From Phycisphaerae bacterium (GTDB lineage Bacteria > Planctomycetota > Phycisphaerae > UBA1845 > Fen-1342): DNA of 64,000 bases. Shown one piece after another: positions 1-64,000 of this stretch. The DNA lies in contig CAXXWX010000027.1 in the NCBI GenBank assembly GCA_963675745.2, positions 160,001 to 224,000 on the forward strand, read 5' to 3'. A model generated the notes under the pieces. It ran no database searches. It saw only the letters and a program-made list of their open reading frames with translations, and was not told the DNA's origin. Every line of letters starts with the position of its first letter. Positions within the stretch are counted from its first letter, which is position 1. The position numbers were made by a program, and so were the translations under genes.

Positions 1-205
1 AGTGCATACCGGCTTGCTCGCAGCGTTTGCGCTTCATGCGCACGTAGGTGGCGGAGGCCTCATCATCCCCCACCAGGACGGTGGCCAGCGCCGGGGTGAC
101 GCCGGTTACCGCCTTTATGCGCGCCACCTTGGCCGCGGCGCCGGCCAGCACGCGCTTTGCCAGCGCACTTCCGCTCATCAGCTTGTCTGCTGGTGCCATC
201 GTCAT
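1..205 (-). CDS. folD: Bifunctional methylenetetrahydrofolate dehydrogenase/cyclohydrolase, N-terminal part (runs off window start)
   Basis: Not in the ORF track. Manual translation from ATG 205 gives MTMAPADKLMSGSALAKRVLAGAAAKVARIKAVTGVTPALATVLVGDDEASATYVRMKRKRCEQAGMH, matching the FolD N-terminal PxLAxxLVGDDxASxxYVRxKxKxC motif. Confidence 0.9.
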   Translation of the reverse strand, partial: MTMAPADKLMSGSALAKRVLAGAAAKVARIKAVTGVTPALATVLVGDDEASATYVRMKRKRCEQAGMH

Positions 206-300
206 GCCCGGAAGATACGCCACCGGCCCCGCTCTGTCACGCGCGCCAGCCGCCGGCGTCTTGCAGGCCTTTGGGGCGGAGTGGCGTTTTCGGCATGCCA

Positions 301-364
301 CGGCCTGCGAGGCGCGGGCCGCTACGCTGGTATGACCCACGGCCTGCGAGGCGCAGGCCGCTAC
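301..364. repeat. Two tandem REP-like palindromes (CGGCCTGCGAGGCGCRGGCCGCTAC)
   Basis: Copies at 301-325 and 340-364. The reverse strand begins with the GTAG tetranucleotide typical of REPs. Related copies at about 59247-59326 and 60412-60436. Confidence 0.8.
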
Positions 365-503
365 AGGCCGCGGTGCCGTGACTCTCGTATCGGACTGCCA
401 TGACCCGTCGTTTCGCGTACGATGTTAATGCGTCGCGGCGGGTGACACTCGCCCGAGGATGGGTCGGCGCGCGCTCAACATCGTTGTCGAGGATTCAGCC
501 GGC

Positions 504-2237
504 ATGACGGCAACTCGCTCCACCAGTGCGCCAGACGAGCAAGCCACCAGACCATGGCGGCGTTTCGGCCCGTACGCGCTGGCGGTGGTGGCGTACCTGT
601 GCGCGTTCGCAGCGTTGCCGCACGATGGGTTCTGGATCTGCGACAACGGCGCGAAATTCATGCAGATCCACAGCCTTATCGAAGCCGATTACAGCGACCT
701 GGCGATTTCCTGGGCGGGGAAGGCAATTGATCCGGCGTTTCATTACTGCCCGCTGCCGGCACCGTTCGGCCATGTTCAGGATGACCACCTTTACTGCGTG
801 TTCCCGCCGGTGTTCGCCTTCGCATCATCTCTGCCCTACCGCCTGTTTGGGTTCATCGGGCTTTACCTTCTGCCACTGGTCGCCGGGCTGGCCACACTGC
901 CCGCCGTCCGGCGACTGGCCGGTCTGCTCGACGCGCCGCGCGCCGCACAGCCGCTGGCGGTCGTATTGGTGGCCCTGGCGACGCCGATGTGGTTTTACAG
1001 CCTGACGCTGTGGGAGCATGCGCCGGCCACGTGCCTCGTCATCTGGGGTGTTTACCACGGACTGCGACACCTGTTGCACAAGGGCGCGCACGGTGCGCTG
1101 GCGTCTGGTTTGCTCATCGGGATCGCGATATATCTGCGCGACGACCTTTATCTGTTTGCGGCGGCCTTCGGGCTTGTATTGCTGGTGGGCGCGCGGCCGC
1201 ACCTGCGCACTATCGGCATCTATGCGATCGCCCTGATTGGCAGCCTCTTGCCGCTGTGGGCGTTCCAGTGGCTGGCGCTGGGACACCCGCTTGGTCTGCA
1301 CGCGGCGGCTCAACATCCGCTAGCGCTTGGCTGGGCGGAGTACGTCACGGCGCGGCTGCCGGCGGTGCGCGCTTTGCTGCTGAACGTACACGCGCGCATT
1401 TGGGTATCGGCACTGGTGGTCGGGCCCGCGCTGCTGCTCTGGGCCATCTTCCCCTGTGCGGGACCACGAGTTGCTCGGCGCCTCATCCTGCCCGCGACAA
1501 TCATCGCGCTCGCAATCGGTCTGACCGAGCTCGGCGGTCTTCTCGTGGCGCAAAGTCCGATCCGCTGGTTACCATTCGCCAACGGGTTCCTCGCCGCCGC
1601 CCCGGTCCTGGTGCTGGCGTTCGTGTTCACAAGCCGGCGCGACCCGCGCGCCGGCAAATGTGGCGCGCAACTGTCGATCGAGTTTCTGATCTGGCTGCTG
1701 GTCACCGTCTTTGCCGCCATGTACATCCTGGCGGCTCCCGTGTCCATTTTCGCGGGAATCCACTGGGGCTGCCGTTTCCTGCTGCCGGCGTATCCGCTGC
1801 TGGCAATCCTGTCCGCGGCGGCGCTGGCGCGCGCCTGGCAAACGCGCGGACCGGCGACGCGCGTAATGATCGGGTTGGTTGTCGCACTATCGATGGCCCT
1901 CCAGATTCAAGGGCTGCGCCTGCAGCATGGGATGAAGTCCTTCAACAGCGAGCTGAGTTCGGCGGTGATGGAGCGGGCCGAACGCGCGGTTGTCAGCAAC
2001 GTGTGGTTTCTGCCGATGTCGCTCGGCCGATGCACGCCCGACAAGACGTTCTTTCTGGTGGCGCAGCGCGACGATCTGGCGCGGCTGAGCACCCCGCTGC
2101 GTGACGCGGGCCACGAGCAGGTGCTGCTCATACTCGGGCATGAGCCCGGCGCCCCCGTGCCCGCCGGCGGCGTCGTGGTTCATGACGGGTGGCTGGGGTT
2201 TAACCACTACGTGCTGATGAGCGTTGAGCTCGAGTGA
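504..2237 (+). CDS. Polytopic membrane protein, GT-C/PMT-like putative glycosyltransferase
   Basis: Many TM segments; N-terminal loop motif WICDNGAKFMQ; WFYSLTLWEH and WGCRFLLP motifs resemble GT-C fold enzymes. Start placed at ATG 504 (alternative 459). Confidence 0.65.
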   Translation: MTATRSTSAPDEQATRPWRRFGPYALAVVAYLCAFAALPHDGFWICDNGAKFMQIHSLIEADYSDLAISWAGKAIDPAFHYCPLPAPFGHVQDDHLYCVFPPVFAFASSLPYRLFGFIGLYLLPLVAGLATLPAVRRLAGLLDAPRAAQPLAVVLVALATPMWFYSLTLWEHAPATCLVIWGVYHGLRHLLHKGAHGALASGLLIGIAIYLRDDLYLFAAAFGLVLLVGARPHLRTIGIYAIALIGSLLPLWAFQWLALGHPLGLHAAAQHPLALGWAEYVTARLPAVRALLLNVHARIWVSALVVGPALLLWAIFPCAGPRVARRLILPATIIALAIGLTELGGLLVAQSPIRWLPFANGFLAAAPVLVLAFVFTSRRDPRAGKCGAQLSIEFLIWLLVTVFAAMYILAAPVSIFAGIHWGCRFLLPAYPLLAILSAAALARAWQTRGPATRVMIGLVVALSMALQIQGLRLQHGMKSFNSELSSAVMERAERAVVSNVWFLPMSLGRCTPDKTFFLVAQRDDLARLSTPLRDAGHEQVLLILGHEPGAPVPAGGVVVHDGWLGFNHYVLMSVELE

Positions 2238-2291
2238 CGGACGATGCAGCGCGCCGCTTTCGGCATCAGCCGAGTTTAGCGTGATGCCCCA

Positions 2292-2855
2292 TCACCGACG
2301 CGGTCTGGCGAAGAGCTGCACGGCATAGAAACGTCCGGTCTTCTTGCTGCGCGCCACCCCGACGCCGATGTGAACGAAGTCCCTGGTGGACATGTTCTTG
2401 CGGTGAGGGCGCGAGTCTTTCCACTGCTTGAGAAACTGGCGGGCCAGGACGCGCTCGTCGATCTGCATGCCCGCGTACGTGTACGCGATGTTCTCGCCGA
2501 TGCGCGACCACTCATAGCCGGCTTTCTCGGCCCGCTGGGCCGGGCTCTTGCCGTCGGCGCTGTGCGATAGCTGGTCTTTCTCGGCGAGGTACACGGCGAA
2601 ATCGTGAGCGGCCCTACCGAGCTTCTCATCCGCGACCAGCTTGGGGAGCTGGTTCTCGGTGCGGAAAATGTTGGTGTAGCGCACGATCTGTTCTTCGGTG
2701 CGCCCCAGCACGCCGCCGCGCTGTGTCGGGCGCGTGGTTGGACGTCTCGCGCCTGCTACGCCGGCGACCGTCGACACAAGCGCTGCAATCGCGATCAGCC
2801 GCCATGTTTTGGCGGATCGCGCGGGCGGGGCGCTCGATCGGCTGGCGGGCATCAC
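2292..2855 (-). CDS. CAP/SCP-domain secreted protein
   Basis: Signal-like N-terminus; TNxFR...L..AA..H; IGENIA; WKDSRPHRKNM; HIGVGVA...YAVQLFA. Confidence 0.9.
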   Translation of the reverse strand: MMPASRSSAPPARSAKTWRLIAIAALVSTVAGVAGARRPTTRPTQRGGVLGRTEEQIVRYTNIFRTENQLPKLVADEKLGRAAHDFAVYLAEKDQLSHSADGKSPAQRAEKAGYEWSRIGENIAYTYAGMQIDERVLARQFLKQWKDSRPHRKNMSTRDFVHIGVGVARSKKTGRFYAVQLFARPRR

Positions 2856-3748
2856 ACTCCTCGCGTAAAAACGCCCGACACCGCCAGAACGCGCTCGTAC
2901 TCCTGCCTGGCGTCGGTGTCGGTGATCGGACCGTGGGCCGCGCCGTTGAGGAACTGGTGGATCAACTGGTCGTCACGCGTTGTCAGTGACCCCGTGGCCG
3001 CATCGCGCAAAGCCTCAAACCCGCTGCGCGGGCCCATGCGCAATACGCGTCCGCGGTCCAGCATGATCATGCGGTCGGCAATGCGGAACGCCGAGTCCAT
3101 CTCGTGCGTGACGACAATGCTGGTGACCTGGAGCTTGTTCGACAGGTCCATGATCAACTCGTCGATCGCCGACGAGGTCACCGGGTCGAGCCCCGCGCTG
3201 GGCTCATCGTAAAACAACATGTCCGGGTCTAACGCCGTCGCCCGCGCCAGGCCGACACGTTTCTTCTGGCCGCCGGAGAGCTGTGCGGGGTACTTATGGC
3301 GGTGCTCGAGCATGTGTACCTGCTGGAGCTTCATGGCGACGACGATGTCGATCACGGCCCGTTCGACCATCGAGTGCTCTATCAGCGGCAGCGCGATGTT
3401 TTCCGCGACCGTCAGCGAGCTGAACAGTGCTCCCGACTGAAAAAGTATGCCGAAGCGGCGGCGCACGTTGTTGACCGCATCGGTCGGCGCGGTCATCAGA
3501 TCGACCTCGGGCAGTGTCGGCAGGTGGTAGCGGATCGCGCCAGCGCTCGGCTCAAGCTCACCGATCAGGCAGTTGAGCAGGGTGCTCTTGCCGCAGCCCG
3601 AGCCGCCCATGATCACGAGCGTTTCGCCTCTGTACACATCGAACGTCACGCGATCGAGGATCGTCACCGCCCCGTTACCGTCCGGCCGATCGAACTGCAT
3701 CGTCAGGCCATCGACGGACAACACTATGTCGGTTTCGGCGTCTGGCAT
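2852..3748 (-). CDS. ABC transporter ATP-binding protein, MlaF/Mkl type
   Basis: Walker A GGSGCGKST, FQSGALFSSLTVAENIA, LSGGQKKRVGLARA, YDEPSAGLDP, VVTHEM. Confidence 0.9.
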   Translation of the reverse strand: MPDAETDIVLSVDGLTMQFDRPDGNGAVTILDRVTFDVYRGETLVIMGGSGCGKSTLLNCLIGELEPSAGAIRYHLPTLPEVDLMTAPTDAVNNVRRRFGILFQSGALFSSLTVAENIALPLIEHSMVERAVIDIVVAMKLQQVHMLEHRHKYPAQLSGGQKKRVGLARATALDPDMLFYDEPSAGLDPVTSSAIDELIMDLSNKLQVTSIVVTHEMDSAFRIADRMIMLDRGRVLRMGPRSGFEALRDAATGSLTTRDDQLIHQFLNGAAHGPITDTDARQEYERVLAVSGVFTRGV

Positions 3749-3765
3749 GTGGAGGATTATAGCGA

Positions 3766-4181
3766 GTTTTCAGATTTCAGATTTCAGTTTTCAGGGTGGC
3801 GCAGATAGGTCGCTCGCTTTACCATGAACGGCGGCGTGAGGTGTCAGTTGTCAGTTGGCAGTTGGCAGTTGGCAGTTGGCAGTTAGCAGTTGGCAGTTGG
3901 CAGTTGGCAGTTACCAGTTGGCAGTTGGCAGTGGGCAGTTGGCAGTGGGCAGTGGGCAGTTGACAGTTTGCAGTGTGCAGGTCGCGGCTCTTACCACTCG
4001 GCGGGCGGCGCCCCGGAACTGCCATGTGGGACCGGCCTCAGGCCGGTTGTCTGAACACTGAAAACTGAAAACTGAACACTGACAACTCCCAAACCGCCAC
4101 CTTGTGGGATCAGCCTCCGGCCGGTCGCCTGAACACTGAAAACTGTCAACTGCCAACTGACAACTGACAACTGACAACTGA
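3766..4181. repeat. Mirror-image heptamer tandem arrays: (TTTCAGA)/(GGCAGTT)n facing (AACTGAC)/(AACTGAA)n
   Basis: Arrays at 3766-3794 and about 3843-3980 in one orientation, and at 4051-4087 and 4129-4181 in the complementary orientation. A duplicated palindrome (TGTGGGAYCRGCCTCMGGCCGGT) precedes each right-hand array. Confidence 0.9.
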
Positions 4182-4209
4182 GGACTCTTAAGCCGCCCTG
4201 GGAACACCA

Positions 4210-5304
4210 ATGTCGCACATCCCCACAGAGCCAACCCTGCCGCCGGGCTTACCGGATGATTGGGTGATGCCGACGGACGTTGAGTGTCCATCGTGTCACT
4301 ACAACCTGCGCATGCTGCGCACGCCGCGCTGTCCGGAGTGTGGTTCGGTATTCCGCTGGCAGACGCTCTTGCACATCCGCTGCCCGCGCTGCGATCAGCC
4401 GCTGCATGAGATAGACGATGAACAGTGCCCCAGGTGCGGGCTGCCCCTGGCCTGGAGGCTCCTGCTGGATCAAGCGGACGCCATCGACGCGAATCTCTAC
4501 GAATACACCCGGCGGCCGATCGGCGCGGCGGTCGGCGCATTCACCGCCGCACTGAATCCCTTCACGTTCTGGCGCCGGCGACCGCTGGAGGCGCCGCCGG
4601 TGGTTAAGCGGCTGCGGCGGCTGCGCATGGTGGCGGTGATTGTGGCGATCGCCGGCCTCGTGTTGCTGAGCGAACTCGACGCCGGCATCTATTGGCTGAG
4701 GATATGGCTGGACATCGACAGCCTGCGTGTGCTGCTCCCGCGCTTCGCCGTCGTGTTGACGTTGCCGATCGTTACGATGATCGCGTTGCCGATGTTCACG
4801 CCCACGCTCGCGCGGTTTCGCTTGCGGCGGGATCGACTGCTCAGGCTGATGGCTTACGGCTGCGCCGGGATGTGGTGGATCGGCGCGGTGCTCATTGTCG
4901 CGTCCGCCGCCGGCCATGCATGGAATGAGTTTGGAGCAACGATGCGTCCGCGGATGATCATCAATGCAATGACCGTCCCGCTGTCGAACGAGATCTTCTT
5001 TAGTGGCGAAGTGGTACTGGATCTGATCACGCACGGGCGCGTGATGCCGCGCGGCGGGTGGTACTGCCCACCAACGGCGCACTGGTTCTCTCTTGAAGTG
5101 GCTGCGTTGATCGCGATCTTCGCCTTTGTCTGGTGGTGGCTGTTTTTGTACACAGGGTTGCGGCGGTATCTGCGGATCGATCGCGGGAACGCGGTGGCGC
5201 TGTTTGCTTCGACGCAGGTGATCGCGTTGCTGGTGCTGGCAATACTGCTGTTGCTGAATACGGCCATAGCCGAGACGGCCGGACGGATGCTCATCGGGCG
5301 GTAG
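4210..5304 (+). CDS. Zinc-ribbon (multiple CPxC) membrane protein, hypothetical
   Basis: CPSC..YNLR..CPECG, CPRC and CPRCG motifs followed by about 5 TM helices. Confidence 0.8.
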   Translation: MSHIPTEPTLPPGLPDDWVMPTDVECPSCHYNLRMLRTPRCPECGSVFRWQTLLHIRCPRCDQPLHEIDDEQCPRCGLPLAWRLLLDQADAIDANLYEYTRRPIGAAVGAFTAALNPFTFWRRRPLEAPPVVKRLRRLRMVAVIVAIAGLVLLSELDAGIYWLRIWLDIDSLRVLLPRFAVVLTLPIVTMIALPMFTPTLARFRLRRDRLLRLMAYGCAGMWWIGAVLIVASAAGHAWNEFGATMRPRMIINAMTVPLSNEIFFSGEVVLDLITHGRVMPRGGWYCPPTAHWFSLEVAALIAIFAFVWWWLFLYTGLRRYLRIDRGNAVALFASTQVIALLVLAILLLLNTAIAETAGRMLIGR

Positions 5305-5387
5305 CGTCCGACCCCCGAGTCGGACGTTTTGTTTTCGTGAGTTTCCACCCACGACAAGGCACGGCCGACTCGGGGGTCGGCCGCTAC
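5301..5387. repeat. Inverted pair of GTAG-REP palindromes (REPIN-like)
   Basis: GTAGCGTCCGACCCCCGAGTCGGACG (5301-5326) and CGGCCGACTCGGGGGTCGGCCGCTAC (5362-5387), between convergent genes. Confidence 0.8.
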
Positions 5388-5405
5388 GGTCAGCGACTAA
5401 GCGCC

Positions 5406-6104
5406 TTACCGGCCTACCAGTTCTTCCAGCGATTCGAGGCGTCGGCGCAGGTCGGCGATCTCCTCGTGCAACTCGCCGATCTCTGCCTGTATGTTCTCCA
5501 GCTCGTCATGTGGAATCGCGGCCACCTGCGCCGGTGACGCCGACCTGGCCTGCGGCGGCGCGGCTGTGATTCCGCCGACCGCCGCCGGCTGGGCTTTGGG
5601 AGCTTCGCCGGCTTCGTAGAGCAGGTGGCGATGGCGAATCGCCGATCGGCCCGCCTCGCGCGGCATCGCCATCACCACCGGTGAATCCCCGCCGGCCAGC
5701 GACTCCAGCGTCTCGGCCACGGCGTCGGTGCTGGCGAAGGCGTGCATGCGCGCACAACGCGACCGCAACTCGCCGACCGTCTGCGGGCCACGCAATAGCA
5801 GCTCGGCCATGATTGCCAACTGGGGCGTCTGCCAACCGACGGTGCGACCGAGATCATGGCGAAAGCGGTCGGTGCGCGAGCCGGCGCCGGCCAACACGCG
5901 CGAGATCAGGTCGCGCCCGCGCAGCTCCTCCAGCGTGTCGTAGACGGTCGCCTCGTCCAACTCCATGGTCGGATCGCGGTTGGACTTCTGGTTACACCCG
6001 TTGACCAGCGCGTTGAGCGTCAGCGGGTAATACTGCGGTTGCGACAACTGCTTCTCGATCAGAACGCCCAGCACGCGGCGCTGGAGCTCGTTGAGCGGAT
6101 CCAT
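5406..6104 (-). CDS. yceH: YceH/DUF480 family protein
   Basis: RVLGVLIEK...PQYYPLTLNALVNGCNQKSNRDP and LLLRGPQTVGELRSR motifs; C-terminal coiled coil. Confidence 0.9.
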   Translation of the reverse strand: MDPLNELQRRVLGVLIEKQLSQPQYYPLTLNALVNGCNQKSNRDPTMELDEATVYDTLEELRGRDLISRVLAGAGSRTDRFRHDLGRTVGWQTPQLAIMAELLLRGPQTVGELRSRCARMHAFASTDAVAETLESLAGGDSPVVMAMPREAGRSAIRHRHLLYEAGEAPKAQPAAVGGITAAPPQARSASPAQVAAIPHDELENIQAEIGELHEEIADLRRRLESLEELVGR

Positions 6105-6158
6105 GTATCTCGTCTCTCCAAGAGGTTCGCCGACACCGGCGGCGACGCACCATGCCGA

Positions 6159-7028
6159 TCAGGGGAAAACTGAAACGTCGATGCCCACGGCCCGCACCGC
6201 CTGCGCAATGTGCTCCAGCGCCTCGGCCTCCAACGGGCTGACGAACACCTCGGCGGCCGGCCGCGCGATTGTATACACCTGCACTTCCTTGATTTGCGCC
6301 CCCTGCTCGCGCAGCTCGCGCAGACGCGCTACATACGCACTGATCTCGGCTTCTGGCGGCGGCTCGCCTCGATAACGCAGGAACAACGACTGTATCACGA
6401 GCGGCCGCCGACACGCCGCGTCGAGGATGTTGGCCAGCACATGGGCAAGCGGGTGGCTCGGGCGCGTGATCTGGCGGAAGTAGTCCTCCGTGCCGGCGTC
6501 GAGCTTGGCCCAGATCTCGCCGCCGTGCTGATCCAGATACGCCAGTGTCTCCACGACTTTGGGGCGCGCGAGGAAGCAGGCGTCGGTGATCGTGATGAGC
6601 TTGGCCTCGTCCAGTCCGAATTCCTGCTTGACGGCGACGGCGATTCGGGCGGCCTCGGCGAATTGTGGCGACGCCGTCGGCTCACCACTGCCGGAAAAGG
6701 CGATGTCGTGCAGCGCGCGGAACCGCGCCGGGATTTCCCGAAACTCCGGCTCCTCGAACAGCGAGTCGCGCTGGGCCACCATCTGGCGCAACTCCGCCGA
6801 CAAGACGGCCAGATCGACTTTCCGCACGCGCGGCGCCTGCGCGCGGTCCACGCAGCAGTAAACGCAGTCAAAGTTGCAGGCCTTGTCCGGGTTCAGCTCG
6901 ATGCCGATGCTCAACCCGTGGCTGCGGCGGGATATTACCGGGTACACATAGAAGTATTCACGCCACTGGCGCGGGTGGTGGCGAAAGGCCACCTGCAACG
7001 CTCGGGACTTGCGGCGTTCCTCGCTCAT
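6159..7028 (-). CDS. Radical SAM protein
   Basis: YVYPVISRRSHGLSIGI, CNFDCVYC (CX3CX2C), FSGSGEPT, KLDAG. Confidence 0.9.
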   Translation of the reverse strand: MSEERRKSRALQVAFRHHPRQWREYFYVYPVISRRSHGLSIGIELNPDKACNFDCVYCCVDRAQAPRVRKVDLAVLSAELRQMVAQRDSLFEEPEFREIPARFRALHDIAFSGSGEPTASPQFAEAARIAVAVKQEFGLDEAKLITITDACFLARPKVVETLAYLDQHGGEIWAKLDAGTEDYFRQITRPSHPLAHVLANILDAACRRPLVIQSLFLRYRGEPPPEAEISAYVARLRELREQGAQIKEVQVYTIARPAAEVFVSPLEAEALEHIAQAVRAVGIDVSVFP

Positions 7029-7217
7029 CGCATCTCAGCATACGAAATTCGACATCGACCGGCGACGACCACAATACAATCAACCGCGGATGTGACCTCA
7101 TCCTCCATGCGTCGTGGAGGTGGGTCGGCGGGATGACAGTGGCTCGCCTATCCCGCCAATCCGAAATCGACCCGTCGCCAGGGCCTGGCGGCGGGTCACT
7201 TTTGCGCGCCGGCACGT

Positions 7218-8168
7218 TCAGGGCCGCGCCAGACGCGCCACGTGTCCCGCTACGCAGCGCTCGAGCACCCCCAGATTATACCCACCCTCCAGCACACTCA
7301 GCAGCCGCCCCCCGGCCAGCCTGTCGGCCAGTTGCACCAGCACGTCACTCACCCACGTGAAAACTTCATCCGTCAGACGCAGGTTGCCCAGGGGGTCGTC
7401 AACGTGCCCGTCGAAACCCGCCGAGATGATGAAGAACTGCGGCGCGTAGCGCTCGATCTCCGGAATTACGCGGCCTTCAAATGCCGCCCGGAACTGCTCG
7501 TCGGTGGTCTCGGGCATGAGCGGAATGTTCAGCGTGTATCCGCGACCGGCGTCCATGCCGGTCTCTTCCTCATGTCCCGTGTGCGGATAAAGATAGTGCG
7601 GGTGGCCGTGCAGGCTGACGTAGAGCACCGACGGATCGCGCTCGAAGGTGTGCTGCGTGCCGTTGCCATGATGCACGTCGAAATCGAGGATCAAGAGGCG
7701 CTCGACTTTGTGCTCATCCTGCAACGCGCGCGCCGCCACCGCGACGTTATTGAACAGGCAGAAGCCCGCGGCCCGGTCGGCCTCGGCGTGATGTCCGGGT
7801 GGACGAACTGCGCAGAACGCGCGTTTGATCTCACCTTCGGCCACCAAGCGGGCGGCCTTGACCACGCCCCCCGCCGCCAGCCGGGCTATATCCCAGCTCT
7901 CGGGCGAAATCGGGCAATCGGGCGAGTCGATGTACGGCCAGGCCTGACGGCAGGCGCTCTCGACGTGTGTCAGATACGCCGCCGTGTGTACGCGCAGCAA
8001 CAGTGGATCGATGATCGGCGCCGGCGTGATATTCACGCGATGTTCGGCGGCGCCGGCGTTCTCGATGCCGGCGTTTACCGCGTCCAGCCGCTCAGCGCGC
8101 TCCGGATGTCCGGGGCCGGTGCCGTGTTGCTTGAATCGTTCGTCGTTGACGATGCCAAGAGTGTTCAT
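7218..8168 (-). CDS. Histone deacetylase / acetylpolyamine amidohydrolase family protein
   Basis: HPERAERL, RPPGHHA, GFCLFNNVA, DFDVHHGNGTQ, SAGFDGH..DPL, LEGGY. Confidence 0.95.
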   Translation of the reverse strand: MNTLGIVNDERFKQHGTGPGHPERAERLDAVNAGIENAGAAEHRVNITPAPIIDPLLLRVHTAAYLTHVESACRQAWPYIDSPDCPISPESWDIARLAAGGVVKAARLVAEGEIKRAFCAVRPPGHHAEADRAAGFCLFNNVAVAARALQDEHKVERLLILDFDVHHGNGTQHTFERDPSVLYVSLHGHPHYLYPHTGHEEETGMDAGRGYTLNIPLMPETTDEQFRAAFEGRVIPEIERYAPQFFIISAGFDGHVDDPLGNLRLTDEVFTWVSDVLVQLADRLAGGRLLSVLEGGYNLGVLERCVAGHVARLARP

Positions 8169-8268
8169 CGGCGCATTATAGTCCCGGCGCGAGCAGGAGT
8201 CATCGACGCGGTGTGCGGGCGGGGACGGTGTCGGACCAACATCACGCGTCCGTACAAGCGGAAGCTCT

Positions 8269-8483
8269 GGTCGGCTTCAGCCGACCAGTCACTGCCACCG
8301 GTTTCAACCGGCGGAGCGCGGTCCTCACCATTGTCGCCCCTACGTGGAGCCGGGCTTTAGCCGGCTTCTGATTTTCCGCTGCCCCTGGAAGCCCGGCTGA
8401 AGCCGGCTGTCTGTGAAGGGGGACAGGGGACCTTTCATCCACCAACTGAAGTTGGTGGCAGGCTCTGGTCGGCTGAAGCTGAC
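8269..8483. repeat. About 215-bp composite palindromic (REP-cluster) element, copy 1
   Basis: GGTCGGCTTCAGCCGA ... GCCACCGGTTTCAACCGG ... GAGCCGGGCTTTAGCCGGCTTCT ... CCACCAACTGAAGTTGGTGGCA ... TCGGCTGAAGCTGAC. Its reverse complement occurs at 10443-10660. Confidence 0.85.
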
Positions 8484-8540
8484 TGGCAGCCTGGGTGCAG
8501 CGACACGCGCGAAACACGACCCCCGATGCGGCATGCGCTC

Positions 8541-8810
8541 GGGCCCGCGACACAATCGCTGGATCGTAGTCAGGCCGTCCCGTAGGGACGCAATGAACAT
8601 AGCCCAGCACGCAGTGCTGGGGCAATTGTGGGCACGTGAAAACCGAGTCCCGCAGGGACGACTGAGCTTTCAATCGTCCCGTGCGGGACTCGGCGGCTGC
8701 GCAGGCGATCCCAACCCAGCACTGCGTGCTGGGCTAAACTCAGATGCCCCTTGCGGGGCGAATAACTCGAGACCACGGGCGCGGAATCCACGCCGGCGTT
8801 GCCACGGCTG
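8541..8810. mobile_element. Degenerate copy of the MITE at 55309-55573
   Basis: Colinear similarity to 55309-55573 (e.g. GGGACGCAATGAAC, GTGCTGGGGCAATTGTGG, CACGTGAAAACCGAGTCCC, CCCAGCACTGCGTGCTGGGCTA, CAGATGCCCCTT, GGGGCGAATAACTCG). Left end GGGCCCGCGACAC has 2 mismatches to the TIR; the right end is decayed and its coordinate is approximate. Confidence 0.8.
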
Positions 8811-8932
8811 CACGCGTTCGCCGGCGTCAACGGCTCTCTTCCACCGCCGTCGACTTGCGTGTATATTGATGCGATTGACAATGGGCGTTCAACCGCACGG
8901 CCGCTTGGCGTGCGGCGCGCACCAGACAAGAC

Positions 8933-9007
8933 GGTGGCGTAGCTCAGCTGGTCTAGAGCGGTGGATTCATAACCCACAGGTCGGCGGTTCAAGTCCGCCC
9001 GCCACCA
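8933..9007 (+). tRNA. tRNA-Met (anticodon CAT, probably elongator); CCA not encoded
   Basis: Acceptor stem GGTGGCG/CGCCACC plus discriminator A; D arm GCTC..GAGC; anticodon loop TTCATAA; T arm GGCGG-TTCAAGT-CCGCC. The G1-C72 pair argues against an initiator; Ile2 cannot be fully excluded. Confidence 0.93.
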
Positions 9008-9086
9008 TTTGCCTTTGTGGCTACCCGGCAGATGAAGTCCAAGCCGAAGGCGTAATGAAGACACTTCCTTTAGGGCGGGCAACATC

Positions 9087-9449
9087 GTGAGACACAAGCC
9101 AACGGCAGAGGAGATCGCGCGGGGGCTGGTGGCGGCGGTCAACGAAAGCGACCAGCGTGTGGGGCCAGTGATCGACGCGCTGCGGGCGATACTGGCATCC
9201 AGCCACTTATCTGATGCTACGGCATGCGAGACCATCGGCTGGCGGCTCACGAGTGACCTCATCTTAGGGGAATCGTGCAGCGCAGGGATGACAAGCTTGC
9301 CGACGGACCTGCGAGTGCTGATCGAGGATCTGGCGACGTTCTTGCACGATGTTCACAGCGCACGGGACATTCCAAAAATGTTCGAGAGTGATCCGCAGCA
9401 GTTGCTTCGGCGACTTGATGAGCTGGACGACACGTGCGCAGGAGAGTAA
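9087..9449 (+). CDS. Hypothetical protein (120 aa, helical)
   Basis: ORF with protein-like composition in a co-oriented run downstream of the tRNA; no recognised motif. Confidence 0.55.
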   Translation: MRHKPTAEEIARGLVAAVNESDQRVGPVIDALRAILASSHLSDATACETIGWRLTSDLILGESCSAGMTSLPTDLRVLIEDLATFLHDVHSARDIPKMFESDPQQLLRRLDELDDTCAGE

Positions 9450-9516
9450 TTCCGGCGAGCCCTGGCCTTGAGTTGGATCGCACCGGCACCAACGGAGTAA
9501 GCGCGAGGACAGCTCG

Positions 9517-9927
9517 GTGAGTTTCCTGACCGTTGATCCCATTGGCCGCGTACTAACGGGCATCGATGATGCCCAGGTGCTTCTGACGGTACGCACGGAG
9601 TGCCTACGGCGCGCAAATACATCCTGGCTGATTGCAGGTGGCGCCCTGATCGGTGGTGTGCTTGGCACGATCGAAGGGGGCGTTGTGGCCTGGCTTCTTG
9701 GTATACGAGGCACCACCGGGATGGTATGGTTGGCGATATGTGTGACGCTCAACCTGTGTTTGATTCGATACTGCGCCGGCCTGTACGCGCTACGTTTTCT
9801 GCCTGACATACTGAGGTCGATGGGACGCTGCACGAACTGCGGATACTCGCTGAGCAACGGCGAGATGTGTCGCTGCCCCGAGTGTGGCGAAGCCGTCAGT
9901 GAAGAAGACGCGTCAAACGTCGAGTAA
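9517..9927 (+). CDS. Small membrane protein with C-terminal zinc ribbon
   Basis: Two TM helices followed by CTNCGYSL...CRCPECG; GAGGA upstream. Confidence 0.75.
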   Translation: MSFLTVDPIGRVLTGIDDAQVLLTVRTECLRRANTSWLIAGGALIGGVLGTIEGGVVAWLLGIRGTTGMVWLAICVTLNLCLIRYCAGLYALRFLPDILRSMGRCTNCGYSLSNGEMCRCPECGEAVSEEDASNVE

Positions 9928-9978
9928 CGTCAATACGCAGGGCTGCGAACCGCCGCCACGGGATAAGGGTGACGTTCC

Positions 9979-10356
9979 GTGAACACTCAGGATCACCACA
10001 AACCGAGATGCCCGCTCTGCGGCAGCGATCAGGATGTGAGAGCCGCAACGAAGAGTGAATACAGTTGGCGGTTTCTCATTCTCCGTTGGCCGTATGTCTG
10101 TACCGCCTGCGAATGGGTGTTCGAGCCGGTGCCCGGCGTGTGGCATTCCAGTGTGGGCCTCGGCTTTGGTGCATTAATGCTGGCCGCCGCCGTCGGCAAC
10201 CTCTTGCTAATCGCTACCGGGCGGGAGCCGACCGCATGGCGGATTGTGAATAACCTGATCAGCTTCGCGATTCTGTGCCCTTTCGGCATCGTGGTCCTTA
10301 TCATATCCGCACGCGGTCTCAAACGGTCACTGCACCAGCGCGGCGAACAACACTGA
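9979..10356 (+). CDS. Small membrane protein with N-terminal zinc ribbon
   Basis: CPLCGS...CTACE followed by two TM helices. Confidence 0.7.
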   Translation: MNTQDHHKPRCPLCGSDQDVRAATKSEYSWRFLILRWPYVCTACEWVFEPVPGVWHSSVGLGFGALMLAAAVGNLLLIATGREPTAWRIVNNLISFAILCPFGIVVLIISARGLKRSLHQRGEQH

Positions 10357-10442
10357 CCGTCAGCCCGTGGCGCCGTTCCCGCCGGCAGTGGGGTAAACTC
10401 ACCCGCAGGACGGCATACCTCGCGCGAGATCCCGCATCCGCC

Positions 10443-10660
10443 GGTCGGCTTCAGCCGATCAGTCCTTGCCACCAACTTCAGTTGGTGGAACGAGGTAGTC
10501 CGCCTCCCCCTCCCGACACAGCCGGCGTTCAGCCGGGCTTTCAGAGGCGACGCAAGACGAGAAGCCGGCTCAAGCCCGGCTCTCTGTGAAAACAAGGTTG
10601 ATGGCACGCGCCCACCACCGGTTGAAACTGGTGGCAATCACAGCTCGGCTGAAGCCGACC
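10443..10660. repeat. About 215-bp composite palindromic element, copy 2 (inverted relative to 8269-8483)
   Basis: Same modules in reverse-complement order. Confidence 0.85.
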
Positions 10661-10819
10661 AACACCGGATCGCTTTGACACACGTGGGGCTGCCCGCCGT
10701 TGATGGCGCCGCCGGCGCGTAGCCTGGTTGTCGCCGACGGCGGTGTCCCGCACCGCGAGCCGGCTTGCCCGCTCCCGCCATCTGGACGCCCCGTGCGGCG
10801 GCCAATAGGATGGCTAATC

Positions 10820-11305
10820 ATGTCCGCCGAGCCCAACGAAATGCTGCGTGCCGCGCTGCTGGACTTCCTTGACGAAGCCTTCAACCGCCGATCATGGCAC
10901 GGCACGAATCTGCGCGGCTCGATCCGGGGGCTCAGCGCGGCTGTCGCGTCACGCCGTACGACTGCCAGCCGACACACGATCGCCGAGCTGGTCGTCCATT
11001 GCGCGTATTGGAAGTACAGCGTTCGCCGGCGGTTGTTGGATCAGCCGCGCGGCGAATTTCCGCTCAAGGGTAGCGACTGGTTCACATTGCCCGACACCCC
11101 CACCGACGCCGACTGGAAGGGCTACGTCAAGCTGCTGGCCAGCGAGCACGACCAGCTTCGTGCGGCGGTCGCGTCCTTCGACGCCGCCCGGCTGGAACAG
11201 GTGCCGGCGGGCGGGAAGGTCCCCTTCGATATGCTCATCCGCGGCGTCGCATTGCACGACGTCTACCACGCCGGCCAGATTCAGGTGATCAAGCGCGTCC
11301 GCTGA
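10820..11305 (+). CDS. DinB family protein
   Basis: SWHGTNL, HTIAELVVHCAYWK, LHDVYHAGQI (DinB histidines). Confidence 0.9.
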   Translation: MSAEPNEMLRAALLDFLDEAFNRRSWHGTNLRGSIRGLSAAVASRRTTASRHTIAELVVHCAYWKYSVRRRLLDQPRGEFPLKGSDWFTLPDTPTDADWKGYVKLLASEHDQLRAAVASFDAARLEQVPAGGKVPFDMLIRGVALHDVYHAGQIQVIKRVR

Positions 11306-11331
11306 CCATGACGCCGCGTGGGTGCCCCGCA

Positions 11332-11542
11332 TGGGTGCCCCACGGCTTGCCGTGGGGGACTGACCGGAGGTAGGTTGGCACTTCAAACGGTGGGTGTGGG
11401 TGCCCCGCGGCTTGCCGTGGGGGACTGACGAGAGGTAGGTTGGCACTCCCACCGCCTGATCAGTCCCCCACCTCAAGAGGTGGGGCACCCGCGCGTATGT
11501 GGCGCCGTCCGCGTTCGACGGCCGACGAGGACGTCGGCCGCT
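11332..11542. repeat. REP cluster: tandem GGGTGCCCCRCGGCTTGCCGTGGGGGACTGAC...GAGGTAGGTTGGCACT units, GATCAGTCCCCCACCTCAAGAGGTGGGGCACCCG, and a CGGCCGACGAGGACGTCGGCCG hairpin
   Basis: Direct duplication at about 11332-11381 and 11398-11447. The CCCCACCTCAAGAGGTGGGG module recurs at about 37445-37478 and, inverted, at about 39049-39082. Confidence 0.8.
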
Positions 11543-11556
11543 TCTATGCAAGCTCC

Positions 11557-11777
11557 GTGTCTGTCAAGCGGCGTTGGGGGGTGGACCCCAATCTTCTATC
11601 CGAGCATCTCCTGCGAGCAGGATAGCCCACACGGGTATTCCGAGCGGTGCGGGTTGCCCCATCTACGAACGAGCGTCAACAACAGCCCCAGCGGCCAACG
11701 AGCTCACCCGCGCCAAGATCCTCTCCCAGCCAAACGCCGCCCTCCGGTGCTCTCCGGAGGGGAAAGAAGTCTGTTTT
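11557..11777 (-). ncRNA. Candidate IS110/IS1111 bridge/seek RNA region
   Basis: Lies 3' of the transposase, as in IS1111-type elements. Contains hairpins (CCTCCGG/CCGGAGG, TCCTGC/GCAGGA) and short matches to the element junctions and target flank. Exact RNA boundaries unknown. Confidence 0.6.
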
Positions 11778-12812
11778 TTAGCCCGCCGCCTCCACCGACG
11801 GCAACATCTCGTAATACAACTTCCGCACCCAGCGATTGGCCACCGCCGCCACGATCACGCAGCGGGCCTTGCCGGCCTGCGACAGTCGCGCGGCCAGATC
11901 ACACCAGTGCGGATCGTAGCGTTTCAGGCGATGGGCCAGTTCGATCAACGCCAGCTTCAACTGGCGATTGCCGCCACGCACCAGGCCGGCGTCCGCCTGA
12001 CGCTCTCCGCTCGACGCATTCTGCGGGCTCACCCCGCAGTAGTGCGCCAACTGCTTGCCAGAACCGAACCGCTCAAACTGCCCGATCTCAGCACGCAGCA
12101 CGCCGGCCGTGATCAGCCCGATCCCAGCCTGCTCCAGTAAGCGTTGGACCAGCGGATCATCGGCGACCGTTTCTCCCAGCCGTTGTTCATATGTTTTGAT
12201 CTCCGCCGCCAGGTAATCCAGATGACGCAGATGCCGACCCAACAACCATTGCGATTCGTTCGGCAAACGTGCGTCCGACGCCAGTTCGGTCAACCAAGCC
12301 TGGCCGCGTCGGGTCCACACGCGTCGCACCGTCTCCGGCTTGCCGATCCGAAGATCCCGCAACAACGCCCGCACACGCAGCTTCACCCGTCGAGCCTCTT
12401 CGACCAACGCTTGCCGCCCGCGGGTCAGACGCCGCAGTTCGCGAATCGCCGACGGCGCCAGCCATACCGGCGGCAGATAGCCAACACGCCGCAGATCGGC
12501 CAGCACACGGGCGTCGCTGTAATCCGTCTTGTCCGGATTCCGCTTCATACGCCGCACAAAGCCCGGATGGGCCAGTTGCACCGGCCAGCCCCGCCGCTGA
12601 ATCAGTTCGTCGGCCAGAGTGGCGGCTCCGCAACACGCCTCGATCGCCACCCCGCCGATCGGACCAAAACGTTCGGCGTATGCGATCAAGCGATCGCCCT
12701 CACTGCGCAGCCGCCGCGTGCCGAGTTGGCAACCGTCCGCGTCCAAAACCACAACCTGCGAAACCTGATCGGCGTAGTCAATCCCTACAAATACCGGTAC
12801 GCTACCTTTCAT
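11778..12812 (-). CDS. IS110 family transposase/recombinase (DEDD RuvC + Tnp domain)
   Basis: VGIDY, AIEAC, KTDYSDA (DEDD); GIGLITA, IGQFERF, CGVSPQNASSG (catalytic Ser region), GNRQLK, AVANR; AAGGAG RBS. Confidence 0.95.
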   Translation of the reverse strand: MKGSVPVFVGIDYADQVSQVVVLDADGCQLGTRRLRSEGDRLIAYAERFGPIGGVAIEACCGAATLADELIQRRGWPVQLAHPGFVRRMKRNPDKTDYSDARVLADLRRVGYLPPVWLAPSAIRELRRLTRGRQALVEEARRVKLRVRALLRDLRIGKPETVRRVWTRRGQAWLTELASDARLPNESQWLLGRHLRHLDYLAAEIKTYEQRLGETVADDPLVQRLLEQAGIGLITAGVLRAEIGQFERFGSGKQLAHYCGVSPQNASSGERQADAGLVRGGNRQLKLALIELAHRLKRYDPHWCDLAARLSQAGKARCVIVAAVANRWVRKLYYEMLPSVEAAG

Positions 12813-12929
12813 CGCTTGCTCCTTGGTCAGGAAACTCGATTTACCAACCCGAGTTGTACTCGGGAGACCAAGGAGCTTGCATCCCCATCTACGGCGGTGT
12901 GCGTGTGCCCCGCGGAGGTGTTGGCGTGG

Positions 12930-13253
12930 TCATGGCGGCCGCTTCGCACTTCTGAGCCAAGCCCAGATCGCCGCGCCGCCAAACCAGATCATCGTACCGG
13001 CAAACCAGTGCAACCCGCCTGTGTCGATCAGGATCAGGACAAACGCCGCCCGGAACCACGCTGTGCTGTTCCACCCCCAAACCAGGGAGATCGCCACGAA
13101 CAGCGATCCAAACACGGGAACGCCGGATATCCAGCCATAATCCTCCCGCGTCCCGCCGCTCAAGCGGTGAAGCAGATACCGCGGGAACGACAGGTAGAAA
13201 TTCGCGACGCAGATCACGCCGCCCAGCATCAGCAGGGCAATCCCCAGCAGCAT
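12930..13253 (-). CDS. Small membrane protein, hypothetical
   Basis: About three hydrophobic segments; SGVPVFGSL and LIDTGGLHWF motifs; start uncertain. Confidence 0.6.
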   Translation of the reverse strand: MLLGIALLMLGGVICVANFYLSFPRYLLHRLSGGTREDYGWISGVPVFGSLFVAISLVWGWNSTAWFRAAFVLILIDTGGLHWFAGTMIWFGGAAIWAWLRSAKRPP

Positions 13254-13490
13254 TTGCTTCGCCTCCGGCGTTGCAGCCGTGTGCTGCGCACATCGTACAT
13301 GATTGGCGTCCCAAGCGGCATGGCGGCGGCGCGAGCCGTCGGGCCCCGCTCTGCCGCCGGCACTTCGTTTGAGCCCGGCACGCAGGATTTTCGCACGGGA
13401 ATGTCGGATTCGGCTGTGGGTCGCTGGGTTGGATGTCGTGATCTCTTACGGCGGAGCTGCGTTCGATTCACGCTGCGAGAGGAGCATTCC

Positions 13491-15092
13491 ATGGCGCGAC
13501 GGCTTGTCACCGGGCTACTGGCCGTACTGACATTCTGCACAGCGGCCAACGGTCAGACGGCGGCGGGCAACGCCGGCGGTGCCCAGGACGTCACGATTAG
13601 TGGCACGTTCAGCACCGTCTGGGGCGACCCCGAAGGCCTCGCCGGCACGCCCCACCAGCGGTACTTCATTGACGACGGCGTCAAGACACGCGAGCTCCTG
13701 GTGGACGAGGACACGCTGCGGGCCGCCGGCGGCGGCTGGGCGCTCAATGGGCAGCCGGTGGCCATAGACGGGTGGACGGTCGATACGCCGTTGGCGCCTG
13801 TCGTCGTGGACCGGCTGATCGCCAACCAGACACGCCTCCCCGCCCCGGGCGAGAAACCCACACTGGGCGGGCGCGTCAGCGGTTCGCAGCCGTACGTGTG
13901 GATTCTGGTCCGTTTCGCCGGCGACCCCAGCACGCCCGAGCCGGTGAGCTGGTTCGAGTCGCAGGCCCTCGGCCCCAAGCCCAGCATGGACGACTTCTGG
14001 CGCGAACAATCGTTCGACCAGATCAACCTGATCGGCAGCGAGGTCTATGGCTGGTACGACCTGCCCCACCCGCGCTCGCACTACATGAGCGGCGACGACT
14101 TCCTGCTCAGTGAGGCCTTTGACGACGCCGTCGCCGAGGCCGACGCGGACGTGTACTTCCCCACCTTCATCGGCATCAACGTGATCTTCAACGACACGCT
14201 CGACTGCTGTGCCTGGGGCGGCTCGCGGACGCGGACGCTGGACGGCGTCACCAAGACCTATGGCGTGACCTGGATGCCTCCGTGGGGTTGGCGTGAGCAC
14301 GGCGTGATCGGTCACGAAATGGGCCACGCACTGGGGCTGCCGCACTCTTCCGGGCCGTACGGTGCCGTGTATGACTCCAAGTGGGACGTCATGAGCAGCG
14401 CGACCGGGACGTGCGCCACATTTGATCCGGTCTACGGGTGTCTGGGGCTGCACACGATCTCGTACCACAAGGACATGCTAGACTGGATCGCGCCGTCGCA
14501 ACGCTGGGAGACCGACTCGTATCCCCAGGCGCAAGCCCTGATGCTCTGCAACCTGGCGGTGCTCCCGCCCAGCGGGTACTTCCACATCCTGCGAATGTCG
14601 AAGTGGCAGACCGCCCCGTCGCAGTTCTACACGGTCGAGCTGCGCCGCCTGGTCGGCTATGACGAAAACGTTGCCGCCGACGCCGTCGTCATGCACGACG
14701 TCGATCCGACGCGCGCCAGCCACGCCCTGGTGGTTGACAGCGATGGCGATGGTGATTGCAACGACGAGGGGGCCATCTGGGAGGTGGGCGAGTCGTTCTG
14801 GGACGCATCGAACGACATCGTCATGACGGTGGAGTGGACCACGGCGGATAACGCGGGGATCACGTTCACCAACGCCGCCCGATCGGCGGTGTATGTTGAC
14901 TCCGGCGCGAGCGGCTATCAAGACGGCAGCTCCGCCGACCCTTGGAGCACCGTGTGGGTCGGGTACATCGGGGCGACGCCCGGCGGCACGGTGTACATCG
15001 ATCCGGGCTCGTATGACGAGTCGGTCACGCTGCGCAAGCCGACGACGCTGCGCCGCTGGGGCACATCGGGGACGGTGACGATCGGCCAGTGA
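13491..15092 (+). CDS. Secreted zinc metallopeptidase (M6/M11-like metzincin)
   Basis: GAGGAG RBS before ATG 13491; signal peptide; HEMGHALGLPH; Met-turn WDVMS; C-terminal YVD..A.G..DGS..DPW domain. Confidence 0.85.
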   Translation: MARRLVTGLLAVLTFCTAANGQTAAGNAGGAQDVTISGTFSTVWGDPEGLAGTPHQRYFIDDGVKTRELLVDEDTLRAAGGGWALNGQPVAIDGWTVDTPLAPVVVDRLIANQTRLPAPGEKPTLGGRVSGSQPYVWILVRFAGDPSTPEPVSWFESQALGPKPSMDDFWREQSFDQINLIGSEVYGWYDLPHPRSHYMSGDDFLLSEAFDDAVAEADADVYFPTFIGINVIFNDTLDCCAWGGSRTRTLDGVTKTYGVTWMPPWGWREHGVIGHEMGHALGLPHSSGPYGAVYDSKWDVMSSATGTCATFDPVYGCLGLHTISYHKDMLDWIAPSQRWETDSYPQAQALMLCNLAVLPPSGYFHILRMSKWQTAPSQFYTVELRRLVGYDENVAADAVVMHDVDPTRASHALVVDSDGDGDCNDEGAIWEVGESFWDASNDIVMTVEWTTADNAGITFTNAARSAVYVDSGASGYQDGSSADPWSTVWVGYIGATPGGTVYIDPGSYDESVTLRKPTTLRRWGTSGTVTIGQ

Positions 15093-15127
15093 ATCAAACG
15101 CGACCCCTGCTGAGCGAGGTGCGATCA

Positions 15128-15589
15128 ATGAACGCGACTAACTGGAGAAGAGACGCGCTGCGGTGCGGCGTCCTGGGCTTGCTGGCCTGTGCAGTTCTAC
15201 CGCTTGCAGCGGCCCAGCAGTACGAGATCGATTGGTGGACCGTTGACTCGGGCGGCGGAGCGTCCAGCGGCGGTTACTTCGACGTAGCCGGCACGGTCGG
15301 TCAGCACGATGCGGGCACAACCATCATGACCGGCGGCGGATTCGAACTGACCGGCGGATTCTGGGGCGTCACCACCACTGGGGAGCCACAGTACGAGGTC
15401 GGCGATCTTAATTGCGACGGATGGGTCAACAACGGTGATATAGACGCCTTTGTATACGCCCTCTCGTATCCCGAGCAGTATCCCGATGAGTACCCCGACT
15501 GCGACATCATGCTCGGGGACATCAACGGCGATGGCTGGATGAACAACGGGGATATCGACGCCTTCATCACGCTTTTGAACGAGCAGTAG
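15128..15589 (+). CDS. Small secreted protein with C-terminal dockerin-like domain
   Basis: GAGGT RBS; signal peptide; QYEIDWWTVDSGGG...GTVGQHDAG...LTGGFW domain; two EF-like repeats GDLNCDGWVNNGDIDAF and GDINGDGWMNNGDIDAF. Confidence 0.85.
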   Translation: MNATNWRRDALRCGVLGLLACAVLPLAAAQQYEIDWWTVDSGGGASSGGYFDVAGTVGQHDAGTTIMTGGGFELTGGFWGVTTTGEPQYEVGDLNCDGWVNNGDIDAFVYALSYPEQYPDEYPDCDIMLGDINGDGWMNNGDIDAFITLLNEQ

Positions 15590-15741
15590 CCCCGCGCTCG
15601 CACGGCAGTTCGGGTCAAACGCAGCGCCCCGGCACCTCCGCGGTGCCGGGGTGCCGCAACATACGCGCGTCCCCCCCACACCAATGGCCCGCGTCGCGCA
15701 GGCTGCCACAGCACCGCCTATCGGACGCCGGACACCCATCT

Positions 15742-15793
15742 GTGGCACCGGTTTTCAACCTGTGGGCTTCACGGGGTGATAAGCCTGTACCAC
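15742..15793. repeat. REP-like palindrome pair GTGGCACCGGTTTTCAACCTGTG...AAGCCTGTACCAC
   Basis: Same family as 41550-41600. Confidence 0.7.
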
Positions 15794-15916
15794 AGTCCAC
15801 GGACGGGTGCTAACGCCCCCCATGGCATCGTGCCGATGACACCACGTGGTGTATGTGCGCTGCGGCCGATCTGCCCAGGCAGCCGGCGGCGGCGGCTGAT
15901 CGTCTACGAGAGTCCA

Positions 15917-16978
15917 ATGGCCAATTCGGTAGCGGCGTACCTTGATGAGCCCGAAGGCAAGCAGCAGCGACAGCGGCTGCGGCACGCCCTCCTCGCGGTC
16001 GCCACCGTGGTCGCGGTCGGCATTATCGGGTTCATGATCATCGAGCCGACCTGGGGATTCTGGAAATCACTGTACTTCACGCTCATAACAATCACGACCG
16101 TCGGCTACAGCGACTACGACCTGAGGCCCGAGGGGCAGGGCTTCGCCGTCCTCCTGCTCGTTGTGGGCATCGCAACCGCCACCTATGCCTTTGGGCAGGT
16201 CGTGCAGACGGCGGTCACCTATCAGTTCGCCTGGAGACGCAGGATGCAGAAGACGATCGACGGGCTGACAGACCATTTCATCGTGTGCGGCCTCGGACGC
16301 GTCGGGTCCACGGTTTTTGAACGACTCGCCGCCGAGGGCGTTCCCGCGGTTGCCATCGAAACCGACAGCACGCGGGTCCAGTGGGCACGGGCCTGCGGCT
16401 ACGCGGTGATCGAGGCGTGCGCCACCGAAGACGACACGCTGCTCCAGGCTGGAATCGAGCGCGCCCGCGGAGTCGTATGCGCGGTCAACTCGGATTCAGA
16501 GAACATCGTGATCACGCTGAGCGCCAACGAGTTGAACCCGGATGCCGTCATCATCAGCCGCGCCGATGATGAGAACGCCGTCCGCAAGCTGCAGCGCGCC
16601 GGGGCAACACATGTGGTATCGCCGGCGCGGCGTGGCGGCGACGACATAGCGAATCTGCTGCTCCGACCACACCTGACGGAGTTCGTGAAAGCCTCACACC
16701 AGTCCGGTAGCGACTACATGCTCGGCGAGGTAACCATACACGCGGATTCTGCGCTGGTGGGCCAGACCCTGCGCGAATATGGCGTCGTGGCGAGATCTCT
16801 CGTGTATGTCGCGATCAAGCACACCGGTGAGCCGGCGCGCACGCGTCCGGCGGCCGACGAGCAGTTTCGTGCCGGTGATGTGGTTATCGTCGCCGGCGGG
16901 CCTGAGATCGTGTCGAGCATGATCGAAGCGGCCTCGGCTGCTGTGCCGGCCACATCCTTCGCCTCCCCCATCGGCTGA
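15917..16978 (+). CDS. Potassium channel with TrkA-N/TrkA-C (RCK) domains
   Basis: Two TM helices and pore YFTLITITTVGYSD; Rossmann HFIVCGLGRVG; KLQRAGATHVVSP; C-terminal TrkA-C. Confidence 0.9.
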   Translation: MANSVAAYLDEPEGKQQRQRLRHALLAVATVVAVGIIGFMIIEPTWGFWKSLYFTLITITTVGYSDYDLRPEGQGFAVLLLVVGIATATYAFGQVVQTAVTYQFAWRRRMQKTIDGLTDHFIVCGLGRVGSTVFERLAAEGVPAVAIETDSTRVQWARACGYAVIEACATEDDTLLQAGIERARGVVCAVNSDSENIVITLSANELNPDAVIISRADDENAVRKLQRAGATHVVSPARRGGDDIANLLLRPHLTEFVKASHQSGSDYMLGEVTIHADSALVGQTLREYGVVARSLVYVAIKHTGEPARTRPAADEQFRAGDVVIVAGGPEIVSSMIEAASAAVPATSFASPIG

Positions 16979-17193
16979 CGCGAGAGTTGTTCCGGCCTGC
17001 GCGAGAGCAATCCCGGTGGGCGGCGCCCCCTCTCTACAGAGCGATCTCGGCGACCATAGCCCGCCCTACCGAGACGACCGGCTCAGGCCTCGTCCGCCGC
17101 CGCGGCACACAGCCACATGACAGACCGTTTTTGAAACCGCTCTGGAAGGGTATAATCGCAACTGGTCGTCGGAACGAGAGGCCCTCAACCCCA

Positions 17194-17766
17194 ATGGGAA
17201 AGCCAGGCGAGACAACCCAGCTCCTTAACGCCCTCGAAGCGGGCAGACCAGACGTTGCAGACCGGCTTTATCGGCTGGTACACGACGAGTTGCGCCGTCT
17301 GGCTGAGCACCATTTCCGCCGGCAGCCCGCCGACCACACTTTGCAGCCCACCGCGTTGGTCAACGACGCATTCATGCGGCTGGTCGACCAGGCCCACGCC
17401 GAGTGGCAGAGTCGCGCGCACTTCCTCGCCGTCGCCGCCAAGGCCATGCGTCAGATTCTCATCGATCATGCCCGGGCCCGGTCGCGGCAGAAGCGTGGCG
17501 GCGATCTTTGCCGAGTCACCATGAGCGAGGCCGCCACGCCCATCACCGACGCCGATCCGGAAATCCTCGATCTCGACGAGGCCCTTCAGCATCTCGCCAA
17601 ACTCGATGCGCGACAAAGCCGTATTGTCGAACTGCGTTTCTTCGGCGGGATGGCGGTTGACGCGATCGCTCACGTTCTGAACGTGTCCAAGACAACCGTT
17701 GAGAGCGATTGGCGCATGGCCCGCGCCTGGCTGCGGCGTGAACTGACGAGCGGCACCACCGGCTGA
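17194..17766 (+). CDS. ECF sigma factor, planctomycete TIGR02999 type
   Basis: ETTQLL, ELRRLA, HTLQPTALVNDAFMRL, HFLAVAAKAMRQILIDHAR..KRGG, VELRFFGG, DWRMARAWL. Confidence 0.93.
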   Translation: MGKPGETTQLLNALEAGRPDVADRLYRLVHDELRRLAEHHFRRQPADHTLQPTALVNDAFMRLVDQAHAEWQSRAHFLAVAAKAMRQILIDHARARSRQKRGGDLCRVTMSEAATPITDADPEILDLDEALQHLAKLDARQSRIVELRFFGGMAVDAIAHVLNVSKTTVESDWRMARAWLRRELTSGTTG

Positions 17767-17950
17767 CTCCCGACGGTTGCCGGCATGTCGAGGGCACCTT
17801 CGGCAAGGCACGACCCGCCGCCCGCGACTGGCGCAGTTTCAATAAGGATTCGCCACTTGGCCGTGTCACGGCTCTGTGAGCCGTGAGGCCGGCGTCGGAA
17901 CCGCACTGCTCAAGAGCAGTGGCACACGCCGGACGGTTTCCGACAGCATG

Positions 17951-20152
17951 CTACGGGCCTCGCGGCTCGAGTTGGGGCGGGGCCATGACGAAGCCCACCG
18001 TGTCATTGACCAGCCGTTCGTGAAGGCGCTGCGCTTCCTTGACCACCACATCCATGCGGCTGTCCAGTTTGCCGAGCTGTGCGCGAATGCGCGCCTGGGC
18101 ACCACGGCGCGCGCCGCTGTGGTACTCATCGACCAGGTCTGAATACTCCTGACGAAGGGCGGTGTACTGATCCCACTTGGCGGCCAATCCCTGGTTCAGC
18201 ATCTCGATAAGTTTGCTCTGCGCGATCCCGATCGAAAGCCGGTCCGCGATGTCCAGGTCGCGCTCGAGCTCGCGCAGCTCGCGCGTCTTGCGGTTCTCAT
18301 TGATTTCAGGGAACTCCTCCATGCGCGCGTCGATCTCGACCAGCATCTGCCGGGCCACATCCCGACTGGCGCGCCACATCGCGTCCGGCGTGCTGAGCGG
18401 GGCGCCCATATACTGGTGGTCGGGAAAACGCTCCATCACCGCCAGGTAACCGCCCGCAAGCAGCCCCACATCATCGTCGCGCGCCACGCCGCGGAACTGC
18501 TTGGCGGCGTCGGCATAGTCCCCCAGGCGCAGCGTGTTAACGGCTTGCAGCAGCTTGACCTGCGCCTGATACGCGCCGTGCTTCCGCATGAAGCCCTTCC
18601 GCACTTCCTCCAGCAGCGGACCAGCTCGCTCCCAGTCGGGGCTGTCGAGCACTTCGGCGATCTCTCGGATCTCGTCGTCCTTGATATCCAGCCGCTCCAC
18701 CAGCCGCCGCCCACTGGCGTTGTAGTACGCCCATTCGACAATTCGCAAGTCAACGCGCTCGGCCGCCGCCAGGTTGAGCTCAAGCGGGGCAGCCGACCAG
18801 GTTGTTACCGCCTTCACCGGCTTCCCACCCATCTTGCCGCGCAGCCGCTCCCCACTGCGCGTCTCGACGGTGCGCTGGTCGTTCTTGTAGGCGCGAATGG
18901 TCTCGATGTCGGATACGGCATAGTGCGCGTCGTCAATCACCACTTCGCCGTCGATATCCGCGACGCTCAGCACGTTCTGATCTGCGCTGACCACCGCCCC
19001 TGTCCCCGAGAGCAGGGGGACCACCTGCGTGCGATATGGGAATGCCAGCACCGAGATGCCGCGCAGCGAGGTGGCCTTCTCTTTGCCGGCCAATTCAAAA
19101 CGCAACTCCGCTTCCGCCGCGGCGAAGGTCAGTTGGTCCCCGCCATCCATGATGACCGTCGCCGAATCGCCGTCCACAAACAGGTAGGCGGCCTGGCTGA
19201 ACGGTACTTCATAGGTTCCCAGCTCGGTCTCGACAGTCAGCGAATCGGTCAGCAGCTTGGCCTTGCGCACCGTGCCGTCCGGATGGTGAATCACCACGGT
19301 CTCTTCGTCCGATTCCCGCTCAAAGGTCGGCAGGCGCAGGATGCCGTTCTGATCGAGGAAAATGTCGGCAAACGGAAATATGTCAGCCTGCTTGGAAATA
19401 ACCTCCTTCTCGAACGCCGCCTTGAGAAACTGCTTGAGCAGATGGGCCGGCACCGCCCCGGAACGGTCCTTCTCTCCCTGTCTGAAACGCTTGTGTGTCG
19501 CGATACCGATCAACTGCCCGGCCCGGCTGGTCACCGGCCCGCCGCTGTTGCCGGGATGCACCTCGGCGTCCGTCTCGACATAGCTGATCGCCCCGCTCGT
19601 CGTACGCATCAGCTCGGTGACCTCGCCGCGCGTGATCACCACGCCCGTTCCGCGCGCGCCGGCCGCCGGGAACCCCGTGACCTGGGCTTTCAGCCCTTCG
19701 ACCAGCATTCCGTCCGGGATCAGCGAGATGAAGTATGGCGTCTTGGGGAATTCGCCGTCCTCGGCCTTGAGCTGGAGAATGGCGAGGTCGGTGGATTCGA
19801 CGTGGTGCAGGAGCTCCGCATCCACGCGGTGCTCCTGGTCAGTGCCGGGGTAGACCAGGATGTAGTAATTCGCCTTGGTCATTCCGTGGCTGGTCATCTG
19901 GAGCCGCTCCTGCACTGATTTGCCGTGCATCGCGTCAACCACGTGGTTATTGGTGATAACCAGACCGTTGCGGTTGATGAAGAAACCGGTGCCCTGGCCT
20001 CCCGTGTTCGAGCCCGGCACTTCGCGTATGACCAGCACCGTTGCGCGCTTTACGCGTTCTCCGATTGAGACCGGCCCCGCGGCGACGGCCTGGTCGAGCA
20101 TGAGCGTCCCCGCCAGCAGCGCCAGGCATTTCACGGTCCATGATCGCTTCAT
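17951..20152 (-). CDS. Secreted trypsin-like (S1) serine protease with long C-terminal extension
   Basis: Signal peptide from ATG 20152; GTGFFI, TNNHVV (His), DLAIL (Asp), GNSGGP (Ser); helical and coiled-coil C-terminus. Confidence 0.9.
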   Translation of the reverse strand: MKRSWTVKCLALLAGTLMLDQAVAAGPVSIGERVKRATVLVIREVPGSNTGGQGTGFFINRNGLVITNNHVVDAMHGKSVQERLQMTSHGMTKANYYILVYPGTDQEHRVDAELLHHVESTDLAILQLKAEDGEFPKTPYFISLIPDGMLVEGLKAQVTGFPAAGARGTGVVITRGEVTELMRTTSGAISYVETDAEVHPGNSGGPVTSRAGQLIGIATHKRFRQGEKDRSGAVPAHLLKQFLKAAFEKEVISKQADIFPFADIFLDQNGILRLPTFERESDEETVVIHHPDGTVRKAKLLTDSLTVETELGTYEVPFSQAAYLFVDGDSATVIMDGGDQLTFAAAEAELRFELAGKEKATSLRGISVLAFPYRTQVVPLLSGTGAVVSADQNVLSVADIDGEVVIDDAHYAVSDIETIRAYKNDQRTVETRSGERLRGKMGGKPVKAVTTWSAAPLELNLAAAERVDLRIVEWAYYNASGRRLVERLDIKDDEIREIAEVLDSPDWERAGPLLEEVRKGFMRKHGAYQAQVKLLQAVNTLRLGDYADAAKQFRGVARDDDVGLLAGGYLAVMERFPDHQYMGAPLSTPDAMWRASRDVARQMLVEIDARMEEFPEINENRKTRELRELERDLDIADRLSIGIAQSKLIEMLNQGLAAKWDQYTALRQEYSDLVDEYHSGARRGAQARIRAQLGKLDSRMDVVVKEAQRLHERLVNDTVGFVMAPPQLEPRGP

Positions 20153-20525
20153 CGCTCGTCTCCAACTACGCGTGCGAAACCCCAAGAAGTGCAACACCAT
20201 CACCCCGACTTTATAAGACGCCGCCCCGCCGTCAAGCTGATTCCCGGTGATTGAGCGGGATGGCGCCGGGCATTCGTGGAGACTTGGCACGGCGGTTGTG
20301 TCAAACGTGAGCGAGTTGGATACCGTACGGTGCGCCCCGCTGACCACTCGTGGCGTCCGCGTGCCGGCGGCGGTGCGCATAAAGGAGCGGTGCCCGGCAT
20401 GCCTGCCACACGCCGAACACCGCTCTAACCCCCCTAAGCGGCGGCTCTCTCCCCGGCCCCCCCGCGGGCGATCGACGGCTTGTCAACCGTCGATCCTTGG
20501 GCCGGCCCGCGCCGCGGCCGCGAGA

Positions 20526-20723
20526 TTATTCGTCGCCCGTCAAGAGGTCGTAAACCGAGTAGTCATAGCCGTAGGGCGAGAAGTCCATCGGCTCCACGGT
20601 CGGCGTCATGAAGTCGCCGGCTTCGACGTAATCGTCACAGCCGGTGCCGAGCGTCCCAAGCACGATGGCGGCGATAGTGACAACCAGCGTAACGACGTTC
20701 TTGCGGGTGTTGGTGCGAGTCAC
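20526..20723 (-). CDS. Small putative lipoprotein (about 65 aa)
   Basis: AAAGGAG RBS 7 nt before GTG 20723; basic N-region, hydrophobic stretch, LGTG-C lipobox, acidic tail. Confidence 0.6.
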   Translation of the reverse strand: MTRTNTRKNVVTLVVTIAAIVLGTLGTGCDDYVEAGDFMTPTVEPMDFSPYGYDYSVYDLLTGDE

Positions 20724-20937
20724 GGTCAAGCTCCTTTGGTAGGCAAACACTGTTTCACTCTCCCGGGTGACCGCCGCTTGCGTTCACCTCATGAGAACAT
20801 TGCCGCCGGAGAGAGGTTTCTGACAAAACCCGCTAAAAAAAGTCCGCCGGGTGGCGTTGGTGGCGTGGCGCGCTGCTCGCGAAATGGTGCGGAGAAGCGT
20901 ATAATCGGCGAATGAACCGCATCATCATGCAGGTTAC

Positions 20938-23793
20938 GTGATGGGCGCGGATCGCCACTCCCTCTCAAGGAGCCCGATTGTGGACGCTCTAAATGCCCGA
21001 TTCCATCTATCACTCGCCCTCGCGGCCGCCGCCCTCGCCTCTTTGGCCGTCGCCGGCCAGCACGAAACGCTGCTACGCCGCTATGTGCCCATCACGGCGT
21101 ACGAAGACTACAGCGATGCGGTCAGCGTTGACGCGAACCGCCGCTATACCTACATGGATGTCGAAGACACGCACATCAGCGCCGCGACCCCCGACCTGAA
21201 CTTCGGCCACAGTCCGCAACTGGTGATCAGCGACGGCGCGCGCGATCGAATCCTGATCGCGTTCGAGCAGCTTTATCGCGCCTTAACCGTCGGCAGCGAG
21301 GTCACCGATGTTGAGCTGATCCTGGTACCCGCCGCCGATCTCGATCTTGACGCCGTCGTCGAGCTGCATCGCGTATTGCTCCCTTGGCGTGATGGCGGCG
21401 GTACGGGTACGCGCCTGGTCGGGGCGGTCACCTACAACGACCGTTTCGCCGCCGAACCCAGGTTTCGTCGCGCCTGGACAACGCCCGGCGGCGATGCGGA
21501 TCGCGCGGAACAGCCCAGCTTGCGCGGCAGGCTGCGCGACTTCTTCGACGCTGATACCGGCCGCCTGGTCCTCTCGGGACCGGGGCTCGTCGATGACGTC
21601 AAGCTCTGGCGAGGGCGACACTATCGCAACTATGGTTGGGCAATCTCGATCGCCGACGCACCGACGACCGAAGAGGGCAAGGCGCGTCCGCCGCTGGCGT
21701 TCCACTCGTCCGACGTGCTCGAAGAAGCACACCGGCCGGCGTTGCGTGTGGTCTATGTGGACAAACCCCTGGTGAAGCCCGCGCTGCCCGACCTGGACGT
21801 CACCTTCATCGAGCGTACGCCACGTTACTACCGCTACAACGATAACGGCCGCACCAGTTACGTGCGCCAGGACTTCCACGGCGACACACCCGGCATCATG
21901 CTGCATCCGGACTATGAGCGGTATCAGAAGCACCCCGAACCAGGTGACTTGGTTGTATTCATCGCGCACATCAAGAACGCCAGCGACGTCCCGTTCTCCG
22001 GGCCGCTGACCTACCACTGGCGGATCAATGAGCGGGTGGTGAAGCAACGTGCGTCAAACGCCGCCGGCACTGAGGATGGTGTGACCGCCGAGCCGGTGAC
22101 GGTGACAATTGCACCCTGGGACGAGATCACGACGCGACTCGAGTGGGAATGGGATGTTGATCTCGCCGATCCGCGCAAGGTCGTGCTCGAGTTCGAGGTT
22201 GATCCCGAGGGCGCGATCGCGGAGATCACCGAGAATAACAACGCGCTGACGAAATACGTCGCCGGCCGCACGTTGAAGTACTGGGTGGAGCGAAGTGTGT
22301 ACGAATACGTGAAGGACTACGTCTCCTGCTGGGGTTCGTATTCATTCGAGGACTATTTGCAGTGGCACGTCGATGTATGGAACGAGACGTATTTCTGCAA
22401 GTCGCGCTTTGACGATTTCGCGCCGGACGGCGGACTGCCGCGCGTCACGCTCGATGATTTCGAGATTGTGCCGGACGGTGTCCTTCAAGGCGGCATCCAC
22501 CGCCCTGAGGACGAACTTGACCCCCGTTTTGACGGAGAATGGGGCACGACCTGGGCCAAGGTGCGCGAACCCGACAAGACCGATGAACAGTTGCGCGACT
22601 ACTACTGGTTTCTCCAGCGCCACCGCGTCGTGCTCGAGCCCTCGCTGCTCCACGAATGTTCGCACCAGGTCTGGGGGGCGTACGACATTTACTGGTCCAA
22701 CATTGAGCCCTCCGAACCCACGAAGCCGGTCGGCAAGTGCAAAATCACCGACGAGACCGGCAATTATATCACGCGCGGCGGTTTCTATGTCTTCACCGGA
22801 CTGATGGGCGGCGGCGATACGCGGCCCACGCCCGAGTATTCACAGGGAACCGGGCTTTACGCCGCCAACTCCATCGGCGGCGCAAACGCCAACACGCCTT
22901 TCCGCAACGGGTTCTTTGGCGAATGGCAGTATGACCTGCCCGAAAAGTGCTTCCTGAAGATCACCTCGCGTGACGGTGTGCCCCTGGCCGGAGCCAAGGT
23001 CTCGGCCTGGCAGCAGACCTGGAAGGGAATCCTCGACGAGAATCTGGTCTTTGAAGACCTCGCGGTTGATTCGGACGGCATCCTCCTGTTGCCTGATCAG
23101 GACTCGCTCGAGTCCGAAGACCGCACCACGGTGACCGGGCACACTCTCCGCAAAGCCAACCCCTGGGGGCGCATCGACGTGGTTGGTCAAAACGTCACGC
23201 TGATGCTGCGCGTAGACTATCAAAACCAGCGCGATTATCAGCTTGTGCGGGTCACCAGCTTTAACCGGGCGTTCTGGATGGGGCATCATGACCAATGGAC
23301 TCACCCCCTGCCGTGCCGAATCTCGCCAGCGCCAGACATCGACTTGAACACCAATGTCGCCGTCGGTGCGACGGTGCGCGCATCGCAGGAGTCAGCCGAC
23401 GCAGCGCTGCTCGTCGATGACCAGGTCGAGACACATTGGCGCTCAAGGGGCGCCAACGCCGGCGACTACATTGAGATTGTCCTTGCGCAACCCAGGAATG
23501 TCGGCATCGTCCGGCTGGTGCAGGACGGGGCCAACCCGGCCGACTTCTTCGGGCGATTTGTGATCACAACCAAGCCTGACGCGAGCCCTGGCACGCCTTC
23601 TCAACCGTTCGATGAGCAAGGTCCGATACGATTCAACTACGCGATGTCGTTCGAGAAGGATGTCAGTCCGACACGGCCCAGCGAGCGATGGGTCACTTAT
23701 GCCGCTACGCCTCGAACAGCCCAGGTGATCCGAATAGAAGCAGTCGAACCCGGTCCGACAGATCTTAGCGAGGTGCGCGTCTTCGCCAGGTGA
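20938..23793 (+). CDS. Large secreted multidomain protein (DNRLRE-like, CARDB-like, HExxH, discoidin-like)
   Basis: Signal-like LSLALAAAALASLAVAG; EDTHIS...PDLNFG...RPALRVVY; PDLDVTFI...VDPEGAIAEITENNN; LLHECSH; C-terminal N(V)A.GATVRAS...LVDD...THW. Start uncertain. Confidence 0.8.
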   Translation: MMGADRHSLSRSPIVDALNARFHLSLALAAAALASLAVAGQHETLLRRYVPITAYEDYSDAVSVDANRRYTYMDVEDTHISAATPDLNFGHSPQLVISDGARDRILIAFEQLYRALTVGSEVTDVELILVPAADLDLDAVVELHRVLLPWRDGGGTGTRLVGAVTYNDRFAAEPRFRRAWTTPGGDADRAEQPSLRGRLRDFFDADTGRLVLSGPGLVDDVKLWRGRHYRNYGWAISIADAPTTEEGKARPPLAFHSSDVLEEAHRPALRVVYVDKPLVKPALPDLDVTFIERTPRYYRYNDNGRTSYVRQDFHGDTPGIMLHPDYERYQKHPEPGDLVVFIAHIKNASDVPFSGPLTYHWRINERVVKQRASNAAGTEDGVTAEPVTVTIAPWDEITTRLEWEWDVDLADPRKVVLEFEVDPEGAIAEITENNNALTKYVAGRTLKYWVERSVYEYVKDYVSCWGSYSFEDYLQWHVDVWNETYFCKSRFDDFAPDGGLPRVTLDDFEIVPDGVLQGGIHRPEDELDPRFDGEWGTTWAKVREPDKTDEQLRDYYWFLQRHRVVLEPSLLHECSHQVWGAYDIYWSNIEPSEPTKPVGKCKITDETGNYITRGGFYVFTGLMGGGDTRPTPEYSQGTGLYAANSIGGANANTPFRNGFFGEWQYDLPEKCFLKITSRDGVPLAGAKVSAWQQTWKGILDENLVFEDLAVDSDGILLLPDQDSLESEDRTTVTGHTLRKANPWGRIDVVGQNVTLMLRVDYQNQRDYQLVRVTSFNRAFWMGHHDQWTHPLPCRISPAPDIDLNTNVAVGATVRASQESADAALLVDDQVETHWRSRGANAGDYIEIVLAQPRNVGIVRLVQDGANPADFFGRFVITTKPDASPGTPSQPFDEQGPIRFNYAMSFEKDVSPTRPSERWVTYAATPRTAQVIRIEAVEPGPTDLSEVRVFAR

Positions 23794-23838
23794 CGCCGGG
23801 AGTCCGCACGGAGAAACCGGCGGCAATCAGAGACCGGC

Positions 23839-23868
23839 TTGACGCGATCTATACGCAACTGGTACCAT
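23839..23868 (+). promoter_or_regulatory. Putative sigma70 promoter for the PEP-CTERM gene
   Basis: TTGACG-N18-TACCAT. Confidence 0.45.
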
Positions 23869-24149
23869 CAAGTTCGTGTTGTTGTCCAAGGACAGGCTCG
23901 CACACCGGCCCTGCTCTTGCTGACGGTGGGAGTGAGAAGCAACTTCATCCCTCGCCCAGCCATGGTGCGCCGGTTCGTGGCGCGCTTGCGGTTCATGCGC
24001 GCACGCGTGATCCTGACCGGCCGTTGAGGACGCCGGTTGGCGCCCCGAACAACACTTGGAAGAGATGGAGACCCGCGGGTTGGCCATGCCGTGTCGTGCG
24101 CGTCGCCCGACTCCAAACCGCGGACGGCTTAGCTTCGGGAGGAGCAATT

Positions 24150-24763
24150 ATGAGGAGAGCGTTATTGGTTCTGACAGCGGCCGCGCTGATCGCGCCGCTG
24201 GCAATGGCGGATGATCTCAATCCGCCGGCGTGGCGTGGAGCGCCGGGCTCCACGTTCCAACACTGGAATTTCGACAATGGCCCATACAGCCAGCCGATCG
24301 CCCCGGATATGGTTGACAATCCCTACGGAAGCCCCGCTGCTTGATTCCGCGTATGGGGACTACGAAGTGCTGCCCAGCTACGGTGGACGCGACGGGGTTC
24401 TTCAACGCGTTCTACGATTGGGAAGAGATCGAGCTCTTCATCCCGAATCAGCCCATCGAGAACGACTACAAGGAAATCATCCTGCAAGTCGTCTGGCATT
24501 GGGATGGACCGCCCGGCTACTCCTGGGAGCCGCAAGGGACAATCATTGATTCAGATCTCAGTGTGCCGCTGGGAGATGACTGGTACTATGATTACATCCA
24601 CTACCGTTACGACTACAATCCCGACTGCGAAACCCTCACACTCACCAACGACTTTGGTGACCTTTACATCGATCAGATTGTGATCGATACGATCTGTGCC
24701 CCCGAGCCGGCCTCGCTTAGCCTGCTCGCGCTGGCGGGCCTGCTGATCATGCGGCGCCGCTAG
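24150..24763 (+). CDS. PEP-CTERM sorting-domain protein, frameshifted twice (pseudogene or sequence error)
   Basis: GGAGGAG RBS; MRRALLVLTAAALIAPLAMADDLNPPAWRG; reading frame shifts +1 near 24335 and +1 near 24397; ends CAPEPASLSLLALAGLLIMRRR. Confidence 0.85.
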
Positions 24764-24790
24764 ACATTCGTTTGTCGTAATCAGCAAACC

Positions 24791-24824
24791 ACAAGGGCCG
24801 TCCACCTCGGGCGGCCCTTTGTCG
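24791..24824 (+). terminator. Putative intrinsic terminator hairpin
   Basis: AAGGGCCGTCC-ACCTC-GGGCGGCCCTT followed by TGT, just after the PEP-CTERM stop. Confidence 0.5.
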
Positions 24825-25221
24825 CTGGTCTCCAGCGTGCTCTCAGTGGTTGTGAGCACATTGGCACCGAACGTTATAGGACTCCCCGCTCTCCTCGACT
24901 TCATAAACGCCGGGCTTCCGCACGACTCCCTTTTCGCCCTCGTGCTTGACGTGCGCACTCCAGGGGGGTTAACTTAGCGTAAGCGGCGGTTTCTGAGCTT
25001 CCCCAAGCGGGAATCTAGATATCGCCGGTCGAGCCATGGGGATGTGGGATGGGTGCATAACTTCTGGCCAGCGGCGGCGCGACCCTGTTTCAGACGCGGG
25101 GAGGTTCTGAGTGCGCCGCTTCCACGCCGCCGTGCAGGTGAGTTGCGAAGACTGGCGCCGCCAATTACGGCGGCGGATCTGCCAATAACGGAGCGGACCG
25201 GCTCCACGCGAGGAGAATCCG

Positions 25222-27588
25222 ATGTCAGGGAACTGCGTCAATCTGATCGTCACCGCTGCACTTGTCGTGTCAACCGCCGCCGCGGGGTACAACATCGATC
25301 TGGGCGATATTGCGATCGGAGGTGATGGCACCGGTTCCGCAGTCGACGGGAGCGGCGTGAAGGTCGTGACCGGACAGACTCCTGGATCCCCTGACGCCCG
25401 GCGGTCGCACCACCGGCGGGCCTCTGTTCACGGCGACCGATGGCACAGGACGGGGCGGTCGACTTTCCATTCGTCGACGGTGTGTTCATTCCTAATGGGA
25501 CGACGCAGATCCAGAGTGATGGCTCCGCATTCGACTTTCCCAACACGGCTGGTGACACTTGGGACGCTATCCGCGGCGCCGCCGCGCTCTACGCCGAAAC
25601 GACTAATTCAGTCCGCCCCATCCAACTGGCTGACCAACCGGATGTTGACCGGCGCGGGCTCGGGATGCACTCCAACACCGGCATCACATTTGACCTCGAG
25701 GCCTTGCGCGATGCCGGGCACAAGTTCAACCGATTCGTCGGGGTCGGCGGCATCAACTTCACAGCCTCAGGCAACTCGGGCACCGATTTCACACTCCGGG
25801 TTCTGGTCGACGGGGAGGTCCGCTATCAACAGGCATTCCGCAATTCTGCGAACCAATGTTGATGAGATCGAGGTGTGGATCGTTGAGGCAGACCGCTTCC
25901 TGACGCTCGCGGTGACCGACCTCGACCGCTCAAACAGCGGCGATCATGCGGCAATCGCGGACGCCGCCCTGCTGACGGTCGAACAGCTCGACCTTGGCGA
26001 CATTGCGGCCGGTGGTGATGGCTATGGCGCCGCGACCGACGGACTCGGCCTGCACATCGCAACGGGGCAAATCGTGGACCCGGACACGTTCGGAGGCGCT
26101 ACGTCCGGTGGACCTCTGTTCACGGCCACCGACGGCACGGGGGGAGCTGTCGATTTTCCGCTTGTTGATGGTGTGTTCCTCCCGAACGGGACAACGCAGA
26201 TCCGCACAGACGGGTCAACCTTCGACTTTCCCGCCACGGATGGCAACAACTGGGACGCGATCCGCAACGCCGCCGCGCATTATGGCTTCACAACCCCGGA
26301 GTTGCAGCCGATCCAGCTTGCCGATCAGCCGGGCGTCGACCGGCGTGGACTTGGCATACACGCCAACGCCGGCATCACGTTTGATCTCGAGGCCATACGC
26401 AACACCGGACACTATGTGAACCAATTCACCGGCGTCGCCGGCATCAACTTCACGGCCGTAGACGGCCCGTACGCGGACTTTACTGTCTGGGTCCTGCTGG
26501 ACGGCGAAGTACGCTACGAGCAATCGTTCAGTTGGGATGGACTGACATACGAGGCGTTTTCGGTGCCGATCATGGAATCTGACGAGTTCCTGACCATCGC
26601 GACGACCGACTTCAACGCCTGGTTTCACACGGATCAAGCCGCGATCGCCGACGCCACACTGCGAAAGATCGACCTTGCGTCGTGCTGTCTGCCAGGCCAG
26701 GTATGCCAGGTCTTGGATGAGGCGACCTGCATCGACCAGGGCGGCTACTGGCTCCCTAATGTGCCGAACTGCGACGACAACCCCTGCGCGGCTATCTACT
26801 ACGCACCCGGTGAGGCCAACGCCTGGGACAACACCGCACCGATGATTCCCCAGGGCGATGGTACACATCATTACGAAGTCGTCGGGTTTGTTGACCCATC
26901 GCCGGCAACCAGTCTCTTTGACATTCTAAGCGTTGCGGGTGATTGGGGCTCGACGATCTACCCGTTCGGCTTCCAGTGGCTGACTCTTGACGCGAACGGA
27001 GACAACACACTGATCCTGGACACCAACACCTATGCGGATGGTTGGATGCCCGAGACAAACCGTGTGAAGGTGGCCTACGAGCCCGCCACGTTCTGGACCG
27101 CGATCGGCGACTGGCAATCGCAGATCGGTGGCTATGACTGGGACAACGCCAACCCGAACACCGCAATGACTCACGAGGTCGATGGCATTTACTATCTCGA
27201 TGCAGCGCTGGCCCCCGGCGACTACGAATACCAGGCCGTCGTAACCGGCACGTGGGATGGCATCGGCACCAACAGCCGTAACGTCAACACGGATAGCCTC
27301 CCCTTCAACGTCCCAGGTACGGGCGGTGTGGTGAACATGTGGGTGGATGTGATCGAGGGCACCATCAAGGTCGAGGTCGTTCCCTACTGTATGGCGCCCG
27401 GTGATTCGAACTGTGATGGCTACGTCAACAGCGGAGACATAGACCCGTTCGTCATAGCGCTGACGCAAGACCAAGCCGATTGGGAAGCGCTCTACGACTG
27501 CGACTTCCTGTGCGCGAACGATGTAAACGGCGACGGCTTTGTTACCAGCGGCGACATCGACCCGTTTGTCCTGCTGCTCGGACGGTAG
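25222..27588 (+). CDS. Secreted protein: two tandem NPCBM-like beta domains, Cys-rich linker, starch-binding-like modules and dockerin-like tail; first repeat frameshifted
   Basis: GAGGAG RBS and signal peptide. Repeat 2 (LDLGDIAAGGDG...HANAGITFDL...DQAAIADA) has a homologous repeat 1 split across frames (25440-25862 ORF). Also CCLPGQVCQ...C...GGYW and GDSNCDG...DIDPFV twice. Confidence 0.8.
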   Translation: MSGNCVNLIVTAALVVSTAAAGYNIDLGDIAIGGDGTGSAVDGSGVKVVTGQTPGSPDARRSHHRRASVHGDRWHRTGRSTFHSSTVCSFLMGRRRSRVMAPHSTFPTRLVTLGTLSAAPPRSTPKRLIQSAPSNWLTNRMLTGAGSGCTPTPASHLTSRPCAMPGTSSTDSSGSAASTSQPQATRAPISHSGFWSTGRSAINRHSAILRTNVDEIEVWIVEADRFLTLAVTDLDRSNSGDHAAIADAALLTVEQLDLGDIAAGGDGYGAATDGLGLHIATGQIVDPDTFGGATSGGPLFTATDGTGGAVDFPLVDGVFLPNGTTQIRTDGSTFDFPATDGNNWDAIRNAAAHYGFTTPELQPIQLADQPGVDRRGLGIHANAGITFDLEAIRNTGHYVNQFTGVAGINFTAVDGPYADFTVWVLLDGEVRYEQSFSWDGLTYEAFSVPIMESDEFLTIATTDFNAWFHTDQAAIADATLRKIDLASCCLPGQVCQVLDEATCIDQGGYWLPNVPNCDDNPCAAIYYAPGEANAWDNTAPMIPQGDGTHHYEVVGFVDPSPATSLFDILSVAGDWGSTIYPFGFQWLTLDANGDNTLILDTNTYADGWMPETNRVKVAYEPATFWTAIGDWQSQIGGYDWDNANPNTAMTHEVDGIYYLDAALAPGDYEYQAVVTGTWDGIGTNSRNVNTDSLPFNVPGTGGVVNMWVDVIEGTIKVEVVPYCMAPGDSNCDGYVNSGDIDPFVIALTQDQADWEALYDCDFLCANDVNGDGFVTSGDIDPFVLLLGR

Positions 27589-27632
27589 CCTGCGCGCAAC
27601 CGCGCACTCCGCGGTGTTCGCCGTTGGCGAGT

Positions 27633-28895
27633 CTACTCGCTGTGCGCGGCGAGAATGCCCTCGATCATGTCCGCTTCATAGCGGATCATGCGGACGATGC
27701 CGATGCGCTCATCCTTCTCGCTGTAGTGCGTGTTGCGGAATTCCCAGACGATCTCGCCGTCCGTGGTGACCTCAAACGCGCGGCCGGTGCTGGACTCGGA
27801 AATCAGCGTGTTGCCGTTGGGAAGCCGCTGCGCCGAACCGCCGCCGCGCGTGTAGAAATCCGTCGGCTCCGGGGCCTTGTACTCCCACACAATCTCGCGC
27901 GTCAGCGGGTTCATCTCGACGACACGCGACCAGTCTCGCCGCAGGCCGTTATCAAAGACCATGATGTTGCCGGTGGGCAGCACCTGTGCATCGTGGGGCC
28001 CCGAGAGCACGCCGTGCCCCCACGCCCAGACCACTTCATTTGCGGGCCAGTTGATTATGAAGATCGCGTCCTGGTGGCGCGAACACACCAGGATGTTGTC
28101 GGGGCCATAGATGTCGTCGCGCTCGAAGAGGTGTTTCTGATGCATCCACTCGATCGCGTTGAGGTGGAAGAGATCGACCCAACGTTCACCGCCCAGAGTG
28201 TTGGGAGTGACCCGCCGGAATTTGTAGATATCCGGCCGCTTGGCCAGGGCTTCATAGACCGACTTCATGTGCTGAAGTTGACCGTCTTGGTTCAATAGAA
28301 ACAGGTGATCCTCGCGCGTCGGAACCTGCGCGTTCATCTCGGCGATCAGACGGCGCTTGAAGCCCAACACCAGGAGCTGGTCGTCAGGGGTCACCTCAAT
28401 ATCATGATGCACACGCAGTTTCTGCTTCCAGAGTACCGTCCCATTCCAGTCAAAGCGCATCACGTAGCGCGCCTCGTCTGAGATGCGCGGCACCGGCAGT
28501 TCGCTGTTCTCCGAGCCAACCACGAGTAACTCGCCGCTCGGCAGCAGCACGGCCCGTTCCCAGAAGCGGTTGTCATCGACACTCCAGGAATTGACGAGGT
28601 TGCCCTCGGCGTCGATCAATTCGGCTGTGCAGAGCTTGCGAATCGTGTAGAGGTTGAACCCGGGGTAAGAACGCTCCACGTCACGCGACACGACGCCGTC
28701 CGCCTCCTCACCCTCCTCAACCTCGGTGAAGCTGACATAAGGCAGCGAGCGCAGATGGTCGAGCTTCGCCTGCACCGCGGCATCGTCTTCGGTGTCCGGC
28801 TCTGTCGTATTGGAGGCCGGTTGCTCGGGCGCGCGGTCGCACCCCACAATGGCAAGCACGATGGTCACACAAGCGGCCAAACGGCGGCGGTTCAT
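27633..28895 (-). CDS. Arylsulfotransferase (ASST) family lipoprotein
   Basis: Lipobox IVG-C; VHHDI, DLFHLNAI, SGPHDA, VFDNG, GSAQRLPNGNTLI, GEIVWEF beta-propeller motifs. Confidence 0.9.
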   Translation of the reverse strand: MNRRRLAACVTIVLAIVGCDRAPEQPASNTTEPDTEDDAAVQAKLDHLRSLPYVSFTEVEEGEEADGVVSRDVERSYPGFNLYTIRKLCTAELIDAEGNLVNSWSVDDNRFWERAVLLPSGELLVVGSENSELPVPRISDEARYVMRFDWNGTVLWKQKLRVHHDIEVTPDDQLLVLGFKRRLIAEMNAQVPTREDHLFLLNQDGQLQHMKSVYEALAKRPDIYKFRRVTPNTLGGERWVDLFHLNAIEWMHQKHLFERDDIYGPDNILVCSRHQDAIFIINWPANEVVWAWGHGVLSGPHDAQVLPTGNIMVFDNGLRRDWSRVVEMNPLTREIVWEYKAPEPTDFYTRGGGSAQRLPNGNTLISESSTGRAFEVTTDGEIVWEFRNTHYSEKDERIGIVRMIRYEADMIEGILAAHSE

Positions 28896-29029
28896 AAGAT
28901 CGTCTCCCATCAGCAGCGCCGCGTTCGGCGTATTACTGTTAAACTCCTCATGATACGGAGTGGCCATCGACCGAACAAGTAACGGGCACCGGCCGAGCCA
29001 TCACCACCATCACCGAGCGCGGCGCCGCG

Positions 29030-30454
29030 CTATGGCCCATCTTCTCCTCCGAGGTAACCGAGCGCCTTTAACTTGCGCCGCACGTCCTCGGGCCAGTCCT
29101 CTTCCGCCAGTTTCTCCGGGCCCGCGTCGCCATAGAGCGCGGCGAATCGCTCGGCATCCTGCGTCATACGGTTCGAAATCTGCTCCATCAGCAAGCCGGC
29201 CTCTTCGCGATAGCGCCCCGCGCCGTGCACCGTCTCATCCGGCGACTCTTCCACGTTGAACACTATGCGCGCGTCACTCTTCAGATCGCGGATCAGCTTC
29301 CAAGGGTAATCTCGCACCGAGGCGTGACTGGCGCGCGGTGTTTCAAGCCGCGCGAATGTGGCAACCTCATCGGTAGCGTCCCGACCAAAGAGCGAACGAC
29401 CCTGCAAACCCGGTGGAATCGGCAGATTCGCAAGTTCGAAAACAGTCGGGAAAATGTCAATTGACTCGACCGTGGGCCGGAAACGCTCGCCGGCCTTCAC
29501 CACCCCGGGGTACGCGATGATCAGCGGAACGTGGAGCGACTCGACGTAGAGCTGATAGCCGTGCCCGCGCATTCCGTGTTCCCACAACTCCTCGCCATGG
29601 TCGGACGTGAACACGACGATGGTCTGCTTGTCCAGCGCGCGCTCCGCCAGATAACGCCGCAGGTCACCAAATGACGTGTCATTGTGTGTGATCTCGCCGA
29701 GATACAGCGAACGAATGCGCTGTTGGTCGGCGTGCGTCAGGTCACGCCGGTTGATAGCTTGCAGCGTGCCGCTCTTGACGCTGCCCGCATATCCACCGCC
29801 GTACCGGTCAAACTGCGCCGCGGGCACATACGGCTCGTGCGGATCAACGGTCAGAATCATCAGGAAGAACGGCTGCTCCACGGACGCCATCCAATCCTTG
29901 GCCACGGCCGTGACCTGCTCCGATGACGCCGTCAATTCGAGTGCGGTCACCGGCCCCGGTTGACGGCGATCGTACAACTCCATGTATTGGTCAAAACCCT
30001 GGGCGAATCCGAAGAATGAGCCGATGTTCGGGTTGGTGACGATGGCCGCGGTGGCGTACCCGTGTTTCTTGAGCGCCTCCGGCAAAGTCAGCACGACGTC
30101 GTCGAGGCGGTCTTCGCGAGTCTGCGTACCATGTGCGTCCGGGTACAACGAGGTCAGCATCGAAGCGAACGAGGGCCGGGTCCACGAGGTCTGCGAATAG
30201 GCATTCTCAAAAAGCACGCCATCCTCGGCCAGTTGATCGATGCTCGGCGTCTGGACGACCGGATGCCCGTAGCACGCGAGGCTGTCGGCGCGCACTGTAT
30301 CAACGACGTACAGGATTATGTTCGGCGGCACCTTCGGCGAACCGGGTGTGTCGCCGGGCTTCTCACTTGTGGCGTCACGACCACAGCCGCCGCTGGGCAG
30401 CGCGACACTCACCAGCACCAACACGGCCAACGCACATTTGCAGACAACCGGCAT
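29030..30454 (-). CDS. Sulfatase family lipoprotein (Ser-type motif)
   Basis: PNIILYVVDTVRAD, TPSIDQLA, SWTRPSFAS, DPHEPY, TSDHGEE, LHVPLII; C-terminal KLKALGYL. Confidence 0.92.
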   Translation of the reverse strand: MPVVCKCALAVLVLVSVALPSGGCGRDATSEKPGDTPGSPKVPPNIILYVVDTVRADSLACYGHPVVQTPSIDQLAEDGVLFENAYSQTSWTRPSFASMLTSLYPDAHGTQTREDRLDDVVLTLPEALKKHGYATAAIVTNPNIGSFFGFAQGFDQYMELYDRRQPGPVTALELTASSEQVTAVAKDWMASVEQPFFLMILTVDPHEPYVPAAQFDRYGGGYAGSVKSGTLQAINRRDLTHADQQRIRSLYLGEITHNDTSFGDLRRYLAERALDKQTIVVFTSDHGEELWEHGMRGHGYQLYVESLHVPLIIAYPGVVKAGERFRPTVESIDIFPTVFELANLPIPPGLQGRSLFGRDATDEVATFARLETPRASHASVRDYPWKLIRDLKSDARIVFNVEESPDETVHGAGRYREEAGLLMEQISNRMTQDAERFAALYGDAGPEKLAEEDWPEDVRRKLKALGYLGGEDGP

Positions 30455-30501
30455 TCGCTTGCACCTCGCACATCTCCATGCGCATAGTTATCGTCTTTGC
30501 A

Positions 30502-32190
30502 TTATAGCTTGCTCGCGACGAGCTCGAGTATTTCGCGTTCGAGCGTGACGGCTTGCGCCTGTATTTGCTCACCACGCGCGAGAATGTCCGCCATCCACGA
30601 CTTGTCCTCAATGTCCTTCGCGTTGATCTTCACGTTCAAAAATGCGCCGATAACCGCCGAGCGCGCCGCAAGCGCGCCGACTCCCGCGTCGGACACGCTG
30701 GCCGGGTTGCCAATCTCGGCCATGGCCTTACAGACCTGCATGCACGCCAGCGATTGCTCCATGGTGCGGAACGGAACCTCGATGGCCTCCTTGGTGGCGG
30801 CCTGGATGGCGTCGTTCTTCGCGGCCTGCTCCGCATCAGTGCCGCTCGGCAGACCAAAGGCGGCCATGATCTTGTTGAACGCGTCAGTGTCCTCGTCGAT
30901 CAGCCGCAACAATTCGTCATGACACGCCTTGCCCTTTTCGGCCCACTGCGAAAACTCCTCCCAACGCCCATCCCAGCCGCGCTTGTGGCTGGAGAGATTG
31001 GCGACCATCGTGCCCAGGGCCGCCCCCATGGCGCCCATCGCCGATGAGATCGACCCGCCACCCGGCGCCTTGGACTCGCTGGCGGTTTCCCACACAAAGT
31101 CGCGCACGCGCATGTCAACCAGTCGGCGTTGCTGTGTCTCCGCCGCGATCGCGTATTCGATGATCTTCTCTTCCGGCTTGAACGGATACAGCTCGTCGAG
31201 CCCGAGTGACTTCACCGCGATCTTGATCAACTCGCGATCGCAAACGCCCAACGAACGCTCCTGCTTGCGCAGGAAATAGCGTCCGGCGTCGAGCATCGAC
31301 TTGAGAGGGACAAGGCCGACCACCTCCGACCCCGTGACGCGCACGCCGCGCGCCGCCGCCCGCTCACAACACTTGTCAAACGCGATATGAATGGGGGTCA
31401 CGCTGATATTGGTGAGGTTCATCGAAATCTGCGCGACGCCATACTCCTCGATGAACCAGCCGATACCTTTAACGCACTTCAACTCACCGGGGATCCAGAC
31501 GTCATCGCCGTTTTCGTCCTTTACGAGTGGGCCGGTGAGCGGATCACCGTCGCGTTTCTTCCGGCCCTTTTCTCGCACATCGAATGCGATGGCGTTTGCG
31601 CGGCGGGTCGATGTCGTGTTGAGATTGACGTTGTAGGCCACCAGGAAGTCGCGCGCCCCGACCGCCGTCGCGCCACTGCGCGGATTGAAGGTCGCCGGAC
31701 CGAAGTCAGGCGCCCATTCGGGTTGGCTGAGCCGCTCGGCCAGCGCTTCGTATTCGCCGGCACGCACCACCGCCAGGTTGCGCCGCCCTTCCTGTCTCGC
31801 GGCGTGCTCATAGCAAAACACGGTGATACCGAGCTCGTCGCCGAGCCGCTTGGCCAGCACATGCGCATGGGCCACGGTCTCTTCCATCGTGATGTTCGAC
31901 ACCGGCACCAGCGGGCAGACATCCGTCGCACCAAACCGCGGGTGCTCGCCGTGGTGCTTGCGCATGTCAATCAGCTCGGCGGCTTTGCGCACTCCGCGCA
32001 CCGCCGCCTCAATGACGGCCTCGGGCGCGCCGACGAACGTGACGACCGTGCGGTTGGTGGCGGCACCGGGGTCGACGTCGAGCAGTTTCACGCCCTCGAC
32101 CGTTTCGATCTGGTCGGTGATATGTTTGATGACGGACATGTCGCGCCCCTCGCTGAAGTTCGGGACGCACTCGATGAGCTGATTGGCCAT
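30502..32190 (-). CDS. ftcD: Glutamate formiminotransferase / formiminotetrahydrofolate cyclodeaminase fusion
   Basis: LIECVPNFSEGRD, NRTVVT, GEHPRFGATDVCP, GARDFLVAYN, QISMNL; cyclodeaminase APGGGS and NVKIN. Confidence 0.95.
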   Translation of the reverse strand: MANQLIECVPNFSEGRDMSVIKHITDQIETVEGVKLLDVDPGAATNRTVVTFVGAPEAVIEAAVRGVRKAAELIDMRKHHGEHPRFGATDVCPLVPVSNITMEETVAHAHVLAKRLGDELGITVFCYEHAARQEGRRNLAVVRAGEYEALAERLSQPEWAPDFGPATFNPRSGATAVGARDFLVAYNVNLNTTSTRRANAIAFDVREKGRKKRDGDPLTGPLVKDENGDDVWIPGELKCVKGIGWFIEEYGVAQISMNLTNISVTPIHIAFDKCCERAAARGVRVTGSEVVGLVPLKSMLDAGRYFLRKQERSLGVCDRELIKIAVKSLGLDELYPFKPEEKIIEYAIAAETQQRRLVDMRVRDFVWETASESKAPGGGSISSAMGAMGAALGTMVANLSSHKRGWDGRWEEFSQWAEKGKACHDELLRLIDEDTDAFNKIMAAFGLPSGTDAEQAAKNDAIQAATKEAIEVPFRTMEQSLACMQVCKAMAEIGNPASVSDAGVGALAARSAVIGAFLNVKINAKDIEDKSWMADILARGEQIQAQAVTLEREILELVASKL

Positions 32191-32420
32191 GGTTTGCGCT
32201 TCCTGTTGCATTAGAGTGCGGATCGGGCTCTTCCCGCATCACCGCCGCGTGCGTCAACGCCGCTCGCGCCTCGAAAACACCCATGCTGACATTGATTCCC
32301 CGCGCACGCAAGCCACCAGGCCCACTAACTCATGACCGGCGGCGCACACAAACCCAGTCAGCCGTCGCGTCCGCCCCCGAGTCGGCCGCCGGCAGCATGC
32401 CCATCCGTCAGCCGACGAGG

Positions 32421-32489
32421 GTGTGCCACGGCTCTGTGAGCCGTGCTGTGCTTCGCTGCAAAAAACACGGCTCACAGAGCCGTGGCACA
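32421..32489. repeat. Inverted pair of REP-like palindromes GTGCCACGGCTCTGTGAGCCGTG / CACGGCTCACAGAGCCGTGGCAC
   Basis: Also at about 17863-17885 and 40561-40587. Confidence 0.8.
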
Positions 32490-32606
32490 CGATACACGTT
32501 ACCGCCGCCGATCAAAGCGTCCTTACAGCGTAGTGGCTCGACGTCGGAGTCGGCCGTGACCGCGCGAGAATGTGCGCTCGTGAGCCACGCACGGCGCGTT
32601 GACGCG

Positions 32607-33335
32607 TCATTCACCGCGGCGGGCGCGGGCGGCGGCCCGGCGTTCCTCGTAGACTTCCTCACAGGCCGGCGGACGGAGGTAGTTGGGTATGATCTCGTGC
32701 GGCTTGCAGAAACGCCGCTCGGCCGCCAGGCGCTGTCCGACAGCCGCCGTGTGGGCCGCGCGGGGGCGCCAGTATTCCGCTGCCAGCACATCGCCGCCCG
32801 ACGCTTGGCACGCCTGTTCGTGATACTTCACGCCCTCACCGAGGATCGCGAAGGGCCGCTGCACGCCGGCCAGCCACGCTTCCGGCTCGCGTATTTCCGC
32901 CGGCGCCAGGGTTCGCAGGTCATCCGCAGCGGTACGCTCGAATGCCGCGCCAAAAACCTGACCGCGTTTGGCGTCGAGAATGGCGATCACGCGTTGTGGT
33001 CGGTTCGGATGCCCCAGCGCATTGCGCGCGATCACTTCCAGCGTCGGAACCGCCACAACCTCACAACCGACTGCCGACTGCGCCATGCGCGCGACAGTCG
33101 CCGCCACGCGCAGGCCGGTGAAGCTGCCCGGCCCGGTTGAATACGCCAACACCCCCACGTCCATCAATCGACAGCCCTGATCGGCGAGCAGATCACGGAT
33201 GGTGGGAATGAGTTCCGTGGTGTGTCGTCGATCGGCCGACAAGTCCCGCGCGGCGATGACCGCGCCATCACGCGCCAGCGCTACGCTCCCCCACAATGAA
33301 GCCGTCTCAATAGCAAGCAGCAGGTCCACCGACAT
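32607..33335 (-). CDS. tsaB: tRNA threonylcarbamoyladenosine biosynthesis protein TsaB
   Basis: LLAIETA, GPGSFTGLRVA, ILDAKRGQVF, PNYLR. Confidence 0.93.
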   Translation of the reverse strand: MSVDLLLAIETASLWGSVALARDGAVIAARDLSADRRHTTELIPTIRDLLADQGCRLMDVGVLAYSTGPGSFTGLRVAATVARMAQSAVGCEVVAVPTLEVIARNALGHPNRPQRVIAILDAKRGQVFGAAFERTAADDLRTLAPAEIREPEAWLAGVQRPFAILGEGVKYHEQACQASGGDVLAAEYWRPRAAHTAAVGQRLAAERRFCKPHEIIPNYLRPPACEEVYEERRAAARARRGE

Positions 33336-33375
33336 GCGGACATTGTAAGTGACCAGCGACGAATTGCGAGTAGAG

Positions 33376-33496
33376 GCGGTCAGCAGTCAGCTTTCAGCGG
33401 TTAGCCAAGAGCGGCAAGCCGCGTGCTTCGGCTGAGTGCTGAAAGCTGATAGCTGATAGCTGATAGCTGAGTGCTGATAGCTGACCGCTGACAGCT
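33376..33496. repeat. Mirror-image heptamer arrays (TCAGCnn)n ... (GCTGAnn)n
   Basis: Left arm 33376-33405, right arm 33432-33496 (GCTGATA repeats). A short remnant of the same heptamer is at about 50443-50473. Confidence 0.85.
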
Positions 33497-33501
33497 ACGC
33501 G

Positions 33502-36500
33502 CTATTTCTCAAACGTGGTGTCGAAGTATCCGCCCCGCCGCTCGGCGATAATCTCGGGCCGCGCGTTGTCCTGGCGCAGGATGACCGCACTATCAATAGT
33601 CCCGTTACCGTTGCTGTCTTCGAGCAGCGGATCACCGTTACTGTCGAGCACCAGACGCGGCAGCATTCGGCTACAGTCGATCGTCGCCTGCGTGTGGACG
33701 CTTGACTCGGGGGTGTCGCGGTCAAACACCGTGCTGTAGACGGTAAACGTGTTGCTGCGCGTCGTCAGGTAGTGCGTGTCGAGCAAAAGCAGCAGGTTGA
33801 TCGAGCGCAGGAAGTCACCGCGATGCACCGCCGACAGCACATCCACGACCGGCAGGCCGTCCTTGTCGAACCAGGTCGAGTCAAAGCCCTTCACATTCAG
33901 CAATTCGCCGACGGTCAGGAAGCCGAGGTGCTCATCGGTGCCGATGCCGCGCGGCGTGTGCTCCCCATACACCGCCGGATTACCGTACCACGGGCGCGCA
34001 TGGGCGTTTGTGTAAATCTGCTCGATGACCGGGCCGCCGCCGAGTGACCCACCCTCGTAGTACGGTGTCTTGTCGCGATAGGCCGCGATCGCCTGGCCGA
34101 GCCACGCGCCGAGGCGGTAGGTGTCATACGTGGTGTCGGTCGGGTGATTCCAAACGTGCGGATGCGTCTTGGGCTGCGAGTCGGCGACGTACCCTCTCAC
34201 GTCGGGCAGATACGTGTCGTCCGCGTTGCGCAGCATGCAGCGCGGCGCCCCATTCGCGTCTAATCCGACAAACACGCCGCTGTTCACATCCCAAAACGCG
34301 GGTGATGCGCCCGCCGCCGACAAATCGCCGACCGGGTTGAGCAAAGGCAGTCCGGCGAGCACATACCAGGGCGCCGTGTTGATGTTGATGCGCCCGGGAA
34401 TGCGATAGTAGTCGGTCTCGATATCGTCCGCGGTGCCGTAGGTCTCGTCCACCCCCGGGTAAACCGGCAGAATCGTGGTGAAGTAATCGAATACCAACTG
34501 CCCCCAGGGCACACGCCCGGCGTTGTCATCCGTAAAGAGCCCACCGGTAACCGCCGGCTGCTTGTTGTCAAACAGCGGCATGTGTCCAAAGTCCAGCGGA
34601 ACCTGCGCAGCGTCTGGCACTACCGGCACACCGTCGTAACCCTTGCGCACCCATTCGTCGCGCAATGTCATCGACACCGACCGCCAACCAGTGGATTGCG
34701 TACCGTCTCCGCCCGTGAATTTCCCGCGGCCGTGCGCATAACGCGGGATCAACGCCATCCAGCCGACGGTCGGATATGCCTTGGGCCGGTAGTCACCCGC
34801 ATGCATGGTGAAGAGCGCACCACCCGGGGCCAGCGGATTCAGCTTCGGATTCACGGTGTACAGCGGCACGGCCCGGGCCTTGTTCGTGACGCCCGGACCT
34901 TCAATACCGATTGCCGGCTTCAATTCCTCGCCAAGCCCGTCGTGGTCGCCGGACATGGCGCCATAGCGGGCATCCGGAGAACCCGTACCGCCAACCGGCA
35001 CCGGCTGGAATGCGATCGCCGTCCGCCAACGGGTCGGGCTACCCACGGGCCCTCCGAGATAGTCTTCCGCAGTGGTGTCGCGATACGCCGTCTCCCAGTC
35101 TCCGTGTAAATCCTTGAGATCGGTCGTATCCTCGGTGCTGGTCGGATAGTCCACCTCCAACCGGTCAACAAGATACTGGCCACCGACGCTCCCTTCACGC
35201 CACAGCCAGACTTTGACCCGTTGCGGGCCGATGGCTGCCCACTGCGCCGCCGTCAGCCCGGTTTCCTCATAGTCCGGCGCGCCGGATGTTGTTCCCAGGT
35301 TGTCGGCAAAGGCCGTATTTACAACATTACTGAATGCCACAACGTAAAAACTGCGCGGCGCGATCTTCACGCCGGCCGCCGAGATGGCATGGCTGTCCAA
35401 AGGCCCATCGACGCCGGGCTCGTTCGAGTCAAAGCTGACCTCGTACTGCCCCAGATTGAGCTCACGGTCATACGGGTTAAAGAACTCCACCGCCAGCGAA
35501 AGCTCGTACGTAGTCGCGTCTTTATTCGGGTCCACGTCCGCAAGGAAAGCACCCACTTGCGTTATGAACGGCTGCGGCGCGTAGCCGAAGAAACGCTCGC
35601 GCGTCGTGTCATACCGCACGGCGTCGATTGTGCCGTTGACGTATGGCGCGGCGGAGGCAACCGTGTTGATCGCCAACATATACGCCTGTTGCTGGCGCGT
35701 CACGATCTCGGTGGCGGCTGATTCGCCGGCCCACCCGGCGTGTCCGCTGAGCATGTCGTAGTAGTAGTTCGCCAGACGCTTGATGATCGGCTCCCCAACC
35801 GCCGGCACGTAGTTGCCCGTGGTCGCGTTGAACGCCGTGCTGACGTCACCGAGGTAAAACTTGATCTGCCCCTCAAAGACACCCTGCTTGGTGCCGAGCG
35901 GAAGATCATCATCCAGCTTGCGGCAGATCTCATCGCTGTAACTCACCGTCGTCAGCAATTGTCGCCGGTTATAGCTCTCGATCGGGCCGCCATTGGCCAT
36001 GGTGTTGTAGGCGGGGGCATCGAGCGCCGCCGCCTCGGTCCAGTATTCAAACTGCCGGCCGGAGCCGATCACTGCGTCCTGGTGTATGTTGTAACGTTCG
36101 TTGTCCTTGTTGACCTGCGAACCGCGAGCACGGTATGGCGGCGCGAAGATCGCCTCCAGGTCCTGGTCCCATTCCAGTTCGGAGAGGACTGCGGGTACAC
36201 GACTCGAGCGGTTGTCATCGGAGCCGTAAACCAGCCCCCCCCGCCGCCGCAACCACGGCTCAACGTTTTCCGCATCCTCAAACAGTGCGGCGTATTGGTC
36301 GTTTGGATCACCAAGCGTCGCGCCGCCGAGCGTCAGGCCATCGGCCAGCCAGCCGAACATCGAACGCGCAAACCACTCGCTCGGCGAGCCATCATAGCCC
36401 GCCCCGATCGAGACCATGCCGCCATGCGACACCACGCGCCCGGCGACTTCAAAACTCGCCTGCTCCTTGAAACGCTGCCAGAGGGGGTCACCCTGTCCGC

Positions 36501-37170
36501 TGTTAAGGCTGAAATCCTCTTGGATTGCCAGGGGCACACGCACCGGCGTACCGCCCACCTGGTTCGCAAAGGCAGTCAGCGCCGCGGTCGCCACCAGCGA
36601 GCAGTCGGGAAAACCGACGCCCGCGGCATCCATGAATGCGCTGAGCGCACTGCGATCCACGTCCGCCTCGCTGATCCCGTTGTCGTCGCTTCCCTCCTGG
36701 TCGTAGTTTCGCAGAAGCTGCACAAGCGAGTGACCAAGCGTTCCGGTGCCCCGCGTTCCGCCGGCAAACTGCGACAGTGCCGGGAAGCGCACGCGCAGCA
36801 AACCCTCATAGACGCCCAGCTCGGCGGGGTTATCGTCCTGCACGTATTGCGGGGCATCGAACAGATAGCCATCGGGGATCAGCACCGGCTGCGAAGACGA
36901 CAGCCACTTCGTCTGGCCATAGCCGGCGATGTCCGCGTAAGCGCGGCCGAAGGTTTCGTAGCGCGTGGCGGCGATCTCGGAGTAAATCAGGTCGTTTACG
37001 TCGATGACGACCGCCCGGACTTCCTTCCCCTTCTGAACGGAAGTCAACGTGAGCTGATCGGAGCGTGCGACGGCGATGTAGGCCATTAACACGACAAACA
37101 GCATCGCCAGCAACCCCACTACCATGAGCAGGATCGTCGCTCGTCGATCGCTTGTGTGCCTACGTCGCAT
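33502..37170 (-). CDS. Very large PilX/GspK-like minor pilin (about 1220 aa)
   Basis: RRATILLMVVGLLAMLFVV N-terminal helix without E5; PGRININTAPWYVLAGLP and LTTRSNTFTVY resemble GspK-like motifs; last gene of the pilin operon. Confidence 0.75.
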   Translation of the reverse strand: MRRRHTSDRRATILLMVVGLLAMLFVVLMAYIAVARSDQLTLTSVQKGKEVRAVVIDVNDLIYSEIAATRYETFGRAYADIAGYGQTKWLSSSQPVLIPDGYLFDAPQYVQDDNPAELGVYEGLLRVRFPALSQFAGGTRGTGTLGHSLVQLLRNYDQEGSDDNGISEADVDRSALSAFMDAAGVGFPDCSLVATAALTAFANQVGGTPVRVPLAIQEDFSLNSGQGDPLWQRFKEQASFEVAGRVVSHGGMVSIGAGYDGSPSEWFARSMFGWLADGLTLGGATLGDPNDQYAALFEDAENVEPWLRRRGGLVYGSDDNRSSRVPAVLSELEWDQDLEAIFAPPYRARGSQVNKDNERYNIHQDAVIGSGRQFEYWTEAAALDAPAYNTMANGGPIESYNRRQLLTTVSYSDEICRKLDDDLPLGTKQGVFEGQIKFYLGDVSTAFNATTGNYVPAVGEPIIKRLANYYYDMLSGHAGWAGESAATEIVTRQQQAYMLAINTVASAAPYVNGTIDAVRYDTTRERFFGYAPQPFITQVGAFLADVDPNKDATTYELSLAVEFFNPYDRELNLGQYEVSFDSNEPGVDGPLDSHAISAAGVKIAPRSFYVVAFSNVVNTAFADNLGTTSGAPDYEETGLTAAQWAAIGPQRVKVWLWREGSVGGQYLVDRLEVDYPTSTEDTTDLKDLHGDWETAYRDTTAEDYLGGPVGSPTRWRTAIAFQPVPVGGTGSPDARYGAMSGDHDGLGEELKPAIGIEGPGVTNKARAVPLYTVNPKLNPLAPGGALFTMHAGDYRPKAYPTVGWMALIPRYAHGRGKFTGGDGTQSTGWRSVSMTLRDEWVRKGYDGVPVVPDAAQVPLDFGHMPLFDNKQPAVTGGLFTDDNAGRVPWGQLVFDYFTTILPVYPGVDETYGTADDIETDYYRIPGRININTAPWYVLAGLPLLNPVGDLSAAGASPAFWDVNSGVFVGLDANGAPRCMLRNADDTYLPDVRGYVADSQPKTHPHVWNHPTDTTYDTYRLGAWLGQAIAAYRDKTPYYEGGSLGGGPVIEQIYTNAHARPWYGNPAVYGEHTPRGIGTDEHLGFLTVGELLNVKGFDSTWFDKDGLPVVDVLSAVHRGDFLRSINLLLLLDTHYLTTRSNTFTVYSTVFDRDTPESSVHTQATIDCSRMLPRLVLDSNGDPLLEDSNGNGTIDSAVILRQDNARPEIIAERRGGYFDTTFEK

Positions 37171-37280
37171 AAACCACCTGATATCGTGGTGCCAAAACTC
37201 CCTTGTCACCACATTATGCCGAAGCCGGTCAAGTTCCCAGGTTTCCCGTGCGCCCATTATCGGACGACGATTTCGGGCTA

Positions 37281-37525
37281 GTGGCGGCCGACGTTTTCGT
37301 CGGCCGACCAGCATGCCGACGCGAACAGCCGTCGGCATGGCACCCGATCTGACGGCCGGCGCCCAATCCTGTAACGACTGGCGCCCGATCGTGTAGCGGC
37401 CGGCGCCTCGTCGGCCGTCGATCGCCGACCCGCGTCCGTGTGACGATCAGTCCCCCACCTCAAGAGGTGGGGCACCCGATCTAACGGCCGGCACCCGATG
37501 TAACGGCCGGCGCCTCGCCGGCCGT
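37281..37525. repeat. REP cluster inside the pilin operon
   Basis: GTGGCGGCCGA...GGCCGA...CATGCCGACGCGAACAGCCGTCGGCATGGCACCC (also at 52878-52942), GTAGCGGCCGGCGCCTCGTCGGCCG, CCCCACCTCAAGAGGTGGGG, GTAACGGCCGGCGCCTCGCCGGCCG. Confidence 0.85.
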
Positions 37526-37582
37526 CAATCGCCTAGCGCACTACTTAATACATGACCTGTACAACGCCGCCTGCCAAGATCA

Positions 37583-39178
37583 TCAATCAAACCGATGCAC
37601 GATCGTCCGCACCAACGGCTGGTCCAGACGCCCGCGCGGGTCGATCGCCCGCACCGTGATCCGGATCGCGTACGGCCACATGCGGATGTCGCGGTTGGAC
37701 AGCCGCGGGCCACTGGCATCGTCGGCAAGCTGCGGGTTGATCCTCGCAAAATCAAACACGCCGGTACTGCTGTAGCGCAAGTTGTCGCCACCCTCGGGCT
37801 GCGATGGCTCCGTCGCCACCAGCTCACGGTTCTCCGCCGTGTCCGGCACGAATACATACGTACAGCCGTCCTCGACTTCCATCCAGCGCAGCGGATCGTA
37901 ACGCTTGGTGTAATCGTCCTCATCGGCCGGCGTCGGATCGTCATAGCGCAAACCGTTGCGCGGGTCTTCCGGCATCAGGAACTCGACCTGAAACCACACA
38001 CAGCCCGGCAGCATCTGCAAGCCGACATTGCTGGCCAATTCCAACGGCGGGTTTTCAATCACCGTGGCAACGTGGCGATCTTCGAGCGCGCCACTGGCGT
38101 TCGCATAGAGCAGCTCGGTGATCAGCCTGACATCGTTCGGCGGCCACTCGGTGTTGTTATCTTCATCGAGAAACGTGTACGGCCGATACAGCGCCAACTG
38201 CTCGTTGGTGTTCTCACTGAACGTGAACTGGCGCAGGTAATACGGGAAATCGAGCGTGCCGACATCGCCGGCGTAGTCTTCATCGTCGCTGTGGCAACGC
38301 ACGATCGCGGCGATCTCGTTGCCATCGTAGAACGACACGGCGTCCGCGGGAGTCGCGGTCTGGTCTTTCTCGATGATCGTCGCCCGCCGCGCCAGGTGCC
38401 ATCGTGACGCGGGAATCGAGCTGATCTCGTCGCCGCGGTCGTCCTCGCCCCAGATGTGATCGAGGTCGTTGGCGAAGCTCGCGCCGTTGGCCATATCAAA
38501 GGCGGCGTGGCCGTACACGATCTGCACCGGTGAGAACCTGGCGCCGGCCAGATACGCGGGGTCGCGCAACACCTCGTCCGCCCGCGGGTTCAACGGCGGC
38601 GCCTGCGACGGCAGGGCGCGCTGCGTGAAGAACATCATGATGTCGGCCCGCGGGTCGCTGTATTCTTCGCGCCCGCTGGAGTTGTCGTCGGGAGGATCGA
38701 ACTCCGGATCGAAGTTGCCCCCGTTGGCTTCGTTGATGTCGCCGACCAGCTCCCGGTAATAGCGCCGGGCCTGGAGGTCATCTTCGGACAGCGCCGCCGG
38801 CACCTCGCGGCCGACCAGCACGAGCACGCTGTGAGCCGGGTCGCACTTCTCCAGGTCGGCCTTGATCTCGTCGCCGAACTGCCGCAGCCACTGCTGCGTC
38901 TCGGACAGAGCGGCGGCCTGCGAAGCGGTCTTGGTGGTGACGGAAAACACCACGCCGATGGTGGCCAGCGCCACGCTCATGACGGCGAGCGAAACCAGCA
39001 ACTCGACCAACGTAAACGCCCGCCGTGTGCCACTGCACTTGAGCAGTGCGGGTGCCCCACCCCTTGAGGTGGGGGACTGATCGGCGTGCGCAGGCACACC
39101 GACACTCAACGGCCGATGGGGGCGTCGGCCGCTACGGGCCCCACCAACCACCAGGATGTGCCACGCATTCCGGATCAT
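37583..39178 (-). CDS. Prepilin-type N-methylation protein (GspJ/PilW-like)
   Basis: RRA|FTLVELLVSLAVMSV; C-terminal WPYAIRITVRAID; ATGA overlap with the upstream gene. Confidence 0.88.
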   Translation of the reverse strand: MIRNAWHILVVGGARSGRRPHRPLSVGVPAHADQSPTSRGGAPALLKCSGTRRAFTLVELLVSLAVMSVALATIGVVFSVTTKTASQAAALSETQQWLRQFGDEIKADLEKCDPAHSVLVLVGREVPAALSEDDLQARRYYRELVGDINEANGGNFDPEFDPPDDNSSGREEYSDPRADIMMFFTQRALPSQAPPLNPRADEVLRDPAYLAGARFSPVQIVYGHAAFDMANGASFANDLDHIWGEDDRGDEISSIPASRWHLARRATIIEKDQTATPADAVSFYDGNEIAAIVRCHSDDEDYAGDVGTLDFPYYLRQFTFSENTNEQLALYRPYTFLDEDNNTEWPPNDVRLITELLYANASGALEDRHVATVIENPPLELASNVGLQMLPGCVWFQVEFLMPEDPRNGLRYDDPTPADEDDYTKRYDPLRWMEVEDGCTYVFVPDTAENRELVATEPSQPEGGDNLRYSSTGVFDFARINPQLADDASGPRLSNRDIRMWPYAIRITVRAIDPRGRLDQPLVRTIVHRFD

Positions 39179-40626
39179 TCGACCTCACTCAGACGCATCG
39201 TTCGGCGGCCAATCGACAGAATCGGCGAGCGGCCCTCAAACACCGGCTGCCCATCCCCGTCACGTTCCGTAAACGACGGCGGAATGACCCACACGGGCCA
39301 GTAACCAGGACGGTCGGCTACATTGCTCACAAGATCCGGATCGACCCAGGGGTAGAATCCGGGATTCTCGACGATCAACTCATATCCGTCATCGGTCGGC
39401 TTGCTCTCGATGACCCGGTAAATCGGCAGCGAATCGGGTGCCGCGGGCACGAACCCAGACACCTGCGTGGCTCCCGCCGCCGACGAGGGTGAATAGCCGT
39501 TGGTAGCCGGCAGGAACACACTGCCCTTCGGCAATAAGCGGCCCACCTCATCTTTACACCTGAACGCCAGCGTGGGACGCTCGGTGAAATTCTCGGTCAG
39601 AATCGGGCGGTTCGGATCGCTCAACTCGTAGTCCGGCGTGCTGCCCGTGTCATCCAGCCAATCGAATTCGGTGAACGTCACCAGCACGGGAACCGGCAGC
39701 AAAGCCTCTTCCTCGCCAAACTGGGGATCGTTTGGTTCCCAGTCTTCGTCCTGATCCACCAGCGGGAAGCTGTGTTGCAACGTGGGGCGCTGCACGGCCA
39801 CGACGACAAACTCGTAGAGGCTCGGATCGGCCGCCGGGAGATACGACGCGCGCCGATAGAAGGCCACCCAGCCCACGCGGCGCTCGAGCACCTTGAGCGT
39901 TTCGGTGCCGTCGTCATTGTCGGCCGACTTGCCGCCCGGCCAGCGAACTGGCTGACGTTCGTCCGGGTCGTCCAAGAAGTCTTGCCAGGTCGGGCGCTTG
40001 TCGGCTGTCACCGCGGGAAAGACGCAGTCGAACGTACCCACCGCCGGTGGCAGGAGGCCTACGCCATCCGGGTAAATCTGTGCCTGCGCAAACACCTCTT
40101 CCGTTCTGTTCTCTATACCAGGCACCTCACAGGCCGTGTGCACCTGGTGCTCGATCATCTGGCCGACGTCAGCAATCGTCTGACCAACCTCCAGCTTATC
40201 ACCACCGCTGCCCGTCTCGGCCGTCGACAGGCCGGCTGTCACCAGCGGACGCACCTTGATCCACGGCTCCCACGGCCGCTCGCCGCTAGCATCTTCGGCG
40301 AGCGCGCCGCTGCCCGCGCGCGGACGGAAGAGGCTGTCGCGCTGCGGTGCTTCAACAGGGTTATCCGCATTGTCCTTCGGCAACCGCAAACGCATCTCAA
40401 TCGAGTCCAGCGCATACTCCACCGCGGCGTCACCGACGGCGGCTTCGCTGGTTTCGCGCGTCTTCATGACGGCGATCGGCAGGGCCGCCCCGATGATCAG
40501 CAGGCCGATGCCGAGAATCGTCAGCGCGATCATCATCTCGGCCAGGCTGAACGCCCGTGAAACACGGCTCACGAAGCCGTGGGACACGACAGCGCTCTCA
40601 GTCTGAATGTGCCGCACTCTACACAT
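39175..40626 (-). CDS. Prepilin-type protein (GspI/PilV-like)
   Basis: SRA|FSLAEMMIALTILGIGLLII..ALP. Confidence 0.88.
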   Translation of the reverse strand: MCRVRHIQTESAVVSHGFVSRVSRAFSLAEMMIALTILGIGLLIIGAALPIAVMKTRETSEAAVGDAAVEYALDSIEMRLRLPKDNADNPVEAPQRDSLFRPRAGSGALAEDASGERPWEPWIKVRPLVTAGLSTAETGSGGDKLEVGQTIADVGQMIEHQVHTACEVPGIENRTEEVFAQAQIYPDGVGLLPPAVGTFDCVFPAVTADKRPTWQDFLDDPDERQPVRWPGGKSADNDDGTETLKVLERRVGWVAFYRRASYLPAADPSLYEFVVVAVQRPTLQHSFPLVDQDEDWEPNDPQFGEEEALLPVPVLVTFTEFDWLDDTGSTPDYELSDPNRPILTENFTERPTLAFRCKDEVGRLLPKGSVFLPATNGYSPSSAAGATQVSGFVPAAPDSLPIYRVIESKPTDDGYELIVENPGFYPWVDPDLVSNVADRPGYWPVWVIPPSFTERDGDGQPVFEGRSPILSIGRRTMRLSEVE

Positions 40627-40631
40627 GGCTC

Positions 40632-41624
40632 CTATTCCGTCTGTTCCGTCACGCCTTCGACCAGCAATGCCCCGCGCGGGTGTACAAAGTACGCCCGCCC
40701 GTCGCTCTTCAGAAAATCAGCCCGCATCTCGGCATCCGCCTCTGTGCCGAGCTTTTTGAAACCGTCACGGCTGTACAACACCAAACCGCTCGACGAATAC
40801 CGCCGCAACTCGGCGAACTCGACCTTGTCGGGTCGCGTGAAATCGGCGGCGTAGAGTGGGCGCTGATAGTCGTCCAGCCTGTCAGTACTGATGTCAGGCT
40901 GCCGCGGGCCGGGCAGCAGGCCTTGTTCCGGATCGAAGATCAGCAGGAAATCGTCGGCATTGAGAAAATCGTCGGCATAGTCGAATTCGCCATCATCGTC
41001 CTGCGTGGCGAACTCGCCGATGGTGCCGTCGAGCAGGCGCTCCTGCGCGCCGCTTTCTGTGAACGTCACGCTTTCAAGCGGGGCCGCCCACACATCGCCG
41101 GGCAACTCCGCGGCCGGCGTGTCGGGCCGCGCTTCGAAGCGCTCGCTGTAGTCGATTGTGAAGCCACCACTTTCCCACTTCTGCGAGCTACCCACCCAGC
41201 GGTAAAGCACCAGCCGCTGCCGACCGACAGTCGGCGACTGGGTTCCGCTCTCATCCTGCTCCCAGGCGCCGGCGACCACGCGCACGGCGATCTTGTTGTT
41301 GTCCTCAATGGCGGCGTACTTGGCCCGCGTCAGCATCCCGTTGATCGTCTGAAGCGCCTCGGTGTAGTGGGCGTCGCGGCTCATCCCGCTCAGCCCCGGC
41401 ATGGCGATCGCCAGCACGATCCCGATCACCGCGATGACCACGATCAGCTCGACCAGCGTGAACCCGCCCTTATGGCGGGCCGGCCTCCGGCCGGTCATGG
41501 CGAACATCGGACTCCGCACCGAGTGGCCAGAACCCGCGCGCAAACTCCTGTGGCACCGGTTTTCAACCGGTGAGTTCCACAGGCTACAAGCCTGTGCCAC
41601 AGCCTCGCGATAGGTCCTACTCAT
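40632..41624 (-). CDS. Prepilin-type protein (GspH/FimU-like)
   Basis: KGG|FTLVELIVVIAVIGIVLAIAMP...MLTRAKYAAI. Start at ATG 41624 overlaps the upstream stop; an internal ATG is possible. Confidence 0.88.
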   Translation of the reverse strand: MSRTYREAVAQACSLWNSPVENRCHRSLRAGSGHSVRSPMFAMTGRRPARHKGGFTLVELIVVIAVIGIVLAIAMPGLSGMSRDAHYTEALQTINGMLTRAKYAAIEDNNKIAVRVVAGAWEQDESGTQSPTVGRQRLVLYRWVGSSQKWESGGFTIDYSERFEARPDTPAAELPGDVWAAPLESVTFTESGAQERLLDGTIGEFATQDDDGEFDYADDFLNADDFLLIFDPEQGLLPGPRQPDISTDRLDDYQRPLYAADFTRPDKVEFAELRRYSSSGLVLYSRDGFKKLGTEADAEMRADFLKSDGRAYFVHPRGALLVEGVTEQTE

Positions 41625-42600
41625 CACCCGTACCATCCCACTGCGGCAGATAGCCGATGTCGGTCACATGCTCCGGCACGGCGCGCACCCAGCCGCCGTC
41701 CGTCGGCTCCGGACTACTCGGCAACTCGCCGTCTTCATCGACCTTCGCCTGCGGCGACGGCAATTCGCTGCTCCAGATCCACTTGTCCGCCGGGGCGTTG
41801 CCGTTGGCGATCTGCTCGGGCTTCACGCCGCGCGACATGAGCACCGGCCGCCGATCGGTCACGACCCACTGCCCGGCTCCCGACCCCGTGGGCTTCAATT
41901 CGATCTTCACATACAGCAGATACTCAAACGGCACGCCCCAAGCGTCGTAAAAGCCCAGCACGGGCGTGCGATTGGCGGAGTCTCTTTCGTCCCCGGTGTT
42001 GATGAACTCACCTTCCGGGAAGTCATCAGGATCTTCGACCGGCAACGGCCGAATGTTGGCCGGCGGGAACGCCGACAGACTGTCCCGGGCATACGTCGTG
42101 AGGTAGGCGAACAGCGCCCGATTGGCATTGTGAGCCGCCGCGTTACCATCCTGCGAAATCTTCAGCTTGTCCTCGTCGTTGTGTTCATCCACATCGCTGA
42201 GAAAATCACGCGCCAGACGCTTCAGCAGCGTTGTGCTGCTGCCATCCGGCGGGTCCGGCTCAAGCACATTGGTGACCGTGTCACCCGACGCGCCGTAGCC
42301 GGCAAGTTGATAAGGCGGATACGGCCCGAAGGTCTTCTTGGCCACATCGCTTTGATCGTATGTCCGGCGCAGTGGATTCGCCGCCGCGAACTCGTCGATC
42401 GTGGCGAGCAGACTGGTCTCAAGCGCCTGCGTCAGCGAGATTTTCTGTTGCCCCAAGACATGCGTGGACACAGTCACGAGCAGGCCGATCAGAATACCGA
42501 TGACGATGATTACGACCAGCAGCTCCACCATGGTGAAGCCCCGTGCCGGCGAGTGCCTCTTCGCAGACTGCGTCATCATCGCGCCGTACACCCCCATCAT
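41617..42600 (-). CDS. Prepilin-type protein (GspG-like)
   Basis: ARG|FTMVELLVVIIVIGILIGLL; DAWGVPFEY; LMSRG. Confidence 0.88.
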   Translation of the reverse strand: MMGVYGAMMTQSAKRHSPARGFTMVELLVVIIVIGILIGLLVTVSTHVLGQQKISLTQALETSLLATIDEFAAANPLRRTYDQSDVAKKTFGPYPPYQLAGYGASGDTVTNVLEPDPPDGSSTTLLKRLARDFLSDVDEHNDEDKLKISQDGNAAAHNANRALFAYLTTYARDSLSAFPPANIRPLPVEDPDDFPEGEFINTGDERDSANRTPVLGFYDAWGVPFEYLLYVKIELKPTGSGAGQWVVTDRRPVLMSRGVKPEQIANGNAPADKWIWSSELPSPQAKVDEDGELPSSPEPTDGGWVRAVPEHVTDIGYLPQWDGTGDE

Positions 42601-43736
42601 TTGCTGCCGTTCGGTTTGAAATTGGTGACATCGTCGGGCGTGCCATAGCGCATATCGACGCCGGGACTGATCAGCAGGTACGAATCCGGCCGTTGCGGGG
42701 TGAGCTTTGCACGAATGTTGGTGTCAACGATGAACCGCGCAAAGGTGCCGTGAAAGTCCGAGCCCATGACGCCGTCGATGTCCTCGCCATCGGTGCTTCT
42801 GTGGTCGAGCATGTGCTCCCCGGCGGAGGACTTGAGCCTGATAGTCCGGTGCCGGCGCTCATCGTTGTCGACCAGCACGCCGTTATCCACCCAGTGGTAG
42901 ATGCCGCGGTCGCGGCGGGCGTCCGAGTCGTCCGGGTCAGGCAGGTCGCCGTCACTGGTCCAGTCCACAAGTCGGCGACCGGCCGGATCGGCACGGTAGT
43001 AGAGGATCGGATAGCCGAAACCGTCAAGGAACATGGGATAGCTGCGGGCCACCTCTTCGTGCTCTTTGGCGCGCTCTTCAGCCTTGATCACAAACGCGGT
43101 GTGCGCGGAGCGCACCTCGTTGTAGTGGCTGTCGTCCAGGCGCGAGTCTCTTTCGCCGATGCTGTCGCTGGTGCGCACCTTGGACAGATCGACATACAGG
43201 CCGCCGCGCGGGTGCATTGGCTCGCCGGTGTCGGGCGTGCCGGACTTACCGTCGTTCATCGCGTAGGCGCCACCCTCAGCCGCGCCGCCAAAGACGCCCC
43301 GCTTGGTACGGTGTGTGTCCTCGGCCCAGTAGTCCGATCCGGAAACGAACGTCTTGTAGCCCGGACACCCGAGGAAGTCGGCGCCGACCATTGACCAGAC
43401 CAGCAGGCCGGCCCCCGGCATCTCGGGGATGTAGTTGCTGCTGGAATCGCCGCCGTCGTGATAGGGATTCGCCACGGCCCCGGCGTCACCATCGTCACTC
43501 GGGAAATCAGCGCGTGATGGCGGCAGCGCCCCGCCGATACGCGACTCCGCCATGAAGGCCGCCAGCCCCGTCTCGATTGCGGCCAGCGCCGTCTCTGACG
43601 CCGTGCGCCTGGCCTGGTTCCGCACGATGCTGGTGGCGGGCACGAGAATGCCGATCAGCAACGCGATGATCGCAATCACCGCCAGCAGCTCGACCAGCGT
43701 AAAGCCGCGGTTGTCTCTCTTACGCAGATACTTCAT
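42597..43736 (-). CDS. Prepilin-type protein (GspG-like major pseudopilin/pilin)
   Basis: NRG|FTLVELLAVIAIIALLIGILVP; DGFGYPILYY; YLLISPGVDMRYGTPDDVTNF. Confidence 0.9.
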   Translation of the reverse strand: MKYLRKRDNRGFTLVELLAVIAIIALLIGILVPATSIVRNQARRTASETALAAIETGLAAFMAESRIGGALPPSRADFPSDDGDAGAVANPYHDGGDSSSNYIPEMPGAGLLVWSMVGADFLGCPGYKTFVSGSDYWAEDTHRTKRGVFGGAAEGGAYAMNDGKSGTPDTGEPMHPRGGLYVDLSKVRTSDSIGERDSRLDDSHYNEVRSAHTAFVIKAEERAKEHEEVARSYPMFLDGFGYPILYYRADPAGRRLVDWTSDGDLPDPDDSDARRDRGIYHWVDNGVLVDNDERRHRTIRLKSSAGEHMLDHRSTDGEDIDGVMGSDFHGTFARFIVDTNIRAKLTPQRPDSYLLISPGVDMRYGTPDDVTNFKPNGSK

Positions 43737-43784
43737 TGTCAAATCTCCGTGACTCGTGCCAACTTGCGGCCAGCAACCTCGCAC

Positions 43785-45047
43785 TCAACCGGACAACGTC
43801 TGAATGAGCTGCACGAGCGGCAGGAACAGGGCCAACACAATGAAACCGACAATCAAACCCAGCACGACGACCATGATCGGTTCGAGCAGGCTGACCAGGG
43901 CCGCCACGAGCGTATCGACCTCGTCGTCGTAGTTGTCGGCGACCTTCATGAGCATCTTGTCGAGCTCACCGGTCTCCTCACCGACATCGACCATGTTCAC
44001 CACGATCGAGTCGACGCAGCGTGAATCTCGCAGCGGGTTGGCAAACGTGTCACCCTCGCGAATCGAGTCGTGGACCGCACCCAACATGTTGCGGTAGACC
44101 TCGTTGGACGTGGTGTCGCGCGTGATCTTGATCCCCTCCAAAATCGGCACGCCCGCCGCGATCAGCGTGCCCAGCGTACGCGTAAAACGTGCGATGCCCG
44201 ACTTCGCCACAATCTGTCCGGCCACCGGCACCTTGAGCATGACGATGTCAAAGACCAGACGGCCGATCCGGGATGACCGTACCAGTTTCAGCACCGCGAA
44301 GATGATGAGCGGCGACAGAACCACGATGATCCAACCGGGCGGCGTTCCGGTTGCAAACCAGCTCGAAACGCTGATCAGCATGACCGTGGGCGCCGGCAGC
44401 TTGGCCCCGAAGTCCTGGAAGATCTCCTTAAACTTCGGAACCACCTGGACCATGATGAACGTAACAATGGCGGCGGCGATCACGATCACGACCGACGGGT
44501 AGATCATCGCACCCGTGATCTTGGCCTTCAGCTTCTGGGCCTTCTCCATGAACTCCGCCAGACGCTGGAGAATGACGTCCAAAACACCGCCAGCCTCGCC
44601 CGCCGCCACCATGTTGCAGTACAAACGATCAAACGCGTTCGGATGGCGGGCCATGGCCTCGGAAAGCGTCGCCCCACCCTCGACGTCATCGCAGACTTCC
44701 TTCAGACAGCGCCTCAGCATGCCCGGCTTCTGCTGCTGCTCGAGGATTCGGATACTGCGCAGGATCGGCAGACCCGCGTCCTGAAGCGTCGAGAGCTGGC
44801 GCGTGAACGCGGTTAGCTGTTTGGTCTTCACCCAGCCAAAACCGGTCCCGGCGGCCTTTTTCCGCGACGCCCCACCGGCTGCCTTGCGCGCCGCAATCTT
44901 CTTTTTATCTACTTTCTCAGCGATCTTCGTCGGGAAGTATCCCAGGCTCCGGACCTTCGCGACAGCCTCTTCTTTGGTCGGCGCTTCGATCTCGGCCTTG
45001 ACCTCCTGGCCGGAGGAATTGAGCGCCTGGTAGTTAAAGACAGCCAT
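43785..45047 (-). CDS. pilC: Type IV pilus / T2SS inner-membrane platform protein PilC/GspF
   Basis: FTRQLSTLQDAGLPIL, AGEAGGVLD, AMIYP, FTRTLGTLIAAGVPIL, VGEETGELD, LLEPIM. Confidence 0.95.
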   Translation of the reverse strand: MAVFNYQALNSSGQEVKAEIEAPTKEEAVAKVRSLGYFPTKIAEKVDKKKIAARKAAGGASRKKAAGTGFGWVKTKQLTAFTRQLSTLQDAGLPILRSIRILEQQQKPGMLRRCLKEVCDDVEGGATLSEAMARHPNAFDRLYCNMVAAGEAGGVLDVILQRLAEFMEKAQKLKAKITGAMIYPSVVIVIAAAIVTFIMVQVVPKFKEIFQDFGAKLPAPTVMLISVSSWFATGTPPGWIIVVLSPLIIFAVLKLVRSSRIGRLVFDIVMLKVPVAGQIVAKSGIARFTRTLGTLIAAGVPILEGIKITRDTTSNEVYRNMLGAVHDSIREGDTFANPLRDSRCVDSIVVNMVDVGEETGELDKMLMKVADNYDDEVDTLVAALVSLLEPIMVVVLGLIVGFIVLALFLPLVQLIQTLSG

Positions 45048-45226
45048 CGGCCACACTCCAAAACACTGCTGAATAAAGACTTACGACGAGAACCGCAACC
45101 GCGCGCCGCCCGGTAGCGTACCCATCGCCATATGAACAGTCACCACATTATCACCGTGCCCAGGTGACACGACAAACTTCGGGAAAGGAGCGCGCCGATC
45201 CGGCCAACCACGTGGACAAGTCTGTG

Positions 45227-46981
45227 TTATTCGCCAGTCTCCGCCAGCGTCTCCTTAACCACCTCTTCGATCGTAGTTATCCCATCGAATATGCACAAGA
45301 GCCCCGACTCACGCAGCGCGCGCATGCCACGCTTGCGCGCCTCGACGCGCAGCAAAGCGGCCGAGGCGTGCTTCATGATCAGGTCGCGCAGCTCGTCATC
45401 CATGACCATGATCTCGAAGATCGCCGTCCGGCCGCGATAGCCCGTGTTGTTACAATAATCACAACCACGGCCGTAATAGAACGTCCGCCCGGCCACGTCT
45501 TCTGGTGTGAGCCCGACCTGCATGAGCTGCTGCTCGTTGGGCTCGTATTCCTCCTTGCAGTTCTCGCAGATTCGGCGTACGAGCCGCTGGGCGACGATGG
45601 CGTCCAGCGTCGCGGTCAGGAGGAATGGCTCCATGCCTAGATCCAACAGACGGGCGATCGAGCTGGGGGCATCGTTGGTGTGAAGGGTCGAGAAAACCAG
45701 GTGGCCGGTAAGTGAAGCCTGGACAGAGATTTGCGCTGTTTCCAGGTCACGAATCTCGCCGACCAGGATGATATCGGGGTCTTGCCGCAGGAAACTCCGC
45801 AGGCAGCGGGCGAATGTCAGCCCAATATCCTGCCGAATCTGGCACTGGATCATCCCGTCGATGTCGTACTCGACCGGGTCCTCGCTGGTCAGGATCTTCA
45901 CTTCCGTCTTGTTCAGCTCACGCAGGGCTGAGTACAACGTCGTCGTCTTTCCCGACCCCGTCGGACCGGTGACGATGATGATGCCGTGTGGTTTGCTGAT
46001 CAACTGGCGGACCACGCTCAGATCATCTTCGCGCAACCCGACTTGTCCCAGATCCAGGTTCACCTGCGTGCGGTCAAGCACGCGGAGCACCACGCTTTCG
46101 CCAAACATCGTCGGCAGTACGCTGACACGCAAATCAACCGGGCGCCGCTCGACCAATAGCTCGATACGCCCATCCTGCGGCACGCGGCGCTCGGCGATGT
46201 CCAGGTCGGCCATGACCTTGATACGCGAAGCGATCGCCATCGCCACGTACTTGGGCGGCGGCACCATTTCGAACAGCACGCCGTCGATGCGATAACGCAT
46301 CTTGAATTCGTCCTCGAACGGCTCGAAATGGATATCCGAAGCCTTGTCGCGGATGGCCTGCAACAGCACCAGGTTGACCAGCTTCTTGACCGGGCTGCTC
46401 TCGGCCATTTCGCGCAGCTCGTCGAGGTCGATGCTCTCACCCCGGCCCTCGAACTTCTGGAGTTCCTCGTCGTCCCCCAATTCGCCGATGAGGTCGTTGA
46501 TCGTCTCGGCCGCCTCCTCGGGGTAGTAACGATTAAGCGCCTCGTTCATGTCGTCAGAGGTGGTGATCCGCGCGACGACGTTGTAACCCATCAGACGTCT
46601 GAGATCGTCGGTGGCCTGGAAGTTGTCCGGGCTGTCCAGTGCCACGCCCAGCGTATTGCTCTCGCGATCGTACTCGGTGGGCATGATGCGGTATGTGTGG
46701 GCCATCTGGTTGGGCACCAGGTCGATGACGGAGCGGTCGATGTCGATGTCGGCGACAGTGATGGAGTCCATGCCGACCTGGGCCGCCAGAGCGAGATGAA
46801 CCTCGGCCTCCTCGATATAGCCCATCTCGATCAGCAACTGACCAAGCGGGCCGCGTTTCTTGCGTTGCAGCTCGAGGGCTTCTGACACCTGAGCACGCGT
46901 CAGCTTGCCCATTTTGATGAGAATACGGCCGAGTGGGCGGCCTTTTAGCTGCGTGAGAGCCTGCTTGCGATCCGAGGCCAT
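45227..46981 (-). CDS. pilB: Type IV pilus assembly / T2SS ATPase PilB/GspE
   Basis: ASDIHFEP, DIAERRVPQDGR, TGPTGSGKTTTLY, EDPVEY, LRQDPDIILVGEIRD, TGHLVFSTLHTND; Zn motif CENC...CDYC; N-terminal MshEN-like repeat. Confidence 0.95.
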   Translation of the reverse strand: MASDRKQALTQLKGRPLGRILIKMGKLTRAQVSEALELQRKKRGPLGQLLIEMGYIEEAEVHLALAAQVGMDSITVADIDIDRSVIDLVPNQMAHTYRIMPTEYDRESNTLGVALDSPDNFQATDDLRRLMGYNVVARITTSDDMNEALNRYYPEEAAETINDLIGELGDDEELQKFEGRGESIDLDELREMAESSPVKKLVNLVLLQAIRDKASDIHFEPFEDEFKMRYRIDGVLFEMVPPPKYVAMAIASRIKVMADLDIAERRVPQDGRIELLVERRPVDLRVSVLPTMFGESVVLRVLDRTQVNLDLGQVGLREDDLSVVRQLISKPHGIIIVTGPTGSGKTTTLYSALRELNKTEVKILTSEDPVEYDIDGMIQCQIRQDIGLTFARCLRSFLRQDPDIILVGEIRDLETAQISVQASLTGHLVFSTLHTNDAPSSIARLLDLGMEPFLLTATLDAIVAQRLVRRICENCKEEYEPNEQQLMQVGLTPEDVAGRTFYYGRGCDYCNNTGYRGRTAIFEIMVMDDELRDLIMKHASAALLRVEARKRGMRALRESGLLCIFDGITTIEEVVKETLAETGE

Positions 46982-47094
46982 TGACTACTCCTTATCTCGA
47001 AGCGATGCATAATAACGGCTCTGGCGGGCAGCGCATACGCCAACCATCCACGGCCTCCGGATAGTTGGGGACGCGCGCCGGTTTCATCCGGCGA

Positions 47095-50000
47095 TTATGG
47101 ATCACGCGTGTGGTCTGGCTGTGGCGCGCGCTGCTTGGCGAGTGACTTGTAGTAGGCGTCCAGCAGTGGCTGCAACTCGGGCGCGACATGCTGGTCGGGC
47201 GGCGGTGCGATGAGTGCCAGATCGTCCGCCGACTCCGGCACATCGCCGAATTCCTCTGACGCATCGCCGGCCCGCCCACGTCCGCGCTGCCGGCCGGCGT
47301 CACCAACGGCGTGATCATGCGTGATCTTCGGTGCGGCGTCGGCGGCTTGCGCGCGGCGCCACTGTTGCCGCAGTGTCTCAAACGCGCGCGTGAACTGCTC
47401 GACGCGCTCCGGCCGCCACTCGGTATCCTCGAGCCAATCGCGAAGCTCACCATCGCCACGCTCGAGCAGGTGTCGCAGCGACAGCGGGAATGACTCGCCG
47501 CTCGTCTCGGGCGTGGAGCCTGGCGGCAACGGCCCAGCCGGCTCAAGCGGGTCAGCGGTTGAGCGCGGCGTTGTGTTCGCGCCAGAGCCATTCGCGGCTC
47601 CGCCACCCGGACCCGCAGCGTCGCCATTGTGTGCCGCTTCACCGTTTGAGTCTGACGCACAAGAACCGGCGGTGGGTTCATCGGCCGCGTTGCCGGGCGT
47701 GTCGCCCGCGCCGGGTGCGCCTTCCGCCGATCCTTGTTCACCACCGGCGGGCGGCTGATCGCCGGCGCCAGCGGACTGCGCGCCGGGCTCCTTGCCGTCA
47801 GACTCGGATTCTGAACCGGCGGCCCCGGCACCCTCCTTGGATGCCTCATCAGACCCCGCATTGCCCGGCGTGTCACCAGCGCCGGACGCACCTTCCGCCG
47901 ATCCTTGTTCACCACCGGCGGACGGCTGAGCGCCGGCGCCAGCGGACTGCGCGCTGGGCTTCTCGCCGTCAGACGGGGGCTTTGACTCCGCCGCTTGCGC
48001 CACCCCCACGTTGGATGCCTCGTCGGAACCCGCGCCCGCGTCCGCCCCCTGTTCACAGGCCGCTGACTCACCCTCCGCCTGATCAGCATCCGTAGTAGAC
48101 TCGCCCGGCGAGGTGGACTCACCGTCCGCCGCAGCTTCACCCGGCGAGGTCACATCGGCTGGGCTTGCTGACCCCGGCTCATGCTCGACACCGTCCGGCC
48201 CGGGCTGGCGGCTTTCCCGTTGTGATTCTGCTGAAGGCCTCTCTGACGCCTGCTCCCCGGCGGGTTCTTCAGCTTCGAGAATACGGTCCAGGTCGGCGAG
48301 TTCCTCGCTGAACTCCCGCGCGAAGTCCGCCAGTGCCTGCTCCAGTTCCGCATTGCCCTCGCCGCGATCAGCGGAAGCGTCAGTGTCGGCGCCAGGTTCG
48401 CGCGGGGATTGCCCCTGGTCCGCATCATCGCGTCCCACAGCAGCCGACTCTCGGCGTTCATCATCAACCGTCTTACCATCCGCGTCAGGCTGATTCCGGT
48501 CTTCCGGGCGGGTTTCGGGTGCTGGCTCGTCCGCTTGATCCATGGCCCCGGCGGCTTCGGCAGTGTCCGGATCAGCTTCTGAACCACCCTCACCGTCTCG
48601 TGACTCCGCAGTGCCGGCAGCCTCGCCATCGCCGTCCCCTTTGGATGGGTCGGCAGCTCCATCACTATCGCCGGGGTGGCGTGCCCCGTCGTCCGACGGC
48701 GCGTTGTCAGGCTTCGCGTCCGGAGTGGGCGCCGGAGGGATGGGATTCACCAACGTCAGCCGGCGACTGCGGCCGAGTTGCGGCGCCGCCACGCCGTCCG
48801 GGCGTGCGTGGTTGTCATGCGCCTCGAACCACAGGTAAGCCTCCTTGCCCGGGGCCAGCCCTAAGCGGCGTAACGACATGTCGAGCGGGATGCCGCGCGA
48901 TTCGCTCTCGCCCAGATCATCTAGCGCCTGCGGAAACCGTGTCTGCAGGCCATCCAACTCGTATACGGCGGCGAGATCGGTGATGCCATAATCATCGCCG
49001 GCCAAGGCCCGCACGCTATCGATCAGCCGCAAATCGACGACATCCGCCGCATCGTCCACCGGTTCCACGATGCTGACCCGTGGCGCCGCGTCAGCCAGCA
49101 GCGTGACGCGGTAAAGCTGCGACGCCGTTGCGGGATACTCCCACGGATCAGTGTATGTGACGCCGATCGTGCCCGGCTCGGTAATCCAGAAAGTTCCGGT
49201 GGCGGCGGCTGGGTCGTGCGCGGAAACACGCATTCTCGTGCGCTGTTCAGCGGCGGATCGATAGATCAAGGCCGGGCTGTGAATATCGCCGTTACTGGTG
49301 ATCGTCAGCGCAGCGCGCGAACCGGGCAGAACGGCGACGTCCGATGTCGCGACCGAGTGCGGCGCGAGTTTGCTATACGCCGGCGGCGTGATCTCGAGTG
49401 CCTGGCTGGTAACGCGCGGTTGGGGTAGCACCTCAACATCGCCAACCAGCCGTCCGTCGCCGGCGACAATCTCGAAGTGCAGATCACCGGCGACCTCGTG
49501 CGGTGCCAGCACGGTTTCGAAGACTGGCCGCCCGGCGAAGCTGCCAACCGCCATCGGCTCATATGTGAGCATTTGCTCGGAATCGGTGGGCCGCACGTAC
49601 AGACGAAGGTCGTCCGCGCGCCGTCCGAGCATGGAGATCCGAAACCGCAAAGGCTCGCCGGCGTGAACAATATCGTCCGCACTTGGGGACAGCAGCGTGA
49701 GGCGTGTGGCGGTCGGTGCAGGTAACGCCGCCCCAAAGAAGCGCGCCAGCGATGGGCCTACCGGCTTGGGGGCCGCCAGACAATAGACGAGCCAGCCCAA
49801 CACCGCGCCGCCGACCGCGATCGCCGGCGTGGTGTGCAGCCAGCGGATGCGCAGCACCTGGACCGGATGCGTGCGGATGCCGCGTTCCGCCTGTTCGGCC
49901 GCGGCGGCGTGTGCATATTGCGTCTGCGTCGCGCGCCCGAGCAGGACGGCGTTCACCACACTGTTGTGCGGAATCGCGTAATGCCGCTCCAGGTGGCGCG

Positions 50001-50319
50001 CGGCAAACGCGGAATCGACACGCCGGATTACGCCCAGAACCAAGCACGCGGCGAGCGAAACCGCCAGGCTACCAGACCAGACGAACAGCGCCCCTCGCAA
50101 AACGCCCCGCGGCAAGCCTCCCGGCCAGGCATGATCGAACATGACCACCAGCAGCGGGAACAGCAGCACCGGCACGGCGATCAGCAACACCTGTCGCCGT
50201 AACGTGTGCCGGCAAATCGCACGTCGCGCGGCGTCAAGAGCGGCCTCAAGCCCGCTACGGGCCGTAACCGACCCCGGCGTCGTCGGACAATCAGCGTCAG
50301 TAGGACGAACGGCTGACAT
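47095..50319 (-). CDS. DUF4175-like membrane protein with Ig-like domains and a long acidic low-complexity tail
   Basis: Three N-terminal TM helices; ITPPAYS, DAAPRVSI, DDYGI, WFEAHDN motifs; G/S/A/E/D-rich region; C-terminal LLDAYYKSLA. Confidence 0.75.
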   Translation of the reverse strand: MSAVRPTDADCPTTPGSVTARSGLEAALDAARRAICRHTLRRQVLLIAVPVLLFPLLVVMFDHAWPGGLPRGVLRGALFVWSGSLAVSLAACLVLGVIRRVDSAFAARHLERHYAIPHNSVVNAVLLGRATQTQYAHAAAAEQAERGIRTHPVQVLRIRWLHTTPAIAVGGAVLGWLVYCLAAPKPVGPSLARFFGAALPAPTATRLTLLSPSADDIVHAGEPLRFRISMLGRRADDLRLYVRPTDSEQMLTYEPMAVGSFAGRPVFETVLAPHEVAGDLHFEIVAGDGRLVGDVEVLPQPRVTSQALEITPPAYSKLAPHSVATSDVAVLPGSRAALTITSNGDIHSPALIYRSAAEQRTRMRVSAHDPAAATGTFWITEPGTIGVTYTDPWEYPATASQLYRVTLLADAAPRVSIVEPVDDAADVVDLRLIDSVRALAGDDYGITDLAAVYELDGLQTRFPQALDDLGESESRGIPLDMSLRRLGLAPGKEAYLWFEAHDNHARPDGVAAPQLGRSRRLTLVNPIPPAPTPDAKPDNAPSDDGARHPGDSDGAADPSKGDGDGEAAGTAESRDGEGGSEADPDTAEAAGAMDQADEPAPETRPEDRNQPDADGKTVDDERRESAAVGRDDADQGQSPREPGADTDASADRGEGNAELEQALADFAREFSEELADLDRILEAEEPAGEQASERPSAESQRESRQPGPDGVEHEPGSASPADVTSPGEAAADGESTSPGESTTDADQAEGESAACEQGADAGAGSDEASNVGVAQAAESKPPSDGEKPSAQSAGAGAQPSAGGEQGSAEGASGAGDTPGNAGSDEASKEGAGAAGSESESDGKEPGAQSAGAGDQPPAGGEQGSAEGAPGAGDTPGNAADEPTAGSCASDSNGEAAHNGDAAGPGGGAANGSGANTTPRSTADPLEPAGPLPPGSTPETSGESFPLSLRHLLERGDGELRDWLEDTEWRPERVEQFTRAFETLRQQWRRAQAADAAPKITHDHAVGDAGRQRGRGRAGDASEEFGDVPESADDLALIAPPPDQHVAPELQPLLDAYYKSLAKQRAPQPDHTRDP
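47690..48030 (-). repeat. In-frame tandem duplication (about 171 nt, about 57 aa) in the low-complexity tail
   Basis: CCTTCCGCCGATCCTTGTTCACCACCGGCGG at 47720 and 47891; peptide GSDEAS...AQSAGAG.QP.AGGEQGSAEGA.GAGDTPGNA occurs twice. Confidence 0.85.
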
Positions 50320-50514
50320 GGTTTGATTTTAGCGTTAAAAAAGGGAATGATTAAGGGAACAGCACGAACGGCTATCTGCTACCAACCATCCGCCACCGGC
50401 CACAGAAACAGCGTTTCATCGGCCGCAGTCAGTTGTTGCGGCTGACCGCCGATAGCTGAATGCTGACCGCTACGTCGGGGAACGGGGAACACGCACTCGG
50501 CTGGTGTGGCGCCG

Positions 50515-52842
50515 TTATGGGGTCGCTGGTCTGATCGGCGGCAGCTCGCCCAAGTACCAGGAATCCCACGGTGGCAGTGGGTTGTTGGGATTCTCCGGCG
50601 ACCGCTCGAAGCGTATGTAGCCGTCGGCGTTGTATCCGTCACTGACAACGCCAGTCTCCCCGGTGATGATCCAGCCGCGTCTTGCATGCTCACCGACGAT
50701 GGTGTTGGGTTTGCCTTCGATGTTGTCCGCGAGCGTAATAGTGAACCTGACCGCATTGTCAGGGTCGACGGCGTACACGGTAGGTTCGCTCAGGATCTTG
50801 TTGTCTGCTATGTTGAACGTGACTTGGCAATACTGCTCCGAGAATGGTTGGACACAGTGGTACCACACCGGGCGCAGCGGTGCCGGAGCGGACTTCCGCA
50901 GGGCCGGCTCCTGCTCGATGTACGAGGTGGCACACAACGCTGTGTTCGGCAGGATCAGATCCGCCTCCGGCTTGATGGCGAAGACGACGGGGGGATGTGC
51001 AGGTCCGCATCCCGGTGGATCATTAACCAGGCGATCTTCCAGCAGTGCCGCGCCGTTCAGACCGGCACAGACGAGCAAGCGCGGCTTGGCCATCCAGTAC
51101 AGATCGCCAATGGCGGCATCTACCCACACGCGATAGCACAGCGTGCCGTCGAGGCGGTAGATACAAACCGCCGAATGTGTGACACTCTCGTGCATGAAGA
51201 CCGCGATCAACTCATTGACGGCCGCGCCGCCGGCGTCAGGGAACACGTCGGCGAGCAAGGCCCGTACGGCACCGAAGTTCTGCGCCAAGAAGACACGTCC
51301 ATCGTCCCTCCGACGCTGCCTGATCTCTTCGACCGGGATGTCAGCATCGTCGAGGCGTAGTTCCATGTAAGCCGCGTTGCGGTCTCGATTCAGGTCGTAG
51401 AACGCAAAAGAGCCTCTCGGGCCTCGCAAGTTGTTCCCCCTGTAGCCGATGATCGCCAACGGACCGCGGCTCGCCGCCGCGGGCGCTGCGACAAGTTCCG
51501 CGTACTCTATCTGGCCTCTGTCGCCCCCATACCAGCTTTTGAGAACCGTTCCTGTTGCCGTCTGGAGCTGCGCCGCCTTGTTCTTGCCTACGATGACGAC
51601 CCGATCCGGACGCATGGACGTATACCAGACCACGAGCGCACTGGCGATCGCCGTGATGACGAGCATAAGAACACATGCAGCGCTCGTCACGATCACAGGA
51701 TGTCGAACGGCCCACCGGAGCACTCTCGTAGCGAGCGTCGGCGGCCGGGCTTCAATTGTCTCCCCCGACAGATGGCGGCGAATGTCCTGCGCCAGGGCGG
51801 CGGATGATTCGTAGCGACGGGCTGGGCTCTTCTCCAGCGCCTTCAGCAGGATCGCCTCCACGTCGCCGCGCAGACGCCGTTTGAACTCGCTCGGACGGCG
51901 GGGCGGCTCGTCCTTGATGACGCGGATGGCTGCGTAAATGGTCGTGCCGGACGTGTCATATGGGGCGCTGCCGGCCAGCAACTCATACAGCACGACGCCG
52001 AGCGAATATATGTCCGTCCGCGTATCGATCGCAGAGGAGTCGCCATCGCATTGTTCGGGGCTCATGTAGTGCAGCGTGCCAACGAGCTCGCCGGTGCGCG
52101 TACATTGCGTGGTTAGCATAATGTCCGCGTCTGTTGACCGCGCCACACCGAAGTCGATCACCCTGGGCTGACCGTCGCGGCCAACCAGGATGTTCGAAGG
52201 CTTCAGGTCGCGGTGAATGATCCCCTTCTGGTGCCCGTGCTGGACCGCGTCGCAGACGTGAGCAAACAGCTCCAATCGCTGCCGTACGGTGAGTCGCTCC
52301 ACGTCGGCATAGTCGATCAGCGGCTGCGCCTCGGGAATGAGCTCCATCGCAAAGTATGGCAGCGCCCCAGGCTCGTCGTCGTGCACCCCCGCTTCGAACA
52401 CCTGGGCAATGTTGGGGTGGCGGAGTCGCCCCAGCACCTCAGGCTCCAGCCGAAACCGCGCCAACGCCGATGAGGCACTGAGCCCCGGCCGCAGGACCTT
52501 GAGCGCAACGGATCGCGCGGGCTGGTCCTGCGCAGCTTCAAACACGCAGCCCATACCGCCTACGGCGATCAGCCGAACGAGCGTGTAGCGCCCGATCTTC
52601 GTGCCAAGCAACTTGTCGGCCCAGGTATCAGGCTCGGCTTGGGCAGCTTGGGACGCCAACACCGGCGATGCCAGGAAGCCGTCGCAAGCTTGCGATTGGT
52701 GCGCTAGCAGCGATTCCACTTCGGCGCGCAGCCCGGCATCGTCGCCACATGCTTCGTCCAGCATCGCGGGCCGATCTTCCGGCGGCGCATCCAGCACGCG
52801 TTCAAAGATGTCCTGCACGCGTTGCCAGATGTCGGTGGTCAT
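50515..52842 (-). CDS. Membrane-anchored Hanks-type Ser/Thr protein kinase (ECF-associated)
   Basis: WQRVQDIF..ACGDDAGLRAEVESLL N-terminus; GGMGCVF, VALKVL, IIHRDLKPSNIL, DFG, YMSPEQ, DIYSLG; TM helix and C-terminal extracytoplasmic domain. Confidence 0.95.
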   Translation of the reverse strand: MTTDIWQRVQDIFERVLDAPPEDRPAMLDEACGDDAGLRAEVESLLAHQSQACDGFLASPVLASQAAQAEPDTWADKLLGTKIGRYTLVRLIAVGGMGCVFEAAQDQPARSVALKVLRPGLSASSALARFRLEPEVLGRLRHPNIAQVFEAGVHDDEPGALPYFAMELIPEAQPLIDYADVERLTVRQRLELFAHVCDAVQHGHQKGIIHRDLKPSNILVGRDGQPRVIDFGVARSTDADIMLTTQCTRTGELVGTLHYMSPEQCDGDSSAIDTRTDIYSLGVVLYELLAGSAPYDTSGTTIYAAIRVIKDEPPRRPSEFKRRLRGDVEAILLKALEKSPARRYESSAALAQDIRRHLSGETIEARPPTLATRVLRWAVRHPVIVTSAACVLMLVITAIASALVVWYTSMRPDRVVIVGKNKAAQLQTATGTVLKSWYGGDRGQIEYAELVAAPAAASRGPLAIIGYRGNNLRGPRGSFAFYDLNRDRNAAYMELRLDDADIPVEEIRQRRRDDGRVFLAQNFGAVRALLADVFPDAGGAAVNELIAVFMHESVTHSAVCIYRLDGTLCYRVWVDAAIGDLYWMAKPRLLVCAGLNGAALLEDRLVNDPPGCGPAHPPVVFAIKPEADLILPNTALCATSYIEQEPALRKSAPAPLRPVWYHCVQPFSEQYCQVTFNIADNKILSEPTVYAVDPDNAVRFTITLADNIEGKPNTIVGEHARRGWIITGETGVVSDGYNADGYIRFERSPENPNNPLPPWDSWYLGELPPIRPATP

Positions 52843-52877
52843 GGCTTCGTGTCTCTTCGCAACGGAGGCGCCTACGC

Positions 52878-52942
52878 GTGGCGGCCGATGTGCTCCTCGG
52901 CCGAAGAACATGCCGACGCGAACAGCCGTCGGCATGGCACCC
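52878..52942. repeat. REP-like element between the ECF and kinase genes
   Basis: CATGCCGACGCGAACAGCCGTCGGCATGGCACCC is identical to the copy ending at about 37345. Confidence 0.85.
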
Positions 52943-52987
52943 AGTAGCGGCCAACCCCCGAGTCAGCCGTTCTTTTGCTCCGGACTG

Positions 52988-53551
52988 TCACGACAACTCG
53001 CGGTGCAACCAGGTCTTGGCGAACCGCCACTCCTTGTCGACCTGTCGCGGGGATACGCCCAGCACGTCCGCCGTTTCATCTATGGACAATCCACTGAAAT
53101 ACCGCAATTCGACGACTTCCACTTTGCGAGCGTCGTGTTGCCGCAGTTTCCCCAGCGCCTCGTCCAGCGCCAGGACCTCCGCGGGGTGATATTCAAGGGC
53201 GACGGCCACCTTCCCAAGTTCCCCGGGCCGTCGGTCGCCGCCGCGTTTAAGCCTGCCTCTCTTACGTGCGTCATCTACGAGGAATTGGCGCATGGCTTTC
53301 GCGGCGGCGGAGAAAAAGTGTCGGCGGTTGGCAGGGACGGCGGCCCCATCGCGGCCCATGAGGCGCAGGTAAGCCTCCTGGACCAGCACAGTCGTCTGAA
53401 GATGGCTGCGGTGGCCCTCGCGCGCCATCCGCGCCTTGGCGACGCGGTGCAGCTCCTCATACACGACACGCCAAAGCCGCTCCGCGGCCCCGGCGTCGCC
53501 ATCACCAACGGCGGAGAGGAGCGATGTGATCTGGCTCCGCGGACCGGTCAC
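52988..53551 (-). CDS. ECF sigma factor, TIGR02999 type
   Basis: QITSLL, VYEELHRVA, HLQTTVLVQEAYLRL, HFFSAAAKAMRQFLVDDAR..KRGG, VELRYFSGL, EWRFAKTWL. GTG start inferred. Confidence 0.92.
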   Translation of the reverse strand: MTGPRSQITSLLSAVGDGDAGAAERLWRVVYEELHRVAKARMAREGHRSHLQTTVLVQEAYLRLMGRDGAAVPANRRHFFSAAAKAMRQFLVDDARKRGRLKRGGDRRPGELGKVAVALEYHPAEVLALDEALGKLRQHDARKVEVVELRYFSGLSIDETADVLGVSPRQVDKEWRFAKTWLHRELS

Positions 53552-53936
53552 GGCTGAACCCCCAAGCGGCGGCGCGAGTTCGGCGTCTGAAGTGACTCTT
53601 CCCAGAAGAAACCGCAGTATAGCCCCATCCATCGCCCAACCCAAGAGCCCGCCCCGCCGGCACCGCAATCGAGTGACCCGCGTCCTGAACACCGCTTGCA
53701 AGCCGCATTGAGCTTCCCGGAGTCCTGACTACCCGGCGGGCAGATTATTCCGAAAACGCGTGCGCCCCGCCGAGCAGGCCGGCGCACCTGATGATGGCGG
53801 CACGAGACCGCCCTAAAAGACACGGCCGCTCAAGGCAAAGAGCAATGCGCGGACCACATCACGGCTAATTGGGAAATGCCGGGGACGTTATGTGTGCAAC
53901 GCCCATTCACCGACGTATCGAGACAAGGAGATGCAG

Positions 53937-55138
53937 ATGAGACTCGGAAATACGATCGGAATCGCGTGTGTGTGTAGCCTGGCCCTGGCTACCGTGTGTC
54001 CAGCCGCCGTAATCACCGTATGCTGGGATGGAACTGCAGACTACACGGAGATACAGGTCGCGATCAACGCCGCTAACCCCGGTGACGAGATTGTCGTCTG
54101 CCCGGGTACCTACAGCGAGACAATCACCTTCACTGGCAACCCGGTCACATTACGCAGTTCGGAAGGGCCAGATGTCACGGTAATCAACGGCACGGGCGGT
54201 GCCGTAGTCAGATGCCTCAGCGGCCAGGGGCACGAGACAGTCCTGCAAGGCTTCACGATCACGGGGGGAGCATCGGAAACGAAGGTTACCATGGCGGCAT
54301 GCACAACGAGGGTAGCAGCCCCAAGGTGATGGACTGCATCTTCCTCGGGAATGTCGGCGGCGATGGCGGCGGAATGGCTAATTTCAACGGGAGCAGCCCC
54401 CTCGTGATCAACTGCAGCTTCTTTGGCAACACGGCCAGCGATGGCGGCGGGATGGAAAACCAGATCAACTGCAATCCGATCGTCGTGAACTGCGTGTTCA
54501 GCGGTAACCGTGCGAGCGAGGGAGGCAACCCTGATGGCGGCGCCGTCCGCGTCGTCAACAACAGCGCTCCCGTCTTCATTAACTGCACCTTCAGCGGGAA
54601 CACGGCGTTGAGACTCGGCGGCGGCATCATGTGCTACAACAGCGCGCCCGTTTTCCGAAACTGCATCATCTGGGGCAACTCGGACAGTGGTGGAACAGGT
54701 GAATTCGCCCAGATCATCGTCGAAAGTGGCACCGCTATCGTGACAAGTAGTTGCATCCAGGGCTGCTCAAGCTACTGCGCCGACCCCAACGACGGCAACA
54801 TCGGTGACGACCCGCTCTTGCTCGGCCCGGCCGGGGTGGACGGCACCGTCGGCACGGTGGACGATGACCTGCACCTGACCACCGCCTCGCCATGCATCGA
54901 TGCCGGTGACACATCGCTGTTGCCCGCCGGCCTGTACGTTGACCGCGACGGCAGCGGGCGCGTGCTCGACTTGAGCGAGGCCCCGAACACCGGCGTTCCA
55001 TCCCTGCTCACGCCGGCCACGGTTGACATGGGGGCGTATGAGTACCGCCGATTCCGTCTGCCCGGGGATGTCAATGGCGATGACCTCTTCAATAATGCCG
55101 ACATCGACCCGTTTGTCGCTCTGTTGAGTGGCAGTTAG
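53937..55138 (+). CDS. Secreted right-handed beta-helix protein with dockerin-like tail; frameshift at the G6 run 54263-54268
   Basis: AAGGAG RBS; signal peptide; DYTEIQVAINAA..GDEIVVCPGTY; repeats GGGM.N..SSP...NC.F.GN.A; SPCIDAG...VDMGAYE; GDVNGD...DIDPFV. The frames join if one G is removed. Confidence 0.85.
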
Positions 55139-55308
55139 CGGCCAATACGCATTGCGCGACGTGTGCTTATGGGGCGTCAATGGCGCGATGGCCGGAGGAA
55201 CTCGCTGAGGGAGCGGGGAATACCGGGCTGACGGATTAAGGCCGCGACGGAAGTACGAACACTGTCCCCCAGCCCCGCTCCCCGCTCCCTCAATCCCTTG
55301 GCCCCTCA

Positions 55309-55573
55309 GGGTCCGTGACACAATTCGGCGGGTCGTAGCCAGGGCGTCCAGCAGGGACGCAATGAACGTAGCACAGCACGAAGTGCTGGGGCAATTGTGG
55401 CCACGTGAAAACCGAGTCCCACGGGGACGGCTGAGCTTTCAGTCGTCCCTGCGGGACTTGGCGGCTGGGATCGAGACCCAGCACTGCGTGCTGGGCTATA
55501 TTCAGATGCCCCTTCGGGGCGAATAACTCGGAAACCACCGGCGCGGAATTCCCGCCGCAAGTGTCACGGACCC
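55309..55573. mobile_element. Non-autonomous MITE (265 bp) with 13-bp TIRs and a 9-bp target-site duplication
   Basis: TIRs GGGTCCGTGACAC (55309-55321) / GTGTCACGGACCC (55561-55573); direct repeat GGCCCCTCA at 55300-55308 and 55574-55582; second copy at about 8541-8810. Confidence 0.9.
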
Positions 55574-55595
55574 GGCCCCTCATTCCCTGCCCCCC

Positions 55596-56906
55596 CAGGG
55601 CGATCGCATTCTCAGGTTTTCGGTTTTGGGTCGTGGATCAGGAGGCTGAGGAGGTAGTCGTGGTTCCAGCCGGCGAGTAGGCGTCGGGCGCGGATGCTGC
55701 GGGCTTTGGGTGGTCCGGCTTTGAGCAGGTTCAGGGCGATCCGGCTCAGACGCGAGAAGTTTTCGGCTGCGTAGCCGCTGCGGATCCGTCGCTGGTCCTC
55801 GCCGAAGATCACGTCGAGCCGCCAATGCAGCCGATTCTCGACGCCCCAGTGCCCGCGGACGCGTTCGAGCATGCGGGCAGCGTCGCACTTTTCGATGCTG
55901 CTGATGTAGTAACGCCGGTCGGTCTCGACCTGCTCGCCGATCCGCCGCGTGGCCTCGACGCAGGCAAAGCTGCTGAGGTTTTGCCACTGCGCCCCAGCCG
56001 GCAGCCAGCTGACATCGGTGGTCATCCAACAGCGCCGCGTCTCGATCCGCCCGTGCCCCTTGTCATGCTCCTGCGTATAGTCGTGTGCGACGGCGTGGGC
56101 GTCTTTCCGGCGACACTCGTCGAAGAGCAGCTCCAGTTCTTTCTGCAAGTGCGGATGATTGCCCTTGACCTGGAGCACGTAATCGGCTCCACAAGAGATG
56201 GCCTTCTCGGCAATCGCCTTCTGGCAGCCCATTGCGTCGGTGGTGATCACGGCGCCGTCCAGGTCCAGCAACTCCAGCAGCTTTGGAATAGCGGTGATCT
56301 CGTTGCTCTTGGCGTCGGTTACGATCTGTCCGAGAACCGTTTGGTTGCTCGCGCACCAGGCGCTGACCATGTGCAACGCAGATTTCTTCGCCGCCGTGTC
56401 GAAGCTGCGGCGGATCGTCTTGCCGTCGATGGCGACCAGCCGGCCGACCTTCGTCCGCGACAGGTGGCGTACCCAGGCGAGGAAGCAACGCTCGAAGGCG
56501 TCGGGGTCGAGCCGCGCGAAGACGCGACCGAAGGTGTCGTGCGAAGGGATGCCGTGCGGCAGACGCAGGAAGGTGGCAAACCACTTCTGCTTGCCGCGGC
56601 CGAAAAGTTCGACATCCTCCCAACCCTCGGCGCCGCAGATCACGGCGCAGATGGCGATGACGAGGATGTCCAGCAACTCGTGCCGGCGACCCTGGTTGGA
56701 ACGCGGATCTTCCATATCACTGAAAAAGCGCAGGATGCCACGCGGGGCGTTGACGTCCATGCCAAAGCTCCTTCTCGAAGGGACCGCTGATGTCCCTGCG
56801 TGGCCAACGCAGAACGATGATAACCTGCTTACCCCCAACCGCGCGCAAGCGCAACCCGTACATACACCGAACATCCATTATTTACCACGAGAATGCGATC
56901 GCCCTG
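55596..56906 (-). mobile_element. ISAs1 family insertion sequence
   Basis: Perfect 18-bp TIRs CAGGGCGATCGCATTCTC (55596-55613) / GAGAATGCGATCGCCCTG (56889-56906) enclosing an ISAs1 transposase. Confidence 0.93.
55612..56760 (-). CDS. ISAs1 family transposase
   Basis: DPR, GIPSHDTFGRVF, VAIDGKTIR, KSNEITAIP, DAMGCQ, KGN, HGRIETR, RGHWGVENRLHWRLDV.F.ED; GAAGGAG RBS. Confidence 0.95.
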   Translation of the reverse strand: MDVNAPRGILRFFSDMEDPRSNQGRRHELLDILVIAICAVICGAEGWEDVELFGRGKQKWFATFLRLPHGIPSHDTFGRVFARLDPDAFERCFLAWVRHLSRTKVGRLVAIDGKTIRRSFDTAAKKSALHMVSAWCASNQTVLGQIVTDAKSNEITAIPKLLELLDLDGAVITTDAMGCQKAIAEKAISCGADYVLQVKGNHPHLQKELELLFDECRRKDAHAVAHDYTQEHDKGHGRIETRRCWMTTDVSWLPAGAQWQNLSSFACVEATRRIGEQVETDRRYYISSIEKCDAARMLERVRGHWGVENRLHWRLDVIFGEDQRRIRSGYAAENFSRLSRIALNLLKAGPPKARSIRARRLLAGWNHDYLLSLLIHDPKPKT

Positions 56907-56978
56907 ACACCGGGACAATCGTGTTGCCGGCGGCGGTTGTACAGCGCCGCGATTCGCTTATACTACGCGACACTTGTC

Positions 56979-57698
56979 ATGTTCGAATATCGATGGAAGA
57001 TACCCAGCACGCCTGACGAAGACCTTGTGCTTCGGATTCACAGCCGCTCAGGCTGGTTCGGACGCAAGCAACTCACATATGGCCAGCGCCAGGTTTTCAA
57101 CCGTGGCCCGTTCGCGGGGATTGAGTGCCGCTTTGCCGGCAGCCGGCCCGACGAGAAGCTGCACCTGCGCTTCGTGAGGCTCCCCGATTCTGAATCCTGG
57201 CGTCCGGCGGTGTTTCACGCGGATCAGGAACTGCCCGAGGTGACCGGCGGCCCCCTGCCACGCGTGATCACGCCGCCCGCGCCGCTGGCCGCGACGATCG
57301 GGTTGGCCTACCTGCTGATGTTCATGACGACGGTGATGCTGCCCGCGATCGTCAAGGTTTTGAACGCGCTGCACATGCAGGACGCCACCTATGACGCATC
57401 GCAAGACATCGTGCCGTGGATCACGCCAATTGTGGTCACGGCTGCGTGTCTGCTGGGCATTCTGAATATGAAGCGCGGCGCACTGTGGCTGTTTGGAATC
57501 CTGATCATCGTGGAAGGCCTGCTGTTGGTGCTTACGAGCGGGCCACTCTCGCAAACTGTATCCGCGATGGAACTGGAAGGCATGTTGTTGGCGTTCGCGA
57601 GCAGGCCGGTCTCGCTGATCGCGCTGGCGATGCAGGTTGCCCTCTGGTTGGTGGGCGCCGCATACCTGATGCCGAAGCAATCGGAACGGACGGCGTAG
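56979..57698 (+). CDS. Hypothetical membrane protein
   Basis: Soluble N-terminal beta domain followed by about four TM helices; ATG 56979. Confidence 0.65.
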   Translation: MFEYRWKIPSTPDEDLVLRIHSRSGWFGRKQLTYGQRQVFNRGPFAGIECRFAGSRPDEKLHLRFVRLPDSESWRPAVFHADQELPEVTGGPLPRVITPPAPLAATIGLAYLLMFMTTVMLPAIVKVLNALHMQDATYDASQDIVPWITPIVVTAACLLGILNMKRGALWLFGILIIVEGLLLVLTSGPLSQTVSAMELEGMLLAFASRPVSLIALAMQVALWLVGAAYLMPKQSERTA

Positions 57699-57743
57699 CG
57701 GTTCGGTGGGAATAGATGGAGGCGGCGATAGGCGCATGCTAGC

Positions 57744-59156
57744 ATGAGTACAGGCAACCCAGACGCCACGGCCAACGGCGTATCGAGCATCGTGCATCCG
57801 CCCGGGTTCAAAGCCCGGCGCGGCGCGAACTGGTTCATGCTCGGCCTCATGTACGCCTCGTATTACATGTGCCGCTACAACCTGGCAATCGCCGCCCCGC
57901 GCATCCTGGAACAGTTCGGGCTGAACAACGCGCAGTACGGCATGATCGGCACAGCCCGCCACCTGTCCTACGCATTTGGACAGTTCTTTAACGGATTGCT
58001 GACCGACCGGCTAGGGGGCAAGCAGGCCATGGCGCTTGGGGCCGGGCTCACGATTGTCCTCAATGTGCTGTTCGGTATGGCCTCGTTTGCCGGCGCGGGC
58101 AGTGTCCTGCTGCTTTTCATTATCATTCGCGCGTCCGACGGCTACGCCCAGGCGTTTGGCGCGCCTGGCATGGTCAAGGCCAATACGGCGTGGTTCGCAC
58201 GGGTCGAGCGCGGGCGCTTCGCCGGCGTTTTCGGGTTGATGATTCAGTTTGGCCTGATCGCGATCAATTCGTTTGGACCATTGCTGCTGGCCGGTTGTAC
58301 GATCCCGCTGCTGATCGTAACGCTGCACATCCCGCCGCTACACTGGCGCTGGCTGTTCTGGATACCGCCGTGTGTCGTGGCTGTGGTCGTGCTGTTGATG
58401 TATGTGGTAGTGAAGAACGACCCGGAAGAAGCGGGCTACCGCGTTCAGCACGCGGCCGATGAAGATCACGCCGACGCGGACCACGATGAGCGCATCCCGC
58501 TGAGCGTGGTGTTCAAGACGATCGCGCGCAAGAAGATGGTCTGGGTGACAGCCGGTGCGTACTTCTGCACCGGCGCCGTTCGGACGGCACAGTTCGAGTG
58601 GCTGTGGCTCTACTTCGAGGGCGAATGGGGGCTGGATTCGCGCAAGTCGGCACTAGTGGCCCTGACCGGCGCCTTGATGCCAATCACGGCGGTCATCGGC
58701 TCACTAAGCTCCGGCTTCATCTCGGACCTGCTCTTCAAGGGGCGCCGCGCACCGGTGGCGATGGCCCTGTACGGGCTTGAGAGCCTCTGTATTCTCGCGG
58801 CGGCGATCCTGTTGGGCAACTCGGCGACGACCAGCGCGGGGCTGGCCGCGATAATGACGCTCGCAATCTCGTTCACGTGCAACTCGACGCACTCGATCCT
58901 GGGAACGGCGGCGGCGATGGATCTGGGCGGCCGCAAGATGGCCGGGTTTGCGGCAGGTGTGATCGACTCCTTCCAGTACTTCGGCGCTGCGGTCGCCGGG
59001 TTTGGCTTGGGACACCTCATTGACTACGCAATCAAGAACACGGCGCTCGGCTGGACGGCGTGGTTCTGGTTCATGTTGCCATTCAGCGTGATCGGTATGC
59101 TGCTGATGGGATACGTCTGGTGGCGAACCCGCGGCCGAAATGTGACCGGATCCTGA
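57744..59156 (+). CDS. MFS transporter, organophosphate:Pi antiporter (GlpT/UhpC-like)
   Basis: YASYYMCRYNL, GLLTDRLGGK, WFARVERGRFAG, GFISDLLFKGRRAP, AGFAAGVIDSFQYFG; about 12 TM helices. Confidence 0.9.
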   Translation: MSTGNPDATANGVSSIVHPPGFKARRGANWFMLGLMYASYYMCRYNLAIAAPRILEQFGLNNAQYGMIGTARHLSYAFGQFFNGLLTDRLGGKQAMALGAGLTIVLNVLFGMASFAGAGSVLLLFIIIRASDGYAQAFGAPGMVKANTAWFARVERGRFAGVFGLMIQFGLIAINSFGPLLLAGCTIPLLIVTLHIPPLHWRWLFWIPPCVVAVVVLLMYVVVKNDPEEAGYRVQHAADEDHADADHDERIPLSVVFKTIARKKMVWVTAGAYFCTGAVRTAQFEWLWLYFEGEWGLDSRKSALVALTGALMPITAVIGSLSSGFISDLLFKGRRAPVAMALYGLESLCILAAAILLGNSATTSAGLAAIMTLAISFTCNSTHSILGTAAAMDLGGRKMAGFAAGVIDSFQYFGAAVAGFGLGHLIDYAIKNTALGWTAWFWFMLPFSVIGMLLMGYVWWRTRGRNVTGS

Positions 59157-59246
59157 CGACGACACGCAGCGCTTGCCGATCGGGTGACCGGCCGGCTATT
59201 CCGAGATCAACCCATTCTGCGAGCAGTGGCCCGGCATCAGAGCCCA

Positions 59247-59326
59247 GTTACGGCCTGCGCCTCGCAGGCCGTCGACGCCGAGTGGCCCTTTCAGTATCCT
59301 GCGGCCTGCGAGGCGCAGGCCGTTAC
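59247..59326. repeat. Inverted REP pair (same family as 301-364)
   Basis: CGGCCTGCGCCTCGCAGGCCG ... CGGCCTGCGAGGCGCAGGCCGTTAC. A further REP pair is at 60357-60436. Confidence 0.75.
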
Positions 59327-59436
59327 ATTGCCCAGCGCCACGGTGCCGGCGCCGGGCTGTTCGGCGCTGGTACGGTATTCCGTCCTTTTTTCCAGGAAGC
59401 TCGCGCGGTTTACTGCCGTGAGATGAGGTGTGCTCG

Positions 59437-60303
59437 ATGACCGCCAAACTCGAAGACTACGTGGGGAAAGTGACCGTCACCGATGGCGCATGGGGGACGG
59501 AGCTCGACAAGCTCGGCTGTCCTCCGGGCTTCTGCCGCGAGGAATGGAACATCAGTCAGCCGGACTACGTCGAACAGGTCGCGTCGGCCTACGTGGCCGC
59601 CGGATCGCGGATCATCCTGACGAATACGTTCGGCGGCAACCGCTTTGTGCTCGCGCGTCACGAGCGCGCGGACAAGGTGGCCGAGTTCAACATCGCCGGA
59701 GCACAGATCAGCAAACGCGCCGCCGGGGCGAAAGCCAGGGTCTTTGGCTCGATCGGTCCCAGCGGCAGCATGATCATCACCGGCGAGGTTACAGAGGACG
59801 AGTTGTTCGCCGGGTTCAAAGCGCAAGCCGAGGCCCTCGCCGAAGGCGGTGTCGACGCGCTGGTTGTCGAGACAATGGCCGATCTGACCGAGGGTTGCGC
59901 GGCGGTTCGCGCCGCCAAGACCACCGGCCTGATGGTGGTGGCCTGCATGACTTATGACTCGGGCAAAGACCAGACGCGCACCATGATGGGTGTCACTCCC
60001 GAGCAGGCCGCCGCCGCCTTTGACGAGGCGGGGGCCGACGTGGTCGGGTGCAACTGCGGTGTGGGTATCGAGAACTATGTCAGGGTCACCGCGATGTACC
60101 GACAGGTCACGACGAAACCGATCTGGGTCAAAGCCAACGCCGGCATGCCGGTGGTGAAGGATGGCCAGGCGGTCTACAACATGCAGCCGGAGACCTTTGC
60201 GCAACAGGTGAAGGAACTGGTGGCGGCGGGAGCGAATTTCGTCGGCGGCTGCTGCGGCACCAGCCCGGAGTTCATCGCCGCCATGGCCCGGATGTCATAC
60301 TAG
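59437..60303 (+). CDS. Stand-alone homocysteine S-methyltransferase (MetH N-terminal-like) protein
   Basis: DGAWGTEL, TNTFG, GSIGP, VETM, GCNC, ANAGMP, GGCCGTSPEFI (Zn cysteines). Confidence 0.92.
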   Translation: MTAKLEDYVGKVTVTDGAWGTELDKLGCPPGFCREEWNISQPDYVEQVASAYVAAGSRIILTNTFGGNRFVLARHERADKVAEFNIAGAQISKRAAGAKARVFGSIGPSGSMIITGEVTEDELFAGFKAQAEALAEGGVDALVVETMADLTEGCAAVRAAKTTGLMVVACMTYDSGKDQTRTMMGVTPEQAAAAFDEAGADVVGCNCGVGIENYVRVTAMYRQVTTKPIWVKANAGMPVVKDGQAVYNMQPETFAQQVKELVAAGANFVGGCCGTSPEFIAAMARMSY

Positions 60304-60446
60304 CGGGGACTCGGCCGCGGAAGGTCCGCATGCCGTGCGAAAGCTCGGCGCGAATCGTAACGGCCGGCGCCCCGCCGGCCGCCGAACGTCGAGAAACCCG
60401 CTTCGCGCCGACGACCTGCGAGGCGCGGGCCGCTACAGTTGGCGAA

Positions 60447-60890
60447 TCAATGATCTTCGGGGCGGCGTTTGCGGCAGTAGACGACTGGGAACTCCTCGTA
60501 GCCCAGCCGGCGACACAACTCGCGCGAGGCGTCGTTGTGTTCTTCGACCAGCGCCGAGACTATGTGAACGCCCTGTGCAAAGAGCGCGCTTTCCGCCGCT
60601 TCGCTCAGACGCCGGGCAATGCCGCGCCGGCGATAGTCGGGATGCACGGCCAGGCGATTGAGCCAGCCCTTGCGCCGCTCATGCGTACCCAGGAGCACAC
60701 CGACCACGTTTCCCGCGTGTTCGGCCACCAGGTAGCTGTCCCCAAACAACTCCAGTTGCCAGCGGATGGCCTCGCGTGAATCGCGACCGTGCGGGCGTGG
60801 TGTCAGACCGCCCGTCTGCCACAGGTCAAGCACCGCCGAGTAATCTTCGAGGGTCATCGAGCGAATAGTGATATCCGAACTGCCGTGCAT
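60447..60890 (-). CDS. GNAT family N-acetyltransferase (YpeA-like)
   Basis: RKGWLNRLAVHPDYRRRGIARRL, N...LGY. Start uncertain (60890 or 60911). Confidence 0.88.
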   Translation of the reverse strand: MHGSSDITIRSMTLEDYSAVLDLWQTGGLTPRPHGRDSREAIRWQLELFGDSYLVAEHAGNVVGVLLGTHERRKGWLNRLAVHPDYRRRGIARRLSEAAESALFAQGVHIVSALVEEHNDASRELCRRLGYEEFPVVYCRKRRPEDH

Positions 60891-61050
60891 CGCGCAAGTT
60901 GTCTCCTGCATGGGCCGCGCCGTTCGCCGTGCGCGGCCCGTGCAGGATACCCTTGCGCTGACGGATGTCGAGTCAGCCCGGTGATGCTCGAAATTGCGGG
61001 GTGCGTGACACTTGCGGCGGGACGTTGGCAGCGGTGGTCCGGTGAGGCTT

Positions 61051-61585
61051 GCCCCAGAGGGGCATGGGGCCGGTGCCACGGGTGCAGCGCAGCTTAACCC
61101 GTGAGCACGGTCTGCTCAGCCGCGACTCTTCGCCCTGAAGGGGCGCAGGCGCATGGCCACGGGTGGAGCGCAGCGCAACCCGTGGATAGGATGCGGGCTG
61201 ACATGTCATTCCGCCCCGCAGGGGCGGGGGAGGCGCGCAGGCCGGGGACCTTCACGCGATTGCTCTATCACGTGGCCTTCAGCACCAAGCACCGCGCCGA
61301 CCTCATCGCCACGGAGCTGCAACCACGCCTGTACGAGCACGTCGCAGTTCGAGATCGTGCGGCGATATATCCAAGTTCAGGCGGCGCATCATGGTCGACG
61401 AGGATTCGTGGAGGAGCCGAAGGCGTTGCTGGACGCACACGGGATCGAGCACGACGCGCGATACCTGGAGGGCTGAGCGCATCTTCCGCCGCCCCTGCGG
61501 GGCGGAGAGCTTGTGGTGGCGGACCGTGTCCACGGGTTCCGCTGCGCTCCACCCGTGGCTACGCGCCCACGCTCCTCCGGAGCGA
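61051..61585. mobile_element. Defective IS200/RAYT-like element: palindrome clusters flanking a deleted tnpA
   Basis: GCCACGGGTGGAGCGCAGCGCAACCCGTGG (left, with a second copy upstream) and CCACGGGTTCCGCTGCGCTCCACCCGTGGC (right, inverted), plus CGCCCC-GCA/TGC-GGGGCG hairpins, bracket the tnpA remnant. Confidence 0.8.
61239..61476 (+). pseudogene. tnpA: IS200/IS605-family (Y1 HUH) tnpA remnant, internally deleted
   Basis: N-terminus (R)PGTFTRLLYHVAFSTKHRADLI...RLYE is joined out of frame to C-terminus SQFEIVRRYIQVQAAHH.RR.F.EE..ALL..HGIEHDARYL. The HUH core is absent and AGG stands where the start codon is expected. Confidence 0.85.
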
Positions 61586-61697
61586 AACGCTCGTGCCCGG
61601 GCCGCTGGCACGGATGACCACACGCCGCCGATTCTGTCACGCACACGAAATTGCGCCGCAGCGCAAGAATTGCGCCACGTAGTGCCCGGCGGCGCTG

Positions 61698-62324
61698 CTA
61701 TTTACGTGCAGCGCTGCGTTGGTGGTTGATGTCCTTCAGCTCGATGATCAGCAACGTGACGGAGTCTGGACTCTGCGGGTTGAGCCACTGCACGACGCTC
61801 GTATTCGTGCGCATGCGCAGGAGTGACTCGGTGCTGATCTGGCGGTCACGGTGATTGAACTCGAGCCCGAGGCGTAGAGTGGCGCTCTTCTGCGTGACGT
61901 CGGTCGGCCAGACGATCAAGCGCCCGGCGCGGCCACGATCGCCGAGCAGGAGTTTGCCGGGCCCACCCTCGAAGACCGTCGTCTGAGGCGCCTTGGCCAT
62001 GGCGCTCTGTCGTTGTGGATTCGTCATGTTGACCAGTGCGCCGATCTGCCGACTGGTGACGACGACCGCGTCAGAGCTGTTCACGTTGAGCAGATCGAGC
62101 ACCGCCCTGCCTTCGGCGCGCTCGAAGTTGAGCACGCGGGCTGCGACGGTCACGGCGGCCCGGTCCTGGTTCATTGGTGTCTTGGGGCGTGTATCGACAT
62201 TGGCCGCCAGCGCCGGCTTCTGTCTAGCCTGGTGCTGCCTGGTGGGCGCCGGGCCGGCGGTGCGCGGATCGGTGGTGGCGCAGCCAATCAATGGCAAGAG
62301 CAACAGCACTATGTAAACTCGCAT
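61698..62324 (-). CDS. Hypothetical lipoprotein
   Basis: AAGGAGG RBS; MRVYIVLLLLPLIG-C lipobox. Confidence 0.7.
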   Translation of the reverse strand: MRVYIVLLLLPLIGCATTDPRTAGPAPTRQHQARQKPALAANVDTRPKTPMNQDRAAVTVAARVLNFERAEGRAVLDLLNVNSSDAVVVTSRQIGALVNMTNPQRQSAMAKAPQTTVFEGGPGKLLLGDRGRAGRLIVWPTDVTQKSATLRLGLEFNHRDRQISTESLLRMRTNTSVVQWLNPQSPDSVTLLIIELKDINHQRSAARK

Positions 62325-62675
62325 GCGGGGCCTCCTTACGTGGATCGGATCGCGCCGAACGCGCGGTCGGTTTTCCAGGAAACTCTCCCCGGCCTCCGTC
62401 GCCGGGCCGGGTGATACCGGCCATGCGCCGCAAGCTGCGGCCACTTGGCCATCGAATCTCCTGTACCCAGGTTTTCGGCGTATCGACGACCCGAGGTTTA
62501 CCGCAGCTTTGTTGGTCAATGGCGCGAACGGGGATGCGTGGCCGAACGGGTTTGGTAAACTGGCGCCTCGACGTGCGGCGCGTGCGCCAATTGGCGTGTC
62601 GGCTCTGCGACAAGCTGGAGATAGTGCCGCCGCGCGTATGACGGCTGTTGCTTTAATCCCAGGATCGAGACAAGC

Positions 62676-63515
62676 ATGAGCGATACAAAAAACGCGACAT
62701 TCAGCGGCCGGGGATTCACATCGGTGGCGACGACGCTGTGCTTTCTCGCTCTGGCGGTGACGGGTGTGGGGTTATTCGTCACACCACCGGGACGCGTCGC
62801 CTACTGGACCGATTGGCGTCTGTTGGGGCTCACCAAGGACAACTGGAGCGCCATACACATCTGGTTTGGCCTCTTGTTCCTGATCGCTTCCGGTTTCCAC
62901 ATCTGGCTGAACTGGCGAACCTTGCTCGGTTACTTCAAGAGCACGGTGACGCGGCGATTCGCCCTGCGCCGGGAGTGGGCGCTGGCGCTGATTCTGGCGG
63001 TCACCGTGGTGTCCGGGACGCTCCTGGAGGTGCCGCCCTTCTCATCGCTGGTGGCCTTCAACGAGATGGTCAAGGCCAGTTGGGAGCGGCGTGACGAGCG
63101 CGCGCCGATTCCGCACGCCGAGTTGCTGTCGCTGCGTGAGCTTTCCAGCCAAGCAAACCTGGATTGGGAGGCCATGATCGCGCGAATGAAAGCCAAGGGG
63201 ATTACGGTCGATTCGCCGGAGTCGATTCTGGGCGATCTGGCGCGCGCGCACGGCATGACTCCCGCCGAGCTCTACAACATCGCCACTGGCGCAAACAGCG
63301 CGGAAAGCAGTCGGCACGCAGGGGGTGGTGGCGGGATGGGCCGAAAGACGCTCAGACAATTCTGCGCCGATGAGGGGCTCGAATTGGCCGTGGCGCTGGA
63401 GCGGCTCCGCGCGGCAGGGCTGGAAGCCGACGCGCAGATGACGATGCGCGACATCGCGACGCAGGGCAACCTGCATCCGCCCGACCTGCGAAAGATCCTG
63501 AGCGAGCGACCCTGA
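62676..63515 (+). CDS. DUF4405-like membrane protein (cytochrome b-like His-bearing helices)
   Basis: VTGVGLFVTPPGRVAYWTDW.LLGLTKDNW.AIHIW...HIWLNW; PIPHAE; GMGRKTL. Confidence 0.8.
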   Translation: MSDTKNATFSGRGFTSVATTLCFLALAVTGVGLFVTPPGRVAYWTDWRLLGLTKDNWSAIHIWFGLLFLIASGFHIWLNWRTLLGYFKSTVTRRFALRREWALALILAVTVVSGTLLEVPPFSSLVAFNEMVKASWERRDERAPIPHAELLSLRELSSQANLDWEAMIARMKAKGITVDSPESILGDLARAHGMTPAELYNIATGANSAESSRHAGGGGGMGRKTLRQFCADEGLELAVALERLRAAGLEADAQMTMRDIATQGNLHPPDLRKILSERP

Positions 63516-63565
63516 GCCGACAACCCGCGCGGAACGCCGGCGCGCGGGCAATCCGCCCGCCTGGC

Positions 63566-64000
63566 TTACTCAATCCCCTCGGCGGCCAGCCAGCGTTCGG
63601 CGTCGAGGGCGGCCATGCAGCCGGTGCCGGCGGCGGTTACCGCCTGGCGATAGGTGTGGTCGGCCACGTCGCCGGCGGCAAATACGCCCGTGACGCTGGT
63701 GTAGGTGCTGCCGGGGGTCGCCAGCTTGATGTACTTCTTGTCGTCCAGCTCGAGGGAATCGGCAAAGAGGGTCGTGTTCGGCGTGTGGCCGATCGCCATG
63801 AACAGGCCCTTGCAAGGCAGGTCGCGCTGCTCTTCGGTCTTGACGTTCTTGAGGCGTACGCCGGTGATCGACTCATCGCCGAGCACATCGACCAATACGG
63901 AATCCCAAACGAGTTCGAGCTTGCCGGTTTGCTCGAGCTTCATGGCGCGCTCCTGCATGGCCTTGCTGGCGCGCAACTGGTCACGGCGGTGGATCAGGGA
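63566..64000 (-). CDS. trxB: Thioredoxin reductase, C-terminal part (runs off window end)
   Basis: IHRRDQLRASKAMQ, GLFMAIGHTPNT, GVFAAGDVADHTYRQAVTAAGTGCMAALDAERWL. Confidence 0.95.
   Translation of the reverse strand, partial: SLIHRRDQLRASKAMQERAMKLEQTGKLELVWDSVLVDVLGDESITGVRLKNVKTEEQRDLPCKGLFMAIGHTPNTTLFADSLELDDKKYIKLATPGSTYTSVTGVFAAGDVADHTYRQAVTAAGTGCMAALDAERWLAAEGIE

Follow-up and report, generated by a model that had tools for sequence, protein, structure and literature searches.

Does the IS110-family element found in a Phycisphaerae genome carry an RNA of its own that directs its insertion, and which DNA bases does that RNA read? The question is raised by one locus in the window, the whole 64,000-nucleotide stretch of contig CAXXWX010000027.1 (positions 160,001 to 224,000) that was analysed. 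A sequence-only reading had described an IS1111-type element with ends at 11543 and 12891, in whose 3' non-coding region one 11-nt and two 7-nt matches to the junctions and the target flank were taken as guides around a core within TAGA; all of the strings it quoted lie where it had placed them. As the joint best explanation of the obtained results, we consider it highly probable that this is a mobile IS110-family element with an IS1111-like layout, a CT core, a REP target and a two-loop guide RNA. Its features are listed in Table 1. Published systems are described below from the accessible parts of the cited papers.

Table 1. Features of the element and its insertion site, in window positions.
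Feature	Position	Strand	Basis
Left target flank, REP-like palindrome split at its end by the insertion	11518-11540	+	Same hairpin type leads to CT-AC at empty sites
Core CT, right end (downstream end of gene)	11541-11542	+	Empty-site counts; matching dinucleotide at the other end in relatives
Right-end 3-bp terminal extension (part of right donor)	11543-11545	-	Kept in relatives; read by right donor guide
Right subterminal inverted repeat	11546-11556	-	11 bp, perfect
TTGACA, likely -35 box of a promoter completed in the circle (inferred)	11562-11567	-	Fixed distance to core in 22/22 distinct right ends
Predicted bridge RNA, two-loop core	11583-11717	-	Covariance model; compensatory changes
Donor-loop handshake AU	11591-11592	-	Fits the element's own donor, not its target
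Right donor guide including core	11593-11599	-	Equals right end plus core in 31/33 loci
Probable left donor guide strand (weak)	11629-11638	-	Fold symmetry; ∼4 matching bases, one G-T wobble
Target-loop handshake AU	11661-11662	-	Fits donor positions 7 and 6, the former by its first base in 16/16
Right target guide including core	11663-11669	-	Covaries with flank, 58/90 positions, strongest beside core
Left target guide including core	11690-11698	-	Covaries with flank, 102/114 positions
Hairpin directly 3' of stop codon	11741-11760	-	Folded sequence; recurs elsewhere
Recombinase ORF	11778-12812	-	IS110-family DEDD; 344 aa; intact; D12, E58, D97, D100, S268 conserved
Left subterminal inverted repeat	12872-12882	-	11 bp, perfect
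Left-end 6-bp terminal extension (left donor)	12883-12888	-	Parsed left ends: 6 bp in 35/40, 5 bp in 5/40
Core CT, left end	12889-12890	+	Empty-site counts; relatives
Right target flank; AC completes the REP end	12891-12895	+	Second copy; empty-site counts; X2 contig end at 12892

The intact DEDD recombinase and the 11-bp subterminal repeats of the sequence-only reading were both confirmed. The ORF contains PF01548 and PF02371, which are the N-terminal DEDD domain and the C-terminal domain with the catalytic serine, and it scored 208.5 bits against NF033542 (NCBIfam), where the cut-off is 140. Across the clade formed by this recombinase and its relatives, D12 was conserved in 25/25 proteins and E58, D97, D100 and S268 in 26/26, and the catalytic positions coincide in an alignment with IS621. 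A long non-coding region lies 3' of the gene. The terminal extensions and the core add up to 11 bp (6 + 2 + 3), or to 10 bp for 5 of the 40 parsed left ends. In the modelled circle, the hexamer 17 bp beyond TTGACA is only a partial -10 match, and a promoter and terminator scan of the linear element called neither. The hairpin behind the stop codon was also observed in some distant relatives (L013, L039, L074) and on its own at G000:C3:266254-266283.

The boundaries of the element were set by its insertion sites. A second copy (G000:C15:282153) shows 0 differences over 1349 bp and sits in the same motif; in both copies, GGCCGCT lies on one side and CT followed by ACG on the other. The empty site is accordingly GGCCG-CT-AC, the end of a REP-like palindrome whose other strand reads GTAG. 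This CT-core empty site, GGCCGCTAC, occurs 278 times in the genome against 102.6 expected. For the 13-mers that join AC to the flank of each copy, 13 and 82 occurrences were counted where 1.2 and 0.8 were expected. Furthermore, AC follows GGCCGCT in 159 of the 205 genome hairpins of the flank type seen at the first copy. The second copy and the hairpin, 13-mer and empty-site counts therefore place the CT core (AG on the gene strand) as given in Table 1 and identify the target as the end of a REP-like palindrome. GTAG-tagged REPs are a described superfamily (PMC3733652), and six Y1 transposase matches were found in the genome. On this sequence evidence, the element is inserted into the GTAG foot of REP-like palindromes.

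A geometry with the core in TAGA and the ends at 11543 and 12891 draws on the presence of TCTA at both places in both copies, and one relative (L041) has three extra junction bases of the kind that such a model expects. The empty site it implies is found once in the genome (0.39 expected), and the first 10 bases of that site are under-represented (14 against 22.5), whereas the CT-core site is a genome-wide repeat end. Of 30 relatives, only 12 have TAGA at the left junction. We therefore regard this geometry as very improbable; its boundaries lie 3 bp off, and the circle junction proposed with it would be 3 bp too short given the CT-core empty-site counts. One dinucleotide is common to both ends in 29/30 relatives, a count that is partly by construction because the parser accepted only a few dinucleotides.

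Contigs from public sequencing runs were also considered. One high-depth contig of run X2 covers exactly 11536-12892; runs X1 and X2 come from one sample, which may be the source of the assembly. In another public sample, a third flank, of the commoner REP type, precedes the element. The summed depth of the element against its flanks was 27.8 against ∼4 and 34.8 against ∼9, which is no measure of copy number. Neither a circle joint nor an empty allele was listed in the public-run contigs examined, contigs being a form of data that drops rare forms. Among the listed sequencing runs there was no RNA run containing the element, which has no bearing on its expression. Within the explanation as a whole, RNA guide included, which we hold with high confidence, the element is intact and recently mobile and has an IS1111-like layout.

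Conserved folds in the 3' region can reveal the RNA that the element may encode. A total of 66 related loci were collected, in 43 of which the encoded protein reaches an identity of 40% or more across >150 aa, and 24 non-identical 3' regions from these closer relatives were aligned. The consensus fold consists of two hairpins, in both of which short, near-invariant stems enclose a large internal loop. Base pairing was possible in 96.3% of the cells, compared with 84.5% after shuffling and 34-49% in slid controls, and compensatory two-sided changes were observed in 13 of the 29 pairs; the fold was predicted on the same alignment that was used for scoring, and the invariant inner stems carry no covariation signal. 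The second (donor) loop is as conserved as the first and shares its scaffold. The covariance model matched the window with an E-value of 9e-19, the window copy itself being part of the training set. Folded as a single sequence, the window RNA was no better than its shuffles (z -0.72) and hid part of the guides, and an Rfam scan gave chance-level matches only. A closure of the donor loop by a CCCA/TGGG stem was rejected, as CTCG is paired instead in the consensus fold.

The sequence-only reading had itself suggested a covariance model and a guide/target comparison as a check. Guides and flanks were taken at fixed offsets from scaffold anchors. Both loop and flank were available for 31 loci; 12 were dropped as repeated guides, including the two copies of the window element and L041, which was a miss. 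In the remaining 19 distinct left target guides, 102 of 114 non-core positions matched the element's own flank, compared with 49.7 ± 5.8 (maximum 78) in 100,000 permutations, two registers being allowed for real and permuted left-guide pairs alike. The 18 distinct right target guides (of 30) matched at 58 of 90 positions against 26.3 ± 4.4 permuted, with matches climbing from 4/18 at the far position to 16/18 beside the core. No permutation of the 100,000 reached the observed score for either guide, counts which overstate significance since the relatives are not independent. The guides thus track the flanks.

Nine further loci were found later through the RNA model and stand outside this test; two have decayed target loops. 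Judged by eye, six of their seven scorable right ends fit their guide, a number that includes two ends fitting the guide of L011, whose flank had been unknown, and L075 fits poorly. In L013, flank and guide agreed at 0/6 positions. Irregular right ends were seen in L082, where the joint lies 5 bases from the core, and in L045, where the terminal part is missing. A natural change of core was found in four copies (L042, L050, L053 and L055; G215), referred to as the L042 group. Their core is CA and their left extension measures 5 bp; the two right guides are altered to match this core, and the left target guide is unchanged. The left donor guide comprises about four bases with little variation and one apparent co-change. 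The top-strand match lies 5' of the bottom-strand match in the RNA, as reported for IS1111 seekRNAs.

The matches noted in the sequence-only reading can be interpreted in the light of these guides. Dinucleotide shuffling of 11570-11777, repeated 1500 times, never reproduced the 11-nt match and gave the two 7-nt matches in 21% and 22% of the shuffles. The 11-nt match does contain the right target guide, together with the core, the handshake AU and four Gs, three of which belong to the closing stem; its reading as a single guide was therefore rejected. The G part is probably incidental, as in some relatives these positions do not agree with the left end. The 7-nt matches, each common in shuffles on its own, are validated only by covariation in relatives; the one at 11593-11599 corresponds to the right donor guide, core included. 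An origin of the matches by chance, or as remains of an end duplication in a G+C-rich element, with the protein alone giving specificity, would agree with a 7-nt match appearing in about one in five shuffles. The change of guides with flanks across 19 distinct guides, and a fold with compensatory change, largely refute this idea, which we find hardly credible.

Guide/flank and fold covariation in relatives therefore strongly support the claim that the 3' non-coding region encodes a bridge or seek RNA reading both target and donor, and the element very probably uses its own RNA as an insertion guide, its expression being inferred. By analogy with IS621, ISEc11 and ISPa11, the 3' region would be co-transcribed with the gene, and the recombinase would bind it. 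Both strands of the REP end would be read through pairing with the target loop, and the joined ends of the element through pairing with the donor loop; strand exchange would take place at the CT core, and movement would proceed through a circle whose joint completes a promoter. Copy-out or direct-transfer chemistry is possible (PMC11187229; 10.1101/2025.10.25.684509).

An RNA that only seeks the target, the protein recognising the ends chiefly via the subterminal repeats and copy-out or direct top-strand transfer taking the place of IS621-type reciprocal exchange, appears unlikely to us; the handshake arithmetic discussed below would then not apply. According to the accessible text of PMC11187229, short seek RNAs (70-100 nt) are the prevailing form in IS1111 elements, and no rejoined target was seen for ISEc11; copy-out and truncated target-loop pathways are described for CazIS110-1 in the accessible part of 10.1101/2025.10.25.684509. 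In the present element, the weak left donor guide and the occurrence of a lone target loop elsewhere in the genome point the same way. Against this, the second loop is equally conserved on the same scaffold, and the right donor guide is identical to right end plus core at 31/33 loci, having changed along with the core in the L042 group.

Under the preferred reading of a two-loop guide RNA, the handshake bases deserve attention. The right guides of IS621 each include the core; the two handshake bases that come next pair, once strands have been exchanged, with positions 6-7 of the partner DNA (PMC11208158). One handshake pair before insertion becomes three after it, a gain of two (PMC13626964). 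Among 16 distinct complete elements of the clade, in which the AU/AU state of the window is represented by L002, the first target-loop handshake base always fitted donor position 7. The first donor-loop base also fitted donor position 7 in 16/16, compared with 6/16 for target position 7, and in the 10 cases where donor and target differ at this position it fitted the donor in all 10. The net gain of pairs on insertion was therefore 0 in six elements and +1 in ten. The IS621 pattern, in which both loops gain pairs after exchange, was not observed in the clade; this pattern is a reported regularity and no formal family criterion.

In the accessible text on IS621, the change G166A strongly reduced insertion (PMC11208158), and A166-U167 forms part of an RNA engineered for excision (PMC13626964). 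Given that the donor-loop handshake fits the donor, the bias between insertion and excision would be expected to be flatter than in IS621. The near-invariant A of the donor loop may be structural. Only one co-change of handshakes was found, in the L048 group, where both went from A to C together with donor position 7 from T to G, and it is confounded because the target also has G. In L045, which lies outside the 16-element set and has an unparsed right end, the handshake bases fit its target. Four IS1111-type comparators were inspected by eye, and among them IS4321 fits the target and IS1383 fits both.

The left guide was found in two registers, the core occupying loop positions 9-10 or 8-9 depending on the element, on an unchanged scaffold. 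The register label switches six times on the tree, at least five of these being forced by well-supported branches; for some elements, no measured flank underlies the label, which follows the loop pattern. A natural donor-fitting donor-loop handshake was not described in the accessible parts of the literature on IS1111 and handshakes that we searched, mostly without subscription papers, and nothing was found on IS110 bridge RNA in Planctomycetes in the literature searched under the same restriction. Extended Data Fig. 10c (PMC11208160) and Fig. 1i (PMC13626964), from papers accessible in part, may already show donor-fitting handshakes or the efficiency of the AU/AU state, which would lower the novelty.

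The phylogenetic placement of the recombinase bears on how the element should be classified. Its clade forms a long, fully supported branch in both protein trees, outside the tight cluster of IS4321, ISEc11, IS1383, ISShdy1 and one unnamed relative. The two trees disagree on the nearest relatives, and a sister position to the tight IS1111 cluster was obtained in one tree only, at 81/63; IS1111 itself and the ISCARN28/ISAzs32 branch were absent from both. Pairwise and profile scores were higher against ISAtu7-type and haloarchaeal proteins, which lack long repeats. The best plasmid matches were at most 33% identical, and a pattern scan of viral contigs gave no match. An E-value of 1e-30 was reached by 3079 of 8000 scored candidate proteins, which is not a count of the clade. 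Named relatives are mostly Planctomycetota, and close homologues, with the source genome included in each count, were found in 1/401 genomes of a phylum-wide sample, 15/401 of the class and 17/279 of the order. A Planctomycetes recombinase in row 471 of Supplementary Table 1 of PMC11208160, which has no ISfinder name there, shares the clade motifs by eye, so the clade was sampled in the tree of that paper; the accessible text gives no RNA, target or test for this protein. By sequence comparison, this is a deep clade without a close named element, that is, an uncatalogued lineage of a known kind.

Similarities to IS621 include a DEDD and serine recombinase and a two-loop RNA with four guides including the core (PMC11208160, PMC11208158, PMC13626964), a CT core with a REP target ending in CT-AC (PMC11208160), and a target-loop handshake AU that fits donor A6-T7. 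In contrast to IS621, the RNA lies 3' of the gene, long subterminal repeats are present, the CT strand is opposite the gene strand and the protein is distant (E 1.4e-13). The donor-loop handshake fits the donor, which corresponds to the A166-U167 state that hinders insertion in IS621, and the left guide occurs in two registers.

With ISEc11, ISPa11, ISKpn4, IS4321 and IS1383, the element shares the long 3' non-coding region, 11-bp subterminal repeats within the 11-13 bp of the IS1111 group, a 3-bp right extension, the top-strand match before the bottom-strand match and a length of 344 aa (PMC11187229); it also shares a REP target with ISPa11 (PMC11187229), an identical right end and first five right-donor-guide bases with IS4321, and the same core with IS1383, to which the RNA model gave a weak match (E 0.019). 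The protein is only 24-29% identical to those of the group and falls outside their 100/100 cluster, its C-terminal motif reads GV where theirs reads GL, and 11 bp would separate the repeats in the circle where 10 is usual in the accessible descriptions. The reported extension rule (7 or 6 bp left, 3 bp right) likewise does not hold, as the element has one bp more than 7 + 3. The IS1111 label of the sequence-only reading suits the layout, but the transposase lies outside the tight IS1111 cluster. The element is therefore assigned to the IS110-family bridge recombinases, with a mode of working like that of IS1111 elements, and IS1111-group membership is not claimed.

Several derivatives and neighbours of the element were also observed. 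A lone 40-nt target loop (L083:301-340; G000:C26, ∼629500-629539) has near-identical guides with one base missing, no donor loop and an adjoining REP cluster; it is either a decayed remnant or a free target-loop RNA. A left end without a gene (G000:C15:426845-426915) and short pieces of the 3' part of the gene interspersed with REP-like repeats (G000:C1:264750-264859) are remnants or assembly patchwork. L074:1080-1700 is an internally deleted, non-autonomous derivative with both ends, an RNA with almost the same guide and the same REP-end type. In the 3' flank of L005, a second left end of the element starts ∼95 bp past the right end, which suggests that a single repeat cluster took up adjacent insertions. 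Directly upstream of the insertion site, the window holds a second, unrelated palindromic repeat cluster (11316-11495; 65-bp period, found genome-wide), preceded by a DinB-superfamily gene (10700-11305, +). Further along the window lie what we take to be a secreted zinc metalloprotease with a HEXXH-like motif (∼13490-15092, +) and, after it, a small protein (15089-15589, +) with repeated motifs that are presumably calcium-binding.

Bridge recombinases are under development as programmable tools for insertion and excision, and poor excision is a limit of IS621. The clade offers a compact and very regular two-loop RNA, at least 19 naturally reprogrammed target guides and one natural change of core, and its donor-loop handshake has the state to which IS621 was engineered in favour of excision. 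The donor-fitting donor-loop handshake and the two left-guide registers are testable departures from IS621; apart from these, the element is an expected REP-targeting insertion sequence. As the donor-loop state fits the donor, the handshake rule can be tested directly on a natural counter-example. We further suggest, tentatively and as a possibility we would not yet favour, that the clade is a separate large bridge-recombinase lineage that acquired or retained the IS1111 layout separately from the classic cluster, with a naturally balanced handshake and a target loop that accepts the core at two positions. If true, this would be a natural bidirectional enzyme, in which the target loop favours insertion and the donor loop excision, breaking the IS621 handshake rule.
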